Notes: generated from the sequence alone by a model not told the origin. A stretch of DNA of 64,000 bases from an uncultured bacterium (GCA_963695095.1 CAVOFT010000001.1:2816001-2880000), one strand, 5' to 3'. Counted from the first letter of the stretch, positions 1-64,000 are shown. Made by a program: numbers and translations.

Positions 1-1335
1 GACGGCCGCAGGGTCGACGGCATCTACTTCGACAACGCCGCCTCCACCAAGCCCTTCGCCGAGGTGAGCGCCTTCCTCAAGTCCATCGAGCCCTACTACT
101 CGAACATCCATCGCGGCACGGGCTTCGACTCCATCTACTGCACGCACCTCTATGAAGAGGCGCGGCGCATCATCCTCGCCTTCGTGGGTGGCGCGCCGGG
201 CCGGCAGATCGTCATCCCCGTGCGCAACACCACCGAGGGCCTCAACCTGCTCGCGATGACCATGGACTTCGATCGTACGCGCGACGTGGTGATCACCAGC
301 ATCCTCGAGCACCACAGCAACGACCTGCCCTGGCGCGGCAAGGCCAGGGTGGAGTACCTGCCCGCCGATGGCGAAGGCCAGCTGGACCTGGACGACCTCG
401 AATCCCGGCTCAAGGCGCACGGCGGGGCCGTGAAGCTGGTGGCCGTCACCGGCGCGAGCAACGTGGTCGGCACGGTGACGCCCATTCACGCCATGGCCGA
501 GCTCGCCCACGCCCACGGCGCCAAGATCTGCGTGGACGCCGCGCAGCTGCTCCCCCACCGCGCAGTGGACATGCGGCCCGAGGGAGACCCGGGCCACCTG
601 GACTTCCTCGTCTTCAGCGCGCACAAGCTGAACTCGCCCTACGGCGAGGGCGCCGTGATCGGCGACTACAGCCACTTCCAGGCCGCGGCGCCCTACCTGC
701 AGGGCGGCGGCACCGTCTACTCGGTGAGCCTGGACCACGTGATCTGGGCCGATCCACCGGACAAGCAGGAGGCGGGCACGCCGAACATCTTCGGCATGCT
801 GGCCATGGCCAAGGCCCTGCAGATCATGGCCCGCTTCGGCATGGACGACCTCGTGGCTCACGAGCAGGCCCTCACGCGGCGGCTGCTCGAGGGCATCCGC
901 GAGATTCCGCGCATCGCCGTCTACGGCAAGACGGACCCCGATGACCTCGCCGATCGCCTCGGCGTGGTCAGCTTCACCGTGGCCGGCCTCCATCACGCGC
1001 AGGTGGCGGCGATTCTCAGCTACGAGGGCGGCATCTGCGTGCGCAATGGCTGCTTCTGCGCGCACCCGCTGATCAAGCATTTGCTCAACGTGAGTCCCGA
1101 GCAGGAGGCCGACTTCGAGGCCGCCATTCGCGCGGGCGACCGGAGCGCCGTCCCCGGCGCCGTGCGCGCGAGCATCGGCCTGCACAACCGGCTCTGGGAA
1201 GTGGAGCACCTGCTGGCCATGCTGCGCCTCATCGCCGAGGAGCGCTGGCAGGGCGACTACCGGCTCGACCCCGCGACCGGGGAGTTCCGCCCCCACGGCT
1301 ATCGATTTGATTTCAGCGACTTGCCCGGATTCTAG
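1..1335 (+). CDS. Class V PLP aminotransferase, cysteine desulfurase (SufS-like); 5' end truncated by the window
   Basis: Frame is open from base 1 (IYFDNAAST). Motifs YSNIHRG, NTTEGLN, EHHSNDLPW, DAAQ, FSAHK (PLP lysine), EAGTPN and RNGCFCAHP (catalytic Cys loop). Confidence 0.85.
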   Translation, partial: DGRRVDGIYFDNAASTKPFAEVSAFLKSIEPYYSNIHRGTGFDSIYCTHLYEEARRIILAFVGGAPGRQIVIPVRNTTEGLNLLAMTMDFDRTRDVVITSILEHHSNDLPWRGKARVEYLPADGEGQLDLDDLESRLKAHGGAVKLVAVTGASNVVGTVTPIHAMAELAHAHGAKICVDAAQLLPHRAVDMRPEGDPGHLDFLVFSAHKLNSPYGEGAVIGDYSHFQAAAPYLQGGGTVYSVSLDHVIWADPPDKQEAGTPNIFGMLAMAKALQIMARFGMDDLVAHEQALTRRLLEGIREIPRIAVYGKTDPDDLADRLGVVSFTVAGLHHAQVAAILSYEGGICVRNGCFCAHPLIKHLLNVSPEQEADFEAAIRAGDRSAVPGAVRASIGLHNRLWEVEHLLAMLRLIAEERWQGDYRLDPATGEFRPHGYRFDFSDLPGF

Positions 1336-1575
1336 GCTTCCGATTCAGGCTGCCGGCCGGCCGGCGCGGTCCTCGGATTGCCGAGCGATTTTCCTCCAAT
1401 ACAAGAATGCGATTCGACCCTGTAGCACAGAAGTTACAGATTTCCAGCTTTGCAACCGCCAAGATTGTAACGGGTTTCCATAACAGCTATACTCGGCCGG
1501 TTCCTGTCCTGCGCGCACGGCTGGCACCGTGGCGCGCGCATCCGATCAGGGTAGCTCAGCCACCGGGGGGTCGGC

Positions 1576-4500
1576 ATGTTCAGCGCCAAGCGGTGCTTCC
1601 CATTCATTGTTATTCTCGCTCTCAACCTCGCGCTCGCCGCCGGCAGCCTGGCCGCCACCTGGACCGTACCCGGCGACTTCGCGACGATCCAGGCCGCCAT
1701 CGACGGCGCGGCCGCGGGCGACCTCATCAACGTGGCCGCCGGCCACTACGAGGAACAGCTCCACATCGCGAAGAGCAATCTGACGATCGCCGGCGCCGGG
1801 GTCGGCCAGACCTTCATCGATTCCCCGGCCAGCCTGGCGCTCTTCTACACGACCAGCGAGCCCAACTACCCGATCGTCTACATCGAGCACTGCTCCGGGG
1901 TCCTGCTGCAGCAGCTCACCGTGGACGGCCTCGGCCGCGGCAACGCCAACTACCGCTTCCAGGGCGTGGCCTTCCACAACGCGGGCGGCACGCTGAGCAA
2001 CGTGAACGTCGACAACATCATGGACACCCCCTTCAGCGGGGCCCAGCACGGCGTCGGCGTCTTTGCCTACAAGGACAACCTCGTCGCCCGCACGATCACC
2101 CTCACCCAGGTCACGGTGAACGACTTCCAGAAGACCGGCGTCGTCATCGCCGGCGAGGAAGTCCATGCCACGCTCACCAGCGTGGCCACCTACGGCCAGG
2201 GCCCGACGAGCGTGACCGCGCAGAACGGCATCCAGGCCAGCTACGGCGCCACGGTCAGCGCCACGAACTGCACGGTGGCCGACATCGACTACCTCGGCAC
2301 GAGCTGGGCCGCCTCCGGCTACCTGGGCTACCAGGCCGAGAGCTTCGAGCTGACCGGCTGCACGGCCGACGCCTGCATGGTCGGCCTCTACATGCAGGAC
2401 ACGAGCGGCAGCTTCAGCGCGGGCGGCGTCACGAATCCCACGCTGGACGGCCTCTACGTCTACGAGACCGGCGCCGGCCCGGCGCCCCAGCCTCTTCTCG
2501 GCAAGCTGCCCCTGCCCGCGCAGATCCTCACCGAGAACCTCAGCTACCAGCGCCGCGGCACCGTGAGCTTCAGCGTGGACGCGAGCAGCTTCGTCGGCGT
2601 GGACCTCGTCGACAGCTGGGGCGTGGCGGCCTTCGGCTCCGGCACGGTCGGCCTCACGGTGAGCAACTGCCTCGTCTCCCACTGGGACTACGGCGTGCTC
2701 GCCTACGACTACGGCGGGGCCAGCATCACGACGACGGTGAACAACAACCGCCTGCTGGACAACCTGAGCCTCGGCATGTACGCGAACACGCCCAACGTCC
2801 AGAACGCGACCCGCAACTGGTGGGGCGACACGGATCCCAGCGATCAGGTGGGCGAAGCCGGCCTCGTGGACTTCAGCCCCTGGTGGAACGCGCCGCCCGG
2901 CACCAGCCCGATGCCCCTGGGCACGAACGACTCGATCCAGGCCGCGATCAACCTGGCCACCCCCGGGGCCACGATCAGCGTCGCGGCGGGCAGCTACGAA
3001 GAGCAGCTCGACATCGCCAAGAACCTGACGATCCAGGGCGCGGGCGAGGCCCTGACGACCGTGCTTTCCCCGTCCACGCTGCCGCTCTTCTTCACGACCG
3101 GCGCCGACAACCACCCCGTGGTCTATGTCCACGACGCCGAAGTGCATTTGAGCGCGCTCACCGTGGATGGCGCCGGGCGCGGCAACGGCAACGCCCGTTT
3201 CATGGGCATCGCCTTCTGGAACGCGGACGGCTCGCTCACGGACATCACCGTGACCGGCGTGCGCGAGACCCCCTTCAGCGGCGCGCAGCATGGCGTGGCG
3301 GTCTACGCCTACAACGATACGGGCGGGCCCTACGCCATCGCCTGCACGGACCTCACCGCGCTCGACTACCAGAAGAACGGCGTCACCTTGCTGGGCGCCG
3401 GCCTCGACGTGGACTTGCTGCGCGTGAGCTGCGCGGGCGCCGGCGCGTCGGGCGTCATCGCCCAGAACGGCATCGAGCTGGGCGATGGCGCCGCGGCGAC
3501 GCTCACCGATTGCGCGACCAGCGGCCACCACTGGACCGGCGCGAGCTGGACCTCGGCAGGGCTCTTGCTCATCGACGCCTCCCCGGTAGTCGCCACCGGC
3601 TTCGCCTCCAGCGAGGATCAGGTCTGCGTCTACGCCTATGACAGCGACCTGGAGCTCGACGGCGCCACGCTGCTGCACACGGGGAGCGACCCCGCCTACG
3701 ATGGCATCACGATGTGGAGCAGCAGCGACTACCCCGGCCCCGGCCAGCCGCGCGTGTTGCCGCAGCCTCTGAGCGAAATCGCGGCCGGCGGCGGGCGCGC
3801 CGCCATGGCCGTGACCATCACGAACAGCACGCTCACCGGCCAGAACCGGCCAGGCAGCTGGGGCGTGGATGCCTACGCCGAGAACGATCCCATCGCCTTC
3901 ACGATGCACGGCTCGACGATCACGGGCTTCGAGACCGGCGCCTGGCTCGAGGAGGCCGGCAGCACGCTCACGGCCGACCTCACGGGCAACGAGATCTACG
4001 GCAACGGCGACGGCGCCTGGTCCAACACCGCCACGCCGGCGGACGCGCGCCAGTGCTGGTGGGGCCATCACACGGGGCCCTTCCACGCCACCCTGAACAC
4101 GGTGGGCCAGGGCAACGCGGTGAGCGACAACGTCCTCTTCGACCCCTGGGCCGGCATGGCCGCGCTCTCGCTGACGCCGCCGGCGAGCGGGCCCATCACC
4201 TGCAGCCAGACGCAGCCTGCTCACCGTGCACTACGCGCCGGATTCGCTGACCCCGCCCTTGCGCGGCTACGAGATCACGCTGGACGCGAGTGACGAGCTG
4301 AGCTTCGGCACCGGCGACATCGTCGACCTGGGCGCGCTCGACGGCCTGGGCATGGGCCGACTACTTCGACGTGGTCGACAATCTCGACGGCACGATCACG
4401 GTGTCGGCGGCCATCCTCGGCGCCACGGCGGGGCTCACCAGCGCCGACGGACCTCTTCACGGTCACGGTGCACGGCGCGCAGACGGGCGCGGGCAGCCTG

Positions 4501-6741
4501 GACGTCATCGACTACAAGCTGCGCGATCTCGACAATGCCGACTTCTACGCGACGCTCGCGGGCGCGACGGTGGACGTGGACTGCACGCCGCCGGATGTGC
4601 CCGGACTCGACCCGGAGCCGGCCTACACCCAGGGCACCGAGAACACGCTGTACTGGAGCGACATGGCGGCCAGCGGCGCCATCGGGTATCTCATCGAGCG
4701 GGCCGAGGACGCGGCCTTCACGCTCGGCCTCGCCGACAGCGGCTGGATTCCGGGCACGGATCACACGTTCACGGGGCTCGCAGACGGCCAGATCTACCAC
4801 TACCGCGTCAAGACCCGCGACGCGCTGCTGAACGAGTCCGCCTGGTCGGCGAGCGAGTTCTCCACCCAGGACGACACCGCGCCGGACACCAGCGTCGACG
4901 CCCTCGGCACCTATCAGGGCGCTGCCACCTGGGACGTGGCCTACACGGCCAGCGATGCCACCAGCGGCGTAGCCACCGTGGAGCTGTTCTACCAGTTCGA
5001 TGGCGGCGGCTGGCAATCGCTGGGCCTGGTCGGCGCGAGCCCGGTGAGCTTCACGGCGCCCGACGGCGACGGCCTCTACGGCTTCTACACCGTGGGCACG
5101 GACGGCGTGGGCAACGCGGAGACGGCGCCCGGCGCGGCCGATGCCGAGACCACCCTGGACACGACGCCGCCGGCGGGCAGCTTCGCGATCAATGCCGCGG
5201 CCGCCTACACGAACAGCCTGGCCGTTGCGCTGAACAGCGGCGTCTCGGATCTGCACCCGCCGCTGGAGATGCGCTTCAGCAATGACGGCAGCAACTGGGA
5301 CCCCTGGCTGGCCTACGCGGCTAGCGCCGCCTGGAACCTGACGGCGGGCGCCGACGGGCCGCGCACGGTCTGGGCCGAGTACCGCGACACGGTCGGTAAC
5401 GTTTTCGCCGTGCAGGACGACATCGTCTACGACGCCACGGCGCCGGGCGGCATCGGCGGCCTCGCGCTGGAGACCGGCCACCACAAGGTGACCGTGACCT
5501 GGTCCGACCCGGGCGATGCGGATCTCAGCTTCCTCGAGGTCTATCGCGGCGTTTGGCACGACGGCGCCAATGTCTCGGCCTACCCCGAGTACGACGACAT
5601 CGCGGGCAACAGCATGCCGACCCGGCCGGCGGATCGGGCCGCGGCCGATGCCAGCCCCGAGTGGGAGCTGGCCGGCACGGCCTTGCCCGGCGACGAGCTC
5701 TTCGTGGACACGGGCGCGCCCCGCGGCGTCTACGTCTACCAGGTCTTCGCCGTGGACGTGGCCCTGAACTACGGCCCGGCCCAGGCCGGTCCGGCCTACC
5801 TCCCCACGGACGGCGTGGCCAACTACTGGCTGGGCGACGTGGACGACTACGGCACCGGCGACGGCGACTACGACGGCCTCGTCAACATCGGCGACATCAC
5901 GGTGATGGCCGCGACCTTCGGCCTCTGCGACGGCGCGGGCCTCTACAACAACGAGGTGGACGTCGGGCCCACCAGCGACAACAGCGTGCTGGGCATCCCG
6001 ACGACGGACAGCTGCATCGACTTCGAGGACCTGATCATCATCGCCATCAACTACGGCATGGTGGCGCCGCTGGCGACGCCGCCGGCGGGGTCGGGCCAGC
6101 CCACCTTCAGCTGGTACCGCATCGACGAGAGCACCTGGGGCTTCGGCTTGCTCGAAGCCGGTGCCGATCTGCAGGGCTTGCGCCTGAGCGCCGCGCTGCC
6201 TGCCGGCGTGACCCCGCAGGTCACGGCCGGGCGGGCGCTGCTGGATGCGGGTCCTTACTTCTTGGCGAACATCGACGCCCAGGGCTTCGATGCGAGCCTG
6301 GCGCTCCTGGGCACGGGTCGCGCGTTCACGGCAGCCGGCGAACTCCTGCGCGTGACCCTGCCCATGGGCGTTGAGCCCGGCGAGCTCTCGATCGCGGCGC
6401 GCAGCACGCGCAATGCGGCCATCGAGTTCGCGCTGGACGACACGGCGATTCCTGAACTGCCCGCGGCCTACCGCGTGGCCCAGAACTACCCGAATCCCTT
6501 CAATCCCAAGACGGAGATCCGCTTCGATCTGCCCGAGGCGCAGATGGCGCGGGTGGCCGTCTACGGTGCGGACGGCCGGTTCGTGAGGCTGCTCCTCGAC
6601 GAGCTGCGCCCCGCGGGCTTCCACCGGGTGGTCTGGGACGGCAGGGACAGCCGCGGCGATCAGGTCGCCTCCGGCGTCTACTTCTTCAGCGTGCAGGCAG
6701 GCCCGCTCAGCGAGACCCGCAAGATGCTGCTGCTGAAGTAG
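1576..6741 (+). CDS. Large secreted protein (~1700 aa when reconstructed): signal peptide, two pectin-lyase-like beta-helix modules, cohesin-like domain, FN3/Ig domains, dockerin-like EF-hand pair, FlgD-Ig C-terminal domain; about 3 apparent frameshifts at ~4213-4460
   Basis: ORF pieces 1576-~4213, 4226-~4355, ~4360-4450 and ~4450-6741 join into one coherent protein. VPGDFATIQAAID start, NWWG helix caps, QNYPNPFNP...WDGRD..G..VASGVYF...KMLLLK tail. Confidence 0.8.
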
Positions 6742-6749
6742 CTGCTTCC

Positions 6750-6790
6750 GGCCGCGGACCCCGCTCTGCAGGCGGGGTCTGCGGCCTTTT
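6750..6790 (+). terminator. Rho-independent terminator-like hairpin
   Basis: ggccgcggaccccgc...gcggggtctgcggcc followed by tttt, just after the stop at 6741. Confidence 0.75.
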
Positions 6791-6874
6791 CGTGTTCCTG
6801 GGGTGAGAGAGCAAGCATGGGCGAAGCCCCCTCGGGGCTTCGTGTGGTGGTGGACTCACTCAAGGGGAGAAACG

Positions 6875-9800
6875 ATGAAGACGAGGCTTACCCTCAGTGT
6901 TCTTCTGATCGCGCTGCTGGCCTGGCCGGCACTGGCGGCACCGCCGCTGGACCGTCCGGGACCGGCGAGCCATGACGCCCTCAGCCTCACCGGCCGGAGT
7001 ACGGCCGCGAGCACGGCTGTTCAGCCAGTTTACCTCGATCGCGGCGTCGTATCGGATGCCTACCTCTTCGGGGCCGACCGGCTGGAGGCGCTCCAGAACG
7101 ATGACGGCGGCTGGGACTGGGAGCTCGACGATGGCAATCCTGCCAATGTCAGCCCGTTGAACACGATCGGTCCGATCGGCAAGGGCTTGGCAAGGGCCTA
7201 TCTGCATACTCTCGACGGGGACCACCTGGCCGCGCTCGCGCAGACCGGCACCCTGCTCCTGAGCAAGACCAACAACTTCTCGCCCTCGGACGGCTACCTG
7301 GCCGCGCAGCTCGACGCCATCTTCGGCGGCACGACCTACGTGGACCATATGACTGCGAGTTTCTATGACTTCCTGGCCGCCGGCACCTACAACCGGAATG
7401 GCCTCGGCACGCTCTACACGACAGCCGCCTATGTCCAGCTCATCCGCGACAGCCGGACGGGCAGTCAGGCAAACTTGGCTGCCTGGGATTTCGGCATGGG
7501 CCTGGTTGGCGCTCTCGCGGCCGGCGCGCCTACCGCAGCCTGGATCGCCGGCGTCGAGGCCGAGATCGATGAGCTGGACGGCGCTGACTCCTACGACGTC
7601 ATCGGCCTTGCGGGCGCTCTTTATGGCCTCGCTGCCGCCGGCGTCGAGTTCGATCCCACGGCGGGCGAGCATGCCGCCGCATCGAGCCTGGCCGACCTCG
7701 CCGCGATCCTGGCGAGCTACCAGATCGACCTCGGCGGCTTCGCCTGGAACTCCGACTACGTGATCCCCAACGACAGCAACGAGACCATCCAGGAGACGGC
7801 CTACGCGATCCTGGCCCTTGCGGAGGTCGCACGCCCAGAGGACGCCGACAACATCTTCGGAGCCAGCGTCTACCTGCTGAGCGTCCAGCTTGCCACGGGT
7901 GGCTGGGAGAACTACCCCACCAGTGGCGAGAACAACGAAGTCACCGCCGAGGCGCTCTGGGGCCTCGATGCGGCGGGCGCGGAGATCAGCGAAGTCTGGG
8001 TCGACGACGACTTCACCAGCGCCACACCCGGCTGGGGCATCACCCACTTCGCCAGCATTCAGGACGGCATCGATGCGGTGGACGGCAGCACAGTGCATGT
8101 CGCTGCCGGCACCTATGAAGAGCAACTCAACATTGACAAGGTCATCGAGATCGCAGGCGCAGGCAAGGCATTGACCACCATCCTTTCGCCGGTGACCTTG
8201 ACTGATTACTACACGACAAGCGCCGACAACTACCCTGTGGTTTTCGTGCATGACACCGACGGGGTGAACATCCACGATCTCACCGTGGATGGCGCCGGTC
8301 GCGGCAATGCAAACTATCGTTTCATGGGCGTTGCCTTCTACAATGCCGGAGGCACGCTGCAGGACTGCGATGTTGTCGGCATCGAAGACACTCCCTTCAG
8401 CGGCAGCCAGCACGGAAACGCCATCTACGCATGGGACGATATCGCCCCGGCGCACACCGTGAACGTAATCGATTGCGCGGTGAGCGACTTCCAGAAGAAC
8501 GGCATCACCCTGAATGGCTCGCAGTGCACGGGGCATGTCGAGGGTTGTACGGTGACGGGCAAGGGCCCGACGCCCATCACTGCCCAGAACGGCATTCAAC
8601 TCGCCTACGGCGTGACTGCAGCCGTACTCGACTGCGACGTCATGGGCCTCAACTACACCGGCGGCGGCTATGCGGCTGCGGGCATCCTGATCTATCAATC
8701 TCCGTCGGTCACGCTCTCCGGTGACTGGACGGCCACCGACAACTACGTCGGCATCCTCTGTGAGGATAGCAATGCCGACATCAGCGGCGGCTTCATCTCC
8801 AACCAGGACCCCGACAGCTGGGACGGAATCTACGCGCGCAACTTCGGCACTCGCTCCAGCGGCCATGATGGTCGCGGCAGCGCCTCTCCCGTCGAGGAGG
8901 CGAGCAGCTACCAGCCTGGGCGTGCCAATCAGAGCGTGAGCATCTCCGGCGTGACCATTGACGGTCATGATCGTGCGGATAGCTGGGGCATCAACCTGTA
9001 CGCTGCCAGCGAGCAACTCGACGTCGAGATCCAGAACGTCCAGGTAACGGACTTCGACATCGGCATCCGCGCCGTGGAGAATGGCGGCACGGTCACCAGC
9101 AGCACGGGGCAGAGCGTGATCGCCAGCAATGGCACCTTCGGCTTCTATGCCAGCGGCCTGACCTTCCAGGAGGCCACCGGCAACTGGTGGGGTGATGTCA
9201 CGGGACCTTACCACGCCACTAGCAACGCGGGCGGGCTTGCGAATCCCGTCAGCGACTTCGTTGACTTCGACCCCTGGCTCGGCGGCAACGTGGTCTTCGA
9301 CCCGGATCCGCAGGTGATCAACCTGGACGACGCCCCCGGCTACGCGGGCGAGGTGGTGCTGAGCTACCTGGGCGGCGGCTCGGGGCTGGTCTACGGCTAC
9401 TCGATCGACATCGTCTGGGATCCGGCGGTGATCACCAGCGTGGTCGTGGACCTGCCCGACACGGGTCCCTTCGCGATTGCGCCTGTCGTCGGCAGCACTG
9501 CGATCACGAACGGCCGGCGCTTCGACGCTGCGCTCGGCAACACGTCGATCGGGACGAGCATGGCCCCGTTGCTAAAGATCACCTATGTGGCCAACGGCAG
9601 CTTGGACGATGCCGAGTCACCCCTGACGCTCACGCTCAACAATTTCCGCGGCTACCCGAATCAGCCCCTCACCGGCTTCGTCGGAGATGACGGGTTGGTT
9701 ATCGTGGATATCGTGGCGCCTTCCGTGACGGGCGTTGCCATCGTGAACGACACCGTCAGCCCCGTTACCGGTTCGAACGACTTCGTGAAGGACACGGACA

Positions 9801-11313
9801 ACCTCACGGTGACGGCGACGGTCAGCGATGGTAGCGTGCTCACGGCCGCCAACATCAAGGCCGACCTTTCGGACCTTGGTGGCGGCGCGGCGGTCACTCC
9901 GGCGACCTACCTTGGCAACGTGGCAACCTGGAGCATCGCCTCCGCTGCCTGCACGCCTGCCGATGGGGCCCTGAGCGTGGTGGTGACGGTCACCGATCCC
10001 AGCGACAATGTTTCGATGGCCAGCGATGGCATCACGGCCGACAACACACTGCCGACCGTGGTCAGTGGCCTCGTCGTGACGCCGGGACACAACGAAGTCA
10101 ATGCCGTCTGGAACGAGGCCTCCGGTAATGATCTCAACTACTACCGGACCCTGCTCATGACGACGACCTGGGGCGACTATCCCCACTACGCGACGGCGGC
10201 TCCGGCCTATCCCGGCGCCGGGGCGCTCCCCGCCGCCTGGTCAGGCACCGGCACGACGACGACCCTCGCCTACGCGGCTGACGGCAGCGCGCGCGACCTC
10301 GTCTACGTCGGCGCCTTCGTCGTGGACATGGCCCTCAACTTCAGCGCTGCCGACGCGGGCGGTCAGGACCGGGCCACGAACTACTGGCTCGGCGATGTCC
10401 AGCCCGTCAGCTCGCCCCTGGGCGATGGCGACGTGGACGCCCTGGATGTCTCTCAGCTGGGCACAAGCTATGGCCTGGCGGAAGGCGCCGGAGGCTTCAA
10501 CGCCCACTGCGACGTCGGTCCCGACGGACGACTGGAGCGGCACGCGGCGTCCCCGCGCACCGACAACCTCGTCGGCTTCGAGGATCTGATGATCTTCGCG
10601 CTGAACTACGGCGACGTCGGCCCGCGCCGCGTTGCCCAGGGCAGCGAGATCGCGCAGCTCGAGCTGGTTCGCAGACGGCAGGACGGCGATTGGAGCCTCG
10701 TGCTCACCGAGCCCTGCGCCAACCTGAAGGCCCTGCACCTGACGGCCGCGCTGCCCGCGGGCGTCAAGGCCGATGCTGATCCCGGGCGGCAGCTGCTCGA
10801 GCAGCAGGCCGGCCCGGTCTTCCTGCAGCAGATTCCCGGCCAGGGCCTGGATGTGAGCCTCGCGTTCTCGGCCGATGCGGCCTGGTCATCTCGCGGCCAG
10901 GGCGCTGCTCTTCAGCGTGCGCCTGCCGGCGGGGGTCACTCCCGGCGACATCGAGCTCGGCGATCGCGATGCGGCGAATGCCGCTCAGCTCGGCCTTCGA
11001 GCTCGAGCGAGACCACCGACGTGGCCGACCTGCCCACGGTCTACCGTCTCGCGGGCAACTACCCCAACCCCTTCAACCCGAAGACCGCGATCAGCTTCGA
11101 TCTGCCCGAAGTCGCAGTTCGTGACGCTGGCGGTCTTCGGCGCCGACGGCCGGCGCATCGCCACCCTGCTCGACGAGCGGATGGCGGCCGGCCGTCACAG
11201 CGCGATCTGGGACGGCCGCGACGACACGGCAAGCCGGTCGCCACGGGTGTCTACTTCGCGCGCATCGAGGCGGGTCCGCTCGCGGAGACCCACAAGATGC
11301 TGCTCTGAAGTAG
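6875..11313 (+). CDS. Large secreted protein: signal peptide, alpha/alpha-toroid (prenyltransferase/squalene-cyclase QW-like repeats), beta-helix, cohesin-like, Ig, dockerin-like and FlgD-Ig domains; indels in the 3' part
   Basis: RBS ggggaga then ATG at 6875. LQNDDGGW, YQIDLGGFAW and VQLATGGW repeats. Beta-helix paralogous to gene 1576. NYWLGDV...FEDLMIFALNYG; GNYPNPFNP. The true end is probably ...LK-TAG at 11311-11313 after an indel. Confidence 0.8.
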
Positions 11314-11337
11314 CGTGCCGGTACACTACTAGTCCCG

Positions 11338-11363
11338 AGGGGGGCCGGCTACGGCCCCCCTCC
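11338..11363 (+). terminator. GC-rich intergenic hairpin without a U-tract
   Basis: gaggggggccg-gcta-cggcccccctc. Confidence 0.55.
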
Positions 11364-11381
11364 ATCGTCCAGGAGATCGCC

Positions 11382-12165
11382 ATGCGCCGTCTCCTCTTCG
11401 CCTCGCTGCTTGATCCTCTGGCGCCACGGCCAGCCAGGCCAAGCGTCGAGCTGCGCTTCGATCCTGCCGACCAGCACGTCGACCACCGGCGCGAACGGCA
11501 CGCTCTCGGTCATGGTCGACGATGCGCTGGACATCCGCACGATCGAGCTCACCGTCACCTACGACCCAGCCATCCTCACCAGCCTCGCCGGCATCCCCGG
11601 GCAGCTCTTGACCGCTCGGGCTGCTCGCTGTTCCACGACTTCCAGCATGGCACGGCCGGCCAGTGGTATGGCGCCTGCGTGGCGCTCGGCTTCGACTGCT
11701 GGGTGACCGGCCCCGGCGAGCTCTATCGCTGGACCTTCAACGGCGACGCATCCCGGCACCAGCCCCATCGACGGTCGTCGCAGGTGCGTCTCTACGATCC
11801 CGCAGGCGAACATCATCGCGGACGTCACCCTGCCCGGCACGACGGTGCTCGTCGGCGAGGGCACGGCGAGCCCGCCGCCGCCGGCGCCGGGCCTCGAGCT
11901 GGGCATCGCGCCCAACCCCTTCAATCCGGGCTGCCGGATCACGCTCGCCGCCTCGGCGCCCGGCCCCGCCAGCCTCGAGGTCTTCGACCTCGCCGGTCAT
12001 CGCGTGGCAAGGCCCTGGCAGGGCATCCTGGACGCGGGAGCTACGAGTCTCGACTGGCAGGCCGTCGACAGCGCCGGCCGCCCGCTGGCCAGCGGTGTCT
12101 ACCTTTTCCGCCTCACGGACGCCGCCGGCCGCTCCCTCACCCGCCGGGGCACCCTGCTCAAGTAA
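11382..12165 (+). CDS. Small secreted cohesin-like plus FlgD-Ig protein, frameshifted
   Basis: aggag RBS then ATG (MRRLLFASLL). Fragments IRTIELTVTYDPAIL and GPGELYRWTFNG, then APNPFNP...LASGVYLFRL...TLLK, lie in different frames. Confidence 0.65.
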
Positions 12166-12258
12166 GCCCCCCTATTGCGCGGCCCCGGCTCGGCTGCTAG
12201 CTTATCCGCGTTCCCTATCCGCTTTTCCCGCTTCACCCAATGCCCAGGACGGATGACC

Positions 12259-13380
12259 ATGGCAGACAAGACCGCCGATCTCGCCGGACCCGGCGTCAGC
12301 ACCTACGAGGAAGTCGCGAAGGCGCTCCCCGTCGGCTACAAGTCCGTGCTCACTCCCAACGAGACGCAGAAGGCCCTCTACGCCGTGAAGCGCGCGATCG
12401 AGGACGGGCTGGCCCGCGAGCTCAACGTGATGCTGGTGCAGTGCCCGCTGATCCTCGACAAGCACAGCGGCATGAACGACTACCTGGACCGCGACGGCTC
12501 GCGCACGCCGGTGGACTTCCTGGCCGGCCTCGGCCTGCCCCAGCGCATGGAAGCGCAGGTGGTGCAGGCGGCCACCAAGTGGAAGCGCTTCGCGCTGAAG
12601 CAGTACGGCTGCCAGGTCGGCGAGGGCATCAACACGGACATGCGCGCCGTGCGCAAGGACTACTTCCTGGACCACGACCACAGCAGCTACGTGGACCAGT
12701 GGGACTGGGAGCGCGTGATCACGGCCAAGGACCGCAACCTCGAGTTCCTCACCATGATCGTCAAGAAGATCTGGAAGGTGCTCGTCGAGGCCGAGGATCT
12801 CGCCCACGACATGTACCCGCAGCTGGACAAGTACGAGAAGATGCCCCGCGAGCTGGTCTTCCTGCACGCCGAGGAGATCCTCGAGCGCTATCCCGACCTG
12901 CCGCGCAAGCAGCGCGAGACGAACATCATCCAGGAGCACCCGGCGATCTTCATCTACGGTATCGGCCACACGCTGGCCGACGGCTACCCCCACGAGATGC
13001 GCGCCGCCGACTACGACGACTGGGTCACGCCCAGCGTGGTCAAGAAGGGCGTGCAGATGCACGGCCTCAACGGCGACATCCTGGTGTGGAACAAGATCAC
13101 GCATCGGCGCCACGAGCTGAGCAGCATGGGCATCCGCGTCACCAAGGAAACGCTCAAGGAGCAGCTCAAGATCACCGGGCAGGAGCACTTCCTCAAGATG
13201 CCCTACCACAAGATGATCCTGAACGACGAGATCCCGCTGAGCATCGGCGGCGGGCTCGGCCAGAGCCGCATCTACAGCTACATCCTCAAGAAGGCCGCCC
13301 TCGGCGAGGTGAGCGTGACGATCTGGCCCGAGCAGCTGCACAAGATCTGCGCGGAGAAGAACATCCACCTGCTGCGCTAG
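12259..13380 (+). CDS. asnA: Aspartate--ammonia ligase (asparagine synthetase A)
   Basis: VVQAATKWKR, HSSYVDQWDWERVI, RAADYDDW, GLNGDILVW, ELSSMGIRV and SIGGGLGQSR signatures. Alternative start at 12253. Confidence 0.93.
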   Translation: MADKTADLAGPGVSTYEEVAKALPVGYKSVLTPNETQKALYAVKRAIEDGLARELNVMLVQCPLILDKHSGMNDYLDRDGSRTPVDFLAGLGLPQRMEAQVVQAATKWKRFALKQYGCQVGEGINTDMRAVRKDYFLDHDHSSYVDQWDWERVITAKDRNLEFLTMIVKKIWKVLVEAEDLAHDMYPQLDKYEKMPRELVFLHAEEILERYPDLPRKQRETNIIQEHPAIFIYGIGHTLADGYPHEMRAADYDDWVTPSVVKKGVQMHGLNGDILVWNKITHRRHELSSMGIRVTKETLKEQLKITGQEHFLKMPYHKMILNDEIPLSIGGGLGQSRIYSYILKKAALGEVSVTIWPEQLHKICAEKNIHLLR

Positions 13381-13412
13381 GCGCGCCGACAACGCAGGAC
13401 CGGCAACGAAAG

Positions 13413-13458
13413 GCCCTTCCGCTCGACTCCGCACTGCGTGAGTCGCTCGCGGAAGGGC
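13413..13458. terminator. Hairpin between convergent asnA and gatD
   Basis: gcccttccgc..gactc..gagtc..gcggaagggc inverted repeat. Confidence 0.6.
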
Positions 13459-13659
13459 TCTCTGCCGTCTGCCCCGCACGGCGCCGCCGCCTAGCGCAGC
13501 GCGCGGGCGAGGCGGCTCGTTGTGTACACGTGTACACTTCGCCTCGACGGAGGCATGAGTGCTGCCGTGGCCGCATCGCGGTGCAGCCGGCGGCGCATCA
13601 GGCGGGCGGCCTGCCTGCCACCTGCCCCCGGGGGCGACTCCCCCACGCAGCCCCGAGGA

Positions 13660-15114
13660 TCACTTCCGGTGATCGCGCACGAAGGCCTCGAGCTCGGGCA
13701 GCCCGCCCTGGAAGACCAGGTAGCCGTCGTGCGTCTCCCGCTCGGTGATGTCGTCGGCCACCGGCGTCGTCATGATGCGGCGGACCTCCTCGAGCTCATC
13801 GCTCTGCCCCAGGGCCCAGCCCAGCTTCATGTAGGCCACCTCGGGCAGCATGTTGGCCAGCGGCGTCACTCCCATCTCCATGATCTCGCGGCCGGTCTCG
13901 TAGACGTACATCTGCACGTAACCCCAGAGCGTCTGCACGGTCATGAAGACGCCCACCCCGGCCGCCCGCGCCCGCTCGATCGCCGGGTAGATGGGCCGGT
14001 TCACGTGCCCCAGCCCCGTGCCCGCGATGACGATGCCACGGTAGCCATGCTCGACGAGCGCGTCGATGACGTCCGCCTTCATCCCCGGGTAGTAGTAGAC
14101 GATCGCTGCCCGGTCGTCGAAGACGGGCGTCACCCGGAATTCCGCGAGCGCGGACGCCTTGGCCTCCGGGCGCCGCCCCTCCACGGCCGTGCGGAAGCGG
14201 CGCGGGTTGTAGTCCTGCCGGATGGGATGCACGCCCTCGCGGCTCACGGTGGCCAGCGGCGTGTCGCTCAGCGAGCGAAAGGTGCTGCGGTAGCTCGAGT
14301 GCATCTTGCGCACGCGGGTGCCCCGGTGGAGCAGGCCGTACTGGTCGCTGGTCGGCCCGAACATGCAGACCATCACCTCGGCGATGTCGCCCTGCCCCGC
14401 GGTCACCGCCGCGTGGATCAGGTTCAGCGCGGCGTCGGAGCTGGGGCGGTCGCTGCTGCGCTGGCTGCCCACCATCACGATGGGCACGGGCGGGTTCTGC
14501 AGCATGAAGCTGAGCACGGCCGCCGTGTGGGACATCGTGTCCGTGCCGTGGCCGATGACGATGCCGTCGGCCCCCGCGCGAATCGCGCTCTCCACGGCCA
14601 GCGCGGTGCCGATCCACTGCTCGGGGCCCATGTTCTCGCTGAAGACGCCGTAGAGCTTCTCGGTCTCCAGGTTGCAGACGTCCGCCAGCTCGGGCACGGA
14701 GCCGTAGAGCTCGCCCGGCGTGAAGGCGGGAATCACGGCCCCCGTGCGGTAGTCCAGGCGGCTGGCGATGGTGCCGCCCGTGCCGAAGAGCTTCACGAAG
14801 GGCTTGCCGGCGTCGCGCGGGAAGGCCTGCTCGGGAATCTTGTAGCGCGCCTCCTTGCGGCCCAGCTCGGTCAGGCGAATCACCGTGTCCGCATGGAGGC
14901 CCACGTTGTAGCCGCTGGCGAGCTTGAGCACGAGGTGATCGGCATCCGCGGTCACGCTGCGGGGCAGGATGATGCCGCGGAAGCGGCCCTGGCTGGTCTC
15001 GGCATCCACATCGCTCCAGACGCCGACGCCTTCCCGCTCGAGCAGGGCGCGGCCCGCCCCGCGATAGCCCTTGAAGCGCTCCTCGCTCGCGTTGGGATTC
15101 ACGGGCTCGCTCAT
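13660..15114 (-). CDS. gatD: Glutamyl-tRNA(Gln) amidotransferase subunit D (archaeal type)
   Basis: GatD-specific N-domain (GIILPRS..D..HLVLKLASGYNVG) followed by a type-I asparaginase core: GTGGTIASRLDYRTG, HGTDTM, GSQRSSDRPSSD, RVRKMHSS, GTGLGH, MLPEVAYMKLGW. ATG overlaps the gatE stop (ATGA). Confidence 0.92.
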   Translation of the reverse strand: MSEPVNPNASEERFKGYRGAGRALLEREGVGVWSDVDAETSQGRFRGIILPRSVTADADHLVLKLASGYNVGLHADTVIRLTELGRKEARYKIPEQAFPRDAGKPFVKLFGTGGTIASRLDYRTGAVIPAFTPGELYGSVPELADVCNLETEKLYGVFSENMGPEQWIGTALAVESAIRAGADGIVIGHGTDTMSHTAAVLSFMLQNPPVPIVMVGSQRSSDRPSSDAALNLIHAAVTAGQGDIAEVMVCMFGPTSDQYGLLHRGTRVRKMHSSYRSTFRSLSDTPLATVSREGVHPIRQDYNPRRFRTAVEGRRPEAKASALAEFRVTPVFDDRAAIVYYYPGMKADVIDALVEHGYRGIVIAGTGLGHVNRPIYPAIERARAAGVGVFMTVQTLWGYVQMYVYETGREIMEMGVTPLANMLPEVAYMKLGWALGQSDELEEVRRIMTTPVADDITERETHDGYLVFQGGLPELEAFVRDHRK

Positions 15115-17051
15115 CGCCGCTCCTTTCCCGGCGCCGATCCGGTGGTCACCGTCTGCAGCGCGAGCTGCGCGGCCAGGCGCGCGCCCGCGCAGCTCACGCC
15201 GAGGCTCTCGCGCAGGCGACCGAGGCGATAGCGCCCCAGGCTCCCCTCTGCGAGCGGCCGCGCGGGGGGCGACATCGCGGCAAGGGCCGCGGCCACCCGC
15301 GCCGCCAGGGCGGCGTCGTCCAGGGGCGGCGGCGGCACGGGCCGCTCCTGGCCGCCGCTCCGCGCCCAGCGGGCGAGGGCGCCGCGGTCCGCCTCGCGCG
15401 GCGCGCGGGCGAGAAAGTCGGGCAGCCAGACCAGGCCGGCCGGATCGGGCATGGCCAGACCCTCGCGCTCGAGCGCCCGCCAGTGAGCGGTGAGGAGGAT
15501 GGCCAGGCGCCGGAGGCCGGGGCCGTCCGGCGCCAGCGCTTCGGCCAGGGCGAGGAAGGCCTTGGCCCGGCCCTGGCGCTGGAGCTGGCCGGCCAGCTCG
15601 GCGCCCAGGCCGGTGGCAGCGAGAGCCGCCTCCTCCTCCCAGGGACGCGGGGGCAGCGCGGCGCCGATGCTGTTCCAGTCCGCGATGGGCAGCGGCAGGG
15701 GCGGCAGATCCGTGTCCGGGTACATGCGATCCGGGCCGGGCAGCACGCGCTCGAAGCGCGTGGTGCCGTCCGGCTGCGACTGCCTCGTCTCGCGGGGCAC
15801 ACCGGTCAGGGCTTCCTGGGCGCGCAGCTCGATCTCGCCGAGCGCCGTCTCCAGGTCGCGGGCGCCGCCCCAGACCATGAGGATGGGCGGGTCCTCGCCG
15901 ATGCCCAGCACCTGCCGCACGCGCTGCCACTCGCTCCAGGTGGGCCCGTCGTCGAGCTGCTCGCTGGAGACGAGGTTGGGATTGCGGTCCAGGCAGGCGA
16001 CCACGCGCACGCGGTCGCGGAACTCGCTCAGGAAGCGTACGCCCGGCTGCACCTCGCGGCGCAGCACCCCCTCGAAGCCGGGCAGGGCGATGGCGCCCAG
16101 GCGGTCGCCTCGCGCCAGGGCCTTCTGCACCGGGCGATACTGGCAGGTCTTGAACAGCCCCGACACCTCGGCGCGCAGGCCCTGGTAGCCCAGGGCGGGC
16201 AGGCCGCGCTCGACGAGCAGCTCGCGAATGTCCAGCAGGCTCTTCTGGCGCAGGGCCTCGTTGTGCACCAGGCGGCCGATGACGGGGATGCGGCTCACGC
16301 CCTTGATCTCGATGCGCGTGCCGCCGCGCACGCTGACGTTGACATCCTGCCGCGAAGCGCCCGCCCCGCGGCGCACCTTGCCCGTGATGCGGGTGAGGCG
16401 CCGCACCGCCTGGGCGGCGGCCTCCACCTCGGCGGGCGTGGCCAGCTCGGGAGCGGTGACCACCTCGATCAGGGGCATGCCCAGACGGTCGGTGCGGTAG
16501 CAGCGCAGGTGGCCCTGGTCCGAGAGCTCGCGGCTGGAGTCCTCCTCGATGCTGAGCTGCAGCACGCCCAGCGGGCGGCCGCTGGCGGGCAGGCTGCCCT
16601 GCACGCCGAGAATCGCCGTGCGCTGGAAGCCCGCCGGGATCGAGCCGTCCAGGTACTGCTTGCGCATCACGTGCAGCTCGCCCACGGGCTGCAGGCCCAG
16701 CAGCAGGGTGATCTCCATGGCGATGGCCAGGGCCTCGGGGTCGATGGCGAAGGGCGGCGCGTCGTCCATCTCGTAGGTGCAGACGCTGGCCTTGTTCAGC
16801 CGGTAGAGGATCTCCTTGCGCGTCTTGAATTCCATGAGCGCCGTGCCGTCGTACTCGCCAAGCTCGGAGAGCGTGGGCCGCATGTGGCGCAGGATCTCGG
16901 CGTCGAAGGCGTCGCTGTAGAGCCCGGCCGGGCAGCGGCAGAAGAGCTTGCGCCGGGTCAGGAGCTGGACGTGCACCTCCAGGCCGGCCACGAGGCCCAG
17001 GGCGGCATAGTCGTCGGCACTGAGCGTGCCGTACTCGGGCAGTTGCGACAT
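15111..17051 (-). CDS. gatE: Glutamyl-tRNA(Gln) amidotransferase subunit E (archaeal type)
   Basis: DYAALGLVAGLEVHVQL..RKLFCRCP, LSELGEYD, DGS..GFQRTA, EED, DRLGMPLIEV, RQDVNVS, EIKGV, an AspRS-like insertion (LPGFEGVL..EVQPG) and ETR..PDG.T.F.R.LPG..RMYP.TD.PP. ggag RBS before the ATG at 17051. Confidence 0.92.
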   Translation of the reverse strand: MSQLPEYGTLSADDYAALGLVAGLEVHVQLLTRRKLFCRCPAGLYSDAFDAEILRHMRPTLSELGEYDGTALMEFKTRKEILYRLNKASVCTYEMDDAPPFAIDPEALAIAMEITLLLGLQPVGELHVMRKQYLDGSIPAGFQRTAILGVQGSLPASGRPLGVLQLSIEEDSSRELSDQGHLRCYRTDRLGMPLIEVVTAPELATPAEVEAAAQAVRRLTRITGKVRRGAGASRQDVNVSVRGGTRIEIKGVSRIPVIGRLVHNEALRQKSLLDIRELLVERGLPALGYQGLRAEVSGLFKTCQYRPVQKALARGDRLGAIALPGFEGVLRREVQPGVRFLSEFRDRVRVVACLDRNPNLVSSEQLDDGPTWSEWQRVRQVLGIGEDPPILMVWGGARDLETALGEIELRAQEALTGVPRETRQSQPDGTTRFERVLPGPDRMYPDTDLPPLPLPIADWNSIGAALPPRPWEEEAALAATGLGAELAGQLQRQGRAKAFLALAEALAPDGPGLRRLAILLTAHWRALEREGLAMPDPAGLVWLPDFLARAPREADRGALARWARSGGQERPVPPPPLDDAALAARVAAALAAMSPPARPLAEGSLGRYRLGRLRESLGVSCAGARLAAQLALQTVTTGSAPGKERR

Positions 17052-17256
17052 CGGGGGCTCCGGAAAAGAGGGAAGCGCTGCAGCCCCGCAAGGTACAGGA
17101 CCCGACCGGGCTTTTCCAGCCTCCTGCCGACCGGAGTTTCGCTTGCCTCGCAAACTCATGGGGGGGAGCCACATGGCTCCCACTTCGCGCTTCCGGCCGC
17201 GACTTTCGGATGACGACGGAGCGCCGCCCTGCTAGGCTGCGCGCGGGAGGATTATC

Positions 17257-18045
17257 GTGCGCAGCCTGAACCTGTCCCCCTTCTGGCGCTGGGCCATCGC
17301 CCTCGTGCTCGCTCTCGCCGGGCTCTTCGCCCAGCGCATGCTCTCCAGCAAGCTGCCCCTCGCCGTGCTCGTCGACTGGGAAGGCCGCCAGGTGACTGCC
17401 GAGCTCGCCCGCAGCCACGTCGGCCCGGGCGGCCAGCGCTTGAGCGTCCAGGGCCTCGATGCCAACTGGACGGGCGAGCTGATCTGGCGGCCGGCCGGCG
17501 AGGGCAACTTCACGCGCATGGCCCTGCGCAATCTGGGCAGCCTCATCACGGGCGAAATCCCGGCGCAAGCGCGGGGCGCGCAGGTGGAGTACCGGATCGA
17601 GATCACGACACCGCGCGGGCTGCTGCGGCTGCCTGCCCACGGCACCGTGATCACGCAGTTCCGGGGCGCGGCGCCGCTGTGGGTGAGCCTGCCGCATATC
17701 GTGTTGCTCGCGTTGGGCTTGCTGCTGGCGATGCGCGCGGGCATGGAGGCCCTCGCCCTGGGCGATCACGCGCTGGGTTTCGCCAGCGGCAGCCTGCTGG
17801 CCTTCCTCGGCGGCGGCCTCATCCTGGGCCCGCTGATGAAGCACCATGCCTATGGGTTCCTCTGGGCGGGGCCGCCGCAAGGCCTGGACAGCACCGACAC
17901 CAAGACCCTGATCCTGGTGCTCGCCTGGCTGCTGCCGTTCCTGCTCCGGGCCCGCGGCCGGCGCGTGCGGCGCTGGATCCTTCTCGCCGCTGCTCTGAGC
18001 CTGGCCGCCTTCCTCATCCCCCATAGCAGCTTCGGCCCGGCCTGA
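17257..18045 (+). CDS. Conserved hypothetical membrane protein
   Basis: ggagg RBS then GTG. N-terminal TM, small soluble domain and about 4 C-terminal TM helices. Confidence 0.7.
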   Translation: MRSLNLSPFWRWAIALVLALAGLFAQRMLSSKLPLAVLVDWEGRQVTAELARSHVGPGGQRLSVQGLDANWTGELIWRPAGEGNFTRMALRNLGSLITGEIPAQARGAQVEYRIEITTPRGLLRLPAHGTVITQFRGAAPLWVSLPHIVLLALGLLLAMRAGMEALALGDHALGFASGSLLAFLGGGLILGPLMKHHAYGFLWAGPPQGLDSTDTKTLILVLAWLLPFLLRARGRRVRRWILLAAALSLAAFLIPHSSFGPA

Positions 18046-18072
18046 GTCCGGCCTGCCGCCCAAGGAGTCGCC

Positions 18073-18474
18073 GTGAAGGACATGCTCGAGGAGATCTTCG
18101 CGATGCAGCGGGAGCTGAACCGCTACACGCTGGCCCAGAACGGGCAGGGCGACTACGAGGCCATTCCCGGCGATCGCGGGCTGCAGAACACCTGGGTGCG
18201 CAACTATGCGCTCGCCATGAACCAGGAGATCGCCGAGCTCGTCGATTCCACGAACTGGAAGTGGTGGCGCACGAAGGTGGACCTCTTCGACGAGCAGAAC
18301 CTGCGCGTCGAGCTGGTGGACATCCTCCATTTCTGGGTGAGCGCCTGCCAGGTGATGGGCCTCTCGGCCGCCGACGTCCACCGCATGTACCTGCAGAAGA
18401 ATGCCGTCAACCGGCGCCGCCAGGATGCGGGCTATCTCGAGAAGGACGAGGCGGACAACCGCGGCATCGGCTAG
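18073..18474 (+). CDS. Dimeric (all-alpha) dUTPase family protein
   Basis: EIAELV..NWKWW, ELVDILHF and Y.QKN.VN..RQ..GY motifs; aaggag RBS. Confidence 0.85.
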   Translation: MKDMLEEIFAMQRELNRYTLAQNGQGDYEAIPGDRGLQNTWVRNYALAMNQEIAELVDSTNWKWWRTKVDLFDEQNLRVELVDILHFWVSACQVMGLSAADVHRMYLQKNAVNRRRQDAGYLEKDEADNRGIG

Positions 18475-18989
18475 TGCGTCCTGACGACGATGTAGACGGC
18501 GATGCCCATGCCCACCGAGACCTTGAACAGGCTGGCCAGCAGCTTGCCGAGGAAGGCGCCCCAGCCCGCGCGCAGGGCCTCGGCGTCCACGCGCCGGCGA
18601 TGCCAGGCCTCCAGCAAGACGGCGCCCGCGCCCGCGCCGAGAAAGGCCCCGACCAGGGTGCCGACCAGGGGCAGGATGGCCGAGCCGATCAGCGAGCCGG
18701 CGATCCCGCCCAGGAAAGCCCCACCGACGCCCCACCAGGAGGCGCCGTAGCGCTTGACCATCGCCGCGCCGAGCAGGGACTCCACCAGCTCGGCCAGCAA
18801 CACCGCGCCCAGCATCGCGAGCAGGGCCACCCAGCCGATCGCCGCGAAGTGCCCCAGCCAGGCCGCGAGCAGGGCCAGCCCGAGCAGGATGAAATTGCCC
18901 GGCAGGCCCAAGGGCACGAGGATCAGGCAAGTCAGGAGCCCCAGGTCCAGCAGGACCAGGCCCAGGATCTTCAGCGACGCATCCCACAT
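18471..18989 (-). CDS. DUF456 family membrane protein
   Basis: GLPG, KRYGAS.WG..GA..G and G..VGAFLGA pattern; hydrophobic. Alternative start at 18995. Confidence 0.8.
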   Translation of the reverse strand: MWDASLKILGLVLLDLGLLTCLILVPLGLPGNFILLGLALLAAWLGHFAAIGWVALLAMLGAVLLAELVESLLGAAMVKRYGASWWGVGGAFLGGIAGSLIGSAILPLVGTLVGAFLGAGAGAVLLEAWHRRRVDAEALRAGWGAFLGKLLASLFKVSVGMGIAVYIVVRTH

Positions 18990-19116
18990 GGCCATCTCCC
19001 GGCAGGGTGTCGGTGGGCAGTCTAGCGGGCGCGGGCGCCGGGCTCAAGCCGAGCACCCTTGCCCTGCCGGAGATGACCTGCTTGACTGAGCCCTGTCCCC
19101 GCCCTCGGAGGTATCC

Positions 19117-19554
19117 ATGCCTCGCCTCACGCTCGCGCCGCTGCCCGCCTACGACTTCGCCTGCACCCTCGCCGTGCGCACGACGGATCTGAACTATGGC
19201 GGCCACCTGGGCAACGATCGCCTCCTGGCCCTCGTCCAGGAGGCGCGCGTGGCCTTCCTCGCCGCGCGCGCGCTGAGCGAGCTCGACGCCGGCGGGCCCA
19301 GCCTCATCATGGCCGACGCCGCCATCGTCTATCAGGGCGAGGCCTTTGCCGGCGACCTGCTGCGCTTCGAAGTGGCGGCACGCGAGCCCGGGCGAGTCGG
19401 GTTTCGCCTCTTCACCCGCGTCACGCGGCCGGCCGACGGCGCCGCCATCGCTCTCGTGGAAATCGGCATGGTCTGCTTCGACTATCGCTCGCGCCGAGCT
19501 CAGCCCCTCACCCCGGCCCTCCATGCCCTCTGCGCAGCCCCAGCCGGGACCTGA
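19117..19554 (+). CDS. Hotdog-fold acyl-CoA thioesterase (4HBT family)
   Basis: VRTTDLNYGGHLGND...QEAR motif; ggagg RBS. Confidence 0.85.
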   Translation: MPRLTLAPLPAYDFACTLAVRTTDLNYGGHLGNDRLLALVQEARVAFLAARALSELDAGGPSLIMADAAIVYQGEAFAGDLLRFEVAAREPGRVGFRLFTRVTRPADGAAIALVEIGMVCFDYRSRRAQPLTPALHALCAAPAGT

Positions 19555-19625
19555 GCCGAGCATTTTTCCAGGCCTCGTGACAGAGCAGTGACAACGAGTT
19601 AGGGCGTATTTCCTACTATTTCGCC

Positions 19626-21635
19626 ATGAATACTCAGTTTCCCGCTCGAGCTCGAGAGCGGCAAGCGACCCCGGCCCTCCGCGCGCTCCTCCTCGCCCTC
19701 GCCCTCGGCGCCGCCCTGCCCTGCACCGCCGAGGAGGCGCCGGCCCCCGTCCCCCAGTACATCGCCCTGGATGACAGCACCTATGTGAAGGTCTACGCCC
19801 TCGACGCGATGGTGGTGACCGGCTCGCGCACCGAGCAGCGCCTGGCCGACGTCACCGTGGCCACCGAGCTCATCCAGCGCGAGGACCTGGAGCGCTCGGG
19901 TGCGCCCGATCTGGCCGAGTTTCTCGAGAAGCAGGCCGGCGTCGTGGTCAACCACAGCCTCTTCGGCAGCGGTATCCAGCTGCAGGGCCTGGGCAGCGAG
20001 TACGTGCTCGTGCTCGTCAACGGCGAGCGGGCGCTGGGGCGCAAGGGCGGCGTCATCGACCTCTCGCGCTATGCCACGGACAACATCGAACGCGTCGAGG
20101 TGGTGAAGGGCAACCAGTCGGCGCTCTACGGCGCCGACGCCATCGGGGGCGTCATCAACATCATCACCCGCGCCAGCCGGCAGCCCCTGGAGATGGACCT
20201 GCGCGGGGATTTCGGCGACGGCGGCGCCCGCGACCTCGGCGCCAGCCTGGGCTACCGCGGCAAGCTGTGGACGAGCCGCACGACCGGCAGCTGGGACGAG
20301 GCCGCCGCCTACGATCTGGCGCCGGCGGACCCCGAGACGAGCGTCGACGCCTTCGAGGAGCTGAGCCTGGCCAACCACAGCGAGTGGCGCCTGGCCGAGC
20401 GGCTGCAGCTCAAGGGCGACGCCAGCTACATCTCGCGCGATCAGATAGGCGTGGACGGCGGCACCGTCGCCTCGCCCGCCGTCTTCGACCGCACGGCGAA
20501 GACCGAGATCGTCTCCTTCGCCGCCGGGCCCGACCACCACGGCGCCGACGGCAGTCGCAGCAAGGGCAGCCTGCAGTTCAGCTACTACCTGGACCAGTAT
20601 CTCGCCGACCAGCGCGGCTCCACGGCCCTGGACCAGTACCAGGAAACCCGCCAGCGGCTCCTGCACGCCTCGGCCCAGCACGATCGCCTGCTGCCGGGCC
20701 GCCATCTGCTCTCGGGCGGCGCCGAGGCCTTCCAGGAGTGGATCGAGACGGAGCGACTGGTGGGCGGCGAGGGCGATCGCGAGCGGCTCGGACTCTTCCT
20801 GCAAGATCAATGGGAGCAGGGGCCCCAGGGCCGCCTGAAGCTGATCGGCGGCCTGCGCCTGGACAGCGACTCCCAGTTCGGCAGCCATCTGACGCCCAAG
20901 CTCAGCTTGCGCCGGGACATCGGGGAGACGCTCATCCTCCGCGCCGGGCTGGGCTCGGGCTACCGAGCGCCGGACTTCAAGGAGCTGTACATCTACTTCG
21001 CCCACCCGGCCGTGGGCTACGTGGTCTACGGCAACCCGGAGCTGCAGCCGGAGATCTCGCGCAGCGCGAACCTGGGCCTGGAGTGGCGCAGCCGCCAGGG
21101 CTTCTGGTTCTCGGTGAACGCCTTCCACCACGACTTCGAGAACCTGATCCAGGGCCTCATCACGGACGAGATGGTGGGCGGTCTCAGCAAGGCCATCTAC
21201 GTGAACGTCGCGTCGGCGACGATCCAGGGCATCGAGGCCAGCCTGCGCCTGAGGCCGCTGCCGGCCCTCGACTGCGAGCTGGGCTACGCCTTCCTCGACA
21301 GTCGCGACGAGGAGACGGGCGGCATCCTGGACGGCCGGCCGCGTCACCGCGGCACGCTCAACCTGGACTATCGCTTCGTGCGGCTCGCAGCCAACCTCTC
21401 TCTGCGCGCCTCGCTGGTCGGCGAGCGCAGCTTCACGCAGGAGACCAGCGGCCTGGCCTCCACGACGGCCGATCCCTATGCCCTGATCGACCTGCGCGCC
21501 AGCAAGGAAGTGGGCGCCCACCTGGGCCTGTCCCTGGGCGTCAAGAACATCCTCGACGCCGGCGACCACGACTACCTGCGCGTGGCGCCGCGCCGCGTCG
21601 TCGCCGGCTTCAATCTCCGCCACGGCAAGAACTAG
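19626..21635 (+). CDS. TonB-dependent receptor (HmuR/CirA-like, probably heme or iron)
   Basis: MVVTGSR TonB box, plug motif IERVEVVKG.QSALYGADAIGGVINIIT, YRAP.F.ELY and GNPEL.PE; adjacent to hmuY. Confidence 0.9.
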   Translation: MNTQFPARARERQATPALRALLLALALGAALPCTAEEAPAPVPQYIALDDSTYVKVYALDAMVVTGSRTEQRLADVTVATELIQREDLERSGAPDLAEFLEKQAGVVVNHSLFGSGIQLQGLGSEYVLVLVNGERALGRKGGVIDLSRYATDNIERVEVVKGNQSALYGADAIGGVINIITRASRQPLEMDLRGDFGDGGARDLGASLGYRGKLWTSRTTGSWDEAAAYDLAPADPETSVDAFEELSLANHSEWRLAERLQLKGDASYISRDQIGVDGGTVASPAVFDRTAKTEIVSFAAGPDHHGADGSRSKGSLQFSYYLDQYLADQRGSTALDQYQETRQRLLHASAQHDRLLPGRHLLSGGAEAFQEWIETERLVGGEGDRERLGLFLQDQWEQGPQGRLKLIGGLRLDSDSQFGSHLTPKLSLRRDIGETLILRAGLGSGYRAPDFKELYIYFAHPAVGYVVYGNPELQPEISRSANLGLEWRSRQGFWFSVNAFHHDFENLIQGLITDEMVGGLSKAIYVNVASATIQGIEASLRLRPLPALDCELGYAFLDSRDEETGGILDGRPRHRGTLNLDYRFVRLAANLSLRASLVGERSFTQETSGLASTTADPYALIDLRASKEVGAHLGLSLGVKNILDAGDHDYLRVAPRRVVAGFNLRHGKN

Positions 21636-21665
21636 GCCCACCCCTCACCCCGAAAGGAACCACCG

Positions 21666-22763
21666 ATGCACAAGCTTCGCCTCCTGCCCATGCTGCTGGC
21701 CCTCGCCCTGGCGGTCGGCGCCTGCAGCGACGACGATCTCAGCCCCACCGGCAACGATGAAGAAACCGCCACGGTCGAGACCACCGACAACGGCGATGGC
21801 AGCTTCACCACGGTCGTCGACGCCGGCTACCTGGGCGCCACGGATTGGGTCTACGTCAGCCTCGAGGACGGCTCCGAGGTGACGCCCGCCGGTCGCGCCG
21901 CCGGCGCTTGGGACCTGGCTTTCCAGTTCGCCAACATCATCGTCAACGGCGGCGCCAACGGCACGGGCGGCGTGGCCGTCCACGCCTACGACGACGGGGG
22001 CTTCGCGGCCCTCACCGCTGCACCGAATACCGTCTATGTCACGGACACCGGCATGGACGATGCCGGCCAGTGCTTCACGACGGGCACCGGCTGGTACAAC
22101 TACAACCCGATCAGCCACGCCTTCTCGATTCGCGCGGATCGCTACTATGCCATTCGCCTCAGCGACGGCAGCTACGTGAAGCTGCGCATGAGCGACTTCG
22201 TCGACGGCGCGGGCACCCCGGGCTTCCCCACCTTCGTCTGGGCGCCCATCGCGGGCGACTTCGCGGTATCGACCGCCGCCGCCGGCGCGGCCCGCGAGTC
22301 CGCCATCGAGGCGCCGCCCATGGGCAGCAGCGACTGGGTCTACTTCTCCTTGGCCACCGGACTCGAAGCGACGCCGGCGAATCCGGCCGACGCGGACGAC
22401 TACGATCTCGCCTTCAACTTCGCGAACATCGCACTGAACGGCGGCGCCAACGGCACCGGCGGCGTGAGCCTGCGCGCCTTCGACGACGGCGCCTACGACG
22501 CGCTGGCCGCCGCCCCGGCCGGCGGCTACAGCAGCGACACCGGCACCGGCGACAGCGAGCTGGTCTTCAACACGGGCAGCGGCTGGTATACCTACGACTC
22601 CATGACCCACGCGCTGAGCGTGAACTCCGATCGCTACTATGTGATCGCCGCCGCCGACGGCAGCTATTACAAGCTGCGCGTGACGGCCTTCGACTTCGAG
22701 CCGGGTGTCGCCGCCTACCTGGGCTGTGACTGGGAGCCCATCGCGCCCCCCGTTCTGCCCTGA
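21666..22763 (+). CDS. hmuY: HmuY-family lipoprotein with two tandem HmuY domains
   Basis: Lipobox VGAC. Two repeats of DWVY.SL..G..(W/Y)DLAF.FANI..NGGANGTGGV...GWY.Y....HA.....DRYY.I...DGSY.KL. Confidence 0.8.
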   Translation: MHKLRLLPMLLALALAVGACSDDDLSPTGNDEETATVETTDNGDGSFTTVVDAGYLGATDWVYVSLEDGSEVTPAGRAAGAWDLAFQFANIIVNGGANGTGGVAVHAYDDGGFAALTAAPNTVYVTDTGMDDAGQCFTTGTGWYNYNPISHAFSIRADRYYAIRLSDGSYVKLRMSDFVDGAGTPGFPTFVWAPIAGDFAVSTAAAGAARESAIEAPPMGSSDWVYFSLATGLEATPANPADADDYDLAFNFANIALNGGANGTGGVSLRAFDDGAYDALAAAPAGGYSSDTGTGDSELVFNTGSGWYTYDSMTHALSVNSDRYYVIAAADGSYYKLRVTAFDFEPGVAAYLGCDWEPIAPPVLP

Positions 22764-22796
22764 GTGGGGACCGCCATCCCGCTCGCTGCCGCCTGA

Positions 22797-22821
22797 GGGG
22801 CCCCGCATCCGGGGCCCTTTT
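22797..22821 (+). terminator. Terminator hairpin
   Basis: gggccccg-catc-cggggccc followed by tttt. Confidence 0.7.
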
Positions 22822-23398
22822 AGTTGCCCCGGGACTCGGATGCCAGCGCGGCCAGCAGCGCGCGCAGCGCGGGCATCAGGCGCCGCCCGGCTCCGGCGAC
22901 CCCATAGCGAACCGCCGGCGGATGCTCGACCCCGACTTGCCGGCTGATGAGCCGGGCGCTTGCGAGGGCTCTGAGCGCCAGGGCGAGGGCCCGCGGACTC
23001 GCGCCTGGCAGGCGGCCGGCCAGCTCGGCGTAGCGCAGCTCGCCGTCGTCCAGGACGGCGAGGATGGGCAGTGTCCACTTGCGGGCGATCAGCTCGCGGG
23101 CGGCCGGGGGCGTGGCGGCCACCAGCGCGGCGGCGGCGCCCGCCAGACCGCTCCGCCGGGGGCCAAGCTGGTATTCGGGGCGGAGCGGATGGCCGTGGCC
23201 GGCAACGGCCGCCACGTGGCCGGCGGCCAGTAGCGCGTCCAGGCTCTCGCGCAGGGGGCGCGCGCTGACGCCCAGGGCCTGCTGCAGCTCGACGAAGCGC
23301 GCGCCGTCGCGACCGGCCAGGGCGGCCAGCAGGTCCAGCGCCCAGCGGCGGTGGCTGAGCGCGAGCAGGCCGGCAATGGCGACAGGCGATGTGGGCAT
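22820..23398 (-). CDS. HxlR-family regulator with two tandem winged-HTH domains
   Basis: RRWALDLL...ARFVEL...RPEYQL followed by RKWTLPIL...LRYAEL...HPPAVRY. Confidence 0.8.
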   Translation of the reverse strand: MPTSPVAIAGLLALSHRRWALDLLAALAGRDGARFVELQQALGVSARPLRESLDALLAAGHVAAVAGHGHPLRPEYQLGPRRSGLAGAAAALVAATPPAARELIARKWTLPILAVLDDGELRYAELAGRLPGASPRALALALRALASARLISRQVGVEHPPAVRYGVAGAGRRLMPALRALLAALASESRGN

Positions 23399-23408
23399 GG
23401 CTCGGCAC

Positions 23409-23436
23409 TTGACCTTGTTTTTATAGCTGCTATACT
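23409..23436 (+). promoter_or_regulatory. Sigma70-like promoter for the VOC gene with an overlapping palindromic operator
   Basis: TTGACC (23409) - 16 nt - TATACT (23431); palindrome TATAGC-t-GCTATA at 23422-23434. Confidence 0.55.
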
Positions 23437-23490
23437 AATCATACACACGCGCCGCTGGATCGGCCAGCGGAAACCCCTCAAGGAGCAATC

Positions 23491-23871
23491 ATGAGCACCG
23501 CCATCCACTACAAGGGCGACGTCACCCTGTCCTTCGGCGTGAGCGACCTGGATGCTGCCATCCGCTGGTACCAGGAGCGCCTGGGCTTCACCCTCCTCTA
23601 CCGCCTGGATGACATGGCTTGGTGCGAGCTCCAGGGGCCCGGCGCCGCGATCAGCGTCGGTCTCGGCCAGCGCGAGCAGGTGGCCCAGGGCGGCGGCTGC
23701 GTGCCGGTCTGGGGCGTCAAGGACATCGCCGCCGCGCGCGCAACCCTCGAGGCGGCGGGTGTGCGCTTCGACGGCCCGACCCGGGAGATCCCGGGGATGG
23801 TCATGCTGGCCACCTTTTACGACCCCGACGGCAACGCCATGATGTTCGTCCAGAGCCTCGGCGCTTCCTAG
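23491..23871 (+). CDS. VOC/glyoxalase/bleomycin-resistance family protein
   Basis: VSDLDAAIRWY..LGF, V.DI.AA...L...GV.F and F.DPDGN motifs. Confidence 0.9.
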   Translation: MSTAIHYKGDVTLSFGVSDLDAAIRWYQERLGFTLLYRLDDMAWCELQGPGAAISVGLGQREQVAQGGGCVPVWGVKDIAAARATLEAAGVRFDGPTREIPGMVMLATFYDPDGNAMMFVQSLGAS

Positions 23872-23884
23872 GCCCACAAGAACA

Positions 23885-23912
23885 GCGCCCTCGCTCACGA
23901 GAGCGAGGGCGC
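23885..23912. terminator. Hairpin between convergent genes
   Basis: Perfect 12-bp stem gcgccctcgctc-acga-gagcgagggcgc. Confidence 0.7.
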
Positions 23913-23940
23913 CGGCCTCTCCACTACCCAGGCGCCGGGC

Positions 23941-25140
23941 TCAGCGGCGCGAGGGTCGGGCTTCGGACTTCGCGGCGGGTTTGGACTCGGACTTGGAGTT
24001 CTCCCGCTGCTTGCGCGAGGGCCGCTCTTCCGGCTTCGCCGCCGGCTTGGACTCACCGCTCGGCTTGCGCTCCTCCGCGCGGGGCGGCGCGGGCGCCGCC
24101 TCGGGCCGGTTCGCCGGCTTGTCTTCGCGCACGGCCGGGCGATCGTCGCGCTGCGGCCGGTCGTCGTTGCGAGCAGGTCGATCCTCGCGCTGCGGTCTGT
24201 CCTCACTGCGGGTGGGCCGATCGTCGACCCGGGTCGAGCGCTGGTCGGGGCGATCCGGAAGATAAAGATCGCGGCCCGGCTTCGGTGCACGGCGCACGTC
24301 GCGCACGGCAACCGGCGGCCGCCCGGGCTTGTCCCGCTTCCAGTCGCCGGGCTTGACGTCGTGGTAGACGTTCTTCCAGCGCAGCTGCGGCCCGTTGTGG
24401 CGATCGCGATACCAGTAGTCGTACTGGGGCCGATGGCCCCAGTGCCAGTAGTTGCGATGGCACCAGTGGTGATCCCAGCGCCAGTCCACCCAGAGGTTCA
24501 CGCTGACGTAGGGATCCCAGAAAGGGTCCCAGTAGCGGTCGGGGTACCATTCGTAGATCAAGTAGCGCGGGTAGGGCACCTCGGCGCGGACATAGAACCA
24601 GGCCACGTCGCTGGCATAGCCTTCGGGCCCGCGGTCGTTGCCGTCCCAGGCGAGCCGTTCGTTGACATCCCAGATCGCCTGCGACGGATCGCCGCTGATG
24701 CGACCGCCCACGCTCGCCGAGCGATACCAGTACTCGCTGCTGGACTCGAGCGTGTTGAGACGCAGCGGATAGGGCGAGGCCACGGCCACCACGTACTCGA
24801 TGCCCTTGGGTCCGTCGACGATGAGATCGTAGTTTTCGCGCGGGCCGGGAATGCTGTAGATGCGCCCGGCTTCGACCCACTGCGGATCGCCGTAGCGCGG
24901 GTAGAGCAGGCCCAGATAGCCGTCGCTGTCCACATTGTAGATGGCGACGTAGCTGTCCGCCTCGGTGCGGAAGCGGATGGTCAGCGCTTGGCCATAGTCA
25001 TAGACGCTGCCATCGGCCCGATCCAGCCAGACGTCGACATCCACGGGGCCGACGGCAGGCTGCTCGTGCGGCGTCACCGTGGCGGCAGTTGCCAGCGCCG
25101 GCATGAGGATCGCCGCGAGAATGGCAATGCTGGTTTTCAT
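23941..25140 (-). CDS. Exported DUF4384-domain protein with a Trp/Tyr-rich segment and a charged low-complexity tail
   Basis: Signal peptide. VDVWLDR...Y..G..L.IRF....D.YV.IYNVD.DG...LLYP and GPKGIEYV.AVAS; repeated DRP units near the C-terminus. Confidence 0.75.
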   Translation of the reverse strand: MKTSIAILAAILMPALATAATVTPHEQPAVGPVDVDVWLDRADGSVYDYGQALTIRFRTEADSYVAIYNVDSDGYLGLLYPRYGDPQWVEAGRIYSIPGPRENYDLIVDGPKGIEYVVAVASPYPLRLNTLESSSEYWYRSASVGGRISGDPSQAIWDVNERLAWDGNDRGPEGYASDVAWFYVRAEVPYPRYLIYEWYPDRYWDPFWDPYVSVNLWVDWRWDHHWCHRNYWHWGHRPQYDYWYRDRHNGPQLRWKNVYHDVKPGDWKRDKPGRPPVAVRDVRRAPKPGRDLYLPDRPDQRSTRVDDRPTRSEDRPQREDRPARNDDRPQRDDRPAVREDKPANRPEAAPAPPRAEERKPSGESKPAAKPEERPSRKQRENSKSESKPAAKSEARPSRR

Positions 25141-25154
25141 GTCTCCCTCCTTGC

Positions 25155-26060
25155 CTAGCGGCCGCCGGCCGCGGGACGCGTCCGGCTGCTGCGCTGCATG
25201 ATGCGGTCGGCCGCGACGGCCCGGGGCGCCTTGCCCGGGGCCGCGGCGCCGGCGTCGCCGATCACCGTGAGTTCAGGATTGCCTTCATCCACCTGGAAGG
25301 CCCAGTCGAGGACGACGAAGTCCTGGCCGAGCTCCCGCACGCGGAATTTCGCGAAGTGGTTTTCCCAGGTCCAGACCAGGTAGGCGTGACCCGGGTAGAG
25401 CCGCACCACGTCCGCTTCATCGAGCGTCCAGCCGCCTTCGGGCGCCCAGTCGATCTCATCGAGAGACTCCACCCAGCCGGCGCTCTGCAGGTCGGTGCCG
25501 TAGACCTGGTTGCCCACCAGCACGTCGGTGCTCTGCATCGCGTAGCGATCGCCGTCCCAGAACAGGTACATGTCCGCGTAGGGGTCGTCCCAGGGAATCA
25601 CCATGTGCTGATAGAAGCCCGAGAAATCCACGCCGGCCCGCGCGTCCTCGTCGTAGACGGTGATGCGGCCGGCCGGGCGGGGCGTGTCGTGCACGGTCTC
25701 GTAGCTGAGATCGCTCTCGCGGCCGTGCCAGTCGCGAGCCGCCACGGCGTAGAAGTAGGTGATGCCGTTGCTGACCTGCGTGTCGCGGTAGAACTCGTCC
25801 ACGCTGTAGCCGCGGACGGCATAGGGGCCCCCGGCGCTCAGGCTGCGGTAGATGGTGTAGGTCTCCAGGTCGACGTCCTGGACGGGGTTCCAGTACAGCT
25901 CCACGCTGCCGTCCCCGGTCACCGAGAAGACGCCGGAGGGAGCGGGCAGCCGCGGCTCGTCCCACCAGGAGCGCGAGCTGCGGCAGGCACCCAGGCCTAG
26001 CCCAAGTCCAAGAATGAGCGCCGGCAGCAGCAGGCTTCGGATGAGCAGCGCTGTCTTCAT
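25155..26060 (-). CDS. FN3-domain lipoprotein
   Basis: Lipobox LGAC. PAPSG..SVTGDGSV.LYW, Y.IYRS and V.NG.TYFYAV.A.D..G.ES.LS. Confidence 0.8.
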   Translation of the reverse strand: MKTALLIRSLLLPALILGLGLGLGACRSSRSWWDEPRLPAPSGVFSVTGDGSVELYWNPVQDVDLETYTIYRSLSAGGPYAVRGYSVDEFYRDTQVSNGITYFYAVAARDWHGRESDLSYETVHDTPRPAGRITVYDEDARAGVDFSGFYQHMVIPWDDPYADMYLFWDGDRYAMQSTDVLVGNQVYGTDLQSAGWVESLDEIDWAPEGGWTLDEADVVRLYPGHAYLVWTWENHFAKFRVRELGQDFVVLDWAFQVDEGNPELTVIGDAGAAAPGKAPRAVAADRIMQRSSRTRPAAGGR

Positions 26061-26100
26061 GTCTGTGACCTCCTGATCCCGGAAACGTGTCATCAGCCGG

Positions 26101-26616
26101 CTAACGGCGACCCTGCGGCTTGCGCTTGGCCTTCTCGTCGTCGCTCTGGTCGCTCTGCTTGCGAATGTCCTTGATCATCTCCCGCAGGCGGGCGTTGAAG
26201 CGCTTCTCGAACAGCTCGAAGCGCGCCTGCTGCTCCAGGTTGAGCAGGGGAAAGGCCCGGCGCCGGAAGTTGTTCTCGTCGACCTGCAGCCTTTCGTCGA
26301 GCCTGCGCAGATCCTCCATGACGCTGCGGATCTGGTCGGCATTGCGGCTCGAGTCCTTGACGAGCAGCTCCAGCGTCGCCTCCAGGCTCTTGCGCTCCTG
26401 GCGGTGGCGGCTGCGCGCGCGATCGTAGTCGTCGTAGAGCGGCACGAATTCCCGTGCCGTCTGCTGATCGAGACCCAGTTCCCGCACCAGCTCCCAGGCC
26501 TTGACGTTGCGGATCTGTTCGCGCAACTCCTCCCGCTCCCGCTCCTGCAGCGCAGAGGACGGGCTGACCGCCAGCACCAGCATCAAGCTGCCAAGGATGA
26601 TTGCCTGCCTGCGCAT
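26101..26616 (-). CDS. Periplasmic helical protein (Spy/CpxP-like)
   Basis: Signal peptide, L..EL.LD and L.LEQQARF motifs; charged coiled-coil character. Confidence 0.6.
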   Translation of the reverse strand: MRRQAIILGSLMLVLAVSPSSALQEREREELREQIRNVKAWELVRELGLDQQTAREFVPLYDDYDRARSRHRQERKSLEATLELLVKDSSRNADQIRSVMEDLRRLDERLQVDENNFRRRAFPLLNLEQQARFELFEKRFNARLREMIKDIRKQSDQSDDEKAKRKPQGRR

Positions 26617-26642
26617 CGCCTTTCCTCCGGTTTCGTGCCTGC

Positions 26643-27233
26643 TCAACCGCGGAGGCCGTCCAGGCGTTCGGCCAGTTCCGCCAGTTCCGCCACGCTCAGC
26701 TGTTCGAGAAGCAGATCGGGATCCTCTTCCATCGCCAGGACCTGTCCCTCGTCGATCAGTGCTTCGAGCTGGCCCGCGTTCGCCGCCAGCTCGGCGCTCA
26801 AGTCCTGAAGAGCCGGCTGCTCGGCTGCCAGGCGCGGGCTCTGTCCGCCTGCGGGGTCGGGCCGCCGCTCACCCCAGAAGGCCAGGGCGAGGAGCAGCAG
26901 CCCCGCGGCCGCCAGGCCGCCCCAGGCCAGGCGCGGCAGCAGGGGCGAGCGGCGAGGGGCGTCCTCGGGCTGACCCGCCAGGCCCCGCAGCACCTGCGCG
27001 CGCAGCGAGGGCCAGTACTCCGCCGGCGGCGCCGGCGGCTGGTAATCCGCCAGCCGCGCCAGCGTGCGGCGCAGGGCCGCCAGCTCGCTGGCGCAGCCGG
27101 GGCAATGCTGCAGATGGGCGGCCAGCGCCGCCTGGCTGGCCGCGTCCTCCCCGCCCGACCGCTCGGCGTCCAGGGCGCCGAGGAGGCGATCCCGCCAGGG
27201 GCGGCAGGCTTCAGTCGTCGAGCGCGTCTTCAT
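26643..27233 (-). CDS. Zinc-finger (zf-HC2) anti-sigma factor
   Basis: HLQHCPGC (HxxxCxxC) motif and a single TM helix; directly downstream of the ECF sigma gene. Confidence 0.85.
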   Translation of the reverse strand: MKTRSTTEACRPWRDRLLGALDAERSGGEDAASQAALAAHLQHCPGCASELAALRRTLARLADYQPPAPPAEYWPSLRAQVLRGLAGQPEDAPRRSPLLPRLAWGGLAAAGLLLLALAFWGERRPDPAGGQSPRLAAEQPALQDLSAELAANAGQLEALIDEGQVLAMEEDPDLLLEQLSVAELAELAERLDGLRG

Positions 27234-27780
27234 GACTGAGCTCCCGTTTCAGCTTCTGCAGGGCCTGGAAGTAGTTGGCCCGCACGCCGCCCTCGCTGCG
27301 TTCCAGCGCGGCGGCGATCTCCCCGTAGTCCAGTCCCTCGCGGTGCCGGAGCAGAAAGACCGCCCGTTGCTTGGGCGGCAGCGCCGCCACCGCCCGCTCG
27401 ATGCGCGCGGCCAGATCCTTGCGCGCCAGTTCCCGCTCCGGGCGTCCCCGTCCCGAGCGCAGGCGTCTGACCACGTCGCCCAGGGCCACCAGCGGATGCC
27501 GCCGCGCGCTGCGCAGCTGGCTCAGGCAGAGGTTGATGGCGATGCGGTGCAGCCAGGTGCCGAAGCTCGATCGGAATTCGAAGGTCGGCAGGGCACGGAA
27601 GGCCCGGATGAAGGTCTCCTGCGTCACGTCGGCCGCTGCCTCGGGATCCCCCAGCATGCCCAGGACGAGGCGATGGATCCTCTGTTCGTGTCGCGCCATG
27701 AGTCCATCGAAGGTCCATCGCTCACCTGCCAGGAATCGCCGAACGAGCTCGCGGTCATCCACGCCATCGAATCGGCTCAC
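27211..27780 (-). CDS. ECF RNA polymerase sigma factor
   Basis: AADVTQETFIRAFR, SSFGTWLHRIAINLC and LPPKQRAVFLLRH.EGL.Y.EIA motifs. Confidence 0.93.
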   Translation of the reverse strand: MSRFDGVDDRELVRRFLAGERWTFDGLMARHEQRIHRLVLGMLGDPEAAADVTQETFIRAFRALPTFEFRSSFGTWLHRIAINLCLSQLRSARRHPLVALGDVVRRLRSGRGRPERELARKDLAARIERAVAALPPKQRAVFLLRHREGLDYGEIAAALERSEGGVRANYFQALQKLKRELSHEDALDD

Positions 27781-27800
27781 CGTGTGTCTCCGGATGCTTG

Positions 27801-27826
27801 GACGCCGACAGGGCGCTTGCGTTTAA
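27801..27826 (-). promoter_or_regulatory. Putative autoregulated ECF promoter
   Basis: Minus strand TAAAC - 16 nt - CGTC, about 20 nt upstream of the sigma GTG; matches the generic ECF AAC/CGT pattern. Confidence 0.6.
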
Positions 27827-27924
27827 GGGCATTCCCGCGTAACCGCCGCGTAACGACCGGGTGCGATGCTCCCTTCCGGACAGTCGGCCGGAGGCCGGCG
27901 CAAGCACTGGGAAAGGAGACCGGC

Positions 27925-28134
27925 ATGTCCACCTTCGTGGTCAGCTTCGTCGGCGATCCACCGCGCAGCTTCCGCGGCCGCGTCCGGCATGTAGCCTCGG
28001 GCGAGGAAGCCGTCTTCACCTCCGTCACCGATCTGCTCCTTTTTTTCGAGGAGATGGCGGCCCTGCCGGGGCCCCAGCGCGTGGAAGCGGCGCCGGAGCG
28101 GCCGGAGAGCTCGGAGGGGGCTCCGGACGACTGA
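27925..28134 (+). CDS. Small hypothetical protein (69 aa)
   Basis: Strong RBS aaaggag. FVV.F...FRGRVRHV.SGEE..F.S..DLL.F.E pattern. Confidence 0.65.
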   Translation: MSTFVVSFVGDPPRSFRGRVRHVASGEEAVFTSVTDLLLFFEEMAALPGPQRVEAAPERPESSEGAPDD

Positions 28135-31100
28135 TCCGCTCGGCCAGGGTCCGCAGGCGGGGCGAGGGCGGCAGATCCAGCTCCTGGATCATCAAGCGCT
28201 CGTAGCGCTGGTAGTCGGCGAGGGCCTCTCGTCGCTGCCCCAGCTGGAATTCGGCCTGGACCAGATGCCAGTGGAGGCCTTCGGCGAAGGGGTCTTGCTG
28301 CAGCCCTTGCCGGCAGAGCGGGGGCAACTCGCTCCAGCGCGCCGCTCGGGCGAGCTGCGCAAGAAGGCGCTCCAGGGCCCGTAGATAGCGGTCCCGGAGG
28401 CCCTCGCGCTCCAGCACCGCCAGCTCCTCGTAGGGGCTCTCCATCAGAAAATCCCCCCGGTAGAGTGCCAGGGCGGCGCGGAGCGAGGATTCCGCCGCCG
28501 CCTCATCCTGTCGGCGGGCGGATTCGGCCGCGGCCAAGGCGGCCTCGAACCCGAAGACGTCATAGCGGTGTCCGGCGCCCGGATCCAGCCGGCAGGCCTC
28601 TTGCCGGTGTTGAACGTGGGACGGGCCGGCGCCGGCATCGAGGAATCGCCGCAGCTGGAATATACTCTGGCGCAGGCTGCCCCGGCTGCGCTGGGGATCC
28701 CCGCCGGGCCACAGGGCTTCCAGGACCTGCTCCTGGGGAACCCAGCGGAAGCGGTGGACGAGCAGAAGCTGGAAGAGCCGCAGGGCACGGCGGGAAGGCC
28801 AATCCTCCAGTCGGAGCCGGTCGCCGGCCCGCTCGATCTCCAGGGGTCCCAGAGCGCTGATGCCGAGGGGCTGGCTGGGGGTAGCGCCCAGTTCGTCGGC
28901 GGCGGCTCGGGCGGCGCCCCCGCGGCGGCTGCGGGCCATCCTGGCCAGCAGCTCGCGGGCTGCATCGCCCCCCAGGCGGCCGAGCAGGCCCACGAGCCGC
29001 AGCCGGCACCCCTCGTCTGGGCTCTCGGCCAGGGGGGAGAGCGCGCTCAGCGCGCTCTCCCCCATCTCCTCGAGGCGACGGGACGCATGCTCGGCCTCCA
29101 GGCCGCGAGCCAGCGCCGCGGCCCAGAGGCCCGCGCAGGCCGCGGGCTGCTGCACCTGCAGGGCCTGCTCGTGCTCGGAGGCGGCCAGGCCCGAGAGGAA
29201 GGCCACGAGCTGGGCGTCCTCGAGGCGCCCGGTGGCGAGGGCGCGGTCGAGGCGAAGCGCGCCCAGCCGGCGCAGCTCGAAGCCGGCGCCGGCCTTGGCC
29301 AGCAGACGCTCCGCGCGCGCCCAGTGCGGCCCCTCGCGGCCGGGTGCCGCGGCCTGGCCGAGGAGGGTCTCGCAGCGACCCTCGAGCAGGCGGTGACCGA
29401 GGCTCTGCACGACCGCCAGGGCGTGGCGCAGGCGCCGGCGGGCGATCTGGCGGTTGCCCTCGGCCAGGTCGAGCTCGGCGAGGGCGATGTGCGGAATCGA
29501 CTGCTGCTCGGCCTCCCCCACCTGCTCGCCCAGCTCGCGGGCCCGCTCCAGGTGTTCGCGGGCGGCGGCGTGGTCGCCTTCGAGCCGGCGCAGGCGGCCG
29601 AGGCTGTAGTGAACGATGCCGAGCATCGTGCCGTACTCCAGGCGTTCGGCCAGCCGCAGGGCCTCCTCGCAGCAGTCGCCGCCCTCCTTGAGCTCTCCCA
29701 TTTCGACGAGTACCCAGCCGAGCACGCCCAGGCTGTGGCAGATCCGGCGCGGATCGCCCAGCTCTCGAAAGATGGCCAGGGAGCGCCGGCCCGCCCGCTT
29801 GGCCTCGCGAAACTCCCCGCGGGGGCCGTAGACATTGCCGACGAGCAGGTAGAGCACGCGGCCCTCGCCCAGGGCGTCCTTGCGCCGCCGGAAGATGCGG
29901 CCGGCCTGGATCAGTGCCGCCGCCCCCTCGTCCAGGCGACCCAGGTCGCAGGCCGAGACGCCGCGCAGGCCAAGCAGTCGGCCCTCGGTCGCCGGACGCA
30001 GGCCGGGTGCGGCCAGAGCCTGGTCACAGAGGCGCAGGCAGGCTCGGTAGCGGCCCTGGCGCATGGCGAGCTGGGCGAGCAGACTCTGCAGCTCCACTCG
30101 CAGGTGCCCCGCTTCCGCCCGGCGCAGGGCCCGCCGATACGCGCGCTCGGCTTCCCCGAAGCGGCCCTGGACCTCGTGAACGCGGCCGAGCAGGTAGAGC
30201 GCGGCCGGGCTGGCGGCCAGGCGCGCGGTGGGCAGCGCCTCGAGCAAGCTGCGCAGCTGGCCATACTGACCCGTGGCGAGCAACTCGTCGCCATGGCGCT
30301 CGCAAAGGGTGAGAAGGCCGTCGCTATCGGCCGCCTGGGCGCTGGCAGCGGCTGCTGCCAGCCAGTCGCCGCGCTTGCGCAGCAGGGCGGCCGCGCGGCG
30401 CTGGAGGCTGCGCCGCCGCTCCTCGCCCGCATGGCGCGCAAGCTGTTCGCGCAGGCATTCGCGGAAGAGCGCATGAAGTCGATAAGCGCCGGTCCCGTCG
30501 GCGCTCAGGAAGCAGTTGCGCCGCGCCAGTTCGGCGAGCAGCGAGGCGGCGTCCTCGCGCTCGAGCAGGGCATCGCAGAGGCCGGGTTCCAGGCGGGGAA
30601 GGATGGCGCAGGCGCGCAGGAAGTCCCGACTGGCGGGAGGCAGTCCGGACAGCACCTCTTCGGCGAAGTAGGCGAACCAGCCCTCGCGCGCAGCGAGCAC
30701 GCCCGCCAGTGCGCTCGCCAGGGCCGCTGGTGTGGGCTCGGCCAGGCCCTGGAACAGGATGCCGATGCCCGCCGGCCAGCCCTCCGTGAGGGCCGCGATG
30801 TGCGCAGCCTCCGCTGCGGGCAGCACCGCGCCCGGGAAGCGCAGGGCGTAGAGGGCCGTGATCTCCTCGGCGTCGAAGGCGAGCTCGGCTGGGCCCACGG
30901 TCGCCAGCTCTCCGGCTGCCTTGAGGCGAGCGGCGCCCAGCCCCAGGGCTTCGCGCGAGAGCAGCGCCAGTGTCACGCCCGCGGGCAGATGGCGCAACAG
31001 GCGCTCGATCAGCTCCCGGACCGCGGGCGCGGCGGCAGCCAGGTGCACATCATCCAGGACGAGCAGGCAGGGCTCCCGAGCAGCGCGCAGGAGGGCCAGG

Positions 31101-31423
31101 GCCGCGGCGAGCTGCTGCTCCGGCCCGGTGCCCGCCGGCGGCGCGTCGCCGCCGCAGGCTCGCCCAAGGGCCTCGTGCAGGTGCAGGACAAAGCTGGCCG
31201 GCTCGGCATCTCCCTCGTCGAGGGAGAGCCAGGCGAGCGGGCCCCCGTGTCGGGCGGCGGCGCTGATGAGAAAGGCCGTCTTGCCGAAGCCCGCCCCCGC
31301 CGTGACGAGCAGCAGGCGCCGGCCCCGACAGGCCTCCCACAGCGCGTCCAGACGCGGCCGCTCCAGGTGCAGGGCAGGCAGCCGCGGCGGATCCAGCTTG
31401 CTGACGATGAGCGCAGGCGGCAT
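28025..31423 (-). CDS. MalT-like STAND regulator: NTPase, TPR repeats, OmpR-like wHTH and BTAD (SARP) domains
   Basis: SKL.PP, Walker A AGAGFGKT, WLSLD, LVLDDVH, TEGWPAG, YRLHALFRE, TPR repeats, EALWP, ALALYRGDFL and ELDLPPS. Confidence 0.9.
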   Translation of the reverse strand: MPPALIVSKLDPPRLPALHLERPRLDALWEACRGRRLLLVTAGAGFGKTAFLISAAARHGGPLAWLSLDEGDAEPASFVLHLHEALGRACGGDAPPAGTGPEQQLAAALALLRAAREPCLLVLDDVHLAAAAPAVRELIERLLRHLPAGVTLALLSREALGLGAARLKAAGELATVGPAELAFDAEEITALYALRFPGAVLPAAEAAHIAALTEGWPAGIGILFQGLAEPTPAALASALAGVLAAREGWFAYFAEEVLSGLPPASRDFLRACAILPRLEPGLCDALLEREDAASLLAELARRNCFLSADGTGAYRLHALFRECLREQLARHAGEERRRSLQRRAAALLRKRGDWLAAAAASAQAADSDGLLTLCERHGDELLATGQYGQLRSLLEALPTARLAASPAALYLLGRVHEVQGRFGEAERAYRRALRRAEAGHLRVELQSLLAQLAMRQGRYRACLRLCDQALAAPGLRPATEGRLLGLRGVSACDLGRLDEGAAALIQAGRIFRRRKDALGEGRVLYLLVGNVYGPRGEFREAKRAGRRSLAIFRELGDPRRICHSLGVLGWVLVEMGELKEGGDCCEEALRLAERLEYGTMLGIVHYSLGRLRRLEGDHAAAREHLERARELGEQVGEAEQQSIPHIALAELDLAEGNRQIARRRLRHALAVVQSLGHRLLEGRCETLLGQAAAPGREGPHWARAERLLAKAGAGFELRRLGALRLDRALATGRLEDAQLVAFLSGLAASEHEQALQVQQPAACAGLWAAALARGLEAEHASRRLEEMGESALSALSPLAESPDEGCRLRLVGLLGRLGGDAARELLARMARSRRGGAARAAADELGATPSQPLGISALGPLEIERAGDRLRLEDWPSRRALRLFQLLLVHRFRWVPQEQVLEALWPGGDPQRSRGSLRQSIFQLRRFLDAGAGPSHVQHRQEACRLDPGAGHRYDVFGFEAALAAAESARRQDEAAAESSLRAALALYRGDFLMESPYEELAVLEREGLRDRYLRALERLLAQLARAARWSELPPLCRQGLQQDPFAEGLHWHLVQAEFQLGQRREALADYQRYERLMIQELDLPPSPRLRTLAERISRPEPPPSSPAAPAPLPRAGAPAGPPSPRKKGADR

Positions 31424-31621
31424 GGCGAAAGCACCCGGCGGGCTGGCGGTGGCGTTTCAGTATGCCCCTTCCCGTCGTTGCGCTCAAGGACGCGCGGCAG
31501 GACAGCGCCCGGGGCCCTCTGCTTCCCTGGCGCTGCCGGCAGGGGACCGCGGGCGGGCATGGGCGTTGCCCCTGCGGAGAGGTCGACCGCTGCACCGCCA
31601 TCGCGAACGGAGAGGACTGCC

Positions 31622-32701
31622 ATGACCCCCTCGGACGGCAAGCGCCAGGTTTGGATCATCCCGGGCGATCCCGGGCCGGAATCACCGCCCCCGCCCGCCG
31701 TGGAGGCCCCGGGACACCGCATCGTCGCCGCGCCGCTGGCGCGGCGGCGGCGGCCGGAACCCAAGCCCCTGCGCCTGCTGGCCCGGGTCTATGGACTGGG
31801 ACCGCTGGGGACCCTGCTCGGCGGTGCGGCCCGCTGGGAGCAGACCCTCGCCGTGCTCGCGCTCATGGCCGGCCTCTTCTGGGTGCTGCTGCAGTTGCCG
31901 CCGGTCGCGGCGGGCCTGCCCGCAGCGCCCCGGCTCAGCATGGCACTCCTGTGCGGCGTGTTCCTGCTCGGGGCCTGGTGCCGCGAGCTGTCGCTCATCG
32001 CCGGCCCGCGTCGCCTGAATCCCGAGCGACTGCCGGCCTGGATGCGCCGCGGCCCCGCGGTCGCGCTGCTCGGCCTGCCCGTGCCGGGCCTGGGCTTGCT
32101 CATCGCCGGGCGCCCGGGTCGAGCCGCGCTCGCCTTCTTCAATGCGGGGCTCACGGTGCAGGCCCTGCTCATCCTCGCCGGACTGGGGCGGGAGCTGGGG
32201 CCCTGGGGCGTGAGCAGCGCCGTGGAGGCCTGGCTGGCCGGCGCGGCCATCGCCCTCGCCCTCGGCGCCCTGCTCTGGATCGCCGGCGCCCTGGACGGCG
32301 CGCGCTTGCTGGCCAGCGCCCAGCGGCGACCGCGCCTGGTGCCTGCGGACCGCTACGCGCTCGGCCTCCTGCTGGCCCTGCTGCTCTTCGCCGCCGGCTT
32401 CCGACCCGCCGACTTCGCCGGCGATCTCGATGGTCTGGCCGTGTCGCTGGAGACCCGTGGTTTTCGCCACTTGCCCCTGGCATGCGAGCTGTGGGCCCTG
32501 CGCCTGGATCAGGGGCGGCCCGAGTACGCCCTGCGCGCCGCCGACCTGGCGGCGGCCACGGACCGGCCGGTCCTGGCCGGCGCCCTGCTGTACTCGGTGC
32601 GCGAGCGCTGGCAGGTCTGCGCGACTCGATTCGGGCGGGAATTGGCTGCCACGGGCGGGGTCGCCGGCCGGGAGCTGTTCGGGCCTCTGGACGCGCACTA
32701 G
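31622..32701 (+). CDS. Hypothetical membrane protein
   Basis: gagga RBS then ATG; several TM segments including PGLG.LI.GR..RA. Confidence 0.6.
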   Translation: MTPSDGKRQVWIIPGDPGPESPPPPAVEAPGHRIVAAPLARRRRPEPKPLRLLARVYGLGPLGTLLGGAARWEQTLAVLALMAGLFWVLLQLPPVAAGLPAAPRLSMALLCGVFLLGAWCRELSLIAGPRRLNPERLPAWMRRGPAVALLGLPVPGLGLLIAGRPGRAALAFFNAGLTVQALLILAGLGRELGPWGVSSAVEAWLAGAAIALALGALLWIAGALDGARLLASAQRRPRLVPADRYALGLLLALLLFAAGFRPADFAGDLDGLAVSLETRGFRHLPLACELWALRLDQGRPEYALRAADLAAATDRPVLAGALLYSVRERWQVCATRFGRELAATGGVAGRELFGPLDAH

Positions 32702-32785
32702 CGCGCCGGCTTGGCAAGGCCGCCCCCGCGGGTGTACCTTTGCGGAGTGGAGTGTCCGCTAACCCACTCGGTCCGGAGGTCGCCC

Positions 32786-33718
32786 ATGTCCCCGCTGAAC
32801 CGCCGCGAATTCCTGCAGGGCCTGGCCGCCGGCTCCGCCCTCGCCCTGAGCCCCCTCTCCCTGCTCGCCGGCGAGGACGCGCCGCGGGCGATGGCCATCG
32901 CCCGCTGGCAGGGCGAGACCCTTGGTGATGCGAACATGACCGCGGCGGCCGAGCGCCTCACGGAGCGCGCGCTGGCTGCGATCGGTGGCATGGGCCGTTT
33001 CGTCGGCGAGGGCGATCGCATCTGGATCAAGCCCAACATCGGCTGGAACCGCAGCCCCGCCCAGGCGGCCAACACGCATCCCGACGTGGTGGGCACGCTC
33101 GTGCGCCTCTGCTTCGAGGCCGGCGCCAAGTCGGTGCGCGTGGGCGACCACCCCTGCCAGGAACCGCGCCAGACCTATGCGACCAGCGGTATCGGCGCGG
33201 CCGTCGCCGCCGCCGGCGGGGAAATGGTCACCCTCGATCCCGCGCGCTGTCGACGCGTGGCCCTGGGCGGCGCGCGCCTCAAGGAGTGGGAGGTCTTTCC
33301 CGAGATCCTCGCGGCCGACCTCGTCATCAACGTGCCGGTGCTCAAGCACCACGGTCTGTCGCGGACCACGGCCTGCATGAAGAACTACATGGGCGTGGTG
33401 GGCGGCAACCGCAGCGCCTGGCACCAGGACCTCGCGAGCTGCCTGGTGGACATCACGGCCTTCATGAAGCCGCGGCTCTGCGTCCTGGACGCCACGCGGA
33501 TCCTGCTGCGTCACGGCCCCCAGGGCGGCAAGCTCGAGGACGTGGCGGTGAAGGGTCTGGTCGCGGCCGGCACCGACATCGTGGCGCTGGACGCTCTCGG
33601 CGCTTCGCTCCTGGAGCTCGACCCCGCCGAGCAGAAGACGCTGACGGCGGGCGTGGCGGCCGGCCTGGGCAGCCTGGACTACCCTGCGCTCGCTGGCGCG
33701 GAGATCGCCGTCTCGTGA
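32786..33718 (+). CDS. Tat-exported DUF362 protein
   Basis: NRREFL twin-arginine signal; IKPNIGW, NTHP.VV, PVLKHH...T..MKN.MG and D.VALD motifs. Confidence 0.85.
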   Translation: MSPLNRREFLQGLAAGSALALSPLSLLAGEDAPRAMAIARWQGETLGDANMTAAAERLTERALAAIGGMGRFVGEGDRIWIKPNIGWNRSPAQAANTHPDVVGTLVRLCFEAGAKSVRVGDHPCQEPRQTYATSGIGAAVAAAGGEMVTLDPARCRRVALGGARLKEWEVFPEILAADLVINVPVLKHHGLSRTTACMKNYMGVVGGNRSAWHQDLASCLVDITAFMKPRLCVLDATRILLRHGPQGGKLEDVAVKGLVAAGTDIVALDALGASLLELDPAEQKTLTAGVAAGLGSLDYPALAGAEIAVS

Positions 33719-35376
33719 CCGCGCGGGCGCGGGCGCGGCGGCTGGTCTGGCTGCGCCGCTGCGTGCAGGCGGCGAGCCTGGCGCTCTTCGTCGCGCTGTT
33801 GCTCGCCACGCGGCCGCCGGCAGCGGGAGCGCCGTCGGGCTGGCTGGGCTTCTACTTCCACATCGATCCGCTGGTGCTCGTCGGCAACTGGCTGGGCGGG
33901 CATCGCCTGGCCGGCCTCGCCCTGCTCGCCCTGGCCACGCTCGCGCTCACCCTGCTCCTCGGTCGCGTCTTCTGTGGCTGGCTCTGCCCGCTGGGCGCCC
34001 TGCACAACGCCCTGAGCTGGCTGGGCGGGCGGCGGCCGGCGCGGCGCGCGCAAACGGACGCGTTCTCGCGCTGGCAACGCGCGAAGTACTGGCTGCTCGC
34101 CGCGCTGCTGGTCATGGCGCTCGGCGGCGCGCACTGGGTAGGCGTCGTCGATCCGCAGTCGCTCCTCTACCGCAGCCTGGCGACGGGCCTCCTGCCCGCC
34201 CTGCAGTGGGCCGTCGAGGCGAGCGCCGGCGGCATCTTCGACGCCGATCCACACCTGGGCCCCTGGCACCTGACCGCCCTCAGCGAGCCGATCTATCGCT
34301 TCTGCCGAGACGAGCTCTTCGCCGGGCAGAGCCTGGTCTTCGCCGGCGGGGCGCTGATTCTCTTCATCTTCATCGGCCTGCTGCTGCTGAACCTCCTGCG
34401 CCCGCGCTTCTGGTGTCGCTACCTCTGCCCCCTCGGCGCCCTGCTCGGCGCCTGCGCTGGGCGCACGGCGCTGCGCCTCACGCCCTCCGGCAACTGCGGC
34501 AATTGCCAGCGCTGCCTGCTCCGCTGCCCCGCGGCCGCGCAACCCGAGAAGCCCGGCCAGTGGCTGCCCGAGGAATGCTTCGGCTGCTGGAACTGCGTGG
34601 CCAGCTGCGGAGAGGACGCCCTGGATTTCCGGTGGCAGTGGCCCTGGCGCCGGCCCGCGGCCGCGCGCGTGGATGTGGGCCGGCGCGCGCTGCTCGGCGC
34701 GGGCCTGGCCGGACTCGGCGCGCTCTTCCTCTTCAAGCTGCCGCCCCTCGCACGGGGCAAGACCTACAACCCCGAGCTGATCCGGCCGCCGGGGGCGCTC
34801 GCCGAGCCGGACTTCCTCGCCCGCTGCGTGCAGTGCGGGCTGTGCATGAAGGCCTGCCCGACGGGCGCACTGCAGCCCGCCTTCGATCAGGCCGGGCTCG
34901 CGGGCCTGTGGACGCCGGTGCTCGTGCCGCGCCTGGGCTACTGCGATCACGGCTGCGCGCTCTGCGGGCAGGTCTGTCCGACGGGCGCCATCCAGCCGCT
35001 GGCTCTCGCCGAGAAGCAGGCGCTGCGCATCGGCCTCGCCACGCTCGACACCACCCGCTGCCTGCCCTACGCCTATGGCCGCGAGTGCATCGTCTGCGAA
35101 GAGCACTGCCCGGTGCCGACCAAGGCCATCTACTTCGTGGAGACGGAGGTGGAGCTGCGCGGCGGCGAGCGGCGGCGGCTCAAGCAGCCGCGCGTGGACG
35201 CAGCGCTGTGCACCGGCTGCGGCATCTGCGAGACGAAGTGCCCCTTCGCAGATCGGGCGGCGATCCGCATCACCAGCGCGGGCGAGAGCCGCCATCCCGC
35301 GAATCAGCCGCTGCTGCCCGGGGCGCTTCCGCTCGGCGGCGGCGCGGACCTGGGAGCCGATCCCTACGGCGGTTAG
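33715..35376 (+). CDS. Fused NapH/MauN-like membrane polyferredoxin and NapG/MauM-like ferredoxin
   Basis: GRVFCGWLCPLG and RFWCRYLCPLGA, CxxCxxCxxxCP motifs, internal RRALL, IRPPGA and four further Cys clusters; GTGA overlap with the DUF362 gene. Confidence 0.88.
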   Translation: MTARARARRLVWLRRCVQAASLALFVALLLATRPPAAGAPSGWLGFYFHIDPLVLVGNWLGGHRLAGLALLALATLALTLLLGRVFCGWLCPLGALHNALSWLGGRRPARRAQTDAFSRWQRAKYWLLAALLVMALGGAHWVGVVDPQSLLYRSLATGLLPALQWAVEASAGGIFDADPHLGPWHLTALSEPIYRFCRDELFAGQSLVFAGGALILFIFIGLLLLNLLRPRFWCRYLCPLGALLGACAGRTALRLTPSGNCGNCQRCLLRCPAAAQPEKPGQWLPEECFGCWNCVASCGEDALDFRWQWPWRRPAAARVDVGRRALLGAGLAGLGALFLFKLPPLARGKTYNPELIRPPGALAEPDFLARCVQCGLCMKACPTGALQPAFDQAGLAGLWTPVLVPRLGYCDHGCALCGQVCPTGAIQPLALAEKQALRIGLATLDTTRCLPYAYGRECIVCEEHCPVPTKAIYFVETEVELRGGERRRLKQPRVDAALCTGCGICETKCPFADRAAIRITSAGESRHPANQPLLPGALPLGGGADLGADPYGG

Positions 35377-36242
35377 GGCGCCTCGCCCGGCAGGGCGCCG
35401 AGGCCGACCCAGAGGCGCAGGGTATCCCCGACGAGCCAGGCCAGGCCGAAGCGGCCGGCGTAATCCTGGAATTGCAGGGAGCGCTCGCCAAGGGCCAGCA
35501 GCGTGGCGTCGTTACGGCAGGTCTCGGCCAGGGCCGCCAGCGCGCTGACCGTGGCCGCGCTGTCCGGATAGGCCGCGATGAAGAAGCGCTCGGGCGGCGA
35601 GCCCTCGCCGTACTCCCCCAGCACCGCCCAGACGCGACCATCCAAGCTCAGCGCATCGCCGCCGGCGAAGGGCAGATAGGCCTCCGTGCCGAAGGCTCCG
35701 CGCAGAAGCCGCTCGCTGCCCGGCCGCAGGCCGCCCTGCAGCAGGCGCGCGAGCAGAGGGTCGGCGCCGGGCGCGGGCCGCTCGCCGCCCGCCGCGTCCG
35801 CGAGTGCGGCCATCGCGACGAGGCGCTCGGCCTCGCCGCCGGGATTATTGACCTGAATGAAGCAATCGCCCGCCACCAGCGTGACCTGAGAAGGCGAGGC
35901 GCTGTGCCGGCGGGCGAGCGTCGCGAGCGGCGCCTCGGCACCGCACTTGAGCAAGTAGATCGCGTAGGCGGCGCGCGCATCCGCGAGACGATAGACTTCG
36001 AGATCCAGTGCCCGGCCCGCGCTATCGGCGTAGCTCGCCACGAGCAGATCGATGAACCCGAACTCGTGGAAGAGCTCAGCGCCGCCGTTGATATGGCCGT
36101 AGAGCTCGCGTCCCGTGTAGAGCCGCGGCTGCCCCGCCAGCGCCCAGCCGGGCGGCGCTGGCGGCGCCGTCAGGGGCGTGGCAGCCGGCGCGGCGCGGAC
36201 CACTGCCGCCATCGCCAGGACCAGGATCAGGCCGCGCATCAT
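35373..36242 (-). CDS. Exported DUF6599-like protein
   Basis: Signal peptide; LYGHINGGAELF.EFGF and EVYRL...AYAIY motifs. Confidence 0.7.
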   Translation of the reverse strand: MMRGLILVLAMAAVVRAAPAATPLTAPPAPPGWALAGQPRLYTGRELYGHINGGAELFHEFGFIDLLVASYADSAGRALDLEVYRLADARAAYAIYLLKCGAEAPLATLARRHSASPSQVTLVAGDCFIQVNNPGGEAERLVAMAALADAAGGERPAPGADPLLARLLQGGLRPGSERLLRGAFGTEAYLPFAGGDALSLDGRVWAVLGEYGEGSPPERFFIAAYPDSAATVSALAALAETCRNDATLLALGERSLQFQDYAGRFGLAWLVGDTLRLWVGLGALPGEAP

Positions 36243-37429
36243 GCCTCCAGGTGCTCGATGCGCGCGGGGTCGGCGATGCCCAGCCCCAGCGCCTCGGCGT
36301 AGCGCAGGTAGTCCGTGAAGCGCGGATGCTCGTTCACGGCCACGCCCATCTCCTTGCGCTTGGCCACCATGCGGTCGTGGCAGACGCGGTCCAGCGCGAA
36401 GGGGTCCGTGGCCAGGAAGAGCCGGTGGTAGTCCCAGGTGAAGGCGGCGTTGCCCATGGGGCCGCCGTCGTACTGGCCGACGAGGCCCTCGTTGATGTTG
36501 AGCACCAGCTTGTCGCGGAGCACGGGGAAGGCCAGCACCTCCGTACAGACCTTGAAGAAGAGCGGCTGGTGCAGGCGGCCCGTGTTGCAGATGGCCCCGT
36601 AGCCGAGATTCTTGGTGGCCATCGAGATGCCGTTGCCCGTGTTCTTGAAGGCGGCCAGGTTGATGATCTTCGTCAGTCGCTGCGTGAGCAACTTGCCGAA
36701 GGGCGAGCGCAGATCGTTGAAGACGTGCTGGTGGAGGTAGTTCGGGTCGCTGGGCGCGGCCGCATCGGCCCAGTAGAAGACCTCATCCTCGAAGTTGCCA
36801 GCGCTGACGTGCCGGCCGTCCGGCCGCAGCCAGCCGCTCTGATCCGCACCTTCCGCGAAGGCCGCCTCGTCCATGGTCTGCAGGCCTTCGATACCCACGC
36901 CAGGGAAGCGCTCGGCAGTGAAGCCGGCCTCGGCGAGCATCACGTCGAAGCGGTCCCAGATGACGATGTTCGCACGCGGCAGGCCGTTCTCGGTCAGCCA
37001 GGCGATCACGGCATCGACGAGCTCCGGATGCGTGCTGATGAGTCCCGCGCCGACCGGGTTCACCTTGATGCCCACCACATCGGCCGGCGTGAACAGGCGC
37101 TTGAAGCTGGCGGCGGCGTCCAGTCCCGTGAGCGCGCTGAGGCCGCGGCGGAACATCGCCGCCACGACTGCCGCATCGACGGCGCCCGCGGCGAGCGCGG
37201 CCGCATCGTGCACCTCGACCACCCGGCCCGGCTGCGCGCCGGGCAGCGAGTGGGCGACCCGCGGCGCGGCCAGGGCCTTGTCGATGTTCGTGGCCGGCTC
37301 GGCCGGCGCCTCATCGGCGGCCCAGGCGGCCGGACGGCCGAGCAGGAGCCCGGCGCCGACCGCCCCACCCAGCTTCAAGAAACCACGGCGATCACAGTGA
37401 AAGAGCCCCTCCAGAGAGCGATAGGCCAT
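36239..37429 (-). CDS. Second Tat-exported DUF362 protein
   Basis: DRRGFLK signal; DVVGIKVN, IVIWDR, FKN.G.GISMATKNLGYG, YDGGP and TDP.ALD motifs. Confidence 0.82.
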   Translation of the reverse strand: MAYRSLEGLFHCDRRGFLKLGGAVGAGLLLGRPAAWAADEAPAEPATNIDKALAAPRVAHSLPGAQPGRVVEVHDAAALAAGAVDAAVVAAMFRRGLSALTGLDAAASFKRLFTPADVVGIKVNPVGAGLISTHPELVDAVIAWLTENGLPRANIVIWDRFDVMLAEAGFTAERFPGVGIEGLQTMDEAAFAEGADQSGWLRPDGRHVSAGNFEDEVFYWADAAAPSDPNYLHQHVFNDLRSPFGKLLTQRLTKIINLAAFKNTGNGISMATKNLGYGAICNTGRLHQPLFFKVCTEVLAFPVLRDKLVLNINEGLVGQYDGGPMGNAAFTWDYHRLFLATDPFALDRVCHDRMVAKRKEMGVAVNEHPRFTDYLRYAEALGLGIADPARIEHLEA

Positions 37430-37594
37430 GCTGGACCCCCTTTGCCGGCCCTCACTGTAGCTCAGACGATTCGGTCTGAATACAGCATAGCGCAAGCCTC
37501 TCGGGCGGCCACTGACCAGGCAGTTCAGAAGTAAGCGATCGCTTCATCGATGTAATACATTGAAATAGATGCATTTAGCTTATCAATCACCCTC

Positions 37595-37627
37595 TTGACA
37601 TTTCCAGTCCTGTGAATATCTTCACAA
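37595..37627 (+). promoter_or_regulatory. Sigma70 promoter with an overlapping Rex-type operator
   Basis: TTGACA at 37595-37600, 16 nt, TATCTT. CTGTGAA-TATC-TTCACAA at 37610-37627 against the Rex consensus TTGTGAA-N4-TTCACAA. Confidence 0.75.
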
Positions 37628-37687
37628 GGACAACGATGTCCTGAACTCGGCAATCCCCTTGCTAGCGATGGGCGGGAGGTCGGCAGC

Positions 37688-38572
37688 ATGGACCAGGATC
37701 GGCGCGCGTTTCTCAAGTCCCTCGGCCTGGCTGGCCTCGGCGGCGCCCTGCCGAGCGCGACCCTGGCCAGCCGCTCCGGCGGCGATCACGGCGAGGACAT
37801 CGGCGTCCTGGTGGACAGCACCTTCTGCGTCGGCTGTCGCAAGTGCGAGTGGGCCTGTCGCGACACCAATGCGATGGCCAACCTCCCCATCGAGGACTAC
37901 GCGAATTCGGCGACCCTGTCGGCCTTGCGCCGGCCCGACGCCAGCTTGCACACGGTCGTCAACGCCTATGCGACCCCCGAGGGCGGCGATCCCCGCTTCG
38001 TGAAGTTCCAGTGCATGCACTGCCTGGAGCCGGCCTGCGCTAGCGCCTGCATCGTGGGTGCGCTCGAGAAGGATCCCGGCGGTCCCGTCCGCTACGACGC
38101 CGGCAAGTGCATCGGCTGCCGCTACTGCATGGTGGCCTGCCCCTTCCAGATCCCCACCTACGAGTACGACGAGCCGCTCACGCCTCGCGTCATGAAGTGC
38201 ACTTTCTGCTTCGAGAAGACCGTGGCCGCCGGTGGGCGGCCGGCTTGCGTCAGCATCTGCCCGGAAGGTTGCCTCATCTTCGGCGGCCGCGCCGACCTGA
38301 TCGACTACGCCCGCCGCCGCATCGCCAAGGCACCGAATCGCTATCACGACCACATCTACGGCGAGCACGAGGTCGGCGGCACGAGTTGGCTCTACCTGGC
38401 GGGCGCGCCGCTGACCACCCTGGGCTTCCCGGAGCTCGAGTCCGTGGCGCCCGGCCACTATACCGAGCGCGTGCAGCACGCGGTCTTCAAGAACTTCTTT
38501 CCGCCCCTGGCGCTCTACGGCCTGCTGGGGGGCATCATGTGGCTGAACCGCCGCGGAGCGGATGAGGAATGA
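37688..38572 (+). CDS. Tat-exported 4x[4Fe-4S] protein (HybA/HmcB-like) with a C-terminal membrane anchor
   Basis: DRRAFLK; CVGCRKCEWAC, QCMHCLEPACASAC, CIGCRYCMVACPF, KCTFC..PACVSICP; HIYGEHEVGGTS.LYL. Confidence 0.9.
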   Translation: MDQDRRAFLKSLGLAGLGGALPSATLASRSGGDHGEDIGVLVDSTFCVGCRKCEWACRDTNAMANLPIEDYANSATLSALRRPDASLHTVVNAYATPEGGDPRFVKFQCMHCLEPACASACIVGALEKDPGGPVRYDAGKCIGCRYCMVACPFQIPTYEYDEPLTPRVMKCTFCFEKTVAAGGRPACVSICPEGCLIFGGRADLIDYARRRIAKAPNRYHDHIYGEHEVGGTSWLYLAGAPLTTLGFPELESVAPGHYTERVQHAVFKNFFPPLALYGLLGGIMWLNRRGADEE

Positions 38573-39762
38573 GCAGCCACGAGGCGAAGCCCATCTTTCA
38601 CCCCCTGCGCACGCGGGGCATGCTGCTCACCCTGGCCGTGATTGCCCTCGGCGCCTACTTCGGCGCCCGCCGCTTCCTCTTCGGCATCGGCAGCACCACC
38701 AACCTCGACGACCAGTATCCCTGGGGGCTGTGGATCGGCTTCGACGTCGCTACCGGCGTCGCCCTGGCGGCAGGCGGCTTCACCAGCGCGGCTCTGGTCT
38801 ACATCTTCGGCAAGGAGCGCTTCCACGCCGCGATCCGACCGGCCCTGCTCACGGCGGCGCTCGGCTACACCTTCGTCGTGCTGGGCCTGCTGGCCGATCT
38901 TGGCCGCTACTGGGCGGTCTGGCATCCCATGCTGCCGTCGATGTGGAACGGCAACTCCGTGCTCTTCGAAGTCGGCATCTGCGTGATGATCTACCTCTCG
39001 GTGCTCTACGTGGAGTTTGCGCCCATCGTGCTGGAGCGCCTCGAGCAGGTGCTCAGTCCCCGCGGCCGCGCGCGGCGCGCGGTGGGCAGCCTCAAGCGCG
39101 GCCTGGATCGTGCCCTCTTCCTCTTCATCATCGCCGGTGTCGTGCTGTCCTGCCTGCACCAGTCCTCGCTGGGTAACCTGATGGTCATCGCGCCCAGCAA
39201 GATGAACGCGCTCTGGTGGACGCCCTTGCTCCCCCTGCTCTTCCTGCTCTCGGCCTTCGCCGTCGGCTTGCCGATGGTCATCTTCGAGTCGCTGCTGGCC
39301 TCGCGCGGCTTCCGCCGGCCCTTCGAGATGCACTTGCTCGTGCCCATTGCCCGCATCGCCGCGCCGCTGGTCGCACTTTACCTGGCCTTCAAGGTCGGCG
39401 ACCTCACGCTGCGCGAGGCCTGGGCCCCCGCCCTCCAGCCCACCGGCGCGGCGCTGGCGTTCTGGCTGGAGATGATCGTCGGACTCGTGCTGCCGGTGCT
39501 GGTCTTCGGCCACCCGCGCCTGCGCCGCCGTCCCGGCTGGCTCTTCGCCGGTGCTGCGGCCATGGTGCTGGGCGTCGCCCTGAACCGCATCAACGTCTTC
39601 ATCGTCGCCTACCGGCCGCCCTACGCCGAGCAGACCTACTTGCCCAGCTTCGGCGAATGGGCTGTCTCGGCCGGCCTGGTGGCCGCCTTCGTCCTCGTCT
39701 ACCGCCTCGCCGTCACCTACCTCCCGGTGCTGCCGACCGGCGAAGAGGAGAGTCACGCATGA
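38569..39762 (+). CDS. NrfD/PsrC-family integral membrane subunit (HybB/HmcC-like)
   Basis: TNL.DQYPWGLWIGFDV.TGVALAAGGF, DLGRYW, SVLFEV and LHQSSLG motifs. Confidence 0.9.
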   Translation: MSSHEAKPIFHPLRTRGMLLTLAVIALGAYFGARRFLFGIGSTTNLDDQYPWGLWIGFDVATGVALAAGGFTSAALVYIFGKERFHAAIRPALLTAALGYTFVVLGLLADLGRYWAVWHPMLPSMWNGNSVLFEVGICVMIYLSVLYVEFAPIVLERLEQVLSPRGRARRAVGSLKRGLDRALFLFIIAGVVLSCLHQSSLGNLMVIAPSKMNALWWTPLLPLLFLLSAFAVGLPMVIFESLLASRGFRRPFEMHLLVPIARIAAPLVALYLAFKVGDLTLREAWAPALQPTGAALAFWLEMIVGLVLPVLVFGHPRLRRRPGWLFAGAAAMVLGVALNRINVFIVAYRPPYAEQTYLPSFGEWAVSAGLVAAFVLVYRLAVTYLPVLPTGEEESHA

Positions 39763-40856
39763 ACACCCTGCGCGCGCTGCTGATCGTTGCCCTCTTGAGC
39801 TTGCCGGCCGCCGCCGGTGCCGCGGAATGCATCAAGTGCCATAGTTGCGAGAAGCCGACGCCGGCGGAGCCCTGCCTCAGCGACTGCCCCCGCGAGGGCC
39901 ACCAGCCGGGCTGGGCGGATTTCGCAGCCATGGACCTGCCGCAAACCTGCGTGCTCGATCAACTCGTCGATCGCTACGAGCCGGTCATTTTCAACCACGC
40001 GCAGCACGCCAAGATGTCGGGCATGGGCGGCTCGAGCTGCCGCCTCTGCCATCATGCCAACCCGCAGGGTTGGGTAGGCAACTGCTACGGCTGTCATCCC
40101 GCGCACCTGGCCGGGCGCCATGTCGGCGTGCCCGATTTGAAGACGGCCTATCACCGCCAGTGCATGTTCTGCCACAAGGAATGGAGCCACGAGACCAACT
40201 GCGAGGTCTGCCACGCCCCCCGGGGCAAGGGCACGCTGGCCGCCATGCCGCCCAAGAAGCCGAGCGACAAGATGCACGCCTTCCAGCACCGCGAACTGCC
40301 CAAGCGCGTGAGCTTCAAGACCAGCTACGAGCCCGCGCCCTACGTCACCTTCGACCACGACCAGCACACGGAGAACTACGGCCTCAGCTGCTTCGAATGC
40401 CACGGCAGCGACCAGTGCTCATCCTGCCATGATACCGATGCCACGAAATTCTCCCCGCGGCTGCATAACTTCAGCAACATCAATACCTGCACGAAGTGCC
40501 ATAATGCAGGGCGCTGCAGCACTTGCCACTCCCAGGAGGCCAATCGGACCTTCGACCACGCATACACCGGCATGCCCCTCAAGTCCTATCACAAGGACCT
40601 CGCCTGCGATCGCTGTCACGAGGATCGTCGCACGCATGGTCACATGCCGCGCGAGTGCCATGGCTGCCATGGCGAGTGGGGCGCCGACGACTTCAACGCG
40701 GCGAGCTTCGACCACGCTATGAAGGTGGGCGTGAATCTGCGGGAGTTCCACGAGGGCCTCGATTGCCAGGACTGCCACCCCGGCAAGGACTACGCCGCCG
40801 CGCCCATCTGCCACGAGTGCCACGACGACGCGATGGCGCCTAGCCGCCTGCGCTAG
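39759..40856 (+). CDS. Periplasmic multiheme cytochrome c with 13 CxxCH motifs (c3/Hmc-like)
   Basis: Sec signal. CIKCH, CRLCH, CYGCH, CMFCH, CEVCH, CFECH, CSSCH, CTKCH, CSTCH, CDRCH, CHGCH, CQDCH, CHECH; FNH..H and FDH distal His motifs. Confidence 0.92.
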   Translation: MNTLRALLIVALLSLPAAAGAAECIKCHSCEKPTPAEPCLSDCPREGHQPGWADFAAMDLPQTCVLDQLVDRYEPVIFNHAQHAKMSGMGGSSCRLCHHANPQGWVGNCYGCHPAHLAGRHVGVPDLKTAYHRQCMFCHKEWSHETNCEVCHAPRGKGTLAAMPPKKPSDKMHAFQHRELPKRVSFKTSYEPAPYVTFDHDQHTENYGLSCFECHGSDQCSSCHDTDATKFSPRLHNFSNINTCTKCHNAGRCSTCHSQEANRTFDHAYTGMPLKSYHKDLACDRCHEDRRTHGHMPRECHGCHGEWGADDFNAASFDHAMKVGVNLREFHEGLDCQDCHPGKDYAAAPICHECHDDAMAPSRLR

Positions 40857-41026
40857 GCGTTTCGCGAGACGGCCATCTCCGCCCTCTCCCCTCGGGCGGG
40901 GGCCAATGATCTCATTGACCCCCGCCCGCCGGCAGTTCATGCTGTTGTGGCTATTCAGAATCCACAGCCCCATTCGTGGCTGTGGCATGGTGGTTGGCAG
41001 GCGACTTGAAAGGATGGCTGGCAAGG

Positions 41027-42667
41027 ATGAAGACGCGCTCTCTCTTGAGTTCGGGGATGATCTGGCTCACGCTCCTGGTCGTGGCCTGTTCGAGCGACGA
41101 CAAGCCCACGGCGCCCGGTGAGGACAGCCCCATCGTCGGCAGCGTCAGCGGCATCGTGGCAGAGGCAGGGAGCGGCTCGCTCGCGGATGTGTTCGTCAGC
41201 CTCGGCTCGCGCACGACCCAGACCAACGAAGACGGCTGGTTCGTCTTCGTCGACGTGCCGGTCGCCAGCGACGCCGTGCTCGGGTTTGAAATGGATGGCT
41301 ACCTGGGCACCTCTCGCCGGGTGGACATCCTGGCCGGCGAGACGACCCACTTGCCCAGCGTCGAGCTGCTGCTGGTGGAGACGCTGTTTCTCGATGCCGT
41401 GGCCGGCGGCACGGCGAGCACCGGCGACGGCGATGGCTCGGCCAGCTTTCCCGCCAACGCCCTCGTGACCGCCACCGGATCCCCCTACACGGGCACGGCC
41501 GAGGTGCAGCTCAGCGTCGCGCTGCCCGAGGACGGCTTCTTCTACAATGCCTTCCCGGGCGACTTCGAGGGCGAGGCGGCGGGCGGCGGCACGGTTCCCT
41601 TCATTTCCTACGGGATCATGGGCGTGGAGCTGCGCGGAGCCCTGAGCGAGCCGCTCTTCCTGGCCGACGGCGTCACGGCCGAGCTCACCCTCCAGGTGCC
41701 GCCGGGGGCGAGGCGCTTGGCGCCCGCCACGATCCCGATGTGGTACTTCGACGAGGAGCGGGGCGTCTGGGTGGAGGAAGGCGAGGCGATCCTGGTGGGC
41801 GACACCTACGTCGCCGACGTCGAGCACTTCACCATCTGGAATTGGGACTTGCCGACCGCGGACATCTGCGAGATCACGGGACTGGTGCGGAATGCCCACG
41901 GCCTGCCCGTGTCCGGTGCGCGCATCTACTCGGAGGGCATCGGCTGCACCTTCGCCGATCAGGCCTACAGCGGCAGCGACGGACGTTTCAGCGTGCGGGC
42001 AATCAAGGACTGCTCGGCCGGACTGCACGCCATCAAGGGCACCGCCGCCAGCCAAACGGAGACCCTGGATGTCGGCACCGCGGACACACAGGCTCTACCC
42101 GATCCCCTGGTGCTGAGCCTGCCGGCCTTCTCCATCACCCTGAGCTGGGGTGCGGAGCCCGAGGATCTGGATTCCCACCTGCTCGTGCCCATGACCTGGA
42201 ATCCGGCCTACGATTTCTACCACATCTATTACGACAGCGAGGGTAGCCTGCTGGCGAATCCCTACACCAATCTCAATACGGACGATACGGACGGCATCGG
42301 CCCCGAGATCATCTCCGGCACGCAGCTCTACGCCGGCACCTATTCCTACTACGTGCACCACTACGATGGGCTGACCACGATCGCCGCCTCGCCGACGCGG
42401 GTCACGCTGCAGGCGAGCGGGATCTACCGCACCTGGAATGCCAGCAGCGCCACCGGCAGCTTCCATGACGGCGGCGGCTACGAGGGCAGCGACCAGAACT
42501 ACTACGAGGACTACTGGCACGTCTTCGATCTCGTCGTCAGCGCCCAGGGCGAGCTCAGCGTCGTCTCGCGCAACCGGGTGCTTGTCGACGCCGAAGACGG
42601 TCCGTGGTGGACCGCGGGCGTCACGATCTTCGAGGAGAGCCTGCGCGGGGCCACGAAGAGCCGCTAG
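41027..42667 (+). CDS. Lipoprotein with carboxypeptidase-regulatory-like domains and a YfaP-like C-terminal domain
   Basis: Lipobox VVAC. TNEDG.F.F, W.FDE..G.W.EEG, V.HFT.WNWD and ITLSWG..P.DLDSHL...DDTDG.GPE.I. Confidence 0.75.
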   Translation: MKTRSLLSSGMIWLTLLVVACSSDDKPTAPGEDSPIVGSVSGIVAEAGSGSLADVFVSLGSRTTQTNEDGWFVFVDVPVASDAVLGFEMDGYLGTSRRVDILAGETTHLPSVELLLVETLFLDAVAGGTASTGDGDGSASFPANALVTATGSPYTGTAEVQLSVALPEDGFFYNAFPGDFEGEAAGGGTVPFISYGIMGVELRGALSEPLFLADGVTAELTLQVPPGARRLAPATIPMWYFDEERGVWVEEGEAILVGDTYVADVEHFTIWNWDLPTADICEITGLVRNAHGLPVSGARIYSEGIGCTFADQAYSGSDGRFSVRAIKDCSAGLHAIKGTAASQTETLDVGTADTQALPDPLVLSLPAFSITLSWGAEPEDLDSHLLVPMTWNPAYDFYHIYYDSEGSLLANPYTNLNTDDTDGIGPEIISGTQLYAGTYSYYVHHYDGLTTIAASPTRVTLQASGIYRTWNASSATGSFHDGGGYEGSDQNYYEDYWHVFDLVVSAQGELSVVSRNRVLVDAEDGPWWTAGVTIFEESLRGATKSR

Positions 42668-42684
42668 CGCCGCCGCCAAGATCT

Positions 42685-42719
42685 GCGGCAGGAGTCGGGG
42701 AGCACCCGACTCCTGCCGC
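42685..42719. terminator. 15-bp perfect hairpin
   Basis: gcggcaggagtcggg-gagca-cccgactcctgccgc. Confidence 0.65.
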
Positions 42720-42740
42720 CAGTTGCCAGGAGTCGCCTCG

Positions 42741-43223
42741 ATGCCGGATCCGGGCCGCTACACCGATCGACCCCTGCCCCCCTATCGCTTTCTGCCCGGA
42801 CGCGCTGCGCACCCGACGCGCGATCCCGCGGGCCACTCCTTCGGGCTGCCCCCGACGGCGCCGGCCGACCTGAGCAGGGCGGATTGGCGCACGAACGCGG
42901 ACTTCCTCTTCGCCGCGGACCTCTTCAACCACCGCTTCTGGTGGGAAGCCCATGAGATCTTCGAGGCGCTCTGGCATGCGGCGGGGCGGCAGACGCCGAC
43001 CGGCCATTGCCTGCAGGCCCTCATCCAGTGCGCGGCGGTCCACCTGCAGGCCGAGCTTGGCCACCTGCGCGGTGCGCAGAGCCTCCTGCGCCGCGCGAGG
43101 CGCCATGCCGCCGCTGCCGGCGGCGGCAGCCTGGGCGTGGACCTCGCGGCGCTGCTCGAGGCCACCGGCCGCTTCGCGGCCGCTCCCGAAGGGGCCGCCG
43201 CGCGCCTCACGCTCGTTCCCTGA
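42741..43223 (+). CDS. DUF309 family protein
   Basis: LFN..FWWEAHE.FEALW and LQALIQ.AA motifs. Confidence 0.85.
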   Translation: MPDPGRYTDRPLPPYRFLPGRAAHPTRDPAGHSFGLPPTAPADLSRADWRTNADFLFAADLFNHRFWWEAHEIFEALWHAAGRQTPTGHCLQALIQCAAVHLQAELGHLRGAQSLLRRARRHAAAAGGGSLGVDLAALLEATGRFAAAPEGAAARLTLVP

Positions 43224-43295
43224 TCGCAGCGTCGGTGAACTTTCGGATTCACCCTTTCGCCCCAGCCGCCGATAAAGCTCCACGGAGGTGTGGCG

Positions 43296-43643
43296 ATGGA
43301 AAACAGACGCAAACATCGGCGCTATCTCATGTTTGACATGTTGTCCGTGGAGCTCGTCGACCGCGGCGCTTGCGTCGGCTACCTCATGGATCTCACGCCG
43401 GCAGGCCTGATGATGCGCAGCAGTTGCGCCCTCAAGCCGGGCACCCGCTACGGCCTGCGCGTCGAGCTGCGGGAGCCGATCGCCGGCGAGACCTGCCTCG
43501 CAGTGGCCGGCGACTGCCAATGGTGCCGGCGCGCGCCCAGCGGCGAAGGCTACAACGCGGGACTGCAGATCATCGCACCGACCGCGCAGGTCCTGGCCAT
43601 CATCGAGGCCCTGAGCCACCCGCAGGTGCCCGCGGGCGAGTAG
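43296..43643 (+). CDS. PilZ-domain protein
   Basis: RKHRR (RxxxR) and DLTPAG (DxSxxG-like) motifs; ggagg RBS. Confidence 0.82.
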   Translation: MENRRKHRRYLMFDMLSVELVDRGACVGYLMDLTPAGLMMRSSCALKPGTRYGLRVELREPIAGETCLAVAGDCQWCRRAPSGEGYNAGLQIIAPTAQVLAIIEALSHPQVPAGE

Positions 43644-43765
43644 CCGGCGCCACGGGCTGCCGGCCCAGCATGCGACCAGTGTGGGTTCCCACTCCCTGCT
43701 CGATGTGTTATGAAGGATCGGAGCGCCGAGGCGACGTCGCCCCGGCCGCGAGCAGGGGGTTCGAC

Positions 43766-44824
43766 ATGAGCTGGAGCGTTGGCGCGAGCGCGCTGATCAT
43801 CGGGGGCGGCGTCATCGCCCTCAGCCTTCTCCTGGGCTTTCTGTTGCGGCACTGGCTGCTCAGCCGCCTCGCCCGACTGGCTGCGGCGACGGCTTCCCAC
43901 GTCGACGATGCGATCGTCGGCTCGCTGGCGCGGTCGCTGCCGGTCTGGCTCCTGCTGGGTGGCCTCTTCATCGCGGCGCGCATCGTGGAACTGCCGCCCG
44001 CGGCAGCGACGGTCTTCGCCAAGCTCCTGACCGCCGGCTTGATCCTGTCGATCACCGTCTGGGCCGCGAATCTGGGCGTTGCTCTGCTCCGCACACCGGC
44101 GACGGCCGCCGGCACCGCCGCCCCCGCCACCGGCGTGCTGCGCTACGCCGTCAAGATCGTCACCTTCTCGGTCGGCGGGCTCGTGCTGCTCAGCAACCTC
44201 GGCATCGCGATCACGCCCGTGCTGACCACCCTGGGCATCGGCGGCCTCGCCGTTGCCCTGGCGCTCCAGGACACGCTCTCCAATCTCTTCGCGGGCATGC
44301 AGCTCACCCTGGCCGGCAACATGCGCGTGGGCGATTTCATCAAGCTGGAGACGGGCGAGGAGGGCTTCATCGACGACATCCACTGGCGGGTCACCCGCAT
44401 CAAGATGCTGCCCAACAACTTCGTGCTGATTCCCAATAGCCGCCTCGCGCAGAGCATCATCACCAACTACTACCAGCCCACCCAGGACCTCGCCGTGCTG
44501 GTGCCGGTGGGCGTGCACTACGCGAGCGACCTCGCCGAGGTCGAACGGGTGACCTGCGCCGTGGCCCGCACGATCATGCAGACCGTCGCCGGCGGCGTCC
44601 CCGACTTCGAGCCCTTCATCCGCTACAACGGCTTCGGCGACTCGAGCATCAACTTCAACGTCATCATGCGCGGCAACAGCTTCACGGACGCCTTCCTCAT
44701 CAAGCACGAGTTCATCAAGGCGCTGAGCCGCACCTACGCCGAGGCAGGCATCGTCATCCCCTACCCGATCCGGGCGCTCAATCTGGAGCAGGAAAAAGTG
44801 CGCGTGGAGCTGGCGGGGCGCTGA
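43766..44824 (+). CDS. mscS: Small-conductance mechanosensitive channel
   Basis: LGIGGLAVALALQDTLSNLFAG, VGDFI, I.WR.T.I and IPNS motifs. Confidence 0.92.
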   Translation: MSWSVGASALIIGGGVIALSLLLGFLLRHWLLSRLARLAAATASHVDDAIVGSLARSLPVWLLLGGLFIAARIVELPPAAATVFAKLLTAGLILSITVWAANLGVALLRTPATAAGTAAPATGVLRYAVKIVTFSVGGLVLLSNLGIAITPVLTTLGIGGLAVALALQDTLSNLFAGMQLTLAGNMRVGDFIKLETGEEGFIDDIHWRVTRIKMLPNNFVLIPNSRLAQSIITNYYQPTQDLAVLVPVGVHYASDLAEVERVTCAVARTIMQTVAGGVPDFEPFIRYNGFGDSSINFNVIMRGNSFTDAFLIKHEFIKALSRTYAEAGIVIPYPIRALNLEQEKVRVELAGR

Positions 44825-44833
44825 GCGCCCGCG

Positions 44834-45844
44834 CTAGTACAAGCTCTTCACCTGACTCCAGCTCGCGCGCGCGGCCGCCGTGTCCGTGCAGCCCTGGTCC
44901 CAGGCGCCGATGTGGAGGCCGCAGGGTGAATTCGCGGAGGTGCAAGGGGAGCTGCTGCGCAGCGTGAGATCGCCGCCCGGCGCATCGCAGTAGAGCGGAT
45001 CTTCGCTGATGTTCCCGTTGCTGCCCAGCTGATCGACGACGTCGCTGCTCCAGTCGCCGCCGGCATTGCCGTAGATGTCCGTGCAGCTGCACGCAAAGGT
45101 CCCGCTGCCGTAGGCGAACACCGCGCCGCCGGTGAGGCCGTCCGTGAACAGGCAGCGCTCCAGGCTCGCCGCCGCGTCGATCGTGACGATGGCGCTGGCG
45201 CGCACGTCGCAGCCATTGGCGGCGAAGGTGCACGCCGTGAAATCGGCATCGATGGCATAGAGGGCCACGGCACCGCCGTCGCGATAGGCGTGGTTGTCCA
45301 CGAAGGTGCAGCCGTTGACGACGAGGCTGCTGCCGCCGTAGCCGTAGATGGCGCCGCCGTCTTCGCCGGCGACATTGCCCTCGAACCAGCAGCCGTTGAG
45401 GACGACATCCGCGCCGCTCTCGCGGAAGTAGATAGCGCCTCCGTAGCCGCCGCCGACGTTGCCCACAATCCGGCAATCGTTCACTTCGGCGGCTGCATTC
45501 CAGAAGTAGATGGCGGGCCCGGAGGTGAAGCTGCCGCCGGTGATGACGAGGCCCTCGATCCGCGTGCCTGCGCCGGTGTCGACGAGCAGCAGGGCGCGAC
45601 TGTTGCCACCGGCGTCGATGGTGACGCAGTCGCCGATGCCGGTCTCCCCGCGCAGGGTGACCCCGGAGGGCAGGCCGAGGTCCCACTCCGCGTAAACGCC
45701 GCAGGCCACGAGTACCGTGTCGCCGGCCCCCGCTGCCGCCAGGCCGGCGGCGATGCTGGGCTGATCGGCGGGCACGTGAATCGTGGCCGCCTGGACGGCG
45801 GCGCTCCCGAGCAGGCCCAGCACGATCGCCATTCCCTTCTTCAT
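44834..45844 (-). CDS. Secreted right-handed beta-helix (Pmp-like GGAI/FxxN) protein with a WSQVKSLY tail
   Basis: Signal peptide; ATIHVPADQPSI, GGAIY repeats, GNIS.DPLYCD and SSPC. Confidence 0.85.
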   Translation of the reverse strand: MKKGMAIVLGLLGSAAVQAATIHVPADQPSIAAGLAAAGAGDTVLVACGVYAEWDLGLPSGVTLRGETGIGDCVTIDAGGNSRALLLVDTGAGTRIEGLVITGGSFTSGPAIYFWNAAAEVNDCRIVGNVGGGYGGAIYFRESGADVVLNGCWFEGNVAGEDGGAIYGYGGSSLVVNGCTFVDNHAYRDGGAVALYAIDADFTACTFAANGCDVRASAIVTIDAAASLERCLFTDGLTGGAVFAYGSGTFACSCTDIYGNAGGDWSSDVVDQLGSNGNISEDPLYCDAPGGDLTLRSSSPCTSANSPCGLHIGAWDQGCTDTAAARASWSQVKSLY

Positions 45845-45942
45845 CCCATCCTCCTCCTCGGCAATAGATTCGAGTTCATGATTCTAGCGCGGGCAGGCGC
45901 CGGGAGCAACCCCCAAGCCGCTTGGCCAGGCCGCCGCTCGCC

Positions 45943-46158
45943 CTACTCCCCCGCCCAGGTGAACACGTCTTCCACCGTCGACGCGAAGACCCTGGCAATG
46001 CGGAAGGCCAGGGCCAGGCTCGGCCCGTAGCGCTCCGCCTCGAGCGCCAGGATCGTCTGCCGCGAGACGCCGCAGCGATCGGCCAGCTCCTGCTGGGTCA
46101 TCTCGCCGTGCTCGAAGCGCAGGCGGCGGATGCGATTGCCGATGGGCGGCGGGCTCAT
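45943..46158 (-). CDS. XRE-family HTH regulator
   Basis: NRIRRLR..MTQQELA..GVSRQTI.ALE..RY.PSL.LAFRIA. Confidence 0.92.
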   Translation of the reverse strand: MSPPPIGNRIRRLRFEHGEMTQQELADRCGVSRQTILALEAERYGPSLALAFRIARVFASTVEDVFTWAGE

Positions 46159-46559
46159 TCGGCGACGTCCAGCGGGCGCGCGGCGAGCAGCAGCAGGGCA
46201 AGGGCCCGCGCGATCACCAGGCTCGCGAAGGCTCCCATCACGACCAGGGGCAAGACCCAGACGCCGACCGTGGCGACACCGGCCCGCGCGCGCGCGAACC
46301 ACAGGCCCATGCACATGGCGACCACGAAGAGGTAGGAGGCCGCGAAGCCGAATACGGCCGCGCGGCGGGCGAGGTAGCGCTCGCGCTCATCGCCCAGCTC
46401 GCGGCGGAACAGGAGCGGAGTCGCGCCCGTGAGCGCGAGCAGCGCCATGGCGGCCGGCGCCACCTTCGGGCTCACGGCGATGTGCAGCACCACGTAGGCA
46501 GCCACGGCGAGCAGCCCGACAATGAGCTGGTAGAGCGCGGATTTCTGTTGGGTGGACAC
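46155..46559 (-). CDS. DUF2178-like membrane protein
   Basis: Four TM helices with a DERE motif; ggagg RBS then GTG; ATGA-coupled to the XRE gene. Confidence 0.7.
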   Translation of the reverse strand: MSTQQKSALYQLIVGLLAVAAYVVLHIAVSPKVAPAAMALLALTGATPLLFRRELGDERERYLARRAAVFGFAASYLFVVAMCMGLWFARARAGVATVGVWVLPLVVMGAFASLVIARALALLLLAARPLDVAE

Positions 46560-46614
46560 TGGCGAGACCTCCTGCGATGAGAGGCCACCAGCATGGCAGA
46601 TCCTGCGACCGATG

Positions 46615-46633
46615 TAAAGTATTTCATACTTTA
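46615..46633. promoter_or_regulatory. Palindromic operator, probably bound by the XRE regulator
   Basis: TAAAGTAT-ttc-ATACTTTA perfect inverted repeat in an AT-rich patch upstream of the membrane/XRE operon. Confidence 0.7.
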
Positions 46634-46677
46634 TGTCGATCATTTCATACTCCGCCAGGGGGCGCCCTCCGCAAGCG

Positions 46678-46706
46678 AAAGCCCCCGTCCGCACCTGGAC
46701 GGGGGC
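46678..46706 (-). terminator. acs terminator
   Basis: gcccccgtcc-N6-ggacgggggc, followed by TTT on the minus strand. Confidence 0.6.
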
Positions 46707-46794
46707 TCTCTTTCTCTCGTGCGCGGGAGCTTGGGGCCGGGTCGCGCGCGTTGTTTCGCGCGCGAGAGGCCGCGAGCGAGCGCTCGCGAGCGCC

Positions 46795-48744
<1,950 letters not shown>

Positions 48745-49034
48745 GGTTCCGCTCCTCCTGGGTCACGGGTTGCTGTCTGCCTTCGCCGCCGCCGGGCGGG
48801 CGGGGCGGGATACCTGCAGGTGAGGCCGATAATGGGACCGATTTGTCCAGTTACCCGACTACGATACAACGGAAGAGGAGAAATCGCCAGTCTCCCCCGG
48901 GGATTTCCCGAGGGCTCCGCGGGAATCCCTGGCCCCGGCCGATGGGCCTTGCTACCTTGAGTGACGCGGATCCAGCCGCAGCCCAGGTGGCGCCGGCCGG
49001 AGATCGAAGTCGTTTCACAAGAAGGAGATCCGCC

Positions 49035-49766
49035 ATGTGCGCCAAGCTGCTCCACCGGAGTGCCATCCTCGGCGTCTTCCTGCTCACGCTGGCCACCGGC
49101 GCCCTCGCCGCCGAGCCGGCCGAGTTCTCGGGCAAGGTCCTGGAGACGATGAGCACGGACACCTACACCTATGTTCGGGTCGGCGATGGCCGCACGGAGG
49201 CCTGGGCGGCCGCGCCGCGCTTCGCCGTGGCCGTGGGCGAGCAGGTGGCCTTCTCCACCGCCATGCCCATGAAGGACTTCAAGAGCGAGACCCTGAAGCG
49301 CACCTTCGCCGTCGTCTACTTCACCAACGAGATCCGCCAGCTCGGAGCGGCCGCGGCAGCGCCCGCCGCACCCAAGGCGCCGGCGGCAGCCAAGGCCCCG
49401 GCGGCAGCCATGGCGCCCGGGACCCCGGCCCCCTCGGCGGCGCCCATGGCCCGCATCGAGCCGCCGGCCGGCGGCACGGCCATCGCCGCCCTGGTGGCGA
49501 AGCCCGCCGACTTCAGCGGCAAGCGCGTGACCGTGCGCGGCAAGGTCGTCAAGTTCAACGCCAACATCCTGGGCAAGAACTGGCTGCACCTGCGCGACGG
49601 CAGCGCCGGCACCGCCGGCGCCGACGACATCACCGTCACCACGAGCGCGGGCGCCAAGCTCGGCGACATCGTGACGGCCACCGGCGTCGTCGCCACCAAC
49701 CGCGATTTCGGCTCCGGCTACAGCTACACCGTGATGATCGAGGAGGCCACCCTGGCCCAGCCCTAG
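49035..49766 (+). CDS. Exported tandem OB-fold protein (NrfJ-like N-domain) with an Ala/Pro/Lys linker
   Basis: Signal peptide; GKVLETM...YTY, GKVVKFN..I.GKNWLHL.DGS and DFG.GY.Y motifs. Confidence 0.75.
   Translation: MCAKLLHRSAILGVFLLTLATGALAAEPAEFSGKVLETMSTDTYTYVRVGDGRTEAWAAAPRFAVAVGEQVAFSTAMPMKDFKSETLKRTFAVVYFTNEIRQLGAAAAAPAAPKAPAAAKAPAAAMAPGTPAPSAAPMARIEPPAGGTAIAALVAKPADFSGKRVTVRGKVVKFNANILGKNWLHLRDGSAGTAGADDITVTTSAGAKLGDIVTATGVVATNRDFGSGYSYTVMIEEATLAQP
49359..49412 (+). repeat. Three imperfect 18-bp tandem repeats (APAAPK/APAAAK/APAAAM linker)
   Basis: gcgcccgccgcacccaag / gcgccggcggcagccaag / gccccggcggcagccatg. Confidence 0.6.
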
Positions 49767-49775
49767 GACCCGCCC

Positions 49776-50975
49776 GTGAAGGTCCTCCTGGCCCTGATCC
49801 TGCTCCTCCTGCTCGGACTCGGCGCCGCGTCGCGGAGGCGCCTGCGCCTGCCCGGCAGCCGAGCCCTCACGCTCGTCGGCGCTGAATTCCTCCTGCTCGG
49901 CTGGGCGCTGGGCGAGCAGGGGCTGGGCTTCCTGGATGCCGCCCTGCTCGGCGATCTGGAGCCGCTCGTCATCCTCGGTCTCGGCTGGATCGGCCTCCTG
50001 GTGGGGCTTCAGTTCGAGGCCGCGCTCTTGCGGCGCGTCCCGCTGGGCTTCTACGGCGCCGGCCTCGGCCAGGGCCTCATTACCATGGCCCTGCTCTACC
50101 TGCCCCTGCAGGCCCTGCTCGCGCAGCTCTTCGGCCCGGGGCCGGGCAGCAGCGGCGCCGCCTTCTTCCTCGCCGCCGCCGGCGCGGACAGCAGCCAGCA
50201 CCTGCTCACCCTGGCCCTGCGCGAACGGCGGGGCGTCGCTCCGGCCTCGGCGCCGCTCTTTCGCTTCTGCGCGGAGATCGACACGCTGATTCCGCTGCTG
50301 GCCCTGCCCATGCTCGCCGGGCTGCTGCACGCGCGCGCCTGGCTGGGAACGCCCGCGGCCGGAGCCGGGCCGGCGCTGCGGGGGCTGGGCCTGGCCGCGC
50401 TGCTCGGGCTCGTCCTGGGCCTGCTCCTCACCTTGCTGCTCAAGGGCACCCGCCGGCCGGCCCACCACTTGCTGGTGCTGCTGGGCTTCCTCGCCCTCTC
50501 GGGCGGTCTCGCGCAGGTGCTCGGCCAGCCGCCGCTCTTCGTCAACTTCGTGGCCGGCGTCGTCACCGTGAACCTGCTCGGCCATCGTGCCGACACCTGG
50601 CGCCTGGCCGCCGCCAGTGAGAGGCCCTTCTACACCATCTTCCTTCTCCTCGTGGGCGCGGGCTGGCACCTGGGCTCGCGCTGGGCGCTCCTGGTCGCTG
50701 TCGCTTTCTTCGTGCTGCGCGTAGCGGCCAAGGTCCTGGCCCTGGCCTTCGCCGGCCGCCTGGCCTGGCGGCGCTCACGGCTGCCGCTCGGCGCCGGTCT
50801 CGCTCTCAGCGGGCAGAGCGGGGTATCGGTGGCCATGGTGGCCAGCCTGCAATCCCTCGAGCGCAGCACGCTCGCCGATGCCAGCATGTCCATCCTGCTC
50901 ATCGGCTTCCTGCTCTCCGCCCTCATCGCGCCCTGGCTCACGCGCCAGGGCCTCTCGCCGGGGCAGCCGACATGA
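49776..50975 (+). CDS. Cation:proton antiporter-like membrane protein (CPA2, degenerate)
   Basis: About 12 TM helices; LGWIGLLVGLQF and ERPFY motifs. Confidence 0.7.
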   Translation: MKVLLALILLLLLGLGAASRRRLRLPGSRALTLVGAEFLLLGWALGEQGLGFLDAALLGDLEPLVILGLGWIGLLVGLQFEAALLRRVPLGFYGAGLGQGLITMALLYLPLQALLAQLFGPGPGSSGAAFFLAAAGADSSQHLLTLALRERRGVAPASAPLFRFCAEIDTLIPLLALPMLAGLLHARAWLGTPAAGAGPALRGLGLAALLGLVLGLLLTLLLKGTRRPAHHLLVLLGFLALSGGLAQVLGQPPLFVNFVAGVVTVNLLGHRADTWRLAAASERPFYTIFLLLVGAGWHLGSRWALLVAVAFFVLRVAAKVLALAFAGRLAWRRSRLPLGAGLALSGQSGVSVAMVASLQSLERSTLADASMSILLIGFLLSALIAPWLTRQGLSPGQPT

Positions 50976-52354
50976 GACAGCTCGTTCTCTTGCTGCTGCT
51001 CGCCCTGCTCGTCTGGCTGGCCGAACGCGCCTTCCTCCCGATGGCTGGCCTGCCGACGGGCCAGGCCAGCGTCGCGCTGGGCTTCCTGCTCCTTGCGGCT
51101 TACCTGCTCGGCGAACTGGCCGCGCAACTGCGACTGCCGCGCCTGTCCGGCTACCTCATCGCCGGACTGCTCGCCGGACCGGATCTGCTGGGGCTGGTGA
51201 GCCGGGAGAGCCTGCAGCGCCTGGAGGCCATCGACGGGCTGGCCCTCACCTTCATCGCGCTCAGCGCCGGCGGCGAACTCGAGCTGCGCGCCCTCAGGCG
51301 GGGCCGGCGCTTGCTCGCCTGGGGACTCGTCTGCCAGCTCGGCCTCATCTTCGTCGCCACGGCCCTGCTGGTGCTCGCGATCAGCCCCCTCTTTGCCTTC
51401 ACGCGCGGCATGGAGAGGACGCAGCTCTGGCTCGTGGCCGCCCTGCTCGGCGCCCTCGCCACGGCACGCAGCCCGGCCAGCGCCATCGCGATCGTCAAGG
51501 AGCTGCGCGCGCAGGGGCCCTTCACGGAAGCCGTGCTCGGCCTCACGGTGGCGATGGACATCCTCGCCATCCTGCTCTTCGCCCTGGTCCTGAGCCTGGC
51601 CAGCGCGCTCCTGGCCGGCAGCCCGCTCGATCTGGCCTACCTGGGCGGCCTGCTCGCGGAGCTGGGCAGCAGCCTCGCCGTGGGCGCAGCGCTCGGCGTC
51701 GCCCTGTCGGCGTGGCTCCGCCGCCTGCGCAGTCACCATCTGCTCACCCTCTTCCTCGTCGCCATCGTCGTCAGCGAGACCAGCCAGGCCCTCACGCAGT
51801 GGCTGGATGCGCGCTTCGGGGCCAGCTTTCACCTGGAGCCGATGCTGATCTGCATCGCCATGGGCTTCGTCGTGCGCAACTTCAGCCGGCAGGGCGACGT
51901 CTTCCTGCACGCCATCGAACGCGGCGGCTTGACGGTCTTCGCGGTCTTCTTCGCCATGGCCGGCGCCGCCCTGGACCTGCAGACGCTGCGCGCGACCTGG
52001 CCGATCGCGCTGGCGCTCGTGGCGATCCGCTTCGGCGCCGTCCAGTTCAGCAGCGCCCTGGCGGCCCGGCTGGCCGGCGCCGATCGCCTGACGCAGCGGA
52101 AGCTCGGCCTCGGCTTCATCACGCAGGCGGGCGTGAGCCTGGGCCTTGCCCGCGCCCTGGCCCTGCGCTTTCCCGACTGGGGCCCGGCCGTGGCCACGGT
52201 GGCCGTGGCGAGCATCGGGCTCAATCAGCTGCTGGGACCGGTGCTGCTCAAGTCGGCCCTGGAGGCGACCGGCGAGGCGGGCGCCGCGGGCGCGCCGGAG
52301 CGGGAGCTGCCGCCGCGCTCGCGCGCGGCGCCGGCGCCGCCGCTCGTGGACTGA
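50972..52354 (+). CDS. Cation:proton antiporter (CPA2)
   Basis: LPRLSGYLIAGLLAGP, IAL.AGGEL, SPA, GPFT, MD, FFA.AGA and QAGVSLG motifs; ATGA overlap with the previous gene. Confidence 0.88.
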   Translation: MRQLVLLLLLALLVWLAERAFLPMAGLPTGQASVALGFLLLAAYLLGELAAQLRLPRLSGYLIAGLLAGPDLLGLVSRESLQRLEAIDGLALTFIALSAGGELELRALRRGRRLLAWGLVCQLGLIFVATALLVLAISPLFAFTRGMERTQLWLVAALLGALATARSPASAIAIVKELRAQGPFTEAVLGLTVAMDILAILLFALVLSLASALLAGSPLDLAYLGGLLAELGSSLAVGAALGVALSAWLRRLRSHHLLTLFLVAIVVSETSQALTQWLDARFGASFHLEPMLICIAMGFVVRNFSRQGDVFLHAIERGGLTVFAVFFAMAGAALDLQTLRATWPIALALVAIRFGAVQFSSALAARLAGADRLTQRKLGLGFITQAGVSLGLARALALRFPDWGPAVATVAVASIGLNQLLGPVLLKSALEATGEAGAAGAPERELPPRSRAAPAPPLVD

Positions 52355-52373
52355 GCGCGGAGCGCCTCCGGCC

Positions 52374-54969
52374 TCAGTCCTCCGGCCCGGCGAGCGGGTC
52401 CATATCGGCCGCCCGCAGCCAGTCGGCGGTGAAGACCTCGGCGAGATAGGCGAAGAGCGCCTGCGAGTCGATCGATAGGCCCAGCTCGCGGTTCATGCGG
52501 CTGGCCGTCTCGCTGCCGTTGGCGCTGCCCACGTGGCACCAGTGGGCGCCGCCCGCCTTGACGAGCAGCATCTTGTTGTGGATGGGCGCGCTGCGGCCCG
52601 CCCGCTCGCCGGGCAAGCTGCCCAGCGCGACGTGGAGATCGAGTTCCTCCTCCCCGGCAATCGCGTTGAAGCGCTCGACGGTGAGGCGATTCTTGGCGCC
52701 GTCCTCGTCGTCGCCGGTGCCGCTGAGGAGCACGCGGACCCGGGCCCCCCGCCTGGCCGCGGCCAGGTAGGCCTCCAGCCGCGGATTGGGCGCGCGGCCC
52801 TCGCCGTAGCCCCACCAGGCGCGCTCGTACTGCTGCTCGACCAGGACCAGGTCGCCACGGCCGGCTTCCCGCAGGTGGCCCAGGTAGCCGCGATCGGGGC
52901 GCAGGGCGTTGTCCGGCGATTGGCTCAGCTCGAAGCGCGCCTGCTGCCGCTCGCTGAAGACTTCCGGCTGCACGGGCGCGTAGCCGGCGCGCGGGCTGCC
53001 CGGCCGCGGGGTCCGCTCCTCCAGCCCCTCCCGCGGCACGTAGCGGTGGATGTCGCGCTGGCGGTTGGGATCGAAGTCCGCCATCCACACGGCAATCGCC
53101 CGCTCGAGTACGCAGGGCGCATCGGTGACCAGGAAGGCGCCGCGCGCGCCGCTGGTCCCGTCGGCCATGTCGTCGTCGGGCAGGCTGCTCTGCGTGAAGT
53201 TGTCGCTGCCGAGGAGGAGCCGCCGCCGGTCGGCGATGATGAACTTCTGATGGCAGTGGTTGTAGCGGTCGGGAATGATCGGCGTCCATGCCCGTGTGGC
53301 GCGGGTCGTCCCCGTTGCGCCAGAAGAAGACGGCGCCGCGGCCCGAGGGATGCTCGTCGATGCGCCGCGCGACGGCGCGCACCACGTCGTAAGTGCCGCC
53401 CCGGGCGCCGAACACCTCGCCGTCCAGGAGCATCGTCACGCGCACACCCCGTTCCATGGCCGCCACCAGTTCGTCCGCGAGCCCGGCGTGCGTGAACAGG
53501 TAGGTCTCGATCTCCAGGCTCGTGGTGGCGGCGCGCAGAAAGTCGCGCAGGCCCGCGAAGCTGTTGTCCGGCGAGACGAAGGCCGTCACCTCGGCGGTGG
53601 CGGCGCAGCGAGCCGTGTCGAGGAAGCGCTCGCGATCCCAGCCCGGGTAGGCGACGCCCATGCCGAGTTCGGGATCCAGGGCATCGCTGATCCAATCGGC
53701 GGCCGCGTTGGTGTCCAGACGACGGCCGCTCTCCAGGCTGCGCTTGCGCCAGAGCACCTGCCCCTCGGCGGGCAGGTAGTCGTTGAAGCGGAAGGGCTGG
53801 GCGGCCGGCCCCGACCAGCCCGACTGCGCCTCGGCCCAGCCCGCTTCCCAGACCAGCGCGTCGACCACGCGGCCCTGCTTGTTCAGCAGCACCAGCTCGT
53901 CGCCGCCGTTGTCGAGAATGAGCAGGCTATCGCCGGGCGTGGGCTGCCGATCGAAGGCGAAGTCCGGCGGGAAGCCGAACTCCCAGGTGAAGCGCTCCAT
54001 GTTGCGCGCGACGTGGATGACGGCGCCGGGCGCCAGCGTGCTCCCGGCCGGGAAGCGCCAGACGCCCTCGTTGTCCGTGACCGACCAGCCGTCCAGGCGC
54101 TGCTTGCGATCTCCGGCATTGACGAGAGCGAAGGACTCGCCGCCCTCGCCCTCCCCGGGCTCGGCGGCATCGTAGCAGACTTCGTCCAGAAGCAGGCGCG
54201 CGGCCGGTTGCTTGCCCCAGAGGCCGCCGGCCTTGGCTTCGCTGCTGCGGCCGCGGAAGGCCTGCTCCCGGGCGACGGGCTGCCGGCCCCGCTCGCCGCC
54301 TTCGACGCGCAGCCAGTCCTCGCTGGAGCGGGGGCGCAGATTCCAGTAGTCACTGCGACGTGCGAAGATGCCGCGCAGCCCGGGCAACTGGTCCCCTTCC
54401 CTCAGCACGGGATGCTGGCCGTCGGCGAGCTCGACGCCGAGCTCGCCGCCCTCGCCCGCCAGGGTGGCCAGCCAGGGCACGCCATTGGCGTCGCGGCGAA
54501 TGGCGACCACCGTCAGCGCCGGCAACTCCACGAGGCGATTGCCCCAGAGGGCCGGCTCGGCGATGAGATCGCCGGGCCGCGCCACCCAGCTCTTCTGCCG
54601 GCGCAGGCCCTGCTCCCGCAGGGGCTCCAGATCCCGCAGGGGATCCGCCACGGCCAGCACGGGGCCCTCGGGCTCCAGGCGCAGCAGTCCCGTCACCCGG
54701 ACGAGATCGCCCAGCTCGGCCGTGTGTTCCCCGCTGCTGACGCGCAGGCCGGGCAGGGGCCGCTCCTGGGGATCGGCCAGGTAGAGATCGCTGAAGAAGT
54801 CCCCGACCAGGACACCCGTCACGGTCAGCCGACGGCCCTCCCAGGCCCGGGCATCCAGGGCGAGCCCCGCATGGAGTTCGGTCCAGTCCGTGGGCGCCGG
54901 CTCCTCGGCGCGCAGCGCGGTGGCCAGGCTGATCAGGAGGGCGAAGAGGAAGCCAAGACGCGGGCGCAT
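52374..54969 (-). CDS. Secreted phospholipase D-superfamily protein with OB-fold-like and lamin-tail domains; one frameshift near 53280
   Basis: Signal peptide; LDEVCYD..E lamin-tail domain, VSPDNS, HQKFIIAD...GSDN, then HNKMLLVK...GSAN...NRELG. Confidence 0.8.
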
Positions 54970-55039
54970 CGCGAACCTCGCAGCTGATGGTCGGCTGGAC
55001 TCTAGCCCGCGCCGCCCCCGCGGGCAAGGGGTGGCTCAC

Positions 55040-55068
55040 TTGACAGCGGGGCGGCCAGCATCTACGAT
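55040..55068 (+). promoter_or_regulatory. Sigma70 promoter of the thiamine operon
   Basis: TTGACA - 17 nt - TACGAT directly upstream of the riboswitch. Confidence 0.8.
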
Positions 55069-55081
55069 GACCCTGCAAGAT

Positions 55082-55155
55082 CCGTTGGGGGTGGCCACCG
55101 GCCTGAGATCAAACCCCTCGAACCTGATCCGGTTCACACCGGCGGAGGGAAACGG
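55082..55155 (+). ncRNA. TPP riboswitch aptamer
   Basis: GGGGTG..CTGAGA..ACCC..GAACCTGATCCGGTTCACACCGGCGGAGGGAA core with P1 ccgtt/aacgg, upstream of thiN. Confidence 0.95.
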
Positions 55156-55170
55156 GTGCTATCGCATCTG

Positions 55171-55201
55171 CGGGGCATCCAATCGGGTGCCCCGTTATTG
55201 T
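55171..55201 (+). terminator. Riboswitch expression-platform hairpin
   Basis: cggggcatcc-aatc-gggtgccccg followed by ttattgt. Confidence 0.6.
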
Positions 55202-55248
55202 GTCCGGGATCTTGCGGCAATGTTCACGCAAGCCACCGGAGGCGCATC

Positions 55249-57786
55249 ATGCGTACCGATCGCTGTCGCCTGGCGGTAGCCGCCGCCGCCTTCCTCGCTG
55301 CCCTGGCCATCGCCGGGGCCCTGACCGCCAGCGCGGAGCCGGACGCCGCCGCCGAGCTCATCCTCAGCGGTCGTCTGCTCGACGCCGGCACCGGCGCCCC
55401 CGTGCAGGCGGCCGCCCTCTTCGTGCCCGCGCTCGGCCTGCGGGCAACGAGCGACGCCGAGGGACGCTTCCGCCTCATCGATCCGCCGCGCGAGGCCTTC
55501 ACCCTCGTGATCAGCCACCTCGGCTACGAGCCGCGCGTGGTGCTGGTCGATGCCGCCCGCCGGGCGGGCGGTGAGCTCGAGCTGCGGCTCGCTCCCCTCT
55601 ACTACCGCGGGGAGAAGGTGGTCGTGACGGCATCGCGCTACAGCCCGCAGATCCACCTCACGCAGACCAATCTCACGCGCGAGCAGATCGCCACCGGTCC
55701 CGCCGAGAAGGACCTGCCGCTCCTGCTCGAAAGCACGCCCGGCCTCTACGCCGCCTCGGATGCGGGCAACGGCGTCGGCTACACCTACCTCAAGCTGCGC
55801 GGCTTCGACCAGAAGCGCATCGGCGTGATGATCAACGGCATTCCGCTCAACGACCCCGAGGACCACCAGGTCTACTGGCTGGACATGCCGGACCTGGCCG
55901 CCTCGCTGGAGGACGTGCAGGTGCAGCGCGGCGTCAGCAACTCGCTGGGCGGGATGAGCGCCATCGCCGGATCGGTGAACCTGGTCACGGAAGTGCTCGC
56001 CGACGAACGCGGCGGCCGCTTCGCGCTCGCCGGGGGCAGCTTCGGTACCGGGAAGCAGTCGCTGGCCTGGCAGAGCGGCCTCCTCGGCGGCCGCTTCGCG
56101 AGCGGCCTGCGCATCAGCCACGTGGCGAGCGACGGCTACCGCGAGCGCTCGGCGAGCGATCAGTGGGGCGTCTTCTGGAGCGGGCGCTACCTCACCCCCG
56201 GCAGTTCGACGCAGGTGAACATCTACACGGGCCGCGAGCTGACGCATCACGCCTGGTGGGGCCTGAGCCAGCGGCAGCTCATCGAGAACCGCCGTGGGAA
56301 TCCGGAGACCTATGCCAACGCGGTGGACGATTTCCGCCAGCCCCACTACGAGCTGCACCACCGCTGGGATCTGCGCGAGGGCTTCGAGCTGGCCAGCAGC
56401 TTCTACTGGATCCACGGCGAGGGCTTCTACGAGAACTTCAAGGCCGACGCCGATCCGGCCACCTACGCCCTGGACACGGCGCTCGGCGTGCCCGATTCGG
56501 TGCCCACGGACCTCGTCCGCCGCAAGTGGGTGGACAAGGATCAGCGCGGCCTGCTCAGCCGGCTCACCTGGACCAAGGGGCCGAGCCGGCTGATCCTGGG
56601 CGGCGACGTCTACGATTTCCATTCGCGGCACTGGGGCAATCTGCAGGCGGTCGAGGGCTTCGCGACGGATGCCGTCATCTACCTGCCGCCCTACCACGAG
56701 TACACGGGCGACAAGACGGCCTGGTCGCTCTTCGCCAACGAGCAGTTCACGCTCGGCCTGGGCCTGACGGCGCTCGTCGATCTCCAGTTCCAGCAGAAGG
56801 ATTACGACTTCTTCCAGCAGGCCACGGGCAACTTCCAGGGCGAGCTGCGCAACCGCTACCAGGTGGACTACCGCTTCTTCAACCCGAAGGGCGGCCTCCA
56901 CTGGCGGGCGCCGGGGACCCCCGGGGGCGGCGAGCTGGGCCTCTACGGCCACTTCGGCATCGCCCACCGCGAGCCGGCCGACAGCGAGCTCTTCGACGCC
57001 TGGTCGGACGGCAGCGATCTCGGCGCCGAACCCCTGTTCGCCACCGGGACGCCCTACTACGTCGGCAACGAGCTGCAGTACATCTTCTGGACGAATCCGC
57101 AGGTGGAGCCCGAGTCCGTGCGCAACTACGAGGCCGGGGCTGCCTGGCGCAGCGAGGCCGTCTCGCTGGCGCTGAACGGCTACCTGATGGAATTCGAGCA
57201 CGAGATCGTCGACTACGGCGCCCTGACCGACGAGGGCCAGGGCGTGCGCGGCAATGCCGATCTCACCCTGCACCGCGGCCTCGAGCTCGGCCTCACGGCG
57301 CTGCTGAATCGGCTGCCCGGCCTCGCCGACCTGGCGGGCAGCCACCGGCTGGATGTGGCCTTCGCTCGCTCCTGGGACAAGTTCGAGCGCTTCTTCTTCT
57401 ACGAGGCGGACGGCACGCGGCTCAATCTCTCCGGCAATCCCATCGCCGGGACGCCGCAGCATCTCGCCACGCTCGCCCTCGACTCGGACTGGGGCCCCCT
57501 GACCAGCCGCTTCAGCCTGCGCAGCGCGGGCCGCCAGCACCTGGACTCCAGCGGTCTGGGCGCGCGCACGATCGACGGCTACCAGGTGCTCGACGTCGGC
57601 TTCACCCTGCGGCCGGCCGCCCTCGGCCTGGCGTCGCTGGCGGGGGCCGAGCTGGACCTCAAGCTCTACAACGCGCTCGACGTGGAGTACGAGACCTGGG
57701 GCTACTACGACGCCTGGGGCGAGGGCAACTACAAGGTGCCGGCGGCCAAGAGCCACTTCCTGGCGGGGGTACGCTACGCCTTCTGA
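55249..57786 (+). CDS. TonB-dependent receptor, probable thiamine transporter
   Basis: Carboxypeptidase-like N-domain; SDAGNG.GYT...RG.DQ.RI.V.INGIPLNDPE...V.W.DMPD plug; C-terminal Phe; under TPP-riboswitch control. Confidence 0.9.
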   Translation: MRTDRCRLAVAAAAFLAALAIAGALTASAEPDAAAELILSGRLLDAGTGAPVQAAALFVPALGLRATSDAEGRFRLIDPPREAFTLVISHLGYEPRVVLVDAARRAGGELELRLAPLYYRGEKVVVTASRYSPQIHLTQTNLTREQIATGPAEKDLPLLLESTPGLYAASDAGNGVGYTYLKLRGFDQKRIGVMINGIPLNDPEDHQVYWLDMPDLAASLEDVQVQRGVSNSLGGMSAIAGSVNLVTEVLADERGGRFALAGGSFGTGKQSLAWQSGLLGGRFASGLRISHVASDGYRERSASDQWGVFWSGRYLTPGSSTQVNIYTGRELTHHAWWGLSQRQLIENRRGNPETYANAVDDFRQPHYELHHRWDLREGFELASSFYWIHGEGFYENFKADADPATYALDTALGVPDSVPTDLVRRKWVDKDQRGLLSRLTWTKGPSRLILGGDVYDFHSRHWGNLQAVEGFATDAVIYLPPYHEYTGDKTAWSLFANEQFTLGLGLTALVDLQFQQKDYDFFQQATGNFQGELRNRYQVDYRFFNPKGGLHWRAPGTPGGGELGLYGHFGIAHREPADSELFDAWSDGSDLGAEPLFATGTPYYVGNELQYIFWTNPQVEPESVRNYEAGAAWRSEAVSLALNGYLMEFEHEIVDYGALTDEGQGVRGNADLTLHRGLELGLTALLNRLPGLADLAGSHRLDVAFARSWDKFERFFFYEADGTRLNLSGNPIAGTPQHLATLALDSDWGPLTSRFSLRSAGRQHLDSSGLGARTIDGYQVLDVGFTLRPAALGLASLAGAELDLKLYNALDVEYETWGYYDAWGEGNYKVPAAKSHFLAGVRYAF

Positions 57787-57814
57787 TCCGCGGCATCCGG
57801 CCAACATCGCGCGC

Positions 57815-58516
57815 ATGCTCTTCCCCAAGCTGGGGCGGCGGGCGGTGCTGCTCTGCGACGGTCCACAACCGCCTTTCGCGGTGCTCCGGCACTGGCTCGC
57901 GGAGGCGGACATCTTCCTCTGCGCGGACGCCGCCGGCCGCCCCTACCGGCGCCTGCCGCGCTTGCCGGACCTGGTGATCGGCGACTTCGACTCGCTGCGC
58001 CGGGACGACAGCGCCCACTTCGAGCAGGGTCCCACGGGCGACCGCGTCGACGGCCTGCCGGCCCTGCACGTCGCCGAGCAAGAGAGCACGGACTCGGAGA
58101 AGGCCCTGATGTGGGCGCTCAAGCACTTCTTCGCCGAGGCAGTGCTGCTGGGCGCCACCGGCGCGCGCCTGGACCACAGCTTCTTCAACGTCTCGCTGGT
58201 CGAGCGCTTCGCCGATCGCATGAGCGTCTGCCTGGCCGACGAGTACAGCGTGAGCATCCGCCTGGCGCCGCAGTCCTTCACCCACTGGCAGCTGCCGGTG
58301 GGCACCGGTTTCTCGCTGATCCCTCTGGCCAGCCCCGTCCAGGAGGTGAACCTGGCCGGTGCCGCCTATCCCCTGCACGACGCCCGCCTGGCGCCGGGCG
58401 GCCCGGCCACCGTCTCCAATCGCGTGGTGGATCCGCCGCTCGGCATCCGCGTGGGGCAGGGCTCGCTCCTGCTCAGCGTCTCGCTGCTGCGCGATCGCGA
58501 CCAGCGCTGGAGCTGA
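57815..58516 (+). CDS. thiN: Thiamine diphosphokinase
   Basis: CADAA, PD.VIGDFDS, Q..TD.EKAL, GATG.RLDH...N and VSN motifs. Confidence 0.9.
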   Translation: MLFPKLGRRAVLLCDGPQPPFAVLRHWLAEADIFLCADAAGRPYRRLPRLPDLVIGDFDSLRRDDSAHFEQGPTGDRVDGLPALHVAEQESTDSEKALMWALKHFFAEAVLLGATGARLDHSFFNVSLVERFADRMSVCLADEYSVSIRLAPQSFTHWQLPVGTGFSLIPLASPVQEVNLAGAAYPLHDARLAPGGPATVSNRVVDPPLGIRVGQGSLLLSVSLLRDRDQRWS

Positions 58517-58520
58517 AGCG

Positions 58521-59900
58521 GTGACTGCTGCAGCAATCGCCGTCTACGCGCTCTTCCTGGTCTTCGTCGTCGCCCGCTACTTCCGGCCGCGCGTGGACGA
58601 CGAGGGCGACTACCTGCTGGCGGGCCGCTCGCTCACCCTGCCCGCCTTCGTGGCCTCCACGGTATCGAGCTGGTACGGGGGCATCCTCGGCGTCGGCGAG
58701 TACAGCTACAGCTACGGCCTCGCCAACTGGCTCGTCTTCGGCGTGCCCTATTATCTCTACGCGCTCATCTTCGCCCTCTTCCTGGCCGGGCGGGCCCGGC
58801 GCTCGCCCGCCTTGACCATCCCCGATCAGCTTCGCGCCCGCTATGGTCCGGCCGTCGCCCTCACCGGCAGCATCGTCGTCTTCGTGATGACGGCCCCGGC
58901 CGCCTACATGCTCGCCCTCGGCGTGATCATCAGCCAGCTCACCGGGCTGCCGCTCCTGCCCGCGCTCCTCGCCGGGACGCTCTTCAGCCTGGTCGAGATC
59001 TACCGGGGCGGCATGCGCGGCGTGATCTTCACGGACAAGGTGCAATTCGTGCTCATGTTCCTCGGCTTCGGCCTGCTCCTGAGCGCGGCCATGGTCAAGC
59101 TCGGCGGCCTCGGCTGGCTGGCCGCGCAGTTGCCACCCGGCCATCTGAGCGCCACGGGCGGTCAGGGCCTGCAGGCCGTGCTCGTCTGGTACTTCATCGC
59201 CAGCGCCACCCTGGTCGAACCGGTCTTCTACCAGCGCTGCTTCGCGGCCAAGGACGAGGCCACGGCCCGCCGCGGCCTGCTGATCGCCATCGGCTTCTGG
59301 ATGCTCTTCGACTTCCTGACCACCTTCTGCGGCCTCTATGCGCGCGTCGCCCTGCCGGAGCTGGCCGCGGCGGGCGGGCCGGGCGCCGAGGCCGCCTATC
59401 CGCTGCTCGCCCAGAAGCTACTGCCGCCCGTGGCGCAGGCGCTCTTCACGGTGGGCATGCTGGCCACCGTGATGAGCACCATCGACAGCTATGCCTTCCT
59501 GGCTGCGATCACCTTCGGCCGGGACATCCTCTGGCGGCTGCGCGGCGAACGGGGCAGCGCCACCCGTTACAGCCGCCTGGGCATGCTCGTGACGGCGATC
59601 CTCAGCGTGGGCCTCGCGCTCTGGCGGGAGTCCATCGTCGGCCTCTGGCACGACCTGGGCAGCATCGGCACGCCCGCCCTGCTATTCCCGCTCGCCCTCA
59701 GCTTCCGCGCGCGGGCGCCGGCGCCGGCCTGGATCCTCGCCGCCATGCTGGCGGGAGGCGGCGTGAGTCTGGGCTGGGTGATCGTCGAGGCCGTGACCGG
59801 CCTCTACCCGCTCGGGATCCGGCCCATCTTCCCGGGCCTCGTCCTCAGCGGACTGCTCACGGCGATTGCGCTGCGGCGGGGTCCAGGCCCGTCAGGCTGA
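58521..59900 (+). CDS. Sodium:solute symporter, probable thiamine permease
   Basis: YLLAGRSL, TIPD.L..RYG, GG..GV..TD..QF, YQRCFAAK and MST.DS motifs. Confidence 0.88.
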   Translation: MTAAAIAVYALFLVFVVARYFRPRVDDEGDYLLAGRSLTLPAFVASTVSSWYGGILGVGEYSYSYGLANWLVFGVPYYLYALIFALFLAGRARRSPALTIPDQLRARYGPAVALTGSIVVFVMTAPAAYMLALGVIISQLTGLPLLPALLAGTLFSLVEIYRGGMRGVIFTDKVQFVLMFLGFGLLLSAAMVKLGGLGWLAAQLPPGHLSATGGQGLQAVLVWYFIASATLVEPVFYQRCFAAKDEATARRGLLIAIGFWMLFDFLTTFCGLYARVALPELAAAGGPGAEAAYPLLAQKLLPPVAQALFTVGMLATVMSTIDSYAFLAAITFGRDILWRLRGERGSATRYSRLGMLVTAILSVGLALWRESIVGLWHDLGSIGTPALLFPLALSFRARAPAPAWILAAMLAGGGVSLGWVIVEAVTGLYPLGIRPIFPGLVLSGLLTAIALRRGPGPSG

Positions 59901-60573
59901 TGCTGCCGTCCTCCCAGTTCGCCGGCTCGCTCCAGAAGGGCAGGCTCTGCTGGAGGAAGTCCTCCGTGGCGGCGATGGCCGCCTCGATGAGGGGATCCGC
60001 TTCGCCCGGGCGGGGCGCCCACTGGGCATGGCCCTCACGCAGCATGAGCCAGGATCCAGGCAGCTCGCTGCGCCCGCGCACGCCATAGCGACGGAGCTCC
60101 AGATCGGTGGGCGCCTCGGCCAGGCGGACGACCAGCTGCAGCTCGCACAGACGGCGGTCGACCGGCGCCGCCTCGCTGCGCAGGACGAGCTGTTCCACGA
60201 CGACGGTCAGGTGCAGGACCGGGCGGCCCGCGACCGGCTGCGTGTTGAAGCCGAAGGACTGCAGGTTGCGCGCGAGCGTGTCACGGAGGCGCAGGCTGGG
60301 ATCGGCGTAGGGCAATCGGCGCAGGGCCTCGTCACCGGGCAGATCGGGCGCGCGCAGCTCCCAGCGCAATGGGCTGAAGGCACCCAGGCGCTCGTCGGTG
60401 GGCAGTTCCACCTGGTCGAAGCGCAGGGCCGGCAGCTGCTCGGCCCGCTCCAGGTACTCCAGGCGCAGCAGGGTGAGGCCCTCGGGATCGAGCCGCAGCC
60501 CTCCACCCGCGGGGCGGCAGGCAAGCGCGGCCAGGAGGGAGCAGCCGATCAGGACGCGAGCGGGCGACAGCAT
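59857..60573 (-). CDS. Hypothetical lipoprotein
   Basis: gagg RBS; LAALAC lipobox. Confidence 0.6.
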   Translation of the reverse strand: MLSPARVLIGCSLLAALACRPAGGGLRLDPEGLTLLRLEYLERAEQLPALRFDQVELPTDERLGAFSPLRWELRAPDLPGDEALRRLPYADPSLRLRDTLARNLQSFGFNTQPVAGRPVLHLTVVVEQLVLRSEAAPVDRRLCELQLVVRLAEAPTDLELRRYGVRGRSELPGSWLMLREGHAQWAPRPGEADPLIEAAIAATEDFLQQSLPFWSEPANWEDGSISLTGLDPAAAQSP

Positions 60574-60634
60574 GCCTCGATTATCGCGCGATCGCCCGCC
60601 GCAATCCAGCCCTCTTCGCCCGGCGCCGGCCGGC

Positions 60635-62713
60635 CTAGTCGGCGGCGGCCAGCCGGCGCAGCAGCGGGCCTGCCGCGGGCTCCCAGTTGCCCTTGAGCTG
60701 GTTCTGCCCGCCGACGAAGGCCAGGTAGCTGTACTTGCCGTAGTGGGGCACCTTGCTGGCGATGGCCCGCAGCTCGCTGGGGGCGTCGGCAAGCACGGCC
60801 AGATAGCCGCCGCCCTCCCCGCGCTTGCCGGCGTAGACGAGGGCGTGGCCACCCGGCTCGAAGCGCTGGCCCTGGAACATCGTGAAGAAGGGCGTCTGCT
60901 TGAGACCCGGCGCTGCCTCGCCGATCGCGGCCGGCGGGGGCGCCGTGCCCAGCCAGATCACCGTGCGCTCCGCGCTCGCCGTGCCTTCGTCCGCGGCGGC
61001 CTCGCGGAGGCGCGGCTCGCCCTCGACGAAGGCGGCGGCGAACTCGCGCGCGGCCGCGGCGAGCTCCGGCGCCAGGCCGGGCTCGAGCAGGAAGAGCGGA
61101 TCCTCGTCGGCGAGGACGAGGCTGAGCGTGGCCTCCATCTCCTCGTCATAGAGGCGGCGGAAGACGTGGCAGTCGGGGTCCACGGCCACGCTCAGGGGCT
61201 CGGCGCTGAGCCGGCGCTCGAAGGGCAGGCGCGCCACGGCGGTCTGAACCCTGAAGTCGATGGGCCCGCCGGCGCTCTCCACGCGCAGGGGCACGCTGAG
61301 GATGAGCGGCTCGCCTTCCTGCACGAGCTCGCCGCGCAGGATCCACCCGTCGCCCTGCGGCGCCGCCGTCACCTCGCCCAGGGCGAGCTGGGCCGCGCCC
61401 GGCTGCTCCAGCCACTGCCGGCGCTCGTCCTCGAGGGCGCCCGGGGCGAGGCCGCCCACGGTCTCGATCGCCCGGAAGAAATCCGCCCAGGTCGCCGCCT
61501 GCCACTGCCGTTCGGCGACGACGCGACGCAGGGCGGCGCGGAAGGCCTCGCGCCCCACCCGCTCCTCGAGCATGTGGAAGACGAACATGCTCTTGCCGTA
61601 GCCCACGGCCCGCGTCGGCGCGTCGTGGCGGCTGACGAACTCGCTGAGGGGAAAGTCGCGGCCGTCGCGGGTGTAGTGCGTGTAGTCCTTGAGCGTCGTG
61701 CGCCGGTACTGCCGCGCGGCCGCCGCCGATTCGCGCTCCTTGTAGAGGTAGTCGGCGGTGTAGACGGTGAGCCCCTCGCACCAGTTGCCGCCCTCGCCGA
61801 TGAAGACGGAGTTGCCCCACCAGTTGTGCGCGATCTCGTGGCCGAGGCTGGTGGCCTTGATGAAGGGCAGCCGCAAGACCTGCTGCCCGAGCAGGGTCCA
61901 GGAGGGCATGCCGTAGCCCGTGGGGAAGAAGTTCTCGACCACGGCGAACTTCGCGAAGGGGTAGGGCCCGAGGAAACCCTCGTAGAGATCGAGGTAGTCC
62001 GCGCAGGCCTCGAGGTAGCCGGCGGCCAGGCTCGAGTCCTCGGGGAAGAAGTAGGTCTCCACCAGCGTGGGGCCGTGCTGGATCCCGTCCACGCGGAAGC
62101 GGCCCGCGACCAGGTCCAGGCCCTCGCTGGCCTCGGGCGCCTGCCAGGAGGTCTCGCGGCGACCGGCGGCCGTGAAATCGCGCGCGCGACGGCCATTGGT
62201 GATGCTGCTCCAGCCGGCCGGGAGCACGACCGTGACCCGGTGCGCCGAGGCGCCCTCGCCGACGAGGGGATACCAGCCCGCGCCGGCCGCCAGGTAGATG
62301 CCCTCCTCGCCAACTGTGGCGCGGATCTCCGCCCCCACCTTTTCGCGGCCGAAGACGGTGCCGCTCACATCTTGGTAGACCTTGCCCTGCCAGCGGATCA
62401 GCCAGCGCTCGCTCGCGCCCGCGCCTTCCGCGCGCACGAGACGCCAGCGGCGCAGTCCGTCGCCCAGGCTGCTGTCGGGCGGCAGCTCGCTCAGGCTGAG
62501 CCCCGCCTCGCCGGCCTCGGGCGTGAGCTCCGCGTGCAGGCTGAACTCGAGCGCCGCGGCGGGCGCGGACAGCAGCAGCGTATCGGCGGCGCTGAGGCCG
62601 TGGAGGGCCGGGTCGAGCTGGACGCGGAGCGCGTGCTCGCGGACGGCCGGCTGGGCTGCCGCCCGCAGGGGCAGGCAGAGGCAGAGCGCAATGAGGACGG
62701 AGCGCTGGATCAT
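60635..62713 (-). CDS. Secreted M1-family zinc aminopeptidase
   Basis: GPYPF.KFAVVEN..PTGYGMP, HEIAHNWWG...EGLT and GYGK..F.FHML motifs. Confidence 0.88.
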   Translation of the reverse strand: MIQRSVLIALCLCLPLRAAAQPAVREHALRVQLDPALHGLSAADTLLLSAPAAALEFSLHAELTPEAGEAGLSLSELPPDSSLGDGLRRWRLVRAEGAGASERWLIRWQGKVYQDVSGTVFGREKVGAEIRATVGEEGIYLAAGAGWYPLVGEGASAHRVTVVLPAGWSSITNGRRARDFTAAGRRETSWQAPEASEGLDLVAGRFRVDGIQHGPTLVETYFFPEDSSLAAGYLEACADYLDLYEGFLGPYPFAKFAVVENFFPTGYGMPSWTLLGQQVLRLPFIKATSLGHEIAHNWWGNSVFIGEGGNWCEGLTVYTADYLYKERESAAAARQYRRTTLKDYTHYTRDGRDFPLSEFVSRHDAPTRAVGYGKSMFVFHMLEERVGREAFRAALRRVVAERQWQAATWADFFRAIETVGGLAPGALEDERRQWLEQPGAAQLALGEVTAAPQGDGWILRGELVQEGEPLILSVPLRVESAGGPIDFRVQTAVARLPFERRLSAEPLSVAVDPDCHVFRRLYDEEMEATLSLVLADEDPLFLLEPGLAPELAAAAREFAAAFVEGEPRLREAAADEGTASAERTVIWLGTAPPPAAIGEAAPGLKQTPFFTMFQGQRFEPGGHALVYAGKRGEGGGYLAVLADAPSELRAIASKVPHYGKYSYLAFVGGQNQLKGNWEPAAGPLLRRLAAAD

Positions 62714-62834
62714 CGCACACCTCGGGGCAGGGGGACTTGCAGCTCCAAGCTAGCGCAGGCCGCGCCGCGGGAAAAGCCCCGGCGCTCGGCCGGGCGCCCG
62801 ACATCGCGACAAGAGCAGTCCCTTGTCTCCTTGT

Positions 62835-62851
62835 CGCGAATGATTCGCATT
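62835..62851. promoter_or_regulatory. Fur-family-like palindromic operator
   Basis: GCGAAT-g-ATTCGC (62836-62848) in AT-rich DNA upstream of the fur-family gene. Confidence 0.5.
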
Positions 62852-62915
62852 TTAACCCTTGTCAGGCACCCGATTTCGCCTATCTTGGCAGCACTTCCAA
62901 GAATGGTTCCTGATT

Positions 62916-63308
62916 ATGCGCAAGACACAGCAGCGCGAGGCCATCCTCGGCTTCCTCAAGGGCACCCGGTCGCACCCCACCGCCGAGCAGACGCACGCGG
63001 CGGTGCGCCAGGGGCTACCGGCCCTCAGCCTGGGCACCGTCTATCGCAACCTGGGCCGGCTGGTGGGCGAGGGCCTCGTCCGCGAGCTGCCCGCCGGCCC
63101 GCAGGGCCGGCGCTACGACGCGGTCCTGGAGCCCCACCACCACTTCTTCTGCACGCGCTGCGGAAAGGTGGAGGACGTCTACCCGGGCCTGCCGTCCACG
63201 GTCAAGGAAGCCATGATCCGGAGCATCGATCGGGAAGTGACGCAATTCAGACTGCAGTTCTTCGGCCTCTGCGAGGACTGCGACCAGCCAACCAGGAACG
63301 TGAGGTGA
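62916..63308 (+). CDS. perR: Fur-family regulator, probably PerR
   Basis: T.QR.AIL, HPTAE, TVYRNL, RYD, HHHF.C..CG and C..C; directly upstream of ahpC. Confidence 0.8.
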   Translation: MRKTQQREAILGFLKGTRSHPTAEQTHAAVRQGLPALSLGTVYRNLGRLVGEGLVRELPAGPQGRRYDAVLEPHHHFFCTRCGKVEDVYPGLPSTVKEAMIRSIDREVTQFRLQFFGLCEDCDQPTRNVR

Positions 63309-63324
63309 TTGAAGGATGCCAGCG

Positions 63325-63933
63325 ATGATCGAGCAGAAGGTGCCCGTGCAGGTGGGCCAGCCGGCCCCGGACTTCAAGGCCGTCGCCGTGATGCCGGACA
63401 ACAGCTTCAATGAAGACTTCAAGCTCTCCGACTACAAGGGCAAGTACGTGGTCCTCTATTTCTACCCCTTGGACTTCACCTTCGTCTGCCCGACGGAGAT
63501 CATCGAGTTCAACCGCAAGCTGGCCAGGTTCAAGGCGAAGGGCGTCGAGGTGATCGGCGTGTCCGTCGACAGCCAGTTCAGCCACTGGGCCTGGAAGAAC
63601 ACGCCCGTCGAGCAGGGCGGCATCGGCAACATCCAGTACCCGCTGGTCGCCGACCTCGGCAAGACGATCAGCGAGGACTACGGCGTGCTCCTGCCCGGCG
63701 GCGTCGCCCTGCGCGGCACCTTCCTCATCGACAAGGCGGGCCTGGTGCAGCATGCCACCGTCAACAACCTGGGCCTGGGCCGCAACATCGACGAGACCCT
63801 GCGCATGGTCGACGCCCTGCAGCACCTGGAGAAGCACGGCGAGGTCTGCCCGGCCGGATGGACCGAGGGCGAGGAGGCGATGAAGCCCTCCTCCACGGGC
63901 GTGGCCGAGTACCTGACCAAGCACGCCAAGTAG
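63325..63933 (+). CDS. ahpC: Typical 2-Cys peroxiredoxin
   Basis: [23 protein letters not shown] and GEVCPAGW motifs. Alternative start at 63316. Confidence 0.95.
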
Positions 63934-63961
63934 CTCACCTGCTCACCCCTCAGTGACAGGC

Positions 63962-63991
63962 GCCCGCCCGGCTCAGGCCGGGCGGGCTTTT
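63962..63991 (+). terminator. Rho-independent terminator
   Basis: gcccgcccggc-tcag-gccgggcgggc followed by tttt. Confidence 0.85.
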
Positions 63992-64000
63992 CATTGCTTC

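Follow-up and report, generated by a model that had tools for sequence, protein, structure and literature searches.

The window analysed here, a 64,000-nucleotide stretch of DNA from an uncultured bacterium, contains a gatE-gatD gene pair that is intact, resident in its host, under purifying selection and long present in the lineage. The pair is an ordinary member of an under-discussed, already annotated bacterial GatDE clade. We consider it probable that this bacterial-type operon is responsible for a parallel or mischarge-clearing amidation reaction, with Glu-tRNA(Gln) as the likely substrate. The host appears to be a Krumholzibacteriia-like bacterium, with the class assigned by the nearest named records.

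Organization of the gatE-gatD locus

Both genes are located on the minus strand. The gatE gene (15111..17051), identified by profile, PDB and model matches, encodes the kinase/transamidase subunit of GatDE (P0002, 646 amino acids), and gatD (13660..15114), identified by profile, Pfam and PDB matches, encodes the asparaginase-type glutaminase subunit (P0001, 484 amino acids). Direct translation gives open frames for both genes, and the overlap behind the translational coupling that had been claimed can be read directly from the sequence, with the ATG of gatD placed on the TGA of gatE as ATGA (15111..15114, minus strand). A consensus scan of the region preceding gatE detected a sole sigma-70-like site, GGGACA-16-GATAAT (17251..17278, minus strand), at a distance of ~200 bases from the start codon; this site is weak, with 9 of the 12 consensus positions matched and 0.2 sites expected from shuffles. 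The flanks had been described as diderm bacterial with sigma70 promoters; their bacterial character is borne out by a TonB-dependent receptor (19626-21635) and FlgD_ig-tailed proteins, and upstream of gatE the promoters come down to this one site.

The neighbor of gatD is asnA (aspartate-ammonia ligase; 12253..13380, plus strand), which is convergent with gatD and lies outside the operon (Pfam AsnA, 266.6 bits; TIGR00669, 283.3 bits, just below the cut-off of 292.8). Within the same family, 5 of 10 loci have asnA beside gatD, compared with none of the 10 loci of family f2 and none of 90 loci from other lineages (E <= 1e-10). It was considered as a functional partner of GatDE and rejected, being convergent with gatD and a neighbor in its own family only, and is read here as local synteny. 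When the ORFs of 100 loci were clustered, no other conserved neighbor emerged, the commonest cluster beyond gatE, gatD and shadow frames being present in 14 of the 100; a Pfam scan of 16 clusters, which passed over four of the 25 largest, detected no translation-related family.

Features of the GatD and GatE proteins

The GatD protein exceeds the equivalog cut-off of TIGR02153 gatD_arch (480 bits, cut-off 324) and the cut-off of NF003217 (477.8 bits, cut-off 310). Its Pfam domains are GatD_N (PF18195; residues 39-77, 14884..15000, minus strand; 38.7 bits, cut-off 25.7), Asparaginase (PF00710) and Asparaginase_C (PF17763), in agreement with the preliminary description, in which an asparaginase core is preceded by an N-terminal domain specific to GatD; the TGGTIASR, HGTDT and RKMH motifs named there are found in the translation. 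Among PDB chains, 1zq1_A and 2d6f_A match with 383 and 372 bits, respectively, whereas asparaginases reach at most 136 bits, and the TGGTIAS, HGTDT, SSDRPSSDA and RKMH stretches align with the same stretches of both chains. We take the Thr/Thr/Asp/Lys motifs to be the catalytic residues of the asparaginase type.

In the NCBIfam profile search, GatE scores 383.3 bits against TIGR00134 gatE_arch (equivalog cut-off 319.55) and 452.9 bits against NF003107, just below the cut-off of 456, whereas the best GatB model yields only 101.5 bits (cut-off 314.8). The PDB matches follow the same pattern, with 309 bits for 1zq1_C and 293 bits for 2d6f_C, whereas no GatB chain exceeds 78 bits. The suggested comparison of GatD/GatE with GatB/AnsA sides with GatDE: both equivalog cut-offs are passed, and the GatB profile and the GatB and asparaginase chains of the PDB match far more weakly. 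The AlphaFold model of GatE (pLDDT 91.5) has 1zq1_C (E 2.5e-49) and 2d6f as its top Foldseek matches, with a target-normalised TM of 0.83 to the archaeal GatDE structure.

The insertion that had been noted as lacking in GatB is recovered as well. The Pfam GatB_N (PF02934) match covers residues 21-454 of GatE against 271 profile positions, leaving ~120-160 extra residues, and GatB chains align to GatE only up to approximately residue 275. Taken together, the Pfam span, PDB alignments and Foldseek place this AspRS-like domain at about residues 285-400 (15850..16199, minus strand), with approximate boundaries. The Foldseek matches of the model to AspRS chains are weak (E 4e-3 to 5e-2), and PF02938, which is precomputed for some homologues, was not detected in GatE by the Pfam search. 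In an alignment of 48 bacterial-type and archaeal GatE sequences, including three named archaeal ones (Heimdallarchaeota, Ignisphaera and Nitrososphaerota), 61 columns are invariant; judging from this comparison, the presumed catalytic core appears to be unchanged relative to archaeal GatE.

The C-terminal helical region (residues 471-646; 15114..15641, minus strand) is probably a diverged YqeY-like tail. It differs from archaeal GatE in that PF02637 fails to recognise it in the Pfam search, and the NCBIfam matches stop at residue 532-533. The tail aligns lengthwise with bacterial and archaeal GatE tails, with G611 and G623 nearly invariant and the terminal motif altered, and is modelled as helices, with a block pLDDT of 77-95 up to residue 630. 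In comparisons with four relatives, dN/dS is higher in the tail (0.31-0.94) than in the core (0.14-0.38), indicating faster evolution of the tail. Within the bacterial-type clade, divergence beyond the profile is seen in the window's family and family f2, in which matches end at about position 510 of 622, whereas families f4-f8 match over the full length. In known enzymes this tail binds the tRNA D-loop, and its divergence and fast evolution in the window GatE sit uneasily with the reading we prefer.

The overall architecture is shared with the archaeal GatDE of Pyrococcus abyssi (1ZQ1) and of Methanothermobacter thermautotrophicus in complex with tRNA-Gln (2D6F). All have two subunits with a common domain order: a GatD consisting of the N-terminal domain and the asparaginase core, and a GatE with a cradle domain, the AspRS-like insertion and the helical tail; the genes are likewise adjacent and coupled. 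The window GatD is set apart from both 1ZQ1 and 2D6F by ~16 inserted residues at around position 307-323, and GatE is at most 43% identical to archaeal representatives, compared to at least 45% within the bacterial-type clade. In GatCAB, the kinase/transamidase core of GatB is paralogous, and PMC2330236 describes the chemistry of tRNA-dependent amidation as the same; the window GatE differs from GatB in carrying the insertion domain, and the ammonia donor is an asparaginase-type GatD instead of an amidase-type GatA.

Residence of the gene pair in the bacterial genome

The codon style of gatD and gatE is host-like, as had been claimed: GC3 is 0.95, and the codon-usage distance falls at the 65th-70th percentile among the long ORFs of the genome. 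The order asnA-gatD-gatE-membrane protein-dUTPase-like gene is kept in two assemblies of the same genus and also in further assemblies of the same family, and the two same-genus assemblies together with the codon usage uphold the view that contamination is not involved. Contamination with archaeal DNA, chimeric assembly or very recent horizontal acquisition could draw on the slightly raised GC over 14-16 kb (0.736, above the adjacent 2-kb bins); given that the source genome consists of 2 contigs with an estimated contamination of 0.39%, that gene order and codon usage are as above, and that the nearest relatives are bacterial, an artefact of this kind is extremely improbable. In a check of read coverage, the share of sampled words did not exceed 0.12 in any public run. 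A single soil metatranscriptome study yielded, from two of its runs, contigs that map to asnA, gatD and gatE and are ~88-95% alike, and therefore derive from relatives; such libraries can contain DNA, and the contigs give neither strand nor level, so that they are no evidence of expression in this organism.

The arrangement of the pair extends well beyond the window. All 20 class loci have gatE followed by gatD, and so do 83 of the 90 that belong to other lineages, the 7 remaining loci mostly ending near gatE. Estimated with four relatives, dN/dS amounts to 0.18-0.20 in gatD and 0.14-0.38 in the gatE core, which indicates purifying selection. These values also bear on whether GatDE is a decaying relic that GlnRS and GatCAB have rendered dispensable and that is heading for loss. 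Such decay would fit the redundancy with these enzymes, the apparent absence of GatDE from 12 of the 61 genomes of the class and the relaxed constraint on the GatE tail (dN/dS up to 0.94). However, both genes read through without interruption, the two equivalog HMMs score above cut-off, gatD evolves at a dN/dS of ~0.2, GatD matches occur in 83 loci and are 60-72% identical over the best tblastn segment in 82 of them (50% in the remaining one, which is end-cut), and 47 of the 48 class GatE matches above cut-off have no internal stop, the exception (G022) having one TGA. Hence we regard ongoing decay as quite improbable.

The bacterial-type GatDE clade and its origin

In the GatE tree, the window protein falls within a bacterial-type clade of 44 sequences with an SH-aLRT support of 100. 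Its closest members, from public MAGs, are 78-91% identical to it; the gatE-gatD order is shared with the clade, and linkage to asnA is confined to the window's family. Next to the clade stand a Heimdallarchaeota GatE and a protein without a name; the support for this join is 92, under the star level of the tool. An old archaea-to-bacteria transfer, as originally proposed, is compatible with this topology as one possible origin; the tree is rooted by one long GatB branch, and of 10 basal members of the clade that were looked up, one carries an organism label.

The clade is present in many phyla. At least 8000 relatives were scored, those listed being labelled bacterial or unlabelled, and the NCBI name 'Glu-tRNA(Gln) amidotransferase subunit GatE' is already in use for proteins of Krumholzibacteria, Calditrichaeota, KSB1, Myxococcota and others. 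The expectation that similar annotations exist elsewhere is thus confirmed for both GatE and GatD, and the supposed rarity of the finding is not. The literature has a different emphasis: a 2022 review calls GatDE archaea-only and co-evolved with archaeal tRNA-Gln (PMC9499178), and no described bacterial GatDE was found at the level of listings and abstracts, a coverage that mostly excludes subscription journals.

Other routes to Gln-tRNA(Gln) in the host and its class

The preliminary description had cast GatDE as the pathway by which this bacterium makes Gln-tRNA(Gln), GatCAB or GlnRS being the usual bacterial means, and had proposed a genome survey for gatCAB, glnS, asnS and the GluRS type. 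All are present, and for the source genome a role of GatDE as their substitute is contradicted. Unlike the archaeal systems, GatDE here is encoded in a bacterium with GlnRS (glnS, 711.2 bits, cut-off 425.8) and GatCAB, the latter represented by a true gatA-gatB pair (C1:1547477-1550211; GatA 539 and GatB 506 bits, both above cut-off). The genome also encodes AsnRS (446 bits) and two bacterial-type GluRS above cut-off. One GluRS gene adjoins tRNA-Gln(CUG), tRNA-Glu(CUC) and glnS; its best match in the PDB is GluRS2 of Thermotoga, as solved in entry 3al0, a glutamine transamidosome. With GlnRS and GatA/GatB present, there is therefore no visible need for GatDE, which also counts against the explanation favoured here.

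Across the class, GatE is above cut-off in 48 of 61 genomes and split at contig ends in one more. GatE occurs without GatB in 15 of the 61, all with GlnRS, and without GlnRS in five, all with GatB; GlnRS is found beside GatE in 44 of 49 class genomes and, outside the class, in 45 of 50 genomes that carry GatE. A case for GatDE replacing GatCAB or GlnRS in this bacterium, in the archaeal manner, can draw on the intactness and conservation of the genes and on those 15 class genomes and 27 of the 50 outside ones in which no other amidotransferase was found; in three of the 50, neither GatB nor GlnRS was found. These three genomes may be incomplete, however, and their labelled kin in the set carry GlnRS, whereas among the 61 class genomes none has GatE as the only visible route to Gln-tRNA(Gln). 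Combined with the gene content of the source genome, this makes replacement quite improbable.

A second GluRS was also considered as a dedicated partner of GatDE and rejected, 18 GatE-bearing genomes having one copy and five GatE-lacking genomes having two. This independence of GluRS copy number from GatE, like the fact that no class genome depends on GatDE alone, is a point against the explanation favoured here.

The retention of an amidotransferase alongside both direct synthetases has a parallel in Bdellovibrio, Deinococcus and Thermus, which keep GatCAB beside GlnRS and AsnRS according to PMC4206432. These bacteria differ from the source genome, which has GatDE, together with routes to free asparagine (asnA and an AsnB-like gene, 312.9 bits).

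tRNA features and proposed function

Each of the two tRNA-Gln genes of the source genome combines a U1-A72 pair with a short D-loop, whereas the two tRNA-Glu genes show G1-C72 and a D-loop of greater length; U1-A72 is also present in tRNA-Asn. The inspection of the 1-72 pair that had been suggested thus returned the bacterial state in both tRNA-Gln genes and not the archaeal A1-U72. PMC2330236 describes the first pair and the D-loop as the features by which amidotransferases separate tRNA-Gln from tRNA-Glu; the two tRNAs of the host differ in these discriminators, which favours Glu-tRNA(Gln) as the substrate. By the same source and the review cited above (PMC9499178), A1-U72 is the pair read by archaeal GatDE, and its absence here is a further difference from the archaeal systems that weighs against the preferred explanation.

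By homology with archaeal GatDE, GatD would hydrolyse glutamine (or asparagine) to ammonia, and GatE would phosphorylate the side chain of the mischarged aminoacyl-tRNA and then amidate it. The likeliest substrate would be Glu-tRNA(Gln), produced by one of the two GluRS if that enzyme is non-discriminating. Beside GlnRS and GatCAB, GatDE would then be a parallel or mischarge-clearing route and not the sole source of Gln-tRNA(Gln). The substrate and every biochemical step are inferred.

Alternatively, the function might have changed towards another substrate, perhaps Asp-tRNA(Asn) as well, or a different acyl carrier, which would explain why GatDE is retained beside GlnRS despite full redundancy. 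The U1-A72 pair of tRNA-Asn, the diverged and fast-evolving tRNA-binding tail of GatE and the asnA neighbor in the window's family are all consistent with such a change. Against it, AsnRS is above cut-off in all 61 class genomes, asnA is convergent with gatD and linked within one family only, and the GatE core seems unaltered relative to archaea. In addition, of the two GatB-less genomes apparently without asnA and asnB, one (G027), from the genus in which this lack was suspected, has an AsnB-like gene (443 bits, pieces summed); the other (G042) has only a 169-bit match. On balance, a changed function appears unlikely. A contribution of GatDE to asparagine supply in genomes lacking asnA and asnB was examined separately and is not supported, AsnRS being present throughout.

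Implications

The amidation of Glu-tRNA(Gln) in parallel with GlnRS, or in clearing mischarged tRNA, remains the reading that we prefer. More tentatively, bacterial-type GatDE might not serve to form Gln-tRNA(Gln) in the way known from archaea and might, in most carriers, be kept beside GlnRS for a task that GlnRS cannot perform; if so, the fast-evolving GatE tail of the window's family would mark changed recognition. The bacterial U1-A72 pair implies that bacterial GatDE may read such a tRNA-Gln or else must have adapted to it. For the archaea-only view of GatDE, as worded in PMC9499178, the window is one more counterexample, long resident in a bacterial class. Because the clade is already annotated, a single window adds little beyond the testable question that is raised by the usual occurrence of GatDE beside GlnRS, namely, what purpose an amidotransferase serves when the direct synthetase is present.

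Structure and identity of the gatE-gatD pair

Positions 13660-17051 of the window are filled on the minus strand by two ORFs, gatE (17051 to 15111, 646 aa) upstream and gatD (15114 to 13660, 484 aa) downstream, with an ATGA overlap in which the TGA stop of gatE shares bases with the ATG start of gatD. GatD matches the family profile TIGR02153 with 480 bits (cut-off 324), comprises the Pfam domains GatD_N, Asparaginase and Asparaginase_C, contains the TGGTIASR, HGTDT and RKMH motifs, and scores 383 and 372 bits against the solved GatD chains versus at most 136 bits against any asparaginase. GatE reaches 383.3 bits with TIGR00134 (cut-off 319.55) and 452.9 bits, slightly below the cut-off of 456, with NF003107, compared to 101.5 bits with the best model of GatB, its paralogue in GatCAB; against solved chains, it scores 309 and 293 bits for GatE and at most 78 bits for GatB. 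The ORFs, overlap, motifs and profiles all agree with the coupled GatE and GatD genes proposed in the preliminary description. The top structural matches of the AlphaFold model of GatE (48-row input alignment, mean pLDDT 91.5) are the archaeal 1zq1_C and 2d6f; AspRS chains are matched weakly, as expected because of the insertion domain. A stretch of about 16 residues in GatD (approximately 307-323, around RFRTAVEGRRPEAKAS) is missing from both solved archaeal GatD chains.

Comparisons with four relatives give dN/dS ratios of 0.18-0.20 (gatD), 0.14-0.38 (GatE core) and 0.31-0.94 (GatE residues 471-640), which are probably overestimates because GC3 near 0.95 constrains synonymous sites as well. 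The NCBIfam GatE match ends near position 510 of 622 in the family of the window and one other family (f2), and is full length in families f4-f8. A Pfam search yields no PF02637 match in the GatE of the window; this domain is detected in many homologues. The tail can still be aligned to those of other GatE proteins and is helical in the model, with an altered terminal motif.

Residence in the bacterial genome

The genome (3.64 Mb in 2 contigs) is 93.5% complete with 0.39% contamination. The GC3 of gatD and gatE is 0.95, similar to their neighbours, and their codon-usage distances lie at the 70th and 65th percentiles, respectively, among 1103 long, high-GC3 ORFs from this genome. The order asnA, gatD, gatE, membrane protein and dUTPase-like gene is repeated in two same-genus assemblies, and parts of it are kept in other members of the family. 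The flanking genes encode, among others, a TonB-dependent receptor and FlgD_ig-tailed proteins, and the nearest named records are from Candidatus Krumholzibacteriia. Codon usage, synteny in relatives, bacterial flanks and nearest records rule out a contaminant, a chimera or a recent import, in line with the original reading of the flanks and host-like codons.

The asnA product (12175-13380, plus strand) scores 283.3 bits, slightly below the NCBIfam cut-off of 292.8, with about 40-64 additional N-terminal residues before the profile match. Within the class, at E <= 1e-30, 10 of the 11 family relatives have asnA, compared with just 6 of the 49 genomes from other families; its proximity to gatD is synteny at the family level and not an operon. 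At 6803-12165 (plus strand), an ORF of 1501 aa with weak beta-helix similarity precedes a short one whose C-terminal domain is of the FlgD_ig type; the region is also covered by several long shadow ORFs that overlap, as is typical of DNA with 70% GC.

Distribution and phylogeny of bacterial-type GatDE

GatE exceeds the cut-off in 48 of 61 sampled genomes of the class Krumholzibacteriia, covering all 8 sampled families, and is split at contig ends in one further genome. A single in-frame TGA inside the GatE match of another class genome (G022:C21:35615-37447) may reflect a sequencing error, a pseudogene or recoding. Scanning one genome per species gave at least 585 confirmed GatE stretches, the best 80 of which are all in bacteria-labelled records (Ignavibacteria, Melioribacteraceae, Aminicenantes, Eisenbacteria, Cloacimonetes, Gemmatimonadota, Myxococcota and others). 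At least 8000 relatives were scored in the protein search; the 120 listed carry a bacterial label or none and are already named GatE by NCBI. The order gatE then gatD is found in all 20 class loci and in 83 of the 90 loci from other lineages. Of the 83 loci with a GatD match, 82 show 60-72% GatD identity in the best tblastn segment and the remaining one, which is cut at its end, shows 50%. Apart from gatE and gatD, no neighbour occurs in more than 14 of the 100 loci.

Full-length GatE representatives, clustered at 50% identity, fall into two groups with 45-56% and 33-43% identity to the query; the three named members of the latter are from Heimdallarchaeota, Ignisphaera and Nitrososphaerota. 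The 89 rows of a rapidly built maximum-likelihood tree comprise 34 upper-group and 44 of 87 lower-group representatives together with 9 named loci, the window and, as root, the GatB of this genome. With the groups initially set by similarity to the query, the 44 bacterial-type rows all fall into a single clade (SH-aLRT 100). A Heimdallarchaeota row and one unlabelled row adjoin it (support 92, not starred) in a tree rooted on a single long branch with a taxon label for one of ten basal rows. The suggested old archaea-to-bacteria transfer, as a single event, would fit this tree, which does not demonstrate it.

Coexisting routes and predicted function

The genome also encodes, all over cut-off, GlnRS (711.2 bits), GatA adjoining GatB (539.1 and 506.1 bits), AsnRS (446.2 bits), a bacterial AspRS (705.3 bits) and two bacterial GluRS (488.7 and 474.8 bits). 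Given GlnRS and GatA/GatB in the same genome, GatDE is not the sole route of the cell, and its proposed role in place of GatCAB or GlnRS is not supported. Within about 5.3 kb (G000:C1:3413737-3419037, contig 1 of this genome), glnS, tRNA-Gln(CUG), tRNA-Glu(CUC) and one of the two gltX copies form a Glu/Gln decoding cluster.

Among the class genomes, GatE co-occurs with both GatB and GlnRS in 29 of 61, with GlnRS without GatB in 15 and with GatB without GlnRS in 5. None has GatE without both, which proves little because only about 1.5 such genomes are expected by chance and related genomes are not independent. GatB is present in 11 of the 12 class genomes lacking GatE, the twelfth being 71% complete. 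AsnRS is universal (61/61), and GluRS copy number shows no correspondence with GatE. Among 50 surveyed genomes of the 80 GatE-bearing ones in other lineages, 45 have GlnRS and 23 have GatB; 3 genomes, which may be incomplete, yielded neither.

The two tRNA-Gln and the two tRNA-Asn genes carry the bacterial U1-A72 pair; in the two tRNA-Glu genes the pair is G1-C72 and the D-loop is longer. The genome also contains a tRNA-Sec (C1:1473424-1473521), and ARAGORN reports a tRNA-like gene (G000:C1:736525-736612) whose anticodon has four letters (gcat) and to which no amino acid is assigned. According to PMC2330236 and PMC9499178, archaeal GatDE reads A1-U72 and the D-loop, whereas bacterial GatCAB reads U1-A72. 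Thus, if it acts on tRNA-Gln, the GatDE of this genome must read the bacterial first pair, unlike its archaeal counterpart. A changed substrate of bacterial-type GatDE is conceivable; homology alone points to Glu-tRNA(Gln) amidation as the likeliest activity, which would run alongside GlnRS and GatCAB.

The gatE-gatD pair belongs to the bacterial-type GatDE clade, has long been resident in its lineage and is, by its sequence features, probably functional; the preliminary description holds for the gene pair itself, and its interpretation holds in part. The listings and abstracts of the literature searched contain no description of a bacterial GatDE, and a 2022 review presents GatDE as now confined to archaea (PMC9499178). 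Within a kind that is known but seldom discussed, this locus is unexceptional, and it is of moderate interest for the question of GatDE function.
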